Source: Calcarisporiella thermophila CBS 279.70
Taxonomy: Eukaryota; Fungi; Calcarisporiellomycota
DNA: 64,000 bases
Direction: 5' to 3'
Assembly: GCF_041956535.1 (NCBI RefSeq)
Contig: NW_027192199.1
Coordinates: 62,001-126,000, forward strand
Position 1 is the first letter of the stretch. Each line of letters starts with the position of its first letter. The notes below the pieces were generated by a model that worked only from the letters and a program-made list of their open reading frames with translations, was not told the DNA's origin and made no database searches. Below, piece by piece: positions 1-64,000 of this stretch. The translations under genes and the position numbers were made by a program.

Positions 1-106
1 CTAACAATATTTCTTTCGGAATCTTCATGGGTTAAACAAGATATTGCGCGCTTAATGCTATCAATTGATAATCTCTTCTTACCTTCAACTTTGACATTAA
101 TACAAA

Positions 107-2689
107 ATGCCGGCATCAAATCGTAAATTAGGCCCTGAGACTGAGTATATTATGTTGAAGGAAATTGGCGATGGATCTTTTGGTAGCGTACTCCAAGCTC
201 AAAATAGAATCACGGGGGACATGGTAGTATACCTTCTAGAATATATGCGCTATTTGTCCATTTATAGCTTTCTGTTATAGGTGGCTATCAAGAAGATGAA
301 AAAGAAATTTACATCGTGGTATGAGTGCACTCATCTAAGAGAATACAAGGTATAATACAAAATTATTTATACTTGATGCATTTTCTTCTGACATCTTTTG
401 TGACCACTGCTGTTCAGGCCTTAATGCGACTCAAGGGCCATCCCAACATAATTCAACTCTTTGATGCATACTATAATGCCTCGACGAAGGAATTATCACT
501 GGTGATGGAGTATATGGAGGGTAATCTATATCAGTTGATTAATGAACGTAAAGATAAAAAGAACGGATTGCTGTTGAGCGAGATTCAGCAGATAATGTAA
601 ATGCTAAATTTTAAATTTATTTTATATGCACACTAAATTTTCAGTTTTTTTTTAGAGGACAAGTCCTTTCAGGACTGGCACATATGCATAACAAGGGCAT
701 CTTCCATCGAGACCTTAAACCCGAAAATCTCCTTGTTGCTTGCGCCCCTCCCACCATTGAGTCTAGCAGCAAACAACTCGTAGTGAAAATTGCTGATTTT
801 GGCCTCGCTAGAGATACTCGCAATCGTCTGCCCTATACAGAATATGTTAGCACTCGGTGGTAATTGCATCCATTATCACGTATATTATATCCTTTTTTTT
901 AAGCGAAGCCTTCTAGGTATCGAGCGCCTGAAGTTTTACTTCGATCTCCGTTTTACACACCAGCAATTGATATGTGGGCGGTTGGTACAATCTTAGCCGA
1001 GCTTTTAACTTTGCAACCACTCTTCCCGGGACACTCTGAAGCTGATCAACTCTGGGTCATCTGTCAGACGTTAGGCAACCCAGAAGAATACCGTGATGCT
1101 CTTGGGAGACAAATTGGCGGTGGAGAATGGAAAGAGGGGATCAAACTGGCGAGAAACACGGGATTTTCATTTCCTCAAGTAATATAATTTCTATACATTA
1201 CAAAATAACTTATTGACACAAACTTTTTTATTAGACTAAACCTAAAGATCTCCGCTTGATACTTCCGCATGCACCGAATGATCTGATAACTGTACTCGAG
1301 CGCCTCCTTAAATACGATCCAAAACTAAGACCTAATGCTGAAAATGTGCTACGTTATCAGTTTTTTACCAATTCTAATATCTGCACAGAATTAAATAATA
1401 CCCGCTGGTCTACTGCTCGGCATTCACTTCACCGGCTCGCGATTGACACCTCTCTTTTAAAATCAGAAGTAAACGCAAGCTTTGGTCGCTCACGCTCTCG
1501 ATCCCATTCTTCTACGTCCCAAGGAGCACGACGTCCTTCACTTAGATCACTCAAGGGTGTGTGGGATTTTGACTTGCCGGCAATACCTGTATCTCCTTTT
1601 TCATTCAATCCACTTTTTACGCAAGAAGAGAATTTTGAGCCCGAAGAACTGCCGCAGAAGGATATGGATTCAATATCTCGAAAACGAGGGTCAATTCATG
1701 ACTTGACTTCAACAGTGACAATATCGCATTCCACCTACGAGAAATCACATAACATAGGAGAATATAGAATGCAGGATTCGACTTTGTCGCGGCGCAGTTT
1801 GTCGCGGTCATGGCATGGCGAATTCCCAATTCTTGCAACACGTATCCGAGAACAAACAGATATAACTAATAATGACAGCACAGAAGAAAGAAACAAATCG
1901 AATACCAGTAATTTGTTAATTTCCTCCGATGGAGTTAGCTCTGTTCTTGCAGAAATTGACCGTGCTTTCCATAACCACAATTTTGACGTTTTCTTTCCCG
2001 CGCATTCTCCTCGCTCACTTCTATTCGACGAGGTTAATTGCGTTGTTTCGGACGAGACGAATAGTAGTAGTATTGCTGGAAAAAATAGAGTGGACTGTCC
2101 ACAACCCCGGGATTCAGGCTGGGATGAAGAAGGTAGAGAGCACGATAAACACCAAAAAGAAATGCGCGACGATTACATTGTACTTGAAGGCTCATCCTGT
2201 GAAGAGAATAATTCCAGAACTCACACCGAAAAGTCAAATTACTGCTCTAAACAAGATAAACTAGCGGAAGCGATAAACTTGGAACATGAAGTATTCACGA
2301 GAACCACAGATAGAATCGAGCAGGATGTTGAAAGGAAAGTGAATTCGATTCAATCTTGGTGTGATGGACAGCTTGCAGTATTTTTCAATACGCCAAAGCA
2401 ACATGAACTTTCAATTACTGGAGAGTCGACCCCTGCTCCCCCGTCACCTACTACTAAGCCATCAGTATCGTTGGCGCTTTCTCCTTTATCTATATCTCAT
2501 TCTATGGCTGAAAAATCACCACTGCTTCCATCCCTTCCCACTTCGTCAAAACTAGTGCGAGAATTCCAACTCGTTTCACCCTCTACCAAGAAGCTCAGTA
2601 TTTTGGGTTCAAGCAATTGGTTCAACAGGGTAGGTAAGAGACGAATGGGTATTGGTAGTAAGGCTAGTGAAGAGAAAAGTGCTCCTTAA
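107..2689 (+). CDS. IME2: Ime2/MAK/ICK-family (RCK) Ser/Thr kinase, multi-exon, with long low-complexity C-terminal tail
   Basis: The spliced reading gives GDGSFG (Gly loop), [29 protein letters not shown], and [15 protein letters not shown], the TxY activation loop typical of Ime2/MAK/ICK. ATG at 107; the last exon is ORF 1256-2689. Confidence 0.88.
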
Positions 2690-3518
2690 TCGTGCTTAAC
2701 GGGGGTTGATCCTGTTTATATTTTCACCCGCTTCTTTGAATCCATCTTTTTCTTCTTTCATATAATTTGTTTTTTATTTTATTTCAGATTTTTATATGCT
2801 CCTAATTACTTTATTTGATGCCCTGCTCCTCAATACTCTCACTAGTTCCTATTTCAGCTTTCAATTGCATCCTAATGTCTATTTGTATATATAAATTTCT
2901 TGTTAACCTTGCTTGAATTTTCTACTATTTTTATCTATTCTTTATTGAACTTGATAAATAAACCAGGCAATGTCAATCCTACGGAATGCCATTTGCTAGA
3001 TGAGGGTTGTTCCTATTTCTTTTGTCTTTACAGAAATAAAGTGGCAAAACGACAGCAAGTAGCAGTATTTTAACAATGAAACGATTAAATATTCATCGGA
3101 ACAGAAAATCCTGACTAATATAGACATAAACGCGCCATTTAGATTTATAATGTTAAATATGGAAGGAAAATTTCTTGTAAGCTCAATTCTTATTATCAAG
3201 ACATATGGTTCCCAAATTCTTGAGACAATGATTATCCTGAATGATTCGCTATTCTAGACTAAGTTTCAAATTAAGAATAGCCAGAGGTCTGCTAGTGAGC
3301 GAAAATAATCGGTTCCAGACAATTTTTACAAAGCAACTCTCTGGAATTGCCTGAACCCTTCTCAGTCAACGGCAGTGCCAATGTCGAAGCACTATATGCG
3401 CCTCAGTAATATATTACGAGATTCTATTTTAAAACTGCGATAGAAAGTAATTAAAACTTCCCGACTAAGGAATTAAACAGAGCGAGGAATATAGGTTTGC
3501 CAAAGAGACAAGATGGAG

Positions 3519-3526
3519 TATAAATA
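3519..3526 (+). promoter_or_regulatory. Candidate TATA box (TATAAATA) of the Gpr1/Fun34/YaaH gene
   Basis: Consensus TATA about 90 nt upstream of ATG 3613. Confidence 0.45.
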
Positions 3527-3612
3527 CGGTGTGTTGGGCGTTATTCCAAAGAGTGAATTTTTTTTTTCATATAATATTGATAATATAATACTCGTAATAC
3601 AGAAATTTTGCA

Positions 3613-4314
3613 ATGGACGCTAACGACAATCGCATTCCCGGTGAGGTGGACGTGAAAACGGGAAATCCGTTTAAATCACATCAAAACATGCACTCTTCAA
3701 CTTTACGACACAAAATGGGAAATCCGGCGCCCATGGGGCTATTTGGCTATGCAGTGACAAGCCTTGTGGTATCGCTATACAACGCTAGAGCGGGTGTTTC
3801 AGCAACAACCCCTCAAAATCTTGCTTCGGGAATGTGCTTATTCTCTGCTGGCTTTATTCAAATATTAGCGGGCATATTCGAGCTGATTGCTGGAAACACT
3901 TTCGGGGCCACTGCTTTTTGTTCGTACGGTGCATTTTGGCTTTCTTTAGGACTTAATCTTCTCCCTTCTTCCGGAATTGCTCAGGCTTACACAAGCGTTT
4001 CAGAATACGAAAGGCTTCAGGCGAGCGCAATCTTCTCACTCGCCTGGGCAATTTTTACATTCCTCATTTTTATTGCCTCGCATCGTACAAATGGCGGCGT
4101 GGTTGCTATGTTTTTCTTCATGTTTTTGGCCTACCTTCTTAATGCCATTGCTGATTTTACCCAAACTGGTGGTGCCAGAGTTGCTGGGGGTATAGTAGGC
4201 ATTTTGTCTTCAGCATCCGCGTTCTGGAGTGCGATGGCGGAATTGCTTGCATCTGAGCGAACAAGCATTGTACAGTTGCCATTATTTTCTTTAAAAGCAA
4301 ACGAGGAAGTTTAA
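3613..4314 (+). CDS. Gpr1/Fun34/YaaH (Ady2/ATO/SatP) family acetate/ammonia transporter, intronless
   Basis: NPAPMGLFGY (family signature NPAPLGL), GNTFGATAFCSYGAFW, and six hydrophobic segments in a 233-aa ORF. Confidence 0.93.
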   Translation: MDANDNRIPGEVDVKTGNPFKSHQNMHSSTLRHKMGNPAPMGLFGYAVTSLVVSLYNARAGVSATTPQNLASGMCLFSAGFIQILAGIFELIAGNTFGATAFCSYGAFWLSLGLNLLPSSGIAQAYTSVSEYERLQASAIFSLAWAIFTFLIFIASHRTNGGVVAMFFFMFLAYLLNAIADFTQTGGARVAGGIVGILSSASAFWSAMAELLASERTSIVQLPLFSLKANEEV

Positions 4315-4740
4315 TAACAACATTAGTGCATTGCAGTTGACATATATTTCGATTACATATTTTGATAATATAATACTTTAAACCCTATTAGTTAGTTATA
4401 ATCGCATTTGAATGTGAGGGAAAAGAGAAACAATCTAGCTTTACTAATGAGAATTCGAAACAGTTAAGTTATTTTAAAACCCCTAGGAAAACTTTTCCAC
4501 ACATAATTGTTTATTCAATGCGCCATTCAACACCTAAAAATATATATTTCTGCTCTAAAAATGGAAATGATGGTTGTAGTACATTCAAATGCGCCTCTCC
4601 TAACCGTCAGACTCTTGAAACACCACAATTCAAATTTCATACCCCGGTGTTATGTGATTGGGAGTTTGCTACTGATTTTTCGGCATTGACATACCTTTAC
4701 GAAAAATTAAAAAAATATGCCCAGACTTTAGAGGCACTCG

Positions 4741-4790
4741 GTTGTTTGATAGTTTTTGATAGTTGTTTGATAGCTGTTCTTGTTTGCTAG
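4741..4790. repeat. Short degenerate tandem repeat (TTTGATAG x3), also a cluster of GATA sites
   Basis: gttgtttgatagtttttgatagttgtttgatagctg...tttgctagc read directly. Confidence 0.5.
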
Positions 4791-5572
4791 CTATTCTTCA
4801 GACATTAACCTCTCATTCGATATTAATCTATACTTAGCCCACAATTTGACAACAGTTTCTAGGTAGTGGAAAATGTGTTGCTTAACAATAGTAGAGTATA
4901 TGATATTTTATTCAATTGAGTTATGATGACTACATGATTGTACGTCGGTGTATACACATATCATGTCGGGGATCTAAAATGTTAAGAATTTAAAATCGTG
5001 CATTGTGAGAATAATAATATGCACTCTCGAAAATATATCGCGAAACAACTGATATATTCAACCTTCTATCCTTATATCCTAAGTCCTTACTGATTTCAAC
5101 AAGAAATTACCTCCTAATAAAATGATTCCTTGAAGTGTTTCGTTGCTTGTTTACTAATATAGACTTAGCCTTGGTAAATGATGAGGGCGGAGAAGTTAAA
5201 CTGTCTTTTGTCTCCGAACTAGCCATATAGGTAGAATAAAGCCAGGGAACCAACAAAACTACTCAAGTTAGTAAAAGGCCGTATCTCAAGGAAACCAAAG
5301 CTAACTCATGTGATACCGCAAGAGTAATCCGACACCGATAGATGACTGCCACTTTTTAAAGTGAGGGTCTGATAATATCACAAATTGTTAGTCATGCAGT
5401 CAAGCAGCTACACAGGTTGCGTAAGAAAATCAAACATATAAATTCGGATACAGCACGCAAATTTTTTGTAACTTCTTCTAGCACACCTCCATCAGCTTTT
5501 CTAAATAGTGACTCTTGTTTACCCTCTTTTTATTCACACCCACCGTTTCTCCGGCTGCTATTGATCACATAA

Positions 5573-7450
5573 ATGGATAGCGACGAAAAATCCCAACAAG
5601 CCATCTATGACCTCCTGCTTCAGGTAAAGGATATAACTATACAGAACCACAATGCAAAGCCTGCTGAGCAAAAATTTTTGCCCAAGATAGGACCGTCATA
5701 CGGGTCGAGAGCTAACACAGCGGGATAAAGAGCTCCTTGAGCTCGAAGTGCGCATCAACCATCATATTGATAAGCGATTGTTAGAAAATCCAACTCGCAT
5801 TCCAAAGGCCATCTATTTCATTATCCCTAATGAGTTTGGAGAACGTTTCTGCATGACCGGCATAAAAATCTTGCTTGCCCTGTATTTCCCTCGCATAAGT
5901 GGCATCTCTAACGAGCATACTAAGACACTGGTTCATGCGTTCACGATGATTTCGTACTTTTTCCCTATTGTCGGGGCCGCTCTCTCTGACTCCTTTTTGG
6001 GCAAGTACCGCACAATTTCCAGTCTCTCCATCGTTTACTGGATCGGTACTCTACTACTCGCCATCTTTTCAATCAATGGGGTTCTGGGTCAATACGGTTC
6101 GATTCCTATCGCTGGACCCTATGTTGCTTTGATGCTCATGGCTATTGGTACTGGCGGAATTAAACCCTGCGTGTCGACACACGGGGGTGATCAATATCTT
6201 CCTCACCAGAAGGACGGAATCGACTGGTTTTACACTATGTTCTATACCTCTATTAACATCGGAGGGCTTCTTTCTCAAAATATCACTCCTCATCTCGTCA
6301 ACAAAGTTACATGCTTCGGGGAGCGGTGTTATTTTGCTGCCTTCTTTCTTCCCTCGGTAGTGTTTGGTATTGTGACTTTTGTGTTCATCTTTGGCGCTAG
6401 ATATTATCGTGTTGTGCCTCCGGTGGGTGAATTCCTTCCCTACAAAGCTCTGAAAGCAGCCATTATTGCTGGGAAACGCTGGTTAGCGGCTTCATCTGAA
6501 GAACGCAAGAGAAAACATGGGTTCCTCGATTTCGCAGAAGACGTCGTTGGTGCTCCATTTGTAGAGGAAACGCGCCAGCTTGGCCGTATTATATATATGA
6601 TCCTGCCGACAATATTCTTCTGGATGATTTATGATCAGAACACAACTGAATGGCAGTGTAAGTGGTGAGCTAATTCCATGCCGTGTCTTCTAACTCTAAT
6701 TCTATGAGCATGTCTATCACGCCTACAGACCAATACCAAATGATGAATAATAGGATGGGCTCCTATGACGTCTCGCCTGAGTCTTTTCAAGTGATCAACT
6801 CTCTACTCATTATTGTTATGGTGCCCGCTCTTGGACTGCTTTATCCACGACTAGAACGACTTTTGAAAATACGCTTCACCACCCTTCGCCGCATATCTGC
6901 CGGGTTTTTCCTTGTGTGCTTGAGTTTCATAATTTCCGGCTGTTTGCAACTTGGTGTTGAGGCCCGCTACAATCCAGTTCTGGCTGCGGATGGAAAGACT
7001 GTACTCTCATGTGAAGAGTGTGTGCATTGTCTTTGGCAAGTACCACAGTGGTTTATCTTGTCTCTTGCAGAAGCTCTCGCTTCACCCACTGGCCTTTTGT
7101 TCTGTTATGAAGAATCTGGCAGCGCACTTAGAGCTCAATCCTCTTCTATGTGGCTACTTATGATTTCGCTTGGCAATGTCGTCATTGTAGCTTTAAGTGC
7201 TTCTGTCGAAGAAAATGGAAAGATTGTTGGACCGTCGAAGTATTTCTTTTACGCGGGAATCGGATTGGGTGAGTGTTTGGTGTACTCTCATTGTATCTAC
7301 TGCCGAACTAAATTAATCCTTTTCTTTCGTTAATTAGCTGCATGGCTATGGTTTTCTATCCAGGCTTACTTTTACAAATATAAGGCGGATTCTGACGCAG
7401 AGCGTATTGAAGAAAACAGACACAACCTCGAAGATAAATCCAAGGAATAA
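5573..7450 (+). CDS. POT/PTR family proton-coupled oligopeptide transporter, copy 1 (PEPT1/SLC15-like), 4 exons
   Basis: NEFGERFCMTG, SDSFLGKYRTI, GTGGIKPCVSTHGGDQY, YDQ, AEALASPTGL. Introns after LQ (5624-5690), after EWQ, and near the C-terminus. Confidence 0.92.
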
Positions 7451-9856
7451 TCTGTTATGTTTCTGGTCCAAAATCGTTTTTCGATAGCTTGACTTATAAT
7501 TAAGGATTGAAATCAAGATTTTATTTAGTATTTTCTCCTCTTCATGAAAAATCCTGTATTAAAATTAGAAAATTATTGTAGATTTAATATTATTCTAATA
7601 TTCTAAAGCTTATAATTCTTTTTATTTAATTTATTAACTGTTAATTACCTTATTGATTGCTTTTCCGTTCATCCTTGGTATCTCCTGGGAATATTTTCTT
7701 GATTCAGACCACAAAGTTGGACCACTCGAGAGTTGAAAAGCATTGTGGAACTTCTGGCTACGAATTTTATATCGAGTGTATCGCGTGTTCTCCGCTTCGG
7801 TATATGCGGCCTGGCCGAAAGACCGCGTGGACTTTTCAGAATCTAAATTCGAATTGCTCACGAGCAACTTGTTACACTATTAATCTTAAATTTAGCATTT
7901 AATTCAAAAACAAGTCGAAGCTACTTAGCCACTATAATTTAAAAAAAAAAAATAAGGCTTGGAACAATCCCGCTTTAGTAGATAATTAAGATATTTAGCT
8001 ACTATGAGTCCTTGGATTTAGCTACCAATATTCAAGCTCCCGATTATACCAATATATGGTCAGCATTTTCAATTTATCAACGAACCGCGTTTCCTTAATC
8101 TAAATATCATTCAACCTTCATATCTGATACATGAGAATAAATAGAATATATTTAAGTGAAGGAGGAGTGATTCCTCAGTAAAAGCTCTTAGATTTTCCTT
8201 GGATCTTCAGTATATTGCGTGATTTCGAAATGATATTGATACTTAGCTCATTTGGTGTTAGCACCACTATTGCACATATTAGAGCGAAAATGAGCGCGAT
8301 CGATACCTATTTTTCCAGCATCTACTAGCAATTATGCTGAAAACTTAGTCCTTTCACATTTAAGTTGAAAACCTATATATAACCCACAAACTGGAGTTTA
8401 TTAAGGTATCTGGGACAATTGGAGAGGTGCAATAGTATGCAGTTCAAAAGTGATATTATTCATATTAAATTTAATTTGACAATACTACTGATATGCACAG
8501 TTTTGCTTAAACAGCTGGTTCAAAGAATACAGTTTAAACGTTCATTAGCGATATCAGCAACTAACGACAATTTATACAGCAATTAAAAATATCAAGGCCA
8601 TATAGAATATTACTATATCGAGTTTCTGAAGAGAATGAAATCGTTACTATTATTATTATCATTATATCGCTTCTTCGATATCATTGATGGTACGTTTGAA
8701 AATTAAATCATTAGAAAACGTCACAACCATACTATTGACCATTTTTAATCCAGCTTCTTCGCTTATACTATTACATACTCTGGTACATGCAGTGGAGGAG
8801 TGATCTTTTTCAAAATAGAGAAGAAATGTAACCACAACAAACATAAGCTACTGGCAGAAAAGAAATTTGCAAATTAACTTAGGGATTGAAAAGTGGGGTG
8901 AATTGATAGAGTCTCTCAAGGTCGCATTATTATAGATGACTATATTCTGTCCGCTCTATCACATAAATATTGGGAATATTTTCACCCATACAGGTATCTA
9001 GCCGACTGACTTAGATATTCAAGGAATACACTCAGATATATCTTCTTTCAAGCTATCAGAATAAAACACAGGGTCGATTTGTTTCAATCTAAGTGTTCAA
9101 TACTTAATAGTTCTCATAATAAATAGAGAGGTATAGAGAATCTTGCATAAAATTAATTTTAATATGTCTAGCCTCCGTTGTATTTCATCTTCTCAAGCAT
9201 ATAGCATTAATTATTATACATAAATAAGAGAACAACTCCATTATTAACTATTAATTACGCACCAAGGCCTTGTGACCATCTCTTTTGCCTTGGTTGAATC
9301 CTTGTGTAGAGTTTGATCAGACAAAAATGATTGGCTATTGCCTAGTACCATTTGTGCGAGCAAGGTATGACTCCGCTTCATGAGCGCGGTTTAACCGAGT
9401 GTACTAAGATATTTATGTTTCCGCTCTGCTCATGCGAGACCAAATCACCAATTAAGGAATTGTCAAAACTCTATGTTGCAAGCGCTATTTTCTGTCTATT
9501 CCTAATGAGAACGTATATCATTTAGCATCATTACGATGGGAGTAGGTATCAGATTCGAGAAAACATGGCAATACCTTTGGCGAACATGGCTGCAAAGTAG
9601 TTGTAGTTACAGCGGAACGCTTAATTAATTCAATTCTGACGATATCTCTAGCTCATTAACAAGGTTTCCACAATTAAGAGGCAATTATATGCAACAGTGA
9701 GAAAAAAAAATCCAAAACTTTAAATACTTCTAAAAGAATAATGCAGCTATGGGTATAAAATGAGAAGATACCCGCCAGATGTTATAATTCCCGCGAGTCA
9801 GCCAATTTTATTTAGTTTCCCTTCTTCCTACTTTCTCCCTTTGCCTTCTAATAACA

Positions 9857-11667
9857 ATGGCTATTGAAGAGAAAGTGCAACAACAGGTCTATGATCTGTT
9901 GCTACAGGTAAGATATCTATCCTCATAGTCATTCATTGCTTTAGAGACGCAATTCTAATTTTCAAACGCTTCAAAGGACCGTTATCAAGGGCAAGAGTTA
10001 ACACAGCGTGATCAGGAGCTCCTCGAACTTGAGGTACGCTTAAACGAGCGCATTGACCGAGGGCTACTCGAAGACCCCCAGAGGGTTCCAAAAGCAGTTT
10101 ATTTCATCATTCCCAATGAGTTTGGTGAACGCTTCTGCTATTATGGAATTAGACCACTGTTGATCAACTTCTTCAAAGGTTTTTGTGGCACTGATGACGT
10201 TGGGGCTAAAGTGCACTACCATACATTCGTTTATGTTACATATTTTTGTCCTCTCATCGGCGCCGCCCTTTCTGACTCTTTCCTTGGAAAATACCGTACT
10301 ATCGTCTCTCTCTCTGTTTTATACTTCATCGGAACTCTGCTGTTTGCCATCTTCACTATCCCCGGAATCCTCGGCATACCTCCGAATATCCCAATTGCTG
10401 GACCGCTTGGTGCTCTCATGCTTATCGCTCTTGGTACCGGTGGTATCAAGCCTTGCGTCTCAACTCATGGTGGTGACCAGTACCTCCCGCACCAGAAAGA
10501 TGGAATTGACTGGTTCTTTTCGATCTTTTATACCTCGATTAACGTTGGTGCCTTGATCTCCGGAAATATCACTCCTGCCGTCAGAAAAAATGTACAATGC
10601 TTTGGCGAATACGATTGTTACTTCTACGGAACAATCATGTGCTCAATTATGTTTGCCCTTGTCACTGCTGTCTTCATCTTCGGTGTGCGTTACTATCGTA
10701 TCGTTCCTCCGGTTGGCGAGTTCTTGCCATGGAAATGTCTTAAGGTGACTGTCACTGCTGGTGTGCGCTACCTCTCAGCATCGTCTGAGGAACGTAAGCG
10801 TAAGAAGAGCTGGCTCGATTTTGCGGAGGAGGACTATGGCGCACCATTCGTGGAGGAGACCCGCCTGTTTGGTCGTGTGATCTATATGATTCTCCCGATG
10901 ATGTTCTTCTGGATGATATACGACCAAACTGCCTCGGAATGGCAAAGCCAATACGTTTTGATGGATGATCGCATTGGCAGTATCCAACTCTCCTCGGATC
11001 AATTCCAGCAAATCAATTCTTTCCTTATTATCATTATGGTACCTGGTCTTGGATATTTGTATCCAATCATTGAACGCCGCCTCAAGATTCGCTGCACTCC
11101 TCTGCGTCGTATGAGTCTCGGATTCTTCCTTGTGATTGTTGCATTCGTCATCTCTGGTTTGCTGCAGATTTCAGTTGAGAAGAACGCTAAACCCACCAAG
11201 TATGATTTGGCGGGTAACGTTGTTGAGTGCCATAATGGATGTGTTCACTCCTGGTGGACGGTACCTCAGTGGGTCATCGTCTCATTGGGTGAGGCACTCG
11301 CCTCTCCTACTGGACTTCTCTTCTGTTATGAGGAGTCTGGAAAGGCTCTCAAAGCTCAAAGTTCATCCATGTGGCTCCTCATGGTCTCCTTTGGTAGTAT
11401 GATTATTGCGGCGGTTGAAAAGAAATTGGCAACAAGTGTTAGCGGTAAATAATTTGGCACGCCTTACTGACCTAACCTATTTTATGCTTAAAGACCATTC
11501 CTCTATCTTTATAATTAGGTCCCGCTAAGTATTTTGTGTACTCTGGCATGGGTCTAGCATTCAACATTTGGTTCATTATCCAAGCCTATTTCTATAAGAC
11601 CAGAGCACAAATAGAACAAGAGCGAGCGCTCGAGGAAGAAGAAAAAGCCGCTAAAATTGAGAACTAA
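9857..11667 (+). CDS. POT/PTR oligopeptide transporter, copy 2, 3 exons
   Basis: NEFGERFCYYG and the same POT motifs. ATG 9857, TAA 11665-11667, TATAAAA at 9754. Confidence 0.93.
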
Positions 11668-12524
11668 ACTACAATATTCGATTCTTTAAAGCAAGCATAG
11701 AGCATTGCTTGGCTTTTATTCTTTACAATATCCGGTGTAGGATTCCCCATAAGGGAACAGTTTTATAGCTACTTTTATTTATTTTTGTCTAACAAACGTT
11801 CTCTTATTTTTCTTTACATTTCTTTAATTATTCTTCCATTTTTTACGTGGAGAGTTTAATAATAATAGGAATTTTAATATTTGCTTTGTTGTTGTAACCA
11901 ACTCGCAGCTCCTTCGTGAACTGTAAATTTTAAAATTTACACCAAGATAATTGGGCTTGTAAGTTGGCGTAAAGGTTCATTGAATGTGATTTGAACATTA
12001 TAACGTGACCAGATAAACGCACAATCTCCGACTCGGTTGATAAACTGAGGGGAATACTGAAATTATTTAAGTTTAAGCGCACATGCGAAATTTCGTTTTC
12101 TGGCAAACCTAAAGACATCAAGTTTGGGCATATGGTACATTTCATTGCTGCTGAATTTTGATATTGACATTGGAATGTTTTATTTAACTTGATACAATTT
12201 TAGATGTGAAAGATTTACCACATCTCACTATTAGATATTTGTATGCAACTTTTGGCTGTTCCAACGACAATGCATTGAAAATTATCCTGGATCCTTATTA
12301 AAGTTTTCGCGTATATAGTCAAAAAGAGTATAGCAGTATTATCAAGGGAGGAACTCTAAAAAATCCAAATCGTGCGAACATAACTTAATTGCATGGGTGC
12401 CAAGAAATCGCACAGGTATTTAAATCAAAGACGGCTTTGCATTTGAATTCTTACCTGGGAGAGCATTTTTTTTTTTGTCCACTTTATCCTTACTTATTTG
12501 TTTAATCGCTATTTCCTCTCGACA

Positions 12525-14327
12525 ATGAGTATCGAAGGGAAAATAAACCAAGAGGTGTATGACCTCTTGCTCGAGGTACGACGGCGATTCAAATATATCC
12601 ATTATACTCTATAATGTTTGAACTCAAATTTGTCTATGCAACTTAGGATCGTTTTGCAGGGCAAGAGTTGACACAGCGCGATAAGGAGCTTCTCGAACTC
12701 GAGGTGCGTTTAAATGAGCGCATCGACCGAGGGCTCCTCGAGAACCCCCAAAGGATTCCTAAGGCCGTCTTTTTCATCATTCCCAACGAGTTTGGTGAAC
12801 GCTTCTGCTTTTATGGAATAAGACCGCTGTTGATCAACTTCTTCAAGAGCTTTTGTGGCAAAGACCCGGAGGCAGCCAAAATCAATTTCCACATATTTGA
12901 ACTTGTCTCTTATTTTAGTCCACTCCTTGGCGCCGCCCTTTCTGACTCTTTCCTTGGAAAATACCGTACTATCGTCTCTCTCTCTGTTTTATACTTCATT
13001 GGCACTCTGCTGTTTGCCATCTTCACTATCCCCGGAATCCTCGGCATACCTCCGAATATCCCAATTGCTGGACCACTTGGTGCTCTCATGCTTATCGCCA
13101 TTGGTACCGGTGGTATCAAGCCCTGCGTCTCGACTCATGGTGGTGACCAGTATCTCCCGCACCAGAAAGATGGAATTGACTGGTTCTTTTCGATCTTTTA
13201 TACCTCGATTAACGTTGGTGCCATTATCTCTGGAAATCTCACCCCTGCCATCAGAAAAAATGTACAATGCTTTGGCGAATACGATTGTTACTTCTACGGA
13301 ACCCTTATTTGCTCGATTATGTTTGCCCTTGTCACTGCTGTCTTCATCTTCGGTGTGCGTTACTATCGTATCGTTCCTCCGGTTGGCGAGTTCTTGCCAT
13401 GGAAATGTCTTAAGGTGGCTGTCACTGCTGGCGCGCGCTACCTCTCAGCATCGTCTGAGGAACGTAAGCGTAAGAAGAGCTGGCTCGATTTTGCGGAGGA
13501 GGACTATGGCGCACCATTCGTGGAGGAAACCCGCCTGTTTGGTCGTGTGATCTATATGGTTCTTCCGATGATGTTCTTCTGGATGATATACGACCAAACC
13601 GCCTCTGAGTGGCAAAATCAATACGCTTTAATGGATGATCGCATTGGCAGTATCCAACTCTCCTCGGATCAATTCCAGCAAATCAATTCTTTCCTTATTG
13701 TATTCATGGTTCCTGCTCTTGGATGTTTGTATCCAATCATTGAACGCCGCCTCAAGATTCGCTGCACTCCTCTTCGTCGTATGGGACTCGGATTCTTCCT
13801 TGTGATTGTTGCATTCGTCATCTCTGGTTTGCTGCAGATTTCAGTTGAGAAGAACGCTAAACCCACCAAGTATGATTTGGCGGGTAACGTTGAGGAGTGC
13901 CATAATGGATGTGTTCACTCCTGGTGGACGGTACCTCAGTGGGTCATCGTCTCATTGGGTGAGGCACTCGCCTCTCCTACTGGACTTCTCTTCTGTTATG
14001 AGGAGTCTGGAAAGGCTCTTAAAGCTCAAAGTTCATCCATGTGGCTCCTCATGGTTTCCTTTGGTAATATGATAATTACTGCAGTAGATGGTGCCCTAGC
14101 CGTTAGTGTTAGCGGTAAGTAATTTATATAGGCAGCAGATTGATTACCTAGATCTAACGAATGCTTTATTTTCAGGTCCCACTAAATATTTCATTTACTC
14201 TGGTATGGGTCTTGCGTTTAATATATGGTTCGTTGTTCAGGCCTATTTCTACAAAACTAAGGCTCAAATAGAACAAGAGCGAGCTAATGGAGAGAGTAAA
14301 CATGTTGAGGGAAAATATGAGGATTAA
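12525..14327 (+). CDS. POT/PTR oligopeptide transporter, copy 3, 3 exons
   Basis: NEFGERFCFYG. ORF 12668-14122 plus short first and last exons; nearly identical to copy 2 internally. Confidence 0.93.
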
Positions 14328-15123
14328 AGGCAATTTATCCCCCATTACTCCATAATATCTTATGTGAATGCAAAAGCCCCCCGCTTTAATACCTGGATTT
14401 TCATGTAGTTTTTGTTCGCTTAGTCTATTTATAATTTTTAATCTATCTATATATATATATTTTTCGCTTAGATATTTAAGAATATTTATTAAAATCACCT
14501 TGACGAAATTTTCCTCCTGACTATTTTATGAATTTGGGACGAACTGTATAATATTGAATATTCCCATAGAGTGATGAACGGGCTATGTATCATGTCAAGT
14601 GCAAAACTATAATCTCGGTAATCTTGCCGAGAGAATGATTGTTACATAACTCAAAAGCCTAGCCCCGGAAGCCTCGCCGTAAGGCTAGTTAATATTTGGC
14701 TCAAAATACTCACGCGACTTGGTGTTCACAACAAAAATCATATATACATATTAGATTCTATTAAATAAATAAATTAGTATCTTTACATATATCATTCACT
14801 GCTTCATTTTGAAGGTATCGGCTAACATACTGTATAGAATATTTAGAAAGATCGAAATGGGATCGTCCTTATCCCTCTGCAAAGAATGCCTGTAATCTTT
14901 AAATATTGATATAATAATAAGTTTTTATGCCTTTTAGATTAGAGTGAAATTTTTTTTTTTTTTTCAATATGAACTAAACATTAATACACAAACTTTGTCT
15001 GCGACCAAAAATCTTTAGATATAAATGGTGAGAAGAGTAGTCTCGAAACTACTCGAGCCTACTCTTTCCTTCTATCTCTATTCTTGACCCATTTTACCCA
15101 TCGCCTACCCCTTTCTCTCGACA

Positions 15124-17060
15124 ATGACTTCCGACGAGAAATTTAACCAAAGGGTATACGATCTCTTGCTCGAGGTATGTGCCCATAGTGCCAGTAGTTT
15201 TTTCATTCAGCTCTGAACTCGAGTTTTAATAATTTACTTAATTTACATTAAATAGGACCGTTATCAAGGACAACAGTTAACCCAGCGCGATAAAGAATTG
15301 CTTGAACTCGAGGTGCGCTTAAACGAGCGTATCGATCGCGGATTACTTGACAATCCCAAAAGAATTCCCAAAGCCGTTTATTTTATTCTGCCTAACGAGT
15401 TCGGCGAACGATTCACTTACTATGGAATTAAACCACTGCTTATGTACTTTTTCCAGGCTTTTTGTGGCAGAGATGGGATAGATGCAAAAGTCAATGTCCA
15501 TCTATTCGTGACTTTATCTTACTTTAGCCCTCTCATCGGTGCCGCGATTTCTGACTCGTTTCTTGGTAAATACCGCACCATCGTCTCTCTTTCTGTTGTA
15601 TATTTCATTGGTACTCTCCTCTTTGCGATATTCTCCATCCCTGGTATTCTTGGACTTCCTCCGAATATCCCTGTTGCTGGCCCGCTCGGTGCCCTCATAC
15701 TGATTGCGTTTGGTACTGGCGGTATTAAACCCTGTGTCTCAACTCACGGTGGCGATCAGTACCTTCCCCACCAGAAGGATGGAATTGATTGGTTCTTCAC
15801 TATCTTTTATACTTCAATTAATACCGGCGCTGTCCTCTCTGGAAATATAACACCGGCAATTAGGCTAAATGTAAAATGCTTTGGCTACGAGTGCTATTTC
15901 TATGGAGCCATTATGTGCAGTGTTATGTTTGCTTGCGCCGCTATCATATTCGCAGTGGGTGTGCGCTATTATCGTATTGTGCCTCCGGTTGGCGAGTTTT
16001 TGCCCTGGAAATGCCTCAAGGTTGCCACCCTTGCCGGATCCCGCTACCTTACAGCGTCCCCTGAAGAGCGACAGCGCAGAAGGAGCTGGCTCGACTTTGC
16101 TGAAGAGGACTATGGTGCACCATTCGTGGAGGAGACCCGCCTATTTGGTCGTGTCGTCTACATGATCCTTCCGATGATGTTCTTCTGGATGATCTATGAC
16201 CAAACCAGCACCGAGTGGATACGTAAGCATTATTTGTTAGTACCTTTGAACGCATATCTTTACTGAAACCATTCTTCTAGTTCAATATGTGTTGATGGAT
16301 AATCGCATTGGTAGCATTCGACTTTCTGGTGACCAGTTCGCACAAATCAATGCATTCCTTATTATCATCATTGTGCCCAGTCTTGGGCTTCTCTACCCAG
16401 TTATCGAGCGCCGTTTCAAGATTCGTTGCACCCCCCTACGCCGCATGGGACTTGGGTTTTTCTTAGTTATACTTTCTTTCGTCATCTCAGGATTGCTGCA
16501 TATATCTGTGGAGAAGAATGCATCTCCTACAGCGAGAGATCATGCTGGCAATCCTATAGAATGTGATGGTTGTCTCCATACATGGTGGACTATTCCGCAA
16601 TGGTATGATGGGTTAAGGACCTTCAGACTATTTGCCTCTATTGATCCGGCTATCATTATAGGTTCGTTGCAACACTGGGTGAGGCTCTTGCCTCCCCTAC
16701 TGGCCTTCTTTTTTGCTATGAGGAATCTGGGAAAGCACTTAAAGCCCAGAGTTCATCGGTATGGCTGCTTATGAGTTCCTTTGGAAGTATGATTATTGCA
16801 GCTGTGGAACATCGCCTGGCCACAAGCGTCAGTGGTAAGCATAGAAAGACACTGAGGCTATATTAGCCTGATATTAGCATTGCATTGAATGAAATTTTAT
16901 GCTTATTTCGCCAGGTCCTGCCAAGTACTTTGTCTACGCAGGTATTGGTCTAGCTGCGAATATTTGGTTTATTGTTCAAGCCTACTACTATAAGAGCAGA
17001 GCCCAAATAGAGCATGAAAGAGCTCTTGAAGAAGAGAGCGGAGGCAAATTGGAGGAATAA
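15124..17060 (+). CDS. POT/PTR oligopeptide transporter, copy 4, 5 exons
   Basis: NEFGERFTYYG. ORFs 15298-16266 and 16289-16774 joined by GT-AG introns; TAA 17058-17060; TATAAAT at 15020. Confidence 0.92.
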
Positions 17061-18121
17061 TATGGCTAGTCTGCATGACCTCTACCCATTCAAAGAGAGG
17101 GGGTGTTTCAATCGCAATCTGCTCACACTATCGAGGAAGGTGTGATGATCTATATTCTCGTATCTTTGTTCTCTTATTCCTATTTATTTCACTCTTTCCT
17201 TATCGTTATTTTTTAAATTCTCCCTGAGACTAATTCAAGGTTTATTTTGACGTGATAAGAATTATTAACGCCTGGTATTTAATTAAATATTCGAGTTTTG
17301 GAAGAATATTAATTCCGCTCATGTAACGTTACGCAAACTAGGCCTTGTGGGAAATGTGCACAAAGTCAAAATTTTGACTTACAATCCACGAGACCTAGCG
17401 TTCCACGAAATACGCAATATTCGTTATCATCCACGTGTGTCTTTTCGCCAGAGGACATGGCGTATAAGTTCATAGGCACGCGCTCAGCCACCTGCTTGCA
17501 GGCTAGCGGCATAGTCCCGACAGTAATCTCGCGGTAAACAAGGGTTTTTATCCGAGGCTTGGGCCCTAGACGATCGCGCCTGCACATGGCCCTGCGCGGT
17601 GGACGTCTCTGTCTGTTTTTGTTCCAGTCGTGTGGCCGAGACACCGCGGGAAAATTCGGTGTTCCTCGCTACCCAGTATTGGTCGTCGATATTGGAAACC
17701 TGGAATGTCCATTTCGATCTCAAGTGATATACAACCATGCCCATATCGATTAGTGGAAACCTTATTTCAATCGCAGCTGAAGTCTCCGTTAACTGTAAAC
17801 AATCGCGCTCGGCCTCTTATGGGGGGGGGGCTTTTGGCGAAGCTTTTAATGACCCGACGGTCAGAAATATGCTTGATTGGGTTTCATCTGGAACCGGACC
17901 TCCAAATGTTCCAAACTCCCCTTGAATCGATGATTTGAGAGACATGGGGCTAAAAAATAAACCACTCTGGTCATGAGCCTTAATATGCTATAAAAAGTCG
18001 CGGGTTTCTCCCCAAAACGTTTCCCTAACGCTTATCGCCCACCCTCTTCGACCTCTCTCGCTCCTCTTTCTCTCTCTCTCTCTTCTCCTACAGCCTCTAC
18101 CAAGCACGCACTATCCCCCGG

Positions 18122-19874
18122 ATGGACGAAGACAAGTCTAGACAAGCCGTCTATGATCTCTTGGCCCAGGTAAATAGACACACTCGTGCCCTCCGAGAGC
18201 GCACCTTGCTAACCTCTCGCCCGCTTGCTCTAGGATCGCTTCATGGGCCAGGATATGACCGATCGCGATCGAGAATTGCTTGAGCTCGAAGTTCGCCTGA
18301 ACCATCGCATCGACAAACAGCTCTTGGAAAATCCCGACAAGATTCCAAAGGCCGTCTACTTCATCATCCCCAACGAATTTGGAGAGCGCTTCTGCTTCTA
18401 TGGCGTCAAGCCCCTGCTCCAAAACTACTTCACATATTGGTGCGGCTCTACTCCAGAGCACTCCAAGGTGCTTGTGCACGCCTTCGTGATGGTCACCTAT
18501 TTCTGCCCTGTTCTCGGCGCCGCTGTCTCCGACTCTTTCCTCGGCAAATATCGCACGATCGTCTCCCTCTCCATCCTCTACTTCATCGGTGTGCTCCTCC
18601 TCTCCATCTTCTCCATTAACGGGGTTATCGGCAGTGCCGGAAGCGTTCCCCTTGCCGGCCCACTGGCTGCACTCATGCTCATTGCCCTCGGCACCGGTGG
18701 AATCAAGCCTTGTGTCTCCACACACGGTGGAGATCAGTACCTCCCGCATCAAAAGAAAGGCATCGACTGGTTCTTCTCCATCTTCTACACCTCGATCAAT
18801 GTCGGCTCCCTCATCTCTCAGAACGTCACGCCACAGCTGAAGGACCACGTGGAATGCTTCGGGGCTAAATGCTATTTCGCGTCATACCTTCTGCCCGCCG
18901 TCATGTTCGGCCTGGCCACGGCAGCCTTCATCTTCGGCGAGCGGTACTATCGTATTGTTCCCCCCACCGGCGAGTTCCTGCCGTTCAAGTGTGCAAAGAC
19001 CGCCTTCATAGCAGCGCGTAGATACCTCGGCGCCTCCTCTGAGGACCGCAAACGCAAGGGCAGTTGGCTCAACTTTGCCGAGGATGTCGTGGGTGCTCCA
19101 TTTGTCGAGGAAACCCGCAACTTCGGCCGCGTCATCTATATGATTATCCCTACCATGTTCTTCTGGATGATTTACGACCAAACCAGCACCGAATGGCAAA
19201 TCCAGTATAGTCATATGGACGATCGGATTGGCAGCGTCCGTATCCAGCCGGAGGTATTCCAGGTTATCAATCCGGTCCTCATCATCATGTTCGTTCCCGG
19301 GCTTGGTCTCCTCTATCCTCGTCTCGAGAAATGGTTCAACTTCCGCTTCACTACTCTTCGCCGTATGGGAACTGGTTTCTTCTTGGTGGTTGTATCCTTC
19401 GTTATCTCCGGCATCCTTAACATCGCCGTGGAAAAACAATTCAATCCCACCGAGGTCGACAGTAAGGGCAATCCAGTATCATGCTTCGGATGCTTGCACG
19501 CTTGGTGGCAAATTCCCCAGTGGATTGTGGTCTCTCTGGCTGAGGCGCTGACTTCTCCCACTGGTTTGTACTTCTGTTACGAAGAATCCGGCAAGGCACT
19601 CAAGGCTCAAAGCTCATCGATGTGGTTGCTCATGGTCTCGTTCGGAAATCTTATTGTGACCGCTGTCGAGAGCTCGCTCGAAGAGAGCAAGGCGGTTACT
19701 GGCTCCGCTAAGTATTTCATGTATGCCGGTATTGGCCTGGTGACCTGCATCTGGTTTGTTATCCAGGCCTACTTCTACAAGTATCGGGCCGATGTCGAGG
19801 CCGAGAGAGAGCTTGCGAACCGTGAAGTGTACATTGACGATTCCAAGAAGGTGGAGGAAGGATCGCCTATCTAA
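18122..19874 (+). CDS. POT/PTR oligopeptide transporter, copy 5, 2 exons, GC-rich with C-ending codons
   Basis: NEFGERFCFYG. ORF 18243-19874 plus a short first exon (MDEDKSRQAVYDLLAQ); TATAAAAA at 17989 followed by a CT-rich tract. Confidence 0.94.
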
Positions 19875-20505
19875 GCCCTTGCCCTTAAGCGCCCTTGCTT
19901 TACAACACCCCTTTTGTATTTTTAATTCATCGCTGGGCTGCAAAGTCATTCGGTGAACCGCCTATACCAAACTTTTCTTTCTACCCCGTTACCTCTTTGT
20001 AACAAACAAAAAATTCAGATATTTAAAGTTCTTGTTTTCTATTTAATGGTTGTACTTTTAGCTTAATAAAGAAGGATTTAACTATAGGCCTGTTGACTAA
20101 ATTTTTGAGAAGCTCTATGGAGAGCAAAAGTTTTTAGCTTGAAACCTTTTTTTTGCAATCTCTATCGAAATTTAAGCCCTTAATCTGCCTCTATGGCTAC
20201 TGTTGGCAAAAATAATGGTTTCTTATTGATTTTCGGCATTCTTTGAAAGATACTTATGTCGGAAGGTCGATTAGGAACAATTCTAGCTCTAGGAATTAAG
20301 TTTCTGCTTTGAACCTCTCATTGCATCGCACAAAGTACGAAATCTGTCGAATAAACTAAGCTTACCCAAAGGGTGGCTTAGAATGGCGATTTTAGAACAC
20401 AGTTCTTCACAATCATAACGCTCCCTGTTTTCTTCCCCTGATTGTATACATTTACTTTCTCTCTCTCTTTCTCTCAAATCATTCGATCCTCTCATAGTAT
20501 TCAAG

Positions 20506-21500
20506 ATGGCCGACGTAGATTGTATGTTCTTCAACAATGCTTCACCCTTTCATCCAAGATGTATACTTAATCTTCCAACTAGATGATCGCCGCTCCAGTC
20601 CTAATCGCGATCGCGAACGAAGCCGTTCTCCTCGTCGTAGCCGCAGCCGTAGTCGCAGCCGCAGCCGTAGTCGCTCAAGCGAAAGGTCCATCGCACTCTG
20701 CTTTTAACTAATCGATTGAAAAATTATCGTCATTCAACCTCTTAACCTCCCTCTCCTGCGTTCTCTCTCATTCGATCTTCAACAAACAGGCACTCCATCA
20801 ATCCAGGTAACAACCTCTACGTGTCCAATATCTCGTACAAAACCGAAGGCAGAGATCTGGAGGAGCTTTTTGAAAAATATGGAAAAGTAAGATGGCCAAG
20901 ATTCTATTTTTTTTCACTTCCTCATCTTCCCTCTTATTCTTACCAATGATTCAATGATTTATCAATTTTAAGGTCGAGAGGGTCGAAATTGTTTACGATC
21001 CTCACACAAAGGAAAACCGTGGTTTTGCCTTTGTAACTATGAGCAACCAAGATGAGGCAGATGAGGCTCTGATGAAACTGACTGGAGTCGAAGTGTTGGG
21101 CCGATCCATTCGCATTGAAAAAGCAAGGCGCGCGCGTGCACGCACCCCAACACCCGGTCGTTACTGTGGTCCCGAGAGACGTGGTATGACTTCATCAACA
21201 TGCATTGCTGGATCTACTTGGTTTACAAACATGATTTGAAATTTAGAATCCCGTCGGCGGGATCGCTATGATTCTCGGTACGGTTCCCGAAGCAGGTACC
21301 ATGACCGGTACGATGGTCGAGACTATGGCCGTGACTCTTACCGCGATCGGGACTCTTACCGTGATCGGGACCGCGGACGCGAGTCGCGGTACTCTGGGCG
21401 CGATTCGAGGGACTACGATCGTGAGCGTTCTTCAAGGGATTACCCCCGGGAGAACGGTCGTGACTACGATAGCTATACCCGCGACAAAAGAGATTATTGA
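20506..21500 (+). CDS. Tra2/SR45a-like splicing regulator (RS domain - RRM - RD/RS-rich tail), 5 exons
   Basis: N-terminal RS repeats, NPGNNLYVSNI (RNP2), ENRGFAFVTM (RNP1), the Tra2-type linker RARTPTPGRY, and an R/D/Y/S-rich tail ending at TGA 21498-21500. Confidence 0.85.
20636..20673 (+). repeat. Coding hexamer repeat (CGYAGY)n encoding RSRSRS
   Basis: cgtagccgcagccgtagtcgcagccgcagccgtagtcgc read directly. Confidence 0.8.
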
Positions 21501-21825
21501 TAGTCAAGCTACATACTTTAGTTCTTTATATTCAAAACAGGTTTAGAAAGTAGCTTGTGCGGAAGCAAACGCCCCTTTTGTGATTATAATTTTATGTTTC
21601 TGTTGGTTTAGGAATATCAAATGATTACTTTATATTTGCTTCAACTTAGCAACCATGAAATAAAACTAGGTAGCATCAGATGAAGCACCATGTAGTGTTA
21701 AAACAATGAACAGGGTAATAGGCAGCAGAACTCAGCTAGCGCGGGGGAGGGGAGGGGGGGGTGAAGCCTGAGAAAACAGAGAAAGCATGGTTACATACAA
21801 AATTACAATCCCCTTCCACTCCACC

Positions 21826-23502
21826 TCAAAAGTCATCCCTCTCCCGCCCCTGCGGCTTCACCACCAAGTCTGCCTTGATCAGGTTGATGCGCAGAAGCAT
21901 TGCACGCGCGGCACGTTCATATTCATTCGCCATGGCGAAGCACTGGCGGAAGACATCCCCGCGCAAGTCCTGTTTACGCGCATGCAACACCTTATTGTGG
22001 CTATCAATGCGGCCCTGGATTTGGTTATCCATAATCAGGGCAGCAAGCTCGCGCTCAAGTAACGACACAGTGGTGTTGAACGCAGTCGCCATCTTTCTGA
22101 GGTCCACGCTTGTGAATGGCGTGAAGTATTGGATAAGGGCCTTCTTCCGGATGAGGGTGTAAAGTTTGTCTACATGGCTGGAGAGATGGAGATCTAGCAA
22201 GAGATCGTTCTAGAACAGAAGCGTGAGACATTATACTAGGCCAATCCAAACATGCATGGCTTCCATCCCCATACCTTCCAGTTTTCCAAAATCTCCAGGC
22301 ATGCAGTGTACTTCGAATTGTAAAAGCCGAGGATTAGCTCGCGGATTTGTGGCTCGAGCTCGAGGTATTGCTTAAACTCGGTAGAGTCGATTACTTTCGT
22401 CTTCAACTCGGCGCGGTCAAACGTCGCGAGTGCACAGAGTCCGCCATAGATAGCTATGTCATTCGGCGCAATGACCTAGATTAAGAACAAACGCAATTTC
22501 AATGTTTTCCGGTTCCCAAGAGGTTGCATCCACAAATGAATCTACCTCGTTGTATTGAAATCCTAGCGAAAATGGTATCTCTAACAGTGCTCTAGCAGCC
22601 TGTTTGTAGTTGGAGTTATCAAGAAACGCAAGCGCACTGCTTGCACGGAGTTTTGCTTGGATAAGGGCTTTTTCTTGCACGTCTGGGGTACTTTCAGCCT
22701 TGACCCCATAGTTATTAATGTGAGAAAAGTTGCCTAACTCGATGCTGACCTAAAATAAAATATAGAAAGTAGAATAGGCAGGCTTTAGAGCCAAGAGCCA
22801 GAAGAGTATGGAAGTGGCTAACTTGACACCTTTATAACGTTGAGACACATCTCTATGACATGCTTTGGCGTGGTGCAATAGTCACGCGTTCGCATGTAGC
22901 ACTTTAGTGCGTTCGTCAAATCCCCACACTTGTAAAAATGATCGCCCAAGTCATTGTGACCCATCTATCATCATTTTAATAGTTCATTCGCACGTAGAAA
23001 CAGCCAATAATGCAATACTAAATAATCACCCGAATACTCTCGCGAATGGAGTTGTTTTTATAGGTTCTAAGCTCTTGCTCTAATTTTTCTGTTAGCTGAT
23101 TTGCGCGACGTTGTGTTGTTTCTGCCCAGGATTTAATTTCGGCGGATTCAGTCTCTACCCCACGTGCTTCATTTAACCTCTGTAGAGTCTGAGTGTACTT
23201 CTGCACATCATAGGTGGTCTCTTTTATCTCCTTGAGCGCCAAAGAGTAAGCATCGATACGAAGGGGCGGACAACGTTCAGCGATGAAAATAAGACGATCT
23301 ATTTTTGTGTGGCCTATGCAAAGGATTTTAGGATCTGGGCTTTAGTTCAAGGGTAGAGCTGGAAAAAATCTTGGGGATCCAAACCCTTATAATTAGCAAT
23401 GTACGTGTCAAGATCAAGATTATTTGGATATTCGACGATTATCTTATCGATCCGCTTGCGCTTGGACGCGCTGGTTCCAAATTCCTCGCTATCCACATTC
23501 AT
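21826..23502 (-). CDS. CSN1: COP9 signalosome subunit 1 (PCI domain), multi-exon
   Basis: [12 protein letters not shown]...[39 protein letters not shown], and C-terminal [16 protein letters not shown]...[12 protein letters not shown]. Confidence 0.92.
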
Positions 23503-23679
23503 TTTTATAGCAAGAAATGGGAGTGCAAGGACAGTTGTAAAAGTGTCTGACTTTTTTCCTAAGAGAGTGCAATGGCTTTCGTGACTGCGCTCAAAAAAGT
23601 GACGGTCAATAAATCAATAGAGACATATGTGTCCAACTTTTACAGAAGTATCGAGGAAAATTGGATCTGAGACGGAGTT
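23503..23679. promoter_or_regulatory. Compact bidirectional promoter CSN1 / ICE2-like, with Homol-D-like CGTGACTG at 23580-23587
   Basis: Divergent ATGs separated by 177 nt. Confidence 0.55.
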
Positions 23680-26600
23680 ATGGACGATGAAGAAGCTACG
23701 CTGACAGGAATCTCGCACGTAATCGAGAATTCTCCTTCGCAAAAAAAGTATTCACGCACTAATTCTCCAACAAAAATCGATCCCGACACTTCTGATGAAG
23801 AGCCCGTTTCCCCCGCAACTAGAAGGCGTCGGCAACAAAACAAGCGCCGTATTTTGTCTCGCTCTACTACGCCGACATCTACTACTCCTTCTGCCCCAAT
23901 AGCTACTTCTTCCTCCCCGTCATATAGCCCCCAAACATCAGTGAAAATGCTCACTAATCTCCCTTTGCCTGTCTCGCCGACACTTCCGCCTACTATTTCT
24001 CTGGGTCAGGAGGAGGGAATGGAATACAGTGATGTAGAAGAAGAGGAGGTTTCTGGGAGGGTTGACTCTGCCGGGGAAAGCAAAAGTACACACGAATCGG
24101 ATGGCGAACCTTTGGCATTCTTGTAAATATCGATTTATTTTTACATTCCAAACACGCTTGCTCACACTCTTATGCTTCCAATAGGAGGAGAAGAGACGCA
24201 TCGAGACACAATCATTCTTCGTTTTTTACGAGAGATGCTTTTGAAAAATATTCAATATACTCTATTGGCCGGTGTTTTCTACGGGAAAAACAGCAGAGTA
24301 CGCTCAAAGATACCCCCAGCACTACTAAAACTAATACCCTTATCCCGTCCGATGAAAAGAAGGCAATTAAGCCTAGCTCTTTGAAAACAGGTAATAGAAC
24401 ATCACTTGGATACTAGGAGCCCTTACGTACGTGGACTAAATTTTGATGTGCCTATAGGAGATAAGCTCTCTGAACGAGTCGCCTCAAAAACAGTCACTGC
24501 ATCTCGGCAAAAGAGTGTCACCTCTCCGAGCGGCTCTAAACAAGGCACACCCATTATTTCCCATGGTGACTCCCCAAATAAACCTGGTGAAGTAGCTAAT
24601 CCTCGTTTACAACGCCCGAGTTCACGGGATGCAACCGGAGCGTTTCCCCCTAATGAACCCGCTAGAGCTCCTGCAAGCAAAACAGATCTGTTAGGAGACT
24701 TGCTAGGTTCAATGGAGACGGAGAAAAAGGAAGCTGCGCCAAAGGCCAATCCATCAAGCTCTTCGGGAAAAATGAACCAGGGTCAAAAACCACCCATATC
24801 TGACAATATTCCTCAAGTGCCACAGACAGTCCCAACCAACACATCACTGCCCCCAGACCTATTAGTTGCTGCCATGGCAAGCATGGATGGGCCAACAGAT
24901 ATAGCTGATATGGCCCTTACCCCTCCATCAAAATCGCCGCAGCCATCGTTGCTGATGCAGCGGTATTCCAGTATTCCTTTAGAAATGCACGTCAAATTCT
25001 TGCAGTTAGAAATGCTAATGAAAACGAGTGTAATAGCTTATAGCGTTTTGGCTCACTTGAATGGTATACTAATTGAATTTGGATATTCATTTAGCCCTCA
25101 CTTGTACCTGAGCATGATCAGAAATTTTACCTTGAACTCCGTGATCAAATTGCGAGGGAGCAGGAAAGATATCGAGCCTGGGTTCGCCAGACGACTCTTC
25201 CGGCATTAGCGCACCTGGACCCAGAGATAAAAGGCCAGCTCGACACATGGTTTGAACAACGTGGAGAACGGGTACGACTTTATCCGCGGCAATATGAATT
25301 TTTTGACACAGTTAGCGCACGCTCTCCGGTCCCAAAGGGGAGGGATCCGATTTTGAGCGAGAGACGAGTGGTTTATTGTGTGGTAGAGTGTCGATTATGG
25401 GATTTTGCACGGGATTTATCACTAACTTTATGATTTTGTATTGGAAAAAGGGTGCGTGTCCATTATATAAGGCCATTGAATATCCTTCCGTTATCCCAAT
25501 TGATCAAGCCTACTGGTCCGATAAACGTGTTATCTTTTCACGAAAAAGGGCAGTAGCCAAAGAAGGAAGCGATATTAAATCTAGAGAAGCCACTGCTCAA
25601 CCTCTCAGCGGTTCAAAACAAGACGAAGCCAAGGAGCAAAGCGGCTCAAAGCAACACCATAGCAATACACCTGCATCACATTGGCGTAAAAAATATATTT
25701 CGCCCGTCAGCCAGGACCCAATCGCACATCGGTTAGCTAAGGAACATGGATGCCATCTGGTGGTATCGTCGGGCGCACTCACGACGATTGTGCGAACACA
25801 GGCAACCTTGGATTGTGACTGGGAAATTCCGGTGGTAGTAGAGCCCAATCAAGGTACACTATAAAAACTTGCAGAACCTTGTTTATATCTGGGACCATTA
25901 ATAGACTTTTCTCATATAGGAAGCCACAATATAGTTTTTATTGATAAGCCTTTGCCCAAAAAGCGTCTCACGCCACGAGAGTGGAATCAGAAATTTTTCG
26001 ATGTCGCATTCCGAAGTCGTTCACTTGACACTGAGCTGACAATATCTTCCGAAGATTGGGTATTGCCCTCCGCTACTGCTGGCACACAGGCTCCAACTGC
26101 ATCAAAGCCAGAATCGAGGACAATACTATCACCTGTTCTGCTACCGGAGCCGATGGAAGTAGAAACGGGGGATGAAGAGATCGAAGATCTCGTAGAGGGT
26201 TTGGAGGATGAGTTTTTAACTTATGCCACCTGGGTCTTTGGGGAACTCAAACTGCTGGTGCGGTGCAAAATGCATGGATATACTACAGTTGGAACACCCC
26301 CACAGGTAGTTTTCCTCACTACTTGTCACCTTAAGGGTCAGACGGATACTTATATTGATGCTATACTTTGATCATTAGATTCGCCCCTTTGGCTTAAAAG
26401 TCAAATTGGATTACCAGCAACCCCACGGCACCGAAGAAGTGATCGCCAACTGGGAACGTGCTCATTGGTGGATCCACTCATACATCCGCGGTGGATGCGA
26501 GCTCATGATCGGGCATATCGACCCGATTACACATCGACTTCTGCGGGTAGAATGCCGCACACTTGCCGATATAATTCCGGACGGAAACTGGCCACTGCCC

Positions 26601-27176
26601 CATAGCCGTCTTCTACACTACTTATTGCAGCGAATGAGCAGGCTGGAGGTGGGCAATTACATTGTTGCTCACGTGAGTCGCGAGTACAGCTGCACGATAT
26701 ACCAGGCGAGAGCGGGAGGAAGATATGATCTCTGGCAAGGAATGGATGATGATGTAGCTGTGGACACCGAGCGAGTTGGGGAGGGCTATATTCCTGGAGA
26801 ATGGCGTGGACCGCCCAGTCAAATTCGAGACACCTTCCCTCCAATCCCGGAAAAAGGTAGCGGTGGTAGCAGTGGCAGAAACGCCGGAGTGGTGAAGGAT
26901 GGCAAATATTGGAAGCGGAAGCGTGAGGAGCAGCGCCGTAAGAAAAAGCAAAAACAACAGCAGAAGCAGCAGCAAAAGCAATCGCAAGCGGGAGAAGAAA
27001 GCGGGGGTGGGGGGTGGCAGAGCTGGGCTAACTTGGATGATCCCACGGTAGGAGGCTGGGCACAACCGGTCCGAATGGAAGACGCCGACGATCCCTGGCA
27101 AGGGCATGGTGAAATCACGGTGCCTCCTCCTGCCGTATATGACAGAAGCTCAAAAGAAAAAGGAGCTGAGGACTGA
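23680..27176 (+). CDS. ICE2/NARG2-like protein (little elongation complex subunit 2 family, NARG2_C-type domain), multi-exon
   Basis: DWEIPVVV...VFIDKPLP...WNQKFF...TYATWVFGELKLLVRC...KVKLDYQ...E...WW...IGHID follows the NARG2_C motif order as recalled. The N-terminus is low-complexity. Confidence 0.7.
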
Positions 27177-27595
27177 TGGAGACAGATAAGACCCTAGTGT
27201 TCGTCTATCTCACTGCATTCACGCTTATTTTATTATGGTACCCCAATTTCTGTATAGCATATTTTCAACACCTTATTTAGATTTATTCATAACCCTTTCA
27301 CCACTGTCTAATTGCACTCTCAATTAATACTTCCTCTCCTATGCTCAATGATAAATGAGATAGGTATTTTGACAGACATGAGCAAAAGATGAAAACGAAA
27401 ACAAATAATGCAAGAGAAAATGAAAGTTCGAAAAAATAGAGATTTGAGCTAATAGAAAACGTAGACGGAGATTTCCTACAGGTACAATACAAAGTCGATG
27501 AAATACTACTAAATAATAAATAATCCCAAAGAATGAGCAAAAGCATTCAAAACTTAACAGCAAAAGCACACCAAGTGCCGTGGCCTCAAACCATT

Positions 27596-29882
27596 TTACA
27601 CCATACTTCTCAGTAGCTCGGCTATCCAGCTTTCTTCCTTCAAGTCTTCCACTGCATCGTCTATATTCACTCGCCATTCATCTGGACTCTCAGCTGGTTG
27701 CGTTTTCGCCTGCCCAGAGGAATATGGAGGCAAAACCGGAGGCGCAATATCCTCTTTGTCTGTGGGCTTATCGCCGAGGCTGGGCTTCGCAATTCGAGGA
27801 GGGTTGACAAGCTCACTTAGTACTTGAAAGAGCGCAAACGACATGGGTCTGACCTCGGAAAGATTTTTAAGCGTCTGCTCGTGCAACGGAACAATCGCCT
27901 TGAACATGAGCGTATTTCGAATGCCGCTCTGTCCTAGGCGGATTAAGCGCGAGTGGAGGATCAACTTGACGTCCCCCTTGAACTTCCCGGTCAGTCGAGA
28001 AATCGCATGGGCTACGCACCCCGAAAATATCTTATCCCTCCCACTGGCTTCACGCAGTATCTTGATGACCTCATCAGCAGTGCGGCCAGAGCAGTTGCTG
28101 ACAATGTCTTCGAGAACGGCCAGGTGATCGACCGACCCCACCAATCCATCCTTCTCGTCCAGATAATCCGGAGGCAATAGCTCCACGGTAGGGATTTGGG
28201 CACGATGGGTTGCATCCACGCCAATTTGCAAGCCTCCGAGTGTAGGCCACGCAACAAAGGCACCCACATGCATCTCCTCCGACTCGAAGGGTTGCAAGCC
28301 TTCCGTGATGAACCGGTACATATCCTCGAACATCAGCCGCAAATTGGAACTAGGGACCTGGAGCAATGGGCCAACATGGCGTGCCATGATGGCGGGCGGG
28401 CCAAAGCGGAACCCACGCGACGCAAAGTGCTCTTGTCCGTGACGCTGAGCAGTGGAGAGACGTCGGACAAGAAAGAGCATTTGCCCCCTGCCTAGCAGCT
28501 CGAATGTTTGCGGCTGGTTTTCCTGCTGCTGTGTCGAGTTGAAAGAGAGCCTGAAAAACTTTTTATTGTTGGGCGACTTGCTGGAGGATTCGATATAGCC
28601 AGTAGTTATCATTTGGTCGTAGAGGATGCCAACTTCTTCTAGCGGAACGCCAAGGTCATGGGCCAGTCGCTGGGAGGCTTGGTGGAAGCGCTCCACAAAC
28701 GTCTTGTCCCTCGGCTTCAGGTTCTTCAAGCTCTCCATCTCTTCGCCCTCGAGCCCGCGCGAAAACTCCCTCCATGACCATGTTAGCCGGAAAAGTCGGC
28801 GGAAAAGCGAGTGCCCGGGAGACAATTCAGCATCATGGCCCATCTTGTAAAATTCATTCTCGATGGTGTGAACCGGGATCATTCCGTGATTATAGACAAG
28901 GATACGGCCCATCTCGTCGAAGTATACACATGCCAACACTATCTTTTTTACGCGCTCCCTCAATTTTCTAGTGCGCCGTTGGGCCAAAATCGTTAGCAGG
29001 ATAAGCACCAGGCAAATACTCGTGGCGATGGCCGCGATCATCCCGACCATTGCCTCGGAAGTCAGCACGACATCCACGTTAATCTCGCTCCCGTTAGAGA
29101 AATAATGCGTTGCCGACATCCCACAATAATGCATCCCACAAACGGCGGCGCCCATGATGGTGGCACATCCAAACCGTTTGTACCACCGGTCTTTCCAGCG
29201 TCGATTAAGATAGAAGAATATGATAAGTGCTACGCTAGTAGCTGTAATTCCGATAAAAAACGAGGCAACGACTACGCCAGCATCATACCGAACGACATAA
29301 TAAGCTATTCCCAGCTATTTGTAAACATATAGTTAATAATAGGCGTTTTTTTTTTTTCATCCAGAGCGAAAAAATATAAAATCGAGGGTACGTACTTGGC
29401 CCACATAATGCATGGCCGGAATCGCCAACTGCAAATGATTTTTGTATACATTTCAGTATGCTTTACAAATAGATTTTAGCAAGGAGCTCGCTAAGGAGCC
29501 GTATATTTACCCCAGTCAAGCACCCCACGAGCCCAAGCCGTAGAAGCGACACATCCGCTACACTCCCTACAAAATAAAATCCAACCCCTACAGCGACGAT
29601 TGCAACAAGGAGCGAGAGTAGGGTAAATCCTGGCGTGTAAATAAGTTGCGCATTTCCAAGCGTAAGCGCGTTATTTCCAATAAAATGCATTGACCAGATC
29701 CCGCATCCTCCCATGGAGAGCGCAGAGCCAAAAAGGAGGAGCCAGTTAATGAGGCCTCCTCGACCCGTTCGACGATGCAAGAGCTCAAGCGAGGTGTACG
29801 CACCAATCACGGAGACGATGTAGGAAAGCACGATAATAGCGGGCTGGAACCGCTGAGGCAATTCATGAAAGCTTGGGTCCAT
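27596..29882 (-). CDS. MHYT-domain membrane sensor protein with uncharacterised cytoplasmic C-terminal region, 3 exons
   Basis: IVLSYIVSVIGAYTSLELL start, three motifs WSMHFIG / PAMHYVG / CGMHYCG in hydrophobic helices, then about 460 soluble residues. Confidence 0.88.
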
Positions 29883-31340
29883 TTTTATGCGGGCTTGTTC
29901 TTTTTTGCCGATAGGGAAAAAACGAGAGAAATAAATAGAGATAAATAGAAAGGACTCGAGGTGCAATTAGAGGAAGATATTAGAAAGAAGACATAAGCAG
30001 CGATAACGGGGAAGGCAATGCTGAAATGAAGCGAAATAAATTCTTGGCATCAAAAGAGGGAGGAGCCTGAGCTTCGGGAATGGAATGGAGGGCGGTTAAA
30101 ATAGGGAGCTTCAAGGTGCCAAACTGGTTCAACCGTTGCGCAGGAGTCAACCCCTCACAACATAAATAAAAGGAGGTTTAATTTATCCAAAACTGAGGAT
30201 AAGGCCGCATTGCATTATTTATAAACGATTTTCAAACGCTCCCAGTGCAGAGAGAATTCTCAGCGCGCTGGTTTTTTCCGATAATGAACACATCATAGAG
30301 GGAAAAATGCATTTGGCGGAGAAAAGCCGGCCACCACTTAGGCTATGGGACCAAGCGCGCCAACAAACATTCTCACATTGATACGGATCAAACCGGTTCT
30401 CAGAAAGCTTGTTTTTTTCCCCCTTGTTGTTGCCACCAAAATCTTTGCGAGGCTTGCAACAACAAGTTTCAAAAATCAAGATACTGGCCCTGTGTTGAGC
30501 CTCTCTCTACAGCTTGCCCGCTCCAATTGCCATTATATAAGCTCTTTTTGGACTTTAGCCGGCAGCCATCAAATTCCGGTTCGTGAACCGTGTCACTAGT
30601 GCTTGGTGCAATTGCCATCCTGCTTGGCGGGAGAGGTGTCGATCAAAATGAAAAAGGCAAACAATTGTCAACGGTTGGGATATCGATTGCCTAATGCCGT
30701 AATATGGATTTGACGTTTCCCGTTTTTCTTTGGCATAAGCAATGCGAGGCTCAAAAGCCACCACTGTAGATTCAATTAGCCCTGGAGAGCGCCTTTCTCT
30801 CCGGTTCTTAGGGCTTATTCGGCGATAAACGACAGGGCTGAACGAGTGTACACAGTCGGTCCTGTTTTCGATCACTCTGAGTTAATGATCGCTATGAGCA
30901 CAGCGAGGTAACATACAACAAAAGCCAAAATCGTCCTGTTTCCAGCCCAACAGCTAATGGAAATGGGGTGCTCAGCCCTCTCACTCTCCTCCTTTCAACC
31001 TGTGGGTTTTTCTTTTTTCACAAACTTCCTCAACGCCGCTTGCCCGACGTTATCGCTGTCGGCCCAATAGCACAAACTTTCACAAGGTGTGTTGAGAAAG
31101 CATAGAGAGGAGAGTAGGAAGATAAAACGCACTCCAATTCGATCGTTACTGACGCGTAGAATTAGGTTCAGACACGCGAAAACAAACTTGTTTTTCATAT
31201 TCTTAGAAGTTGGGAAAAGGGCTTGGAGGCTTGTTTCTGGAAAGACTTCAAGCTTGAGAGCTGCCCGTATTCACGGTGGCTTGAAAAAAAAAATCCAAGC
31301 CGCCAAGAAACATTTTTGGATATACTTTCCGTAGAAATGA

Positions 31341-31637
31341 CCCTTTTTCGATAGAGATCAACCCCTTGTGGTGGTCACGCAGAAGGGCAAACGGCGGCGC
31401 CCCAGATCTCGGACTCTACAGGGGGTATTGAGATGCAATGACATGGCGTTCGTCGACTTCGTAACTCGGTGCTTATGCTGGGATCCAGAGAAGCGCCTGA
31501 AACCGGCAGAGGCGATGCAGCACCCTTGGATGACCGAGACGTGTATGTCTGGCAACGGAGCTGGAAGAAGCAATGGCCCAACCGGCAGCGGAAAGAATGC
31601 ATTGCAAAATGCGTTTGAGGCATTGCGAAATGCATAA
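31341..31637 (+). pseudogene. 5'-truncated fragment of a class-2 DYRK (Pom1/DYRK2-like) kinase: subdomains X-XI and tail only
   Basis: PFFDRDQPLVVVTQKGKRRRPRSRTLQGVLRCNDMAFVDFVTRCLCWDPEKRLKPAEAMQHPWM, preceded by an in-frame TGA (31338-31340). No kinase exons were found upstream. Confidence 0.75.
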
Positions 31638-32137
31638 GCTTTATGCTGAAAAGTACTTACACTTTGTTGCTGATGAAACATTATATCTCCTACATATAGA
31701 ACTCGAAATTGAAATAGAGTCTGGATATGAAAATTGGCTTGTGGCACGGCAGCAAACGCGAAAAATTCCATTTTTCCAATTCCAACTGTATTATCCATAT
31801 TCAACTCGTCTTTCGTGAAAGTAAAACATGCGCAATCTGAGTTTATCCTAGAAGGAACGTGCAAAAGCAACGGTTATATTAAGGATGAATTACCACAATA
31901 CGTGTAGAAAGTACATGACTTGGCCAATGGACAGAGTAAAAGGAAAAAAATTACAGTTACAAGACGAGATTCAAAATATAAATTAGATAAATATATGAAT
32001 TATAAATTATAAATATCAACTAAAATGGTCTACAATGGAAGTATTGGACGGGCGTAGCACTGGTCACCTCCCGCCGGCACTGCGCCTCTATTGAAAGGGG
32101 TATCGAGTGCGCTCTCGTACGGCTTAGCCGCTGCACA

Positions 32138-33383
32138 TCAATCAACAGCATCCTCACATTCGTCACAATCGATAGATAGATGGGGAAGCGGGGTTAGATG
32201 GCTTTCGTTGGGTACGGAAAGGATTTGTCCTGTATTCCCTACAGTGATGGGGCGTATAGTGGTTCCGACGTTCCCATGGTCGCTTCCACAGTCAGAACGC
32301 ATGTTGGCACAGTGCCAGAGGTGGAGCGAGATGAGAAAGCAGGATAGCCCCCCTAGAAAGCAGACATGCATGAGCTAGCCGGAACAAGTGCGGGTGATGC
32401 GGTGTATAGGGGTACCTACAGTCAATGTCGAATAGAGTGGATGAGCTGAACACGCGGAAATGGATGAGAAATGGTGTAATAATATTGGAGAAGGTAAGGA
32501 CGACCAGGTAGATCGTCCCGTCACGCAAGTGGACATCGAATATCGAGTTGGTTCTGACCGAGAGGATTTTGTAGCAAAATATCGCATTAAGGAAGGCGTT
32601 TTCCGCCAAAACAAAGCCAAACCATAGCATGATAATGATAGGATTAGGCAACTATGGAGGATGTCAGCAATGCACATACTTCAGTAAGCACCCTTGAGCA
32701 GCAACTTGTCTCTTTATAAGTCAGGGGGGACACTTACATTAAAACAGCCACCTAGCGGATTCACATTATACTTGGCCTGAAAGATATGGATGAAGTGGAT
32801 GACAAAGGAGCCAGCTGCTAGAATCAAACTTATGATGGGAATTAGGATGTTGCGATTGTAGGCGACGTAGGCCTTAATCGTCCTAATAAATCTTGCATTG
32901 AGTTGGGGGGAGCACGATAAGCGCAGAATGATCATTTACATGATGCCTATAATTGCATCGAGAGATAACTCCCGGGGTATATTGATGAAGTACGAGACAA
33001 TGTCGCAGTTGACATCCTTCATCCCCAGATACGGGATTACATTCGCTAGTACGCGAATAGGCCCAAAGATATTGCACAGAAGACACAACCAGTACACGGG
33101 TTGTCTGAATTTTCGCAGCATGGCCACGGAGAGGTATAGATTGAGGAGGAACACATTCAGGACAAATCCTACGGGGAAGGAGAAAAGGGCGGGTTAGATC
33201 GGTAGGGCATCCATTTCTCGGCCATCCCCACTGAACCGAGGCGGGCGGCTCTCTCTCCTCCCCGCATTGAATATAGCAGAATTGGACCCAGCGTGGCCTA
33301 CCCTCGAGGAAGGTGATTGTTTTTGCTCTGGTGACCTGGGCCCATAGCTCTGGGTTCTGCTTCACAGCGTCCATGTCGTTCAT
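32138..33383 (-). CDS. Orphan multi-pass (about 7 TM, GPCR-like) membrane protein, about 5 exons
   Basis: ORF pieces 32936-33154, 32714-32935, 32292-32651 and 32138-32371 join through GT-AG introns into about seven hydrophobic helices. There is a Cys before helix 3 (VNCD) and one in the following extracellular loop (GGCF). Confidence 0.6.
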
Positions 33384-33925
33384 GCCAGGAGAGGGGACAA
33401 GAGAAGAGATGCAAGCGGATCCTGGCTAAACGAGCCGGCCGTCCCGACCAACTCCCCCGATGTTCTGCGCAACTCTGGCTCTCTGCTGCTGTTTCTTCCA
33501 GAGCGGACTGCATATGACAAATTGACTCGGGATTGGCCAGTGCGCACTCGTCTACGGTGAACTGGTGTCAGAGTCGATTGAAACACTTTGGGGATCCTCT
33601 CTAACTCCAAACAGGGTAGCTAGCTTGATATGGATTTTTCAATTTCCTCTCTCCCGAATCAAAGCATCGCCTCTTGCGATGGAAATGGCAAATGGGCCAC
33701 GGAGAGCGAAGCGGCCCGTTACAAATGCAACCCTGGCCGACAAGCGCTTATTCAAACACTTCCGCAGAGAGTGAATCGCTAACTTTATTTCAAAGAGTCT
33801 ATCACGCGGTCTCAGACCTTCTTCCCGATCCGACAATCCGAGTCCCAATACTGGTTCGCTCAGGGTAGTTTGCCGTCTTTGTCACCCTTGGCTTTTTTGG
33901 CCCAAGTCTCGCAAGCTCGAAGCAA

Positions 33926-34410
33926 ATGGCCAGCGACCTTTCCAAAATCAAGCAATCCTTCCTAAATCATCTCAGGGGATAACTCTCCGACGATGCGCGC
34001 ATGGTTCTAAAAGGTGCGGACAGCTACAAAGCCATCAACGAATACTGGTCGGATCTCGCCGAGTTGGATACCACCGCAATAGTGCAGCCCGCGAATGTGC
34101 GTGATGCACGGCAGGTGATTGACTTCGTGAAGCATTACAGCATTGATTTTGCGATTATATCGGAGGGCACAATTGCAGCCCGAGCCACAGCGGCTCTAAA
34201 GGCGGCTTGCCCCTCGGCCCTGGCCTACTGAACACCATCAAATATAGCACAAAATCCAAGACAGTGGCCTTAGGCCCCGGCGCACGCTGCGGCGAGGTGG
34301 ACAAGCATCTGGCCATATTCGGACGAGTGGCCGTGTATCGAATGTCGGCGTGGGGGGCTCCACCCCTGGGAGAGGCTATGGGTGGAAGACCCAAGAAACA
34401 AGTGCACTTA
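33926..34410 (+). pseudogene. Decayed FAD-linked oxidoreductase (berberine-bridge/VAO-type FAD-binding domain), N-terminal part only
   Basis: AIVQPANVRD...FAI, GGH (frameshifted near 34160), TVALGPGARCGEV, VGVGGSTPGRGYGW (second frameshift near 34330), and an in-frame TAA at 33980-33982. The C-terminal half is absent. Confidence 0.8.
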
Positions 34411-34600
34411 TATTACCTAGAGCTGTGGTTTGTCTTCGCGATATGAATCGTAACCTTCCCCTACTGTCCAAAGGAATAATTAAGCGTCAGGTTGGTCGAA
34501 GATTTCGGATGAACCAAGCCACACCTAGTATTGGTTGCCTTATATCGTCATTTGGTTATCGTCTATTGGTGCGTTCACTTTCTTCCCCCCAGGTAATGCA

Positions 34601-35245
34601 ATGAATGTCCAACGCCTCTCCCAGATCTTCATTCGACAGCGATTTCACCTCCGGACGCATTCACAAGCCTTTGCCACCCAGTCCCAGACTGAGACAAAAC
34701 GCCTAAAAGGGTGGCGCAAATATGCCCATCAGTTTCGCGACAAGCCTGCTTCATATATTATCTCGTTTGCCGTATTACACGAGCTAACGGCCGTCATACC
34801 CCTACCCATGGTATACTATACCTTGAAATACACTGACTTAAAGGTCCCTTTTCCTCAGGAAGCTATTGAGGAGGGGAATAAATTCGCGTCTCGGATTAAG
34901 TCTGAATCTATCCTGTCTCCATCATTAGTAAAGACATTGACCGTTTTGCTCCACCCTGATAGGAAGAAATTTGGATACAATGAGGTTGCAGAAGACAGTC
35001 GTGTTATGCTGAATATTGCGCTTTCGTATTGCATCGTCAAGGTAGCATCTGATCATTTTCCTCATGAAAATAGCAAGAGTAACAGGAATCCTATTCTATA
35101 TTTCGATTACTTTGGTATTTTCAAGGCACTACTCCCCGTGCGTATAGCGGCAAGTGTATGGATGACACCTTGGTTCGCAGAACGTGTCATTAGCCCAATT
35201 ACAAGAGTTGCCAAATGGCTTAGGATAGTTAAAAAACAGCCTTAA
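34601..35245 (+). CDS. FLILHELTA-family mitochondrial protein (Mrx11-like), 3 exons
   Basis: Basic presequence-like N-terminus, SFAVLHELTAVIPL, and KALLPVRIAASVWMTPWFA. Introns 34900-34962 and 35042-35125. Confidence 0.85.
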   Translation: MNVQRLSQIFIRQRFHLRTHSQAFATQSQTETKRLKGWRKYAHQFRDKPASYIISFAVLHELTAVIPLPMVYYTLKYTDLKVPFPQEAIEEGNKFASRIKSESILSPSLVKTLTVLLHPDRKKFGYNEVAEDSRVMLNIALSYCIVKVASDHFPHENSKSNRNPILYFDYFGIFKALLPVRIAASVWMTPWFAERVISPITRVAKWLRIVKKQP

Positions 35246-35303
35246 ATAAAGGATTGAACATGTATCTACACTGAACCCCCCCCAAAAAAAGCCAAGGGCA
35301 GGA

Positions 35304-37740
35304 TTAAGACTGGTCAAAAAGTTGGTAGAGTAATCGGTCCAGTTGATCGCGATCGTATCGAATATATTTCTGTGGGTTTTTTGAAAACTCAGTCTGTTGA
35401 TGTCTGGAGAAAGGGGGTAAGCTTGGATCGAATTAGGCAAGGCTGGAAGTAAACAAGCTTACCGATCAAGAAACCGGGTATAGAGCGGCATGATGACCCG
35501 CCGAACGTCGGCAATAACTTGCTGACGGAGCTCTGTGTCGGGTATTGCATACGCTCGTTGAGTGCGATGCAACTCCTCGAAATCTGTGTTGAAGTTTTTG
35601 AATCTCTCCTTGACCGATTGTTTATCGTTGGAGCGAAGCCCACCGCCCCGAACAGGGGTGACATCCATCAAATTCTCCAAGATTGGATTCCAGGTGTCCT
35701 GATACGCATCCATTTGTTTCTTGGTCATCCGTTCATATCGCTCCACGCAGCCGGTAGGCTCAAGGAGGCTTTCAAGTCCACAAGATCGGATCTGCCTCAC
35801 GATATGACGGAAATTGTTCATGAGGAAGATGGCGGCGAGCGCAGGGCGTTTATAGGACTTAGATCGAGTCGTCAGAGTGGTTACGAGAGCATCCATCACA
35901 TCCACTATGCAAAATGTAAATGGCAGTGATTAAGTCCAGTGAGTCACCGGGTAGCGCAGAAGTTGCTAAAAGTTACCACAAAAGTGCCTCAGCATTTCGT
36001 TGCCTGGGGGCCCACGCGTGTCGGGGAGATAGAGTTCGTTGCCCTCCGGGTTGTTCCATGCCCCATCCCCGATGACCTCTAACAACGATTCTACTGTGGG
36101 CCGATAATCTAGTATTCGCTTCAGATAGTTGACAGTATTGCTGGTGAGCTCGCTCACAGTTCCATCATTCGGTAGCGCTAACACACGGCCATTGCGCTCT
36201 TTCACTTCTTGCATACACTCAGCAAAGGAGCGCATTGCAGTGTTTCGAACATCGCGGACAAACTCCAACATATCGTCTTCCCTCATCTCTGCCAACTAAG
36301 GAAAAAAAAAATAGGAATTTGAGCAAGGTGGTTTAATAAGCCCCACAGCTATAGTGAAAGCGAAACTAGCTTATTTACCCGCAACATCTCTTCAAACTCG
36401 GGTTTCTTCTTTTTGAGCAATTCAAGCACATCATAAACACTGAAGATCTCCCGTTGCAAATCTCTACGCGATCGTGCCAGCAAATCCCTTCCACTTTCAA
36501 GCCAGGTCGTAAATGCCGGCTGGATAGTGCCTCGGAAGACGTAGGATGTCTGCTGCTCTTTTATGATTTTAGATGCAAAACGATGTTCGGCTTGCATCAA
36601 TTTTAGCAGGCAGTGCGTTTGAGAAGCATAGTTAGAGGTTGAACGTAAGAGAGGCTCGAGGGTGCGGGTGATATGGGCGGACCGAATCTCAATATAGGTT
36701 TTGGTATATTCGGGAGCGTAACCAGTTTCGGACTCGGATGAGGAGAGATACACAGTTAGACTTGAGAGTCTTTCTAAAGCCTCTGTGGAAGGAGAAGGTA
36801 TCTCAGCATCTTGAATAAAGGAGAAAAGCGGTTATAAAATTATGGATCAACACCGGTGAAGAGTTTTAAAACCTTCTCTCTGGATGCTTCGCACGTCCAA
36901 TGGTTTGCTGTTTGCTGAGAGCCATTTCCGAAACAGGTTCTCGAGTTGCATCATCGCTGTCTTGAGCAATTTTTTCTGATATCAAGCAATGAATAATATT
37001 AAAGATCTTCCTGGGTGTCTATCTAGGGTGTAAATATACCAGTTGCCCGATCACGTTTTCACAACTCCTAAGACGTGCTTTGGATAAATATTCGAGCGCT
37101 TCCTTAATCCGATTGATGGATTGTAAATAAGGAACTAGGTTCGAATCATCGGGGCTAAATAAATAAATTCAATAAGGGGTGCAAATCTCCTCTCAAAATA
37201 AAGCCAATATACCCTTTCTGAATATAAGACTCTTCTTTCGCAGCCAAATCGAAGTACTTGATAAGAGATTCCATGGATTTAAGTGTCATATCAATATCTA
37301 GAATGGTTTTTTTTTTCAAGGAAACTGTTAGCTAACTAAATGATGGATCGAAAAAAACAAGTGACTTCAACATACTGTCTGAGAGATGCGTGAGCCGCTG
37401 AGTGGATTTATGAATAGGCAATATGGAAGACTCGAGTTTGACGAGCCGATCATCAAATGTGTCAAGCATGCTAACCTATCCAAAAAATGAGCATTTTTCA
37501 AGCCTTCTCTTTATGAAGTTAGTCTAAATGGGTTTTAAATACCATTTTTTGTGTTAAATCGTTGGATTTTTTCAAATTCTCTTGCAAGAAATCTAGATCT
37601 GCCTTTTCTTCGTCCAATCGCGCCAATGCAGTTTTGTGGTCTTGAAGACCAGATTGTGTAGAGCTAATAACAACTATAATTAATTTTACCCTTCTAGCAA
37701 TATAATAGATTGTATATACCTCTCTGCTACTGATGGCATT
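35304..37740 (-). CDS. EXO70: Exocyst complex subunit Exo70, multi-exon
   Basis: MLDTFDDRLVKLESSILPIH, LPNDGTVSELTSNTVNYL, AIFLMNN, KERFKNFNTDFEE, YAIPDTELR, FSKNPQKYIRY. Stop at 35304-35306. Confidence 0.93.
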
Positions 37741-37889
37741 TTTAATATCCTTTTTGTATGTAAAATTGTCAATTGAACTCCAATTATCCCTCTCCAATCT
37801 GTGACTACTTTCAATTTTGCGGTAAAATAGAGTAGACGCGACGCGTTTATCCAATACCTAATTATTAAAACGTTCCAGCAATAGCCATA
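37741..37889. promoter_or_regulatory. Bidirectional promoter EXO70 / GCP3 with overlapping MCB-type sites (ACGCGACGCGT 37836-37846) and TGTGACTA (37800-37807)
   Basis: Divergent ATGs separated by 149 nt; motifs read directly. Confidence 0.6.
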
Positions 37890-40800
37890 ATGCTGCAGGG
37901 AGCGGAAAGTAAAGAGGGTACCTATTCTAGTACTTCTACTCATGCATCAGATTTCATTTGGCCAATATGCCTTTCTCATCTACGAATAGCTGAAATCTCC
38001 CCCCATACGAGGCTCCTCCAGCGACTAATTGAGCATCACATTGGAGACCAACTTGATAACTTATTTCCTAGCTCTCACACTTCTACGAACTCTCATCCAT
38101 CCGCAAACTCACCAGTTGGATCGCCAATTCGCGATTCGGCATTTGGTGGTCATGGATCTTACCCTAATGCATTTAATGCGAAAGATCTGAGAGAGGCCAG
38201 ATTGCGTGGAATGTTCAGTATTTGCGCTGGAATATTGGATAGGTTAATTGTGAAAAAAGTCCCTAATAATTAAAGTACTAAATCGAATATTGATCCTCTT
38301 AATTTTATTCATTTTAGTCGTATATCTGATTCTACAACTGATCCACTGAAGAAAGATGAAATGCATCTTTCACATTTAATTCAAAAAAAACGTAATTAAT
38401 TAATTCCCTGCTCCGCGAAATTTAAGATAATAATATAACTTCTATTTTATTTCAACTAGTTCTACGTGAATACGGACAAGAATCATCCGTGGCTGCTCGT
38501 TTTTCTAGCCTACATACTAGAGTCCGCACTAAGGTATAGTTTTCTCTCCGTACATTATTCATATCTATAGCAATCTTTGAATGTGTTAATTTTTTTATGA
38601 ACGATTCGCAGAAAATACTGAGTAGACGGCATGAAATCCTTCAATTCCTATATTCTCTTAGCGGTGAAACAAAGAATTCCAGCTCTGTCCTGTTTTATCC
38701 TTCGGTAATATCCGGTTTAAAAAAGGTTGCCTGCGTGTAAAGATTGACCTGATTACTTTTTTATAACAGATGGCTGGTTTTGAGGCTGCTGTCTCCCATA
38801 TGCACTTGTCGGAATCTCAGCAGTCCAACAAACTTTCTTCAAGTCGCCCGTTCTCTTTTAAACCCCAATCAAAAGAATCCTCATCTAGCGAACTACCACA
38901 GAATGTAGAACATAAACTTACTCCATATCAGCAATATATCACGAATAATGGTAGTGTGCTAGTAATGACTATTGAATAATAACTTGCTCACCCAATTCCA
39001 TTCCTGCCAGACATTCAGGAAATATCAGAGGCTGTGCTTCTTCGCGATATTATTTTTGTTCTTCAAGGGATTGGAGGGCGTTATGTTCAATTCGACGGAA
39101 AAAACGACATGTTTGTCATACACCCTATGGTATGCTTATTACTCGGATGTTAAATAAAGTAATATTTTCCATGCTTGTCACTAATTTTTCTTTTTTATCA
39201 TAGGCTCGGATTCCTTACCCGATGCAATGCCTAATAGATAAACTCGCAGAGATGGGCCAACTCTTTAAAAGTATAAAAGAATTTGTGGACTTCCATATTG
39301 ATGATACATCCATCGGGTTAATGGGACAGGTGCAAATACAACGTCATTATTATGTCATTGCCCCTTTTAACTAGATCTGCATTCATTATAGAGTTTCTGC
39401 GCAACGCTTAAACGTGAGCTGGAAAAATACTACAGATTCATCGCGGGATTGGAGGGTTTCCTTCCGAAAGAAAATAGCGAAAATTCTGAATCAAGCCTGA
39501 CAATCAAGCGCATATATGTTGGAGCTCAAACCTGGATACGGCGTTTAAATTTAATGCAAACTTTGATGGATATTTGTAAAAGTAAGTTGTGTCAGAAAAT
39601 GGATGGAGCTCTCCTATTGCGCTAACAGTTTATGGCTTTGACAGGCGAAAAAGGCGGTGCTCTCATTGATAAAGTGTATATGTATGGCAAGCATGGAGAT
39701 CCATTTATACAGAGTTCCACGGTTCTCTTCTTAACTGAGGTGAGTAAATAAACTTTGAAGATTTTTTTTGATGTTTAAAAGTATAATGTCCTGCGTAATT
39801 TTTCGCCAGGTTTCGAAGCCGCTCTATGAAATGTTAGAGCGATGGGTTTACGAAGGAGAGCTTGTTGATCCATTCAACGAATTCTTCATAGGAGAGCACC
39901 CCGAAGTTGCAGATGAAGAGTTGTGGCAAAAAAAATATTTCATGCGAGAAGAGATGTTGCCTGGGCACATCTCACCTGCATTGGCAAAAAAAGTATTCAC
40001 AATCTAAAATGCAATGATCGGTATACAAGTCAGCTTATCTACTTATTTATCAGATATTCTCCATTGGCAAAAGTATCAATTTTATTCGCTACAGTTGCCA
40101 GGACGACGAGTTTGTTGATAAGCGACGACGTATTCGAAGAGCGAAGCAAGGTATGCCTATACTTTATATTGAAATGCCTATTTGTTGAACATATGTGTGA
40201 ACCCACTTGTGCGGCTAGTATTAAAGTATGGAGATATCGCGGCGCTTGAAGCCCACATTGATGCCACCTATGCCTCTACAAGCCAGTACCTGATCGAATT
40301 GTTGTTAAATAAATACAAACTCAAGGAACACTTGAACGCGTTCAAGCGCTATTTACTCCTTGGTCAGGGCGATTTATTTCAGTATTTGATGGACACAATT
40401 GGGTATATGAATTCATTTTAATTTTGCGTGGAACTACACTGACTTTGCCTATCCATAGTCCGACCTTGAATAAACCCGCAAACTCGATCCATCGCTATAA
40501 TCTCTCTAGCATCCTTGAGGCGGCTATTCGCTCCTCAAATGCGCAGTACGATGATCCAGCGATTTTGAAGCGAATCGATGTAAGAGAGCTTACCGTCAAG
40601 GAGGGAGATTTTGGATGGGATGTGTTCACCCTGGATTACATTGTGGATCGCCCAATTAATACCATTTTCACTCCCGATTCAATACACCAATATTTGCTTC
40701 TTTTCAACTTCCTGTGGAGATTAAAACGAGTAGAGCACACATTGTCTCATGCGTGGAGAAGACAAATGACCGTGGCAAGATCTCACCCTAAAATTATAGG

Positions 40801-41657
40801 TTTTTATTAGCACACGGATATGTACCGGTTTAATCTAAACTCCCTCTTTTTATATGTAGAGGTTGTGTCGGATTTGCAAAGATGCCGCATTATTACGAGT
40901 CAGATGATCCACTTCATATACCAGCTCCAATACTTCATTCTATTTGAAGTGAGTAAATTTCTTTAGAGATAATATTTTCCGCCGTGTTTTTTATTCTACT
41001 TTTTACCTCCATTAAGGGTATCGAGTGCTCGTGGGATAAACTGATGCGAGATATCGCAATCCCATCCATTGACTTGGACGGCCTTATATCGGCGCATCAA
41101 CGATACCTGAAAAGTCTGCGCACCAAAGTACTATTTGCCACTTCAGAGCGAGAGGTATTATTCATTTCAATAGAGAAGAATAGAAAAGATTATTTATCGT
41201 TTCTAAATATAAAGGATCTTTCTGGAAGATTGCGAGACATTTTCAAATTGATATTAGAATATTCGCACGCTCAGGTAATATTTTTGCTGGAATATTTACT
41301 GCTTGCTCTATGGCAGAGGATTTAACATTGTAACCCTTTCACTGCCTTCAGGATAATCTATATACGTATGCTAAGGATGAGCTAGAGCGGCGGGTGCGTC
41401 AAAGTCAATCCGGAACAAAAAAAAGGGTATATAGTTTTTTTTCTATATGATAAATTCTTTAGCGGAATACCAACTCTCCCGGTTTACATTAGGGGAAGTG
41501 GAGCATAATTGAGGAAGATGACGATGAACCCCGTGCCACGAAAATTGAAGCTACGATGCTACCTACCATTCGCAACCGATTATTGGAGACGGCTGCGAAG
41601 TTCGAGGCCGAAGCTAAAGCGTTTTCTTTACTGACACGTGTTGCAGCACCGCAGTAA
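37890..41657 (+). CDS. SPC98: Gamma-tubulin complex component 3 (Spc98/Alp6/GCP3), many exons; 3' end uncertain
   Basis: LLRDIIFVLQGIGG, GLMGQSFC, KGGALI...HGDPFI, WVYEGELVDPFNEFFI, GKSINFIR, KRYLLLGQGD, GWDVFTLDY, FNFLWRLKRVE, IECSW. Confidence 0.9.
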
Positions 41658-42320
41658 ATTACAATTAATTTACATGATGTATTTTTTTTTCCTTTTTATC
41701 TTTAAGATATTAGCATTTGCATTTTGTTAAATTCGTTATCAGGATAAAATACTACCCTGTTAAATCCCTCAGATACGTTCAAACAATGCACCACGATGTT
41801 GTAGCCTTGATATCTGCAAGATCGCGGGGTTTTATTACTGCGATAATAGTTGCAGTATTTAATTTTTATATTCAAATTATTCCTGCGAATATGCCCATTT
41901 CCCCCTACTCTAATTATATCTCCGCTGATTGAACGAATATGGTGAGTAAATACTTGAAAGGGCCGAGTACCAGTGAATAGAGATATTTTTCCCCAAGGGT
42001 CCTCCGTCACAAAACGCTACAATATATCAGTACAAAACTCCAGCGATATCTCCGTTTACTGATGCTACTAGGATATACTGCAGTATGTAGTAGTTGCAAT
42101 TTAAGAGGCCTTTAAAGTACATTGAAATAAACTCGATCATAGGGTGTATTTTGCTCTTTAATTGGGAGAAATAGTAAAGCCAAAACAAATTTGCTTACAG
42201 GGAATTAAAGCAGAGAAAAAGGATGGGATGGAAGTTTCATCTCTCCATGTTAATATAATTATATACAAATAAAATAGGTGAACAAGGACCCGAGTCCCTT
42301 TTAATTCTGTGTGCTTCCTC

Positions 42321-44791
42321 TCAAATTAAGGGCTGCTCTTGCGCGATTTCCCTCTTCCAATAGTGGGTGGCGTAGCTGCTTGCGTGCAGCATTAAACTCT
42401 TTTTCAAATGCCCACATCACCATGCTTTGCTGTAAGAAGTCTGTCGCGTTATCCTAAGTTTTAGAATGTGGGGTTAGAATGCATAGTTCCCGAATACTAA
42501 GCATTGGGATAAAATCAACCACCTTTTGCTTTAACCGCCGCTCTTGATCCTCATTCCGCAATCTCCGTATTTCTTCTTCCTTTTTCCTCAAATTTTCCGC
42601 TCTTCTCTTTGCATCCTCCTCTCGCCTCTTAGCCTCCTCTTCCCGGCGCAGCTTATCCTGTTGCCGCTGCAATTCCTCTTGTTCTTTCATCTTTCTAGCG
42701 GCCTCCTGCTTCGCTGCAAGTTCTTTCCTAAATTGCTCCCAAGCTGGATCGGTGGCGCTAGTGGAGGAGGGAGGCTGAGAGAGGGAGGGTGGTGAGGTGC
42801 CAGACTCGGCTTCCTTGACAAAAGCAGCCCATTGATCTTGGTTCTCAAGGGTAACAGGTTTTTTGCCTGCCTTAGATGAAGTTTGTGTAGATGATTGCCC
42901 AAATAGCGATGGTCCTCGCGCGACAGAGTCCATTCCCAATCCCAGCCCAAGGCGTTGCTTTCCTCCCGAGGAATGTGGTGCAGATGACCTCGAAGCGGGC
43001 TTGCCCTTGTCGGATGCTAAATCGGATAATCCGTTCGTTAAGATTCAGTATATAAGAATGATAAGCATATATAAGGCTACCATCCGAATCAGACTCTTCG
43101 CTGTATGAGTTATCATCCGAAGAGGATGCACCTGCAAACTTTTGCACCGTCTCCTCAAATCGCCGGCGACTTTCTCGCATCGGCTTTTTGGCAGTTTTCT
43201 TGCTTTTTGATGCGCTAGCAGACGACTTTGAAGTGCGCCGCTTCTTTGTAGGAGATACTACTGACGATGGGCGAAACTTAGAGCCTCCGGTGCACTGCAT
43301 TACAAAGTTCCAGATGCGACGAAGTGTACGAGAGTCCAGTATCTTAAGGTCAATTTCGATTTCACCATTTTCGTCCTGTCGAGCAAAAGTACAGTTTGTT
43401 CCATTTAGTAAAATATGAACTGCCATCCCCCAATCTTAATCAGTCCTAATTTTCAACTTGCCTTTAACTGTGGCATCGATTCATCTACAATTTTTAGTAG
43501 CTCAATAGCCTGATCCTCATTAAGCAGCTCCGTTTTTGCCTGCAGCTCTTCTTCTTCCGCCGCCGTGAGTACAAAATCGTCTTCGTGGCCCTCTTCCTCC
43601 CCCCGCATACGCTTCACCGTTTTCTTCTCCTTTGCTTTTTCCTTTTTACGTTGCTGCTCCTTTAGGTTTTTCAGCTGCTCTGACACTGACCTTAGCTCTT
43701 GTTCTAGTCGAGATATTTGTTCATCCGATTCTTCGGACTCTGAAGATGCTGATGAGGCTGATAAATGGTGTTGCTTCATCTTCTCCGTTTCTCTTGATTT
43801 TTCTTCGAACTTCTTTGCTGTGGACTCTGTATGCGCTATTACTTTATGGCCTGTCGGCGGTGCAGCGACTGGTTGAGATGGGGGAGGTGGCGGGGGCCGC
43901 TCCGCCCATTTTCGGTTAAAAATCTCTTCTAACTGCTTTCCTGCTTGATATACTATGTTATCTGCTGGGTTATAAGTATAACAATTCTGGAACATTAATC
44001 TCATATCGGCCTCAAATTCCTCCGGTCCAGCATATTCTTTGGCGGCGAGTTTTTTCTCAATGGTAGAAAGATCCATTGGGTGCTTGATCACATTGAAATA
44101 GTCAGGAATATTGAGAGCAATGGGATCAACTGGCTGTAAGAATGGCCACGAAATTGCGGCATATTGTTTCTTCTTAAGTTCGCGAAGAGTAGCGTTACAG
44201 AATTTGAGTTGCTCGGATTTATCGATTTTACGTTTTGAATTCGAGGAGGAAGAGTGGGAGAGAGTGACTTTTTGAGGCTTTAAATAAGATGATGGTTGGG
44301 ATGGAGTGGATGGATACGCGTTCGCTGGGGCCGGCTGTGAACGATATATAAAACGGAGCAAAGACATTCATAAAATATTAAGTTAATTAATTTTTAGTAA
44401 TTAAGTATCCACTTACATCCGCAGGCACTTTCTTCATAAAGCGCTCGAATACAGCTTCTAGCCCCTTTGCCATTATCGACACAGGAGCATCCTTGCCATT
44501 GTACAAATAGCAGTTATCGAACATCAATCTAAAATCGCTTTCAATGTCAGCTACGCTCTCGTATTTGTGGTGGCTCAATTTCTTTTCGATCGTTGAAAGA
44601 TCCATAGGGTGGGAAATAACGGAAAAGTAATCAGGGATTTGAAGCGCGACAGGATCGACCGGTTGGAGAAAAGGAGGTGCATCATGGTGTCTTTTAAGAG
44701 TGCGTAGTATATTTTGAAAATGTTTGTGCTGTTCGCGGGAGAGTCCCTTATTCTTGGCAGTTCTATGCGATGAGGACGTGTGCAGGTCCAT
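42321..44791 (-). CDS. BDF1: BET-family protein: two bromodomains, coiled coil, ET domain and a BRD4-like C-terminal region
   Basis: BD1 PFLQPVDP..IPDYF..HPMDL...NCYLYN; BD2 WPFLQPVDP...NCYTYN; ET domain DENGEIEIDL. The last exon ends at TGA 42321-42323. Confidence 0.9.
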
Positions 44792-45154
44792 GGCAAACGC
44801 GAAGTTAATATCGATCCTGATCTGATCAAGATAGGGTTGCCCTTTGTGCAAATGGCAGCTGTGTTCAAACAAAAAGAATGGGCAGTCACTCAAATTTCAT
44901 TTCAGCAGCGTATCAATTATACATTATCAATTATACAAACTCTACCAATTCAATGCAAAATTACTTTTTTGAAGCCATTCAACCCATCCACATTTGACTG
45001 GATAATGTGGAGTGAAATATGTTTGAGAGAACGTATTTTTCCACCATTTCCATAAAATTTCGAACCATCATTCGCAAACCTTTACTTTCAAAATTCAACT
45101 TAATATGATATATTAAATTTCGGCAACTCAAAAAGATATGTATTGGAGGTCACT

Positions 45155-45733
45155 CTATTTCCCGGAGCTGTGTCTGGTTTTTAGCCATGCAATCACGTCG
45201 GCTGCATTACGATTGGGAGGGAACACCGGGTAAAATACTTTGACAATGATTCCGTCTTGAATAATAAGTGTGAGTCTCTTCACAAGTTTACCCACTTCAT
45301 CCACCTCGAAAGTCGGCAGTTTAAGCGCATTGATAAATTCGAATTTTTCATCGCTCAGGATTGGAAAAGGGAGATGCAGGCGCTCAGCAAGCTCTTGTTG
45401 ATGCTCAGTACTCTGGGTCGAGAGCCCAAAGAGATGTGAAGCTCCAAGCTGCCTGAGCTCCGCAGCATGATCACGGAAAGCGCACGATTGCGGGGTGCAC
45501 CCGCGCGCACCCGGGATTAAATCCCAGCCTTGGGGTGATTCAATGCCAGGAGGGCTCGTCATTGGGTAGCAATATATGACTGTCAGACCATTTAATGCGG
45601 AAGGATCGACCAATTCGCCATTAGTATTACGGAGGGAAATGGGAGGAAGACGCATCGATGTTAGATGGTCACAAGCCCCATCGTCAACAGGGACTGGGAG
45701 ATTATCGGGAAGAGTGTAGATGTCAGTTGCCAT
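45155..45733 (-). CDS. Peroxiredoxin (BCP/PrxQ-related, bacterial-type), intronless
   Basis: LPVPVDDGACDHL, WDLIPGARGCTPQSCAFRD (GCT..SC), KRLTL, VFYPVFPP. Confidence 0.9.
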   Translation of the reverse strand: MATDIYTLPDNLPVPVDDGACDHLTSMRLPPISLRNTNGELVDPSALNGLTVIYCYPMTSPPGIESPQGWDLIPGARGCTPQSCAFRDHAAELRQLGASHLFGLSTQSTEHQQELAERLHLPFPILSDEKFEFINALKLPTFEVDEVGKLVKRLTLIIQDGIIVKVFYPVFPPNRNAADVIAWLKTRHSSGK

Positions 45734-45973
45734 TAGAGCAGTTGATTCTGTTACAACCGGAACCGAAGTATTAAAGAAAGCTGTAGTTTTTAAATTTCAC
45801 CGTGAGAAAATATATGACTCTTATTTATCTGAGAGTATTTGAATCAAAACTCGTCATGTTACTGTTACATGAAAATGCGCAGCATATGCGAAGAGGGGTA
45901 CAAAGGAGCGTGTAGATATATACTTCATAGATTTGGCAAGTGGTATAAATATATAGTGACTCATGAAACTGGG

Positions 45974-47403
45974 TTAAAACCAAAAGGAAAAGAGCAATGC
46001 TAGACCTAATCCAAAGGGTATTGTCAATTTATCAGTTCCAATCCTAGCTGAAGCAGAGCTAAACTGATTCATCAGCTGGAAGGGGGGCTGTGCGTTTGTT
46101 GGCTTAGACGGGAAGGGAGTTGCGGTAAGAGTAACCACCACAACTTCGTCAGGTACAACCTCTACTGGTGGGATTGTCTGCTGCTGATCTATAGGACTCG
46201 GACTGGGTATAATTGGCGAGGTAACTGTTTTAACAACAATGGAGCGCGTAGCAGAAGTGAGATTAGGGAGCTGGTTATTGATAGGAGGCTGTTGGGCCTC
46301 TCCACTATTGCGATTTTCGGTACCATTGCTGTTCTCGGGGTCGGGTAACGGACTAGACTGCGGCAACACGTTAGATGAGACTGACACGGCAGGGAGTCGA
46401 GCAATCGAAGTAGCTTGAGATGGGACTTCTTTTGAGAGTATGCCGCTTTGAGTGGGCAATGGCCTACTAGTTTTCCCGTTAAATGAAGTTGGAAAGCGAG
46501 TGCTCTCACTAAGGGGAAATGATGGTTTTTTAGACGAAGAGGCTGGCAAGCTTGAAAATATCACGGATGAGGAAGCAGATGATTTAGAGGCTCGGAGAGT
46601 TGGTACTGATGGCGTCGCAGTCAATAGCAGGCTTCTTTGTCCAGCTCTATCAGTGCTCAAAGCAAGAGACTTCCCCGAGGTCAGAGGGCCAGCAACTTGC
46701 GAGGCTGGTACACTAGAGGCTAGCTTCACCGGTACGGAGGGAAAGGGCAATGAGGAAGTTGCCTGCTTGGGAAGAAGCTTCGAAACGAGCGGAATCTTTC
46801 CCACAGTGTCGTCGATCACACTGGTTGCCTTAGCTACCAGTTCATCAACTAGAGGAATGGGCGCCTTACTGCCTACATTGGGTTCGTTTCTAGAATCCTG
46901 CTGTGCAGAAGGCTGATTCTGTTGCTTCTTTGTGGTATTTTCAGTAGAACTCTCGGAACCTGGGACCAGCCCGATATCGGGTGTTGGCGACGGCGCCTCC
47001 ACAGAACTTTCATCTACGTCGAGAGGAGCGCTATTTCCCTGCTTATTCCTGTCTCCATTGGTGCTTTCTTCCTTGTTGCCATTCAGTACACCCGTTAGGC
47101 TATCAACCAAGTTATCGCGGTCTCCATTATTTCTCTAAGTTAATGAGAAATGAATAAAGGCACTTTTAGCAGGTTCAGTAAATCAATCACACCAACCTCT
47201 TGATTGGGTGGTATCAGGTTGTCCAGCAAACCGTCACCACCCCCCTCATTCTTGCTCGGAACGTTTATCAGACCGTCCAGCAGTCCGCGGCGCACCCTCG
47301 CATCGGTGCCACGTGCATCCAGTGCACGCAGCGACGCGAGAGGGGCCGTGTGTGAGAGAGCAAGGAAGGAAAGAAAAAGTGCAAAAATGAGGGATATCTG
47401 CAT
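45974..47403 (-). CDS. Secreted/GPI-anchored Ser/Pro/Thr-rich cell-surface protein, 2 exons
   Basis: Signal peptide MQISLIFALFLSFLALSHTA, dibasic RVRR site, low-complexity body, and C-terminal SSAS followed by a hydrophobic tail (GPI-signal-like). Confidence 0.7.
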
Positions 47404-47872
47404 AGTGTGGGACGGTGAAATGAAGAAGTAGGTATCAAGAGGTGGCCAGCAACAACTCTTTTAACGGATTGAAAGGAAATAATGTTAAGGGCTCCACTTC
47501 ACCTCTTGGGATAACAAAGGGGATTTTATGGATTTGTTTTAGTTGTTCTCCCGTGCTCTATCTAAGTGTGGCAAGAGTTCATTTAAAGTTCTGCTGAGGG
47601 CGTTGAAGCTGCGTGGGTGTGTTTGTGCAACATTTTGGATATTTGTGAAATAGTAGAGAGCGATATTTGCTGACTACTCGAGGGGGAAGCGCTTATTGTG
47701 GCTTGAATGAAAAAAATAAGATTAATATATTAATCTACCGTTTCAAGAGAGACTTACAATTCAAATTGCAGAAGCGCGGATACAAATAAAAGAAGATAAA
47801 GAAAATGGTTTTCTTATGGCTCTTTTATTTTACTTTTAATTCCAACAAAAAAACATATCTCGCCTCCCCACC

Positions 47873-50800
47873 TCACGAACAGCTCTCTGTGCCCGTGTAT
47901 CTTGCCAAATGTCGAATTGAAATAATTTTGAAATCCGCAAAGTTCTTCAACTTCACAATCGCATCATTCGCATCTAGTCCAGCCAGCATACCTAACTCTC
48001 CCTGGTGGTCGCCAAGAATGCATTTGGCCTTGTCGCGTTTCGTGGGGCGCACCGGATCGAGGAACTCGGTGGGTATGATAAGTTCGTGCCCATCTTGCAA
48101 CTTGACGCGGCATGTGCTTGCCGTAGGTACCTCGAGCACTGCACCAGTCTGACCGTCATATGCCCCATCCTGGAACGCGTTACCCCCTCGGCGGACAACC
48201 TTGACCTCGATATCAGTGGTAGCCCAGTCGCCCTCGTCCACATTCTCGTGCACTGAACCGTCCCCTGCGGCTGAATAATCGCCACCAGAGGGCATAAACG
48301 GTGTCGGCGCAACGTGTCCTACGGGTGTGGGGGCTGAAATATTGCCAGGTGTCTTTGCAACAAACATGCTAGGCCCGCCCGAAGGCGCAGGAGTCGGTGC
48401 GCCGACCGGCCCTAGATGATGCCCATATCCAGAAGCAGATGGTGTCGGAGCCGCAAAGTAGGGCGTTGGAGCAGAGTTGGGACCAGGTGTCGGCGGGAAA
48501 TGGGAAGAATAGGGTGCGGTGTTTCCAGGTGTAGGCGCTGCAGTGTATGTGTCCCAATTTGCTGAATTACTTGTAGGCACACCTCCGGTTTGGCCGCCAC
48601 CACCACCGGAAGACACGTCCCCATTACCCCGACTATCGTTTGACCTGGTTGAGGACTGCTTCCACTTATCTCTGGCCGAGGAGCCGAAACTGTCATTGGC
48701 TGATGACGTGCGATTGCTAGCTCCACGCCCTTCCTCCGTGTGGCCTGTTCGTGACCGCGACGATGAGCTCCAATCGTCTCGCTTTGATGAGCTCCTCTCA
48801 TTGTCCCATCCATCTCGCCTAGACGATGAGCTTTTGTCGCCGCCCCAGCCATCGCGACCGGAGCGGTCATTGCTGTTCCAGCTGTCGTCGCCAGATGCAT
48901 GATAAGGTGTACGGTTGCCAACGTCCCACACAGGGGTCTGTGATCCATCCAGGCGATAAGGGTTAGGGGTAGAGCCGCCATGCATTGGTGTACGAGACCC
49001 TGCGGCATTCCAGGCTGGAGTCTGCGACCCTGCTCCACTCCAGGCAGGCGTACGGGAGGAAGACCAAGCGGGAGTTCGCGATCCGGCACCGCCCCAGGCG
49101 GGCGTTTGGGAACCTGCTGCCGGGGTTGATCCCCAGCGATCTTTGGATGCAGCAGGCTCTGGATAGCGGGGAGCAAAATTGTTCCGAGGACCGAATGGCT
49201 CACCGTTTTCAGTAAGTAGCTCGGGCTTGGGCACGCTGACCACCTTGGAATTTGTATGTAACTCGATCCGAGCATGTGTTTCTGAAGTATCCTTCACAAT
49301 GCCAACATAGCCTTTGTACGGGCCGGTAGCAATGCGGACTGTTTGTGAAATTAATGGATCACGACGACCTCGCCCACGCCCTAGACCCACGCCTCCGCGA
49401 CCACCTCGCCCCCTCCCTCGGCCACCCCGAAAATCGTTGCCGCCGGGACGTGCAAAGGTATTTGCAAAGGGATTACTGGCAATAGCGGGGTTCATTGTGT
49501 CAAGCTGTTCACTACGAGCAGCTTTAGGCGTCTGATTCAGCAAGTTGGAGGTATGCACCACAAACACCCCGTAGTTATCGAGTAGCTCTCGCGAGTGTAA
49601 GAACGCATATCCACGGAAAATATGCAAAATCACACCCTTCCGCTCATCTCCATCCAGCTCCTTCACCGTGTCTCCAACCCCAATGCTGATACCCGCCGAA
49701 TCCGCAGCTACGGCAAATTTGGTGTCCTTCTTCGTAATAATCTGGTGGGGCTGGACAGTATGAACGTGACTAAATTGGTCCATTACTCGAAGGGTATCAC
49801 GCTCTACTCTGATGATGACTCCGGAGGTGTGTTGATCTATCTGGACAAAGTCGTGGAGCTCATAGTTAGCAATTCGATTCGCGCCCGAAGACACATCTGC
49901 AGCCTCGCGCAGGTCCTTCGAGAATACCGAAATCTCGCTCATAGTTAAATCGGAGAGCATGGTCACGACATTTTCGTCAATCTTAACGATTAGACCCGTT
50001 TCGTCCTTGTACTGGCCATTGATCACCCTTACATGGTCACCCTCCGAAAAACGTTTACGTAAAAGATGAGGTTTAATGGACCAGAGCTTATGCTGTCCAA
50101 CAATCTGCGGCCGTACAAACACTGAGCCATCTTTCACACTATCAACAATACCGTGCATGTGCATCATCTCTCCCTTTATAACCTCCACATGATCGCCGGG
50201 AACGAATTGACCCACGATGTTAGAGGTAACAGAGGGCGTGAGAGCAGCAACATCAATTCCTTCGTTTTCTTCTCCACCGCCACCCTGAAACTTTGTGACC
50301 TCATCGAGTGTAGGATTTACTTCGTCAAGAATCAGATTTGAAATTTTGACATCCTTTTCAAGGTAGCCGTCTCTGAAAACTTCGTTTCCGTAGGTCACCA
50401 CATTATGTCTCCGGATAACTAGTGACTTGCTCCGCTCCAATTTATCGATCTCCTTAGGGTTGAAAAGCTTTTGAGGTGGGCGCATCCCGAAATTGCTAGT
50501 ATTCTTTTTCCGCTTTGAACCAGGTATTAGTTCTTCTTTTGGCCCCAGGTCCAAGCGAGGGATTAATTTCACGACTACTGAGTCTCCAGATTCGGGGATC
50601 TCTATTATCTGTGCTAGATCTCCTTGATAGAGGCCTCTTCGTATACGAACCCACCGACCAGGTTCAAGATCAACCTCTTTTTTGACTATTTTAAGAACAT
50701 TTACCATGTCTTGAATTGACACAAGTGAGATACTCGACATGTACACTCCCAGCATTCCATTCAGTGCATGCTGAACGTGCGCCAGTTTCCGCGCCTCCAC

Positions 50801-51631
50801 ATACACATAGCCCTTCAAATGGTCGCGGGTGAAAGCAGAGAGTATTTCAAGCGGGTTGTCTGAAAACGCCATTGCTTCAGACTTGCGCATCAACTGTAGC
50901 ACAATATCCCTTTCTTTTCCAGGCTATTAATGTACATGTTTAGATACTGTGATGGCAAATAGGTGAGGCTGAAATCAAAGAGATATTTACCTTGACCTTA
51001 ATAGCCCACAAGTTGGGATCATGTACACTTGGAGCAAGAGCACTTTGGGGAATATGATCGGTTTCTCGTGGAGCACGATGTGTTCTTCTTGCACCGTATT
51101 TGTCTTGAAATCTAGCTGCAATAGCCTCCGCGTCCAGATCTTCCATTTCACCACGACGCCTGTCCAATTCCTGGTGCTTTGCAGCAAGTCGGTTGGCTTC
51201 TGCTTCATCGAGTTCCTCCGCTTCTTCCTGAATAAATCCATCTACAACAATTGGAGAAAGAAACTATTCAGATCGCATGATCACAAAATTAAAAAATAGG
51301 AATTGAGAGATTTACCCTCACGTTCTAAATCGTCGTACTCTTCTTCATCCTCATCGTCGTCCACCTCTGCCTCATCAAGAATGAAGTTATGCATCCTCGA
51401 TTTTTTCTTTGGGCGTTGCTAAAAATACAACATTTTTCAAGTTAGATTCTCCGTAATTAATGAAATTTGGTTGATCAAGCCAATAATTACTGATTCTTCC
51501 TCCTCTTCGTCTTCCTCATCGTCTTCATCACGACCCTCATGAAAATCTTCTTCCTCATCGTTTTGTTCATGGGCATCTTCTTCCTCCTCCTCTTCCTCCC
51601 GCAAATGTTCCTCGTCGTCAGAGTGCGACAT
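47873..51631 (-). CDS. SPT5: Transcription elongation factor SPT5 (DSIF large subunit)
   Basis: Acidic N-terminus, PSVHDPNLWAIK, NGN domain (LKGYVYVEA), multiple KOWs, GSxTPAW repeats, APTP repeats and terminal KOW domains. Confidence 0.97.
48290..49140 (-). repeat. SPT5 C-terminal repeat regions: GS(R/Q)TP(A/M)W repeats (about 48890-49140) and APTP repeats (about 48290-48545)
   Basis: Visible in the translation of ORF 47873-50902. Confidence 0.8.
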
Positions 51632-51900
51632 TTTGGGTAGGATAAGTTTAGGTGTGGGGATTAAGAAGTGAACAGAGATAATAGGTTTTTATGGGCTCCT
51701 CGATTCGCGGTCTAGTTTCATTGTTGACGTTGCATTAATGGCGCAGTTTCCCCGGTGTGAATTGTTCGCGTTTTTGTGTATAAAAGGGGTCGATTTTTCT
51801 TCCTCTTGTCCATTTTTCTAATTTTTTTTCACATTTATTCCTTCTTCTTTCTTTTTCTCTTTATATATGTTTTATTCATCACGGAAACTCGAATGTTGCA
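51632..51900. promoter_or_regulatory. Bidirectional promoter SPT5 / FCP1; TATAAAA at 51779 toward FCP1
   Basis: Divergent ATGs separated by 269 nt. Confidence 0.6.
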
Positions 51901-54900
51901 ATGAGCGAATCTTGTCGTCATCCCGTGCAGTTAAATCAAATGTGTGCGGTGTGTGGAAAGGATCTATCACAGTAAGATTAATAATAGATCTCTCCGCTTG
52001 AAATCGAAAGTCAGAACAATTTGTGTTCATGTTGTCTTTATGTTCTACACCTCTAGTCTATCAGCAGATCCAGAACACGCTACCATCAGCATGTCTCATG
52101 ATGTCTCTGGATTAATGGTTACTCAAGAGGTACTTTGGAGTCTTATTTATCGGTTAATAAATCCATAATCCCTTATCTTGACTAAATATTGTTATTCCTC
52201 CTATAATAGGAAGCGGAACGTTTGGAAATAGAGACTGCCCAACGCTTACTTGGCGAGCGTAAGCTCTCACTTATTGTGGATTTGGACCAAACTATTATTC
52301 ACGCTACTGTCGATCCCACTGCGGGCGAGTGGAAGTCGGATGAAAAAAATATCAATCATCCAGCAACTAAAGTAACTTGGTTTTGCAGCTTCGAACTCGA
52401 TAGTATGCCGCATGTTTATTAAAATCGGGAAACTCACTTTAATAGGATATTTGTGAATTTACATTACCTGATGGGCCAACGGTTTATTACGTCAAGCTCC
52501 GGTAAGCACCCGCTAGTTATCGCTATATCTCGCGAATTTAATTGTCTAACTAATATATCACCATTTTTAGACCCGGTCTACAGGAGTTTTTAAGAGAAAT
52601 AACACAGATCTATGAACTCCACATATATACCATGGGTACAAGAAACTATGCTCAGGCGGTTGCAGATCAAATTGACCCGGAGGGCAAATATTTTGGGGGT
52701 CGTATACTCTCCCGGGATGAAAGTGGCAGTATGACACAGAAAAATATCCAGCGACTGTTTCCTTGTGACACGTCAATGGTCGTTGTTATAGATGACCGTG
52801 CCGATGTCTGGCAGTGGTCGCCTAATTTAATCAAAGTACAACCCTGTAAGTTCGCGCTCTTATGACATTGATAAGACATCTCTGTCTAATACTCTTAATC
52901 TAATTCTATTAGATGATTTTTTCGTTGGAATCGGAGATATCAATGCAGCGTTTATTCCCAGCCAGGTGACTTTGATATTTTATCTTTCTCTACCCATTTT
53001 ATCTCGAGAATCTTACAGATTACTTTAATAGTCAAACACATGGTCCTCGTCAGAAGCTAGTGCAAAATCAAGCGCAAAAGGATCGAATGGAGTAACTGCA
53101 CAAAATAATAAACCTACGACACCTCAACGAGTCGATTCTCAAGCGGATATTGCGAATGGCGATCAGGGTCAGTTATACTCTGCCGAATATGTGTATTTAA
53201 CTTTCTTTTAATTTCAAGAGCATTATTTAGAGCCGGCCGATGAAGAAATTCTTCTTGCACAACAGCAAGAACAGGACCGAATGATGGAAGAGCAAAAACA
53301 GAGTAGGCCTTTGCTTCAGCGTCAACAGCAGAGGGAAGACCAGAGACCGGTGCTCGTTGATGATGATCAAGAACTCTCACGGTTAATGAACGTAAATATA
53401 ATACTATTTTGATGTTATATATCTATTGCTTTTGCTCATACATTTTTTCAGTTATTAAAAACAGTCCATCAACGGTTCTATGAGGCCCATGAAGCTTGGG
53501 TGAATAAAACAGCTCTGTTTGAAGATCAATCCAAGCCAGATGTGAAAAATATTATCAGCGACCTAAAATCACGTGTACTGCAGAATGTTCATATATTATT
53601 CAGTGGTGTAATACCGCTTGAACAGAACCCGAAATAGTGAGTGAAGTCAAATTTTATGAATGTTTTTTTATCCCTCATTAACACGTTTTGACATTGTATA
53701 TAGCTCAGAAATCTGGCAGTTGGCGAACAGTTTTGGTGCTCAATGTTGGTTAGAGTTGAACCCGCGAGTAACCCATGTGGTCGCAGCAAGGGTAAGCTTA
53801 ACTTCAATCGGCATATATACCTTGTCGTGAGCTATATTGGCATATTCTCTCTAAATTAGCCTGGCACAGCAAAAGTAAATGCCGCTAGGAAGCGAGAAGG
53901 AGTTGCTATTATTCGCCCTGAGTGGTATAGTATTCTCTCTTTTGATTGCCTTGGTGTTTTCCTACGGCTTTCTTTCCCTCTTAGCTGCTTCCGATAAAGT
54001 TAGCATCATATTCACGCTTGAAGATTCTCTTTTTTAGTGTGAAAGTACTGATGATTTGACGCTACTTTGAGGATCACGAGAAAGGAGTTGAAAGCACTGG
54101 GCATGTGTATCCTTCATGTGCTTAATTTTGCCTTTGCTGTAGGCTTATTGATTCCATAAACCGATGGGAGCGTCAGGACGAAGCTCGTTATTTTCTTGAC
54201 TTCGGCCGCGAAGCAAGGGGGACTGAAACCCCGGGTACTGGGAATGAAGATGAAACCCCCACTGGAAAGGTGATTGACGAGCATCATGACTATAATAACG
54301 ATGAGAATGAGCAGCCCTTTGTGATCAATGACGAAGAAATCAACGAACACATGCAGCGCATTGATTGGGATGATGTCGACCGAGAGGTCCAAGAATTTCT
54401 CGACGAATCTGGCGATGATACTAGCAACTACAATACAGACGATGATATGACCGATGAGCTGAGCTCGAAATTGCGGGAAAAAAATAGAGGTGTACGGCGG
54501 CATCGTTCGGAAATGGAGCAAGGCGTCCCAGAGTCCCGTCTTGCCAAACGGATACGTCTTTTGCGTATGCGCCGCTCACAACTCTCGTCTTCGTTTACGC
54601 CGGACGTAGATGACGATCTGCCTAAAGGGGAAGAAACGCCAGAGTTGCCTGTAGAGGATAGAGCTCATGATACCAATGATGAAGAAAATGGCGTTTCCGA
54701 TTATGGGGATGGGGATTCGGACTACACTGATGAGGAGAGTGGTGCAAGCACGCGGCGGCATAGGCGTAACTCCGACGACGAAGATGAGGATGCAGATGCA
54801 GAAGACGATAGCAATGAAGCAGAAGGGGAGGAGGATGACGACGAAGACGAAGAGGGGGATGATGGTGACCAAGAAAATGAGAAGGGTGATGATGACGATA

Positions 54901-54992
54901 ACGACGATGACGATGGGGATGAGGAATTCTTGGACGATTTGACTAATGCGTTAGAGGCAGAATTAGGAGAAGAAGACAATGATGCCAGCTAG
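51901..54992 (+). CDS. FCP1: RNA polymerase II CTD phosphatase Fcp1 (FCPH + BRCT + acidic tail), many exons
   Basis: CRHP...MCAVCGKDL, LSLIVDLDQTIIHA (DxDxT), YYVKLRPGL, YTMGTRNYA, RILSRDE, VIDDRADVW, BRCT (FSGVIP...VTHVVA...GTAKV), and C-terminal DDLTNALEAEL. Confidence 0.95.
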
Positions 54993-55557
54993 ATAACCCC
55001 TTGGAACTGTCTGGATATTACCTAGTATAATAAGAGTGTTTTGTAACATTTCTTTTTACAATGATTGTAATTACTGCTTGACTGACCCTTTTATTATGTG
55101 TGTTTTTTTTTTTCCTTTCATAACCATCCCGCCTGTTTGTATTTAGCTGACATGTCATCTCCCTTTTCCTCTTATCTCTTTTTTCTATTTCGGGTGTATT
55201 TTGCTTCTTTTGCTGTCCAATTTTTGAACCCTCCATTGTTATTCTTTTTTATATCTGCATCTTTGTCTTTTGTAAGATAGGTTTTGATTTGACGCTCTGC
55301 TTTTTCTGCTGCTTTGCTTTCATTAGTTTTTTATTTTTATTTTCCTTATTCATCTGTACGCTTTATTTTTTCTATTTTATGTCTTCGATTATTTTTATTT
55401 TTTTATTTGGTTCAATATAGTGTGGATTCTAATTAACCTCATTTAATAAGCCCTGTTTTTTTTATTGTGATGCTAAAATATATATTTATTCACAGTTCTC
55501 AGTTGGAAAAGAAAAGAGAAAAGAAAAGAGAAAAGAAAATAACACCCCATCCCCTTT

Positions 55558-57092
55558 TCAAGCATAGTATTGCAGCGAGAGCTTCTTCTTTGCTTGAACC
55601 TCCTGTACTCCCTCCATGAAGTCCTCGTGACAGAGTTCCGATGCACCGCGCCGTAGCGCAATCATCCCGGCCTCTACACAAACGGCCTTCAACTGAGCAC
55701 CGTTGAACTCGTCTGTGCATCGAGCTAATTCCTCATAATTGACCTCTGCGCCCACCGTCATCTTGCGAGAGTGAATCTGCAAAATACGCGCGCGAGCCTC
55801 CTCGTTTGGCAGGGGGAACTCGATCTTCCGGTCGAGACGGCCAGAGCGGAGCAGTGCCGGGTCAAGGATGTCGATTCGATTTGTGGCGGCAATGACCTTG
55901 ATACGGTCATCAGAGCTAAATCCATCGAGTTGATTCAGGAGCTCCAACATGGTACGCTGCACCTCACGATCACCGCTCTTTTCGCTGTCAAATCGCTTGG
56001 TTCCGATTGCATCCAACTCATCGATGAAGATGATAGCAGGCGATTTTTCCTTAGCAAGATTGAATGCGTCGCGAACCATCTTTGCACCGTCACCAATGAA
56101 CATTTGTACAAGCTGAGGGCCCGCAAGTTTGAGAAAGGTGGAGTTGGTCTGCGCAGCACATGCACGTGCGAGCAACGTCTTACCCGTACCCGGAGGACCG
56201 TACATCAGCACACCCTTAGGAGGCTTGATTCCCAAATTCTTGAAGCGATCAGCGTGCGTCATCGGCAACACAATGGCCTCCACAAGCTCCTCAATTTGCT
56301 TGTCAAGGCCACCAATGTCATTATAATCTTCAGTTGGGCGCTCCACCACCTCCATTGCTTTGACTCTTGAATCATATCTGTGCAACGTTCCAAAGTGGTC
56401 AGCAATTGATTTACGAAGGTAAACGCCGCATTTTTAACTTACTCTGCAGGGAGACAATCTAAGACAAGGTAGCTATCTTTGTTCACACCAATCAGATCTC
56501 CAGGCTTGAGAGTTGCAGGGTCTACAAGTCCGATTAGTGGCAAGAATATAGTCTAATTTTTGACGGGGAATTACATTTAGTATGCTTTCATGAAAACAAT
56601 AACTAGGCTAAAATTACCTGTCGCGTGGAAGTTTTAATCACAGCGCATTTGCCTTTACGTTGTGAATCCAGATCGACATTTGCTCCTTCCTCTTCTTCAG
56701 CATCGGCAGGATCCATGTCCAACAACTAAACATTTATACAGTATTGAAAAACTATAATGAACGCTGTGTAATTTACTGTATAAATTCGATCCTACGTACC
56801 TCAACAATGTTGCCTACCAAGTAGGGAAGTTGCTTGTTCATCTTGATCTTTTCTTTATTGTCTTTGATCTTTTCCTTCATGTTATTCTGTTCATGTTGTA
56901 GGCGCATAAATTCTGACTTCATCACCTATTCGATATTTGTATAAGAAAAAAAATCAATATCGTTAATATGCCACTCAATCGAATTACCTTGATCTCGTTA
57001 TCCAATAATCTAGTTCTGTTAATGATGTCCTCAGTGTTCGCCCTCAGAATCTCTGGGCCGAGATCATTGTCAAGATCCTCCAAAGAAGCCAT
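55558..57092 (-). CDS. RPT5: 26S proteasome AAA-ATPase Rpt5 (PSMC3)
   Basis: [48 protein letters not shown], and the C-terminal HbYX motif QYYA. Confidence 0.97.
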
Positions 57093-57921
57093 AGTTGTTT
57101 TTCCCTTCTATTGATGATAAGTGAGGGAAATGAAATAGATTATTTCTATAGTTAAAAAGTAAGCTGACGCGTTCAAGGTCGCTTGAATTTGAAATTTGTT
57201 GAGGGCAATTTCTATATTTGAATCCAAACGAGAAATCAATTAGTAACTCAGTGTTTTAATACTTAGACTTCGTAGAGGAATAATAGGAAATACCATTAAG
57301 TCTCCACACAAGGACATCGCAATGGGATCAGCTAGCTTTAATAAATACTAAAATGAAGTCCACGTCTATTTCAGCACCTGAAACTTATGTATGTAGTGGA
57401 TATTAATGCAAAGTATTTTCTTTATCTTCGAATTTTCGAATGTAAATTAGATTGCAAGTTTATCTGAGTAGAACTGAGTATATATGTAATATTACGATGT
57501 TTTTATTTGTATATCCCCAAAGATTACGATTAAAGCCAAAGATATATGCTACTCTGCATAAACTGAAGATCTTTAAAAAAGAGCACTCTGCGTAGTCACA
57601 AAATTTAAAGTTCACCAGGAATGAGAAAGCTTTTATTTTTATTTATTGAGTGACAGAGAGAAGAAATGTGGGGCCTAAATCAAACAGAAATATTTTGTTA
57701 TAAGAAATGCATAAAAATAAACAAAATAACGTTTTCACCTATAAATATAACCTGCTTCGGTCATCATTTGTGACGTGGCAGTTACAAATAAAATAGATCA
57801 GAAATGAATATAAGGTCACTAAATAAAAGAATGCTAGCACAGCAATGCCAAATAATGATAAGCATAAATAACAAGCGGATTGTAGGAAAATAAATTAGAT
57901 CCAATAGCGGGGCTCGCGAGT

Positions 57922-60900
57922 TTATATGAAGTCAAATGTTTTTTCTCCTATCACATACACCTGGTCTGTTTCCTGCAGAATCGTGCGGCGGGTCGGATTG
58001 CAATAGACATATGATGATAAGTGCTGCTTGTGTACTGCGCGGCGGTAGAGCCCCAGTGGCACAGTATTGTATTCACGGAGCAATGCGGTAAAGAGAGTTG
58101 CATACGTAGCTCCGACGTAGCGAGGCGAAATCTTAATCATGAAAAGATGGCCATGTTGCAGTGCGTCAACTTTGTCATTGTTAAAAGAGCCAGAAAGGGT
58201 TTCAGGCACATGGCTGAAAACGAGTTGTTCAACTTCGAATAAAAAGCGTTTGTTTCCCATTTAGAGGGACTATTGATATACTGAAAGAAATTGAGCGGAA
58301 GCTTACCAATAGAGAGCATATGCCGGTTGTAGTAGCTATTACCGAAATAAAGTCAGTTTAATTCTGAGAGCTTAAACGACAGTTGGTCTAATTACCATTG
58401 GCAAATCAGTGTGTCCAACATTGTCTTTGAATACACATTGCCGGACATGAAAGAAGGACGAACCATAGCTTGCGCGTTCACATCTGATGTCTGAATTGTG
58501 TCACTCTCTCCTACGAGCTTGAACGAGTCACGATGGATGCATTCCACCACCATGAAAAAGTCGTCATCTTCCTCGGAACGCAATGCTTCAACATTAAGAG
58601 CGGTAAGTAGCGCAGAGGAATCAGCAGTACGGAGTGAAGCACTATAGAGGAAATACACTAATAAGATTTCTGGATTTTAAGAAAAGTTCAAAGGTTGCCC
58701 AAACACCGACCTTCCGTATTGCTTGGAATTTGCCAGAACGATACACTTCTTCGCGTGTTGGACTCCGGCTCTATATAGATCTTTTCGCACCATTGGACTT
58801 CCTTTTACCAAGAATACACCGCCAAACTTCTGAAGCCGGATCGACAGCTCATCGGGCGGAGACGCCGGGCAAAGGATCACAACTGGCATATCAGGGTCTC
58901 TTGCACGCTTCGCTCTGACACATCCTATTAAAATATCAATGGAGCTGTGGAACGAGGGGCTAGGGTCACAGATCAACAAGTGGTTCTTCACCCCGTCCAC
59001 ACAGGGTAGATCGAGTAATTTAGCAGCATTTTTAGCATCTCGTAAATTCTGTGCCTGCACTGCCTTTCCGGTAAGTTGAGGGTCGAGCAATTTTTCGGAA
59101 GCAGGAGTGGCCGGCCTAGTGAGGGAGAGTTTCGAACCAGAATCAGAGCCCACGTCTATCTCCTCTTCGTCCGACAAGTTCGGTCGAAAGATCAAGCCGG
59201 ATTTTTGTGTAGGCGTATTTTGGGGAACCTCGGAACTGTCTTCCAATTCCGCAGTAGAGTCTGACGAGAGAGGAACAGAAGTTTTTGTTGACCCGTAGGA
59301 GATATTCATCCCAGCCGTCAAGGAACTTGGCCCTGATTCTTGCATTTCACTTTCCACACGCACGCTCTCCAATAGAGAATCCGTCTCTAGAGGGTCGTCA
59401 CGTTGGCTGTCCAGGGATACTATTCTTGCAGCCGTCTCTGCACAATCCGATATCACAAATCCAACTTCTTCACCCTCAATCACATAGTTTGACGGGTTAA
59501 TGTATACCGAGAATCCTGATCCTGTGGTAGCAAGCTTCGGGTTGGATTTGTGGTAGAGCCCAATTGCGAAGAGGGTTGCTCCAAAATGCATATAGATGAT
59601 CTCAGCAGAGGCGGCGAAAGTGAGGCCGGTAAAGCGCTCCGAAAAACTTATTGGATATATCTCCATTGAGGCTCCATTCACATACTCTTCAGCCCAGGCC
59701 AGATCTGGGCGGCACTTTATACCGTCTTGCAGGTCTTGTCGTGTCTCATCGGTAATTGAGGTGGTGAGCAGCAGAACTAGCGAAGAAAATCCCGGAATAA
59801 GCACGGATTGTGATAATAAGCCCATGTTCAGTTCGTTCAGGCATACAACATCTTTCGCTAGTTTAAAAAGAATTATTCCATTAGCCTCTTTAACACTTTC
59901 TTCATATACGGGACGTCAGAAGATACAAAAATAAAAAAAAGAAGATCCTTTACCCAGGAAGTCAAAGTGCGGCACATTTTCAGGAAGATGTACTTGCGCA
60001 TAGAGTTTTAGATGGCGATTGAACTTTTTCATGGCTAGCGCACGCATCACCTGCTCTGCGTCCTCATCGCGAGCATCTTCCTCTTCTATAAACTTGGATG
60101 CTACAAAAATGCGGCTTTAGCGCTGTGTGCCTTGACCTTCTCCAAACTACGGAACGAGGTGGCAGAGCCCTTCACATAGTGGACACGCGTACAGTAGGCG
60201 GGATCCTGTAGTAGCAGGCCGAGTTCTTCTGAGGGCTCGTTCGAGTTCAGAATCACGACTTGCGTGTTCACCGTGCTAAGCCCGTGATCGGTGGAGAAGA
60301 ATTCACGCAGCCAATAAATTAGACTTTGAATGTCAATCGGGCCACCAATCAGAATGTGCGATTTCCCTTTTTGAGGTTTAAAAGAGTGCTCATATTTGGA
60401 TTTGCGAGAGATAAGATTTAGAAGCTCGCTAAGGTTAGTAGGGATAAAGATAGCCCCGCAAATCTAAAAATAGAGTGTTATTATGGGTCGAGATCACTGT
60501 TGACGATCATTATCTCCCAGACCGGAGATCTAAGTTAAAAAATCAAAAACTATAGACGTACCATCACATACAAGATGACCATGCGATTAAATGAATTGTC
60601 AGGCATAATGTTCGTCGACATACCGGTGGTGCTCGACACAGTCGTGAAGAAAAAGGCATCATAGAACGAGATGACTTTATCCGTTTTCGATTGCTTGTAT
60701 GTAACAATATGTACCAAACTCGTTACGGTGAGCAGCGTGAACAGAATAGCCAAACCTAGCTGCAAGCCTTTGCGCATGATAAGTGAGAGATAGAAGAGAC
60801 CATTCTGCACTGGAGCCAGGCAGTTGCGAAAGGATGAATGGAGACGCATGAACCGAAAAGGATATATGTAGACGATATATCCCGCAGACATGTATGTATG

Positions 60901-61645
60901 CTACAAATGAATTGATACCTCTATAGTTAACTCATACTCCAACCGGAAAGACAGAGGATCTACCTCGAGAAGCTCATCGAGCAACCACATGTCACGGAAA
61001 AAAGTCGAGAGAACAAAAGCAACCATCACGGGAACAGTCGATAATAAAGTGATTAGAGAAAAATATGAAAACAGTGTATAAAGTGGGTCTGGCGCGATAT
61101 AAATGCGAGGAAGGTATTGAAGTAACAACATTGTGGCCAATGTCACCTCTACAATTTTATTTGGAAGAGGCAATGGTTGTGGTTTACCATCGGTACGCAC
61201 ATAACGTGTATTCTAAGTGAATATATGGCATCAGTAATGTCACAAAAAAGTTTTTAAAGTCTAATTGCAATCTTACGTAGATGTAAGTAATAACGAAGAG
61301 GAGATTTAATAAAGCATCTAGAAGCTCCCAGATGCGCCCGCCCTACAATAGCAAAAAGCATCTAGTACTATACATACTGAATTATCATCTACAAGGAGAA
61401 TCAACCTTTGACGTGTCAACCCAAAATGCCCAACGCTGCCTTCTGCTCGCATGATCATCTCCATATCCGTGTTTTAATGCTAGCGTCTTCTGCCACACAG
61501 TATCGGCCTTCCTTAGACCTTCGTTCCTCTCTTCCAGGATGTGACGGCTATCTTGATCACTTTCCATCCTCCCCATGCGAACACGCTGCTTCAAAATCAT
61601 TTTGGGAACATTGGTGGTCCTTAATGCTAGTTGATTTTTCCGCAT
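57922..61645 (-). CDS. Slo/BK-family-like ion channel (6 TM + two RCK domains) with a non-canonical pore; apparent 1-nt frameshift near 60105
   Basis: S1-S6 helices, S4-like PFRFMRL, pore helix FYDAFFF, RCK1 (HILIGG, LREFFSTDHG, YVKGS, CLNELNMGLLSQSVLIPGFSSLV, EYVNGASMEIY), and RCK2 (NHLLIC, VKGSP...DLYRAGV, SFMSGNVY, PLGLYR, YVYCNP). Confidence 0.85.
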
Positions 61646-61919
61646 TTTGATTTTTTTCGCATTGAAGAGGATGAAAATGGTGGAGGTGGGTGTTAGAAGC
61701 TAAACTTAATGAACACGAGAAATAAATCATACTCCGAAATTAACGAGGCTTTTTTAGGTAAGTAACCTACATTTTGAATTGCATATTGAGCTCTCAATTT
61801 ATGGCCAAGGATTGTATAGTTAAAGGTAAAATTGATATTGAACAATTACATGCAAACTGGAAAATAGGAAAAAGGTGGAAGTAGTGGATTTAAAGAGAGA
61901 GGATTAAAGTTATAAATAT

Positions 61920-63317
61920 TCAGAAATCCTTTAACCATTGCTGAAAGTATTCACAGTTTGCGGGTGAAACTGGGCCGTTTGGAGTACAGAAAGAGTATAC
62001 CTGGAAAGCATTGTTAGTCAAATGAGTTCTAAACAGTGGATATTCATGCTCACTTACTGGGCATTTTCCGCATGGAGTTTCTGTCCACGCATCGCCCTCG
62101 AATTTCATCTTCACTGATCGATACATCCACTCGACTTGTCCTTCATCGTCATCATCGCCCCAATCTGCAGGATCATAGACAGGAGTAACCTTTTCTATTT
62201 TTCCGTCATATATGAGCGTGTCGAGGAGAGCTGTTATGTCCTCGAGAGACAACTCTACAGAAGATATACGGCTCTCGGTAATAAAACGCCGGACTTGCGT
62301 TGCGGTCGGAAAATGCACATAATTGGCTGGGTAAACGGCATTTTCAGCACGTGGAGGATAGCTCTAACAAGGAGCTAAGAGTATTAGCATACTAATGAAG
62401 CGAGGAGAAGAGTAGATGGATTATAATTACTCTTGACTGGATATATTTGAAGCAAGCCTTTTGAAGATTCTCAATGAAATCCACATCTAGCTCTTGATCC
62501 GTGTACCATGTTCCACCTGTTACCTCTGTCGAAGGCGTCAATTCGTAAAGCATATAGACCTTTCGTGTCGGATTCTAAACATGATGTATGCACACTCGCT
62601 CAGAAAAAGATCGCTTACACGACTATATCAAGTGTAATTGTTAAATTACCTTTACTGATTTGACCGATTTGACCAACTGCTTTTGCTCTAATGTCTTCAA
62701 GCATCGCATTACTACTTGTTGATGAAGTCCTGTCTTTGTTTTTAGAGTCCTTGTCCAAATTCCCTCATTGCCCGAAGCCTTGATGTGCTGGTAGACCAGT
62801 TTCTCTTCCCCTTCTAGTTGCGAGAATCTAGTATTGGCAAAAATGAATTATAAATTCAGCATACACAAAAAATGATCGTTAAGACACTTACTTTCCAGCA
62901 TCCTCCGCCTTCACAGCACGATAATAATTTGTTTTTCCATCTGCGGCAATATCTAATAGCCCCTAATTTATTCCATTGGAATTAAGTATCAGGTGAATGC
63001 AGGGATATCGAAACGAATATATGTCCGCCTACCTTTCTTGACAAGCTGTTGATGCAAAAAATAATACTCTCAATCGACAGGTTAATAGTCTTGAAATCCT
63101 CATCCGTGAGCCCCTACAAAATTTGGTAGCCAGTATGGCAAAGGCAATATTAAATGTAAATACAAACATAATAGCTCATTCAGTTTGTCCCTAATTCCTT
63201 AGAGAAAACAAGAGCAAATCGGGCACTCACCTTAGGTGTATTTAACGCTGCCTCATAAAATATCTTCTCATTTTCGTTCAATCCCGCCGGTAACTCATGC
63301 TTTCTCGAGTTCTCCAT
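61920..63317 (-). CDS. RPC34: RNA polymerase III subunit RPC34/RPC6 (POLR3F), multi-exon
   Basis: GNEGIWTRTLK, VKNPTRKVYMLYELTPSTEVTGGTWYTDQELD, LLDTLIYDGKIE, and C-terminal PCGKCPV..FC...SPANC. Confidence 0.93.
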
Positions 63318-63487
63318 CCTTATAGTCTCAACTCTAGCTAACCTTCAGCGTAGGAGAAGAAATGGGCATTTCACTAAAGACTGCGCCATTTGTGACTGCC
63401 TTCTTTATATTGAATAGAAGCACTACAACATTTATTGACTAAAACAGTAAGAATAAGCTTGAGAAAACTGATGTATCTCGGACAATG

Positions 63488-64000
63488 CTAGAGACCACTT
63501 CTAAGTAGCATATGTCCTTGATAAATTTGTTGAAGCGTTTCCTGCCGCACAAGTAGCTGTATTGCCCTGTTGATGGCCGTTTCTGTGTATCCCTATTGTT
63601 AAACAATCAAATTGTTTAATCGCGTCCTCAGGCTCTTCACTATTCCCCCTCCTCTCATTTTCATGCTTACCTTGCTCCGAAATTCAGCCTTGATAGTGTT
63701 CAGGGGAACCCGCGAGCCTACAGCAAGCCGTTTGCAAATACTCGACTGAATCTGCTGTACTTCTTGCATCAGCTCCGAGCGAGTCATGCCCTCAATACCA
63801 CCCGTTTGCACTGCATCCATTGTAGAATGTTTAAATAGGCGGATAGCTTCGTCGACATGATGTTCCGTAGCAACCGGTGAGAGGGACATCTTAGCGAGAG
63901 CCTCTGAAATACGGACTATGGCCTCGAGTTGTCTAATGCATAGCTATAAATTTGCACTCAATTCTAGATTCAATATTGGATTTTACCTGATAGTGATAGG
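63488..64000 (-). CDS. MCM5: MCM5 replicative helicase subunit, 3' end only (gene continues beyond the window)
   Basis: [38 protein letters not shown]..STMDA plus a winged-helix tail; TAG at 63488-63490. Confidence 0.9.

Follow-up and report, generated by a model that had tools for sequence, protein, structure and literature searches.

The Slo family contains the closest described relatives of the channel analyzed here, and to our knowledge all Slo channels studied so far are K+ channels with a TVGYG filter. Outside this family, other pores with the K-channel fold, among them those of NaK/CNG/HCN and Trk/Ktr/HKT, preserve the filter only in its lower part (T-x-G), and the P-loops of Trk/Ktr/HKT read T-x-G-(L/F)-(S/T/N). 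The CASTOR/POLLUX/DMI1 proteins are tetrameric channels that have an RCK gating ring and lack TVGYG, although their filter, ADS(A)GNHA, is unlike the loop described below, and their transmembrane architecture differs from that of Slo-type channels. CASTOR is Ca2+-selective and provides a precedent for an RCK-ring channel that lacks TVGYG (PMC6697748). Fungal Slo2-like genes are mentioned in passing, without the clade described here, in a preprint on the Marchantia SLO channel (10.1101/2021.06.01.446568), and a survey of cation channels in pathogenic fungi that used BK as a query reported no Slo homologue. A literature search found no description of a fungal Slo clade without GYG.

The gene discussed here is located in a 64,000-nt stretch (the window) of a contig of the fungus Calcarisporiella thermophila. 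Its parts are as follows.

57922..61645, minus strand: the whole channel gene, about ten exons, delimited from the open reading frame list, the frame translations and the mapping of the public product P0115
61645-61643, minus strand: start codon ATG
60900-60562, minus strand: exon encoding S4, S5, the pore and the start of S6, inside the open piece 60900-60553
60820..60882, minus strand: S4 helix YIYPFRFMRLHSSFR, containing two Arg at a spacing of three residues (AF2 helix 203-223)
60691..60783, minus strand: S5 helix (AF2 helix 236-266)
60628..60666, minus strand: pore helix FYDAFFFTTVSST (AF2 helix 275-287)
60595..60627, minus strand: filter loop TGMSTNIMPDN, from the translation
60622-60624, minus strand: codon of the filter-loop Gly
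60598-60603, minus strand: Pro-Asp of the filter loop
60404..60594, minus strand: S6 helix, split by a 98-nt intron at 60464-60561 (AF2 helices 299-315 and 318-329)
60000..60367, minus strand: RCK1 (Slo-like_RCK), by Pfam, the profile being contiguous across a frameshift
60086..60150, minus strand: 65-nt GT..AG "intron" of the P0115 model, from the P0115 mapping and an alignment to 10 homologues
59562..59855, minus strand: BK_channel_a domain (Pfam 4.2e-21, 75.5 bits)
58398..58988, minus strand: RCK2, the second Slo-like_RCK (Pfam 1.3e-16), which continues past one intron
57949..58113, minus strand: Slowpoke_C (TrkA_C-like), the end of the gating ring (Pfam 1.7e-6)
57924-57922, minus strand: stop codon

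The gene is present as a single copy in the genome, and, leaving aside the doubtful 65-nt one in RCK1, its introns are 63-98 nt long with GT..AG ends. The public product P0115 (uncharacterized protein VTP21DRAFT_11406) maps exactly onto the window, but wrongly fuses an upstream RPC34 gene to the channel via a 301-nt intron; the channel proper corresponds to P0115:316-1349. Full-length analyses were performed on this portion, which is missing 23 residues of RCK1, and single exons were used separately for searches.

Two architectural features of the Slo family are present in this protein, which combines an S1-S4 sensor-like domain and an S5-P-S6 pore with a tandem RCK1-RCK2 ring carrying BK_channel_a. 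Slo1/BK (KCNMA1, slowpoke, Aplysia) supplies the best matches in both sequence and fold, and shares with it S1-S6, S4 Arg at i and i+3, the tandem RCK domains, BK_channel_a and Slowpoke_C. In a phmmer search, Slo1 from Drosophila, Aplysia and human comes closest among solved proteins (5.6e-35 to ~1e-28), followed by Slo3 and Slo2, and crystal structures of the BK gating ring are also matched. An AF2 model built from the family alignment (pLDDT 78.8, pTM 0.78) contains S1-S6, the pore helix and the gating ring, with the filter itself modeled at a pLDDT of only 60-76, and the best 50 Foldseek matches to it are, without exception, full-length Slo1 or Slo2.2. Two elements of Slo1 were not found: no transmembrane helix precedes S1 in the position of S0, where model residues 44-70 are polar (AF2), and the region of the Ca2+ bowl aligns to ESDTIQTSDVNAQ in phmmer, without the acidic run. 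A four-copy complex prediction for the pore domain (P0115:545-648) scored 0.01 and provides no evidence either way on tetramerization.

Unlike Slo1, the C. thermophila protein lacks TVGYGD. The pore loop at 60595-60669 on the minus strand translates to SFYDAFFFTTVSSTTGMSTNIMPDN, as the earlier note on this DNA had read it, and the K+ signature, which is invariant in 19/19 of the canonical Slo sequences used for reference, is missing from a loop that reads T-T-G-M-S-T-N. The note's description of well-preserved flanks and of two RCK domains also holds, as seen in the S4-S6 exon and the two Pfam matches to Slo-like_RCK. The match for RCK1 is significant (3.4e-14), while that of its continuation piece (0.004) is under the family cut-off, yet contiguous in the profile. 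The pore exon has no match to Ion_trans_2 in Pfam, even at E<=1. The possibility that another exon supplies a GYG filter was ruled out, as no other exon-like G[YFL]G pore occurs in 57800-61800 and the only GYG in that interval belongs to a GYGD that arose by chance in the N-terminus, on the cytosolic side.

The loop is not peculiar to this fungus. A search with the pore exon against 1.84 billion representative proteins returned 97 relatives (62 at <=1e-10), nearly all of which have a loop of the same kind, F-x-D-A-F-F-F-T-x-V-S-S-T-S-G-L-S-T-(D/N/Q)-I-V-P-D-x-x-F-(S/T)-R. Of 87 distinct pore strings, 77 retain the Gly, 73 the Pro, 77 the Asp and 75 the Arg, and P14 and R19 of the S4-pore exon are nearly invariant across 48 relatives. 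C. thermophila fits nearly every position of the resulting clade signature, V-S-S-T-(S/T)-G-(L/M)-S-T-(D/N)-I-V-P-D, preceded by F-x-D-A-F-F-F and followed by F-(S/T)-R. The named relatives without TVGYGD are distributed over five fungal phyla, the sole non-fungal named match being a protein of the sponge Sycon with the loop TVGYVDD. Members were identified in the Chytridiomycota (Batrachochytrium, Entophlyctis, Phlyctochytrium and Quaeritorhiza), the Blastocladiomycota (Allomyces, Sorochytrium, Paraphysoderma and Catenaria), the Zoopagomycota (Dimargaris, Tieghemiomyces, Dispira, Spiromyces, Smittium, Zancudomyces, Massospora, Entomophthora and others), the Mucoromycota (Umbelopsis, Calcarisporiella and several Glomeromycotina) and the basal Ascomycota (Saitoella and Dipodascopsis), with one to four copies each in the Zoopagomycota, Glomeromycotina and Ascomycota. 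The full-length members have a common architecture, in which Ion_trans_2 is passed only by a TVGYLSD variant, and their annotation is either hypothetical or "BK alpha subunit domain-containing". Some deviate from the signature by a missing Gly, an Arg in the loop or both, as in Umbelopsis (VSSVSSIRTD, with no Gly and one Arg, encoded on a 37-nt micro-exon) and Dipodascopsis (GTVTGIRSTD). An Arg at this place is odd for a cation filter and counts against a reading of these proteins as cation channels.

How the unusual loop corresponds to the canonical filter depends on the alignment register. In the gapless register, supported by a KvAP profile match, a MAFFT alignment with canonical Slo1 and the modeled end of the pore helix at T287, T-T-G-M-S-T-N lies on T-T-V-G-Y-G-D and the Gly on Val. 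In the gapped register, supported by phmmer alignments to BK and by hhalign of the non-GYG profile against the canonical Slo profile (probability 98.2%, E 6e-14), T-T-G lies on T-V-G, Met on Tyr and Ser on the second Gly, which requires a one-residue deletion upstream and the insertion of one residue downstream. The intermediates in Ambispora, Quaeritorhiza and Sycon retain T-V-G-Y in the canonical register, with one additional residue ahead of the Asp, and for this reason the gapped register is modestly preferred, though the matter is unsettled. The earlier note's statement that nothing of GYG survives is thus correct in the gapless register and is not in the register with the insertion, where the first Gly is kept. 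In both registers, the Tyr and the second Gly that make up the outer K+ sites are lost.

The clade is also distinct in phylogeny. In an unrooted maximum likelihood tree (IQ-TREE quick search, 53 rows), the C. thermophila gene belongs to a 34-row clade that is set apart (SH-aLRT 99) from the canonical channels of the Slo1 and Slo2 types, of algae and of oomycetes, and falls outside the Slo1 and Slo2 groups. All of the TVGYGD channels lie across this split, comprising animal Slo1 and KCNT, a red alga, an oomycete and the fungal canonical copies. The 34 rows consist of the sponge TVGYVDD protein, a small group whose loops read TVGYLSD, TVGYRSD or SYENS, and a clade of the TSGLST type that comprises 30 rows (95). 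Within the latter, C. thermophila groups with the Glomeromycotina (92 and 86 in two trees) and then with Umbelopsis, Saitoella and Dipodascopsis (96-97). Because the inner branching follows the fungal phyla, the tree points to vertical descent of the clade from early fungi, with caution warranted on the deepest nodes due to the long branches of the outgroups. An entire old branch of the Slo family has swapped TVGYG for another, equally conserved signature. The proposal in the earlier note that the protein, whether an RCK-gated channel of different selectivity or a non-conducting subunit, represents a poorly described fungal class finds support in the age of the clade, in its named non-TVGYGD members being fungal and in the absence of any paper on it among those searched.

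Estimates of selection were obtained from two pairs of orthologues. Between two intronless Dimargaris orthologues, dN/dS is 0.035/0.50 (0.07) overall, and over the 115 codons of S4-S6 dN is 0 with a dS of 0.55. The Umbelopsis pair has a dN/dS of 0.013/0.276 (0.047) overall and 0.0035/0.176 (0.02) over S4-S6, a constraint that holds despite its Gly-less, Arg-bearing loop. The pore helix and the filter loop are the most conserved segments of the family, with a mean frequency of the commonest residue of 0.64 and 0.59, respectively, against 0.44 overall in 47 full-length members. By these codon and protein comparisons, the non-TVGYGD signature is maintained across fungal phyla under strong purifying selection. 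The earlier note had allowed that its reading would fall if orthologues carried TVGYGD and this copy showed relaxed selection. The orthologues instead share the non-canonical motif and are under strong purifying selection, and simple decay private to C. thermophila is ruled out by the motif common to the relatives and by the purifying selection.

The explanation that we favor, with somewhat better than even confidence, is that the C. thermophila gene is a member of an old Slo branch and encodes an RCK-gated tetramer with an inferred relaxed or non-K+ cation selectivity, the frameshift discussed below being an error. Four subunits would form one pore, and the RCK ring would gate it by an intracellular ligand whose identity is not assigned; judging from the alignments, RCK1 seems to retain the Asp that corresponds to D367 of BK, and the Ca2+ bowl is not conserved. 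Some voltage dependence may perhaps be conferred by the two conserved S4 Arg. The filter would retain a single Gly and, at the base, the hydroxyl residues, without the Tyr and second Gly that build the K+ sites S1 and S2, and would conduct cations with relaxed or non-K+ selectivity, being either non-selective or Ca2+-permeable. This last step rests on motif analogy only, with the pores of NaK, CNG, Trk/Ktr/HKT and CASTOR; no kinship at the sequence level to NaK/CNG/HCN or Trk/Ktr/HKT pores was detected. In the absence of electrophysiology, it can be inferred that the channel probably conducts ions in a manner unlike any studied Slo channel.

Membership in the analogous families themselves was considered and rejected. 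For CASTOR/POLLUX/DMI1, the motif differs, the Castor_Poll_mid score (20.4 bits) is below the cut-off of 26.7, and no CASTOR structure in the PDB is matched at E<=0.01. For Trk/Ktr/HKT, there is one pore loop per chain as opposed to four M1-P-M2 repeats, and no TrkH match in Pfam.

More tentatively, and with somewhat less than even confidence, the clade as a whole may be viewed as a kingdom-wide set of RCK-gated Ca2+ or non-selective cation channels, a fungal counterpart of CASTOR/DMI1 that would have originated independently within Slo. If this is true, chytrids, zoopagomycetes, arbuscular mycorrhizal fungi and a small number of basal ascomycetes would possess a ligand-gated cation/Ca2+ pathway that has gone unrecognized. 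The clade includes the amphibian pathogen Batrachochytrium as well as arbuscular mycorrhizal fungi, and its members are uncharacterized channels in organisms whose electrical and Ca2+ signaling is poorly known. They would also represent a natural experiment, in which a K+ pore was converted to another function with the RCK gating machinery retained.

Among the alternatives, the one that survives best, doubtful as it is, holds that the channel is still K+-selective through a filter with one glycine, like that of Trk/Ktr/HKT. The placement of T-(S/T)-G on T-V-G by both hhalign and phmmer is compatible with this, as are the TVGY(L/R/V)(S/D)D intermediates in Ambispora, Quaeritorhiza and the sponge. 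A six-frame search of the C. thermophila genome also found no gene of the TrkH family, such that a K+ pathway might be needed, but a blank search does not demonstrate absence, and C. thermophila is already equipped with a canonical Slo of the K+ type and with further Ion_trans_2 genes. Further, the resemblance to Trk remains at the level of the motif only, given that the pore exon matches neither TrkH nor Ion_trans_2 in Pfam, and members without the Gly are equally constrained.

The remaining alternatives concern whether this copy, or its pore, is functional at all. The assembly contains a 1-nt frameshift at a T5 run (60105-60109, minus strand) in RCK1, followed by the stop codon TAG at 60103-60101. 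It had been pointed out separately by the author of the earlier note and is the sole sign of possible damage in the C. thermophila copy. There is too little space at the site for an intron, and the Pfam RCK profile spans it, with piece 60463-60104 covering positions 2-83 and piece 60116-59919 covering 82-118. The P0115 model passes the site through the 65-nt "intron", which deletes 23 conserved residues of RCK1; the segment codes for RSLEKVKAHSAKAAF and then, after a one-base shift, for VASKFIE, a stretch present in 10/10 of the homologues aligned. Based on this coding content, the intron is probably false, an annotation device. Since every homologue conserves the residues that the model skips, and the reading frame is open elsewhere in the gene, the frameshift is more likely a homopolymer error of the assembly than a very recent mutation, a judgment made without evidence from reads or transcripts. 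It is unlikely, if conceivable, that the T5 run is real and the gene a recent pseudogene or crippled allele, with RCK1 truncated or deprived of 23 residues by the 65-nt splice. Such a reading can draw on the frameshift being in the only copy in the assembly, and on the GT..AG ends of the segment and its length, which is typical of the introns of this gene. It is difficult to reconcile with a skipped segment that still codes for conserved sequence and has no further defect, with the remaining exons, all of which are open with canonical splice sites, and with a C. thermophila branch (0.5-0.59, against a median of 0.59-0.74) that indicates a protein conserved like its orthologues. Additionally, an assembly of 116 contigs may, by inference, be derived from long reads, which would make homopolymer indels plausible.

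The C. thermophila genome encodes a second BK_channel_a gene (L003/P0260), which is canonical and contains TISTVGYGDYAP. Its product and the relatives in the Mucorales, chytrids and Mortierella keep TISTVGYGD and pass Ion_trans_2. These Slo2-like (KCNT-like) channels have the same domain set as the non-GYG protein, but differ from it in the filter, in the match to Ion_trans_2 and in their phylogenetic position, where P0260 and the other canonical copies of fungi cluster with KCNT2 (99). The weakest alternative, and a quite improbable one, is that the non-GYG protein serves as a non-conducting or modulatory subunit, functional only when co-assembled with P0260, as silent Kv subunits are: Calcarisporiella, Batrachochytrium and Catenaria possess both types, the K+ signature is missing from the pore and some members have a loop Arg, but a dead pore would not be expected to leave the pore helix and filter as the most conserved segments, with no nonsynonymous change there in Dimargaris, the two clades are very distant in the tree, and, as a weak argument given word-limited, non-exhaustive searches, the lists of canonical matches name no Zoopagomycota, Glomeromycotina or Ascomycota. 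In C. thermophila, P0260 and the non-GYG gene are located on the same contig.

RPC34 and the channel are two separate genes, which the public gene product P0115 merges into one by placing a 301-nt intron (62000-61700) between them. The RPC34 open reading frame ends at 61920, and the protein's own C-terminus is missing from P0115. Within the first gating-ring domain (RCK1), the reading frame is shifted by one base at a T5 run (window 60105-60109), which the public model hides with a 65-nt GT..AG intron (window 60086-60150), thereby losing a stretch of 23 residues that every homologue conserves. A GYGD motif in the N-terminal region was considered and rejected as the pore.

Window 61700-63317, minus strand: RPC34-channel fusion region of public gene model P0115
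Window 61459-61468, minus strand: chance GYGD in a polar N-terminal cytosolic segment (LKHGYGDDHASRR)

The same genome encodes a canonical Slo2-like paralogue with TISTVGYGDYAP (L003, G000:C9:455001-465000; product P0260), located on the same contig ~340 kb from the non-canonical gene and clustering with 'KCNT-like' channels of Mucorales, Mortierella, and chytrids. TRK transporters are usual in fungi; a six-frame search of the 28-Mb genome returned no match to Pfam TrkH (PF02386), which may reflect poor sensitivity toward intron-split genes.

A 'KCNT1-like' protein of the sponge Sycon ciliatum (P0088), reading TVGYVDDVLP, takes a basal position in the non-canonical clade. Because P0088 and the clade have in common a one-residue insertion after GY, the sequences hint that the lineage predates the fungi, with the caveat that the P0088 branch is long.

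Loops vary within the clade. In the Umbelopsis ramanniana orthologue, a 37-nt micro-exon (L013:1719-1754) encodes the filter, VSSVSSIRTDIV, and the gene is under strong purifying selection despite a filter that lacks Gly and carries Arg. The Dimargaritales (Dimargaris, Tieghemiomyces; P0055, P0064, P0065, and P0070) have three to four clade paralogues, among which the loop variants SITAGPADSVVPD and CITVGPNDNVVPD also occur. Loops in some Kickxellales diverge even further than these.
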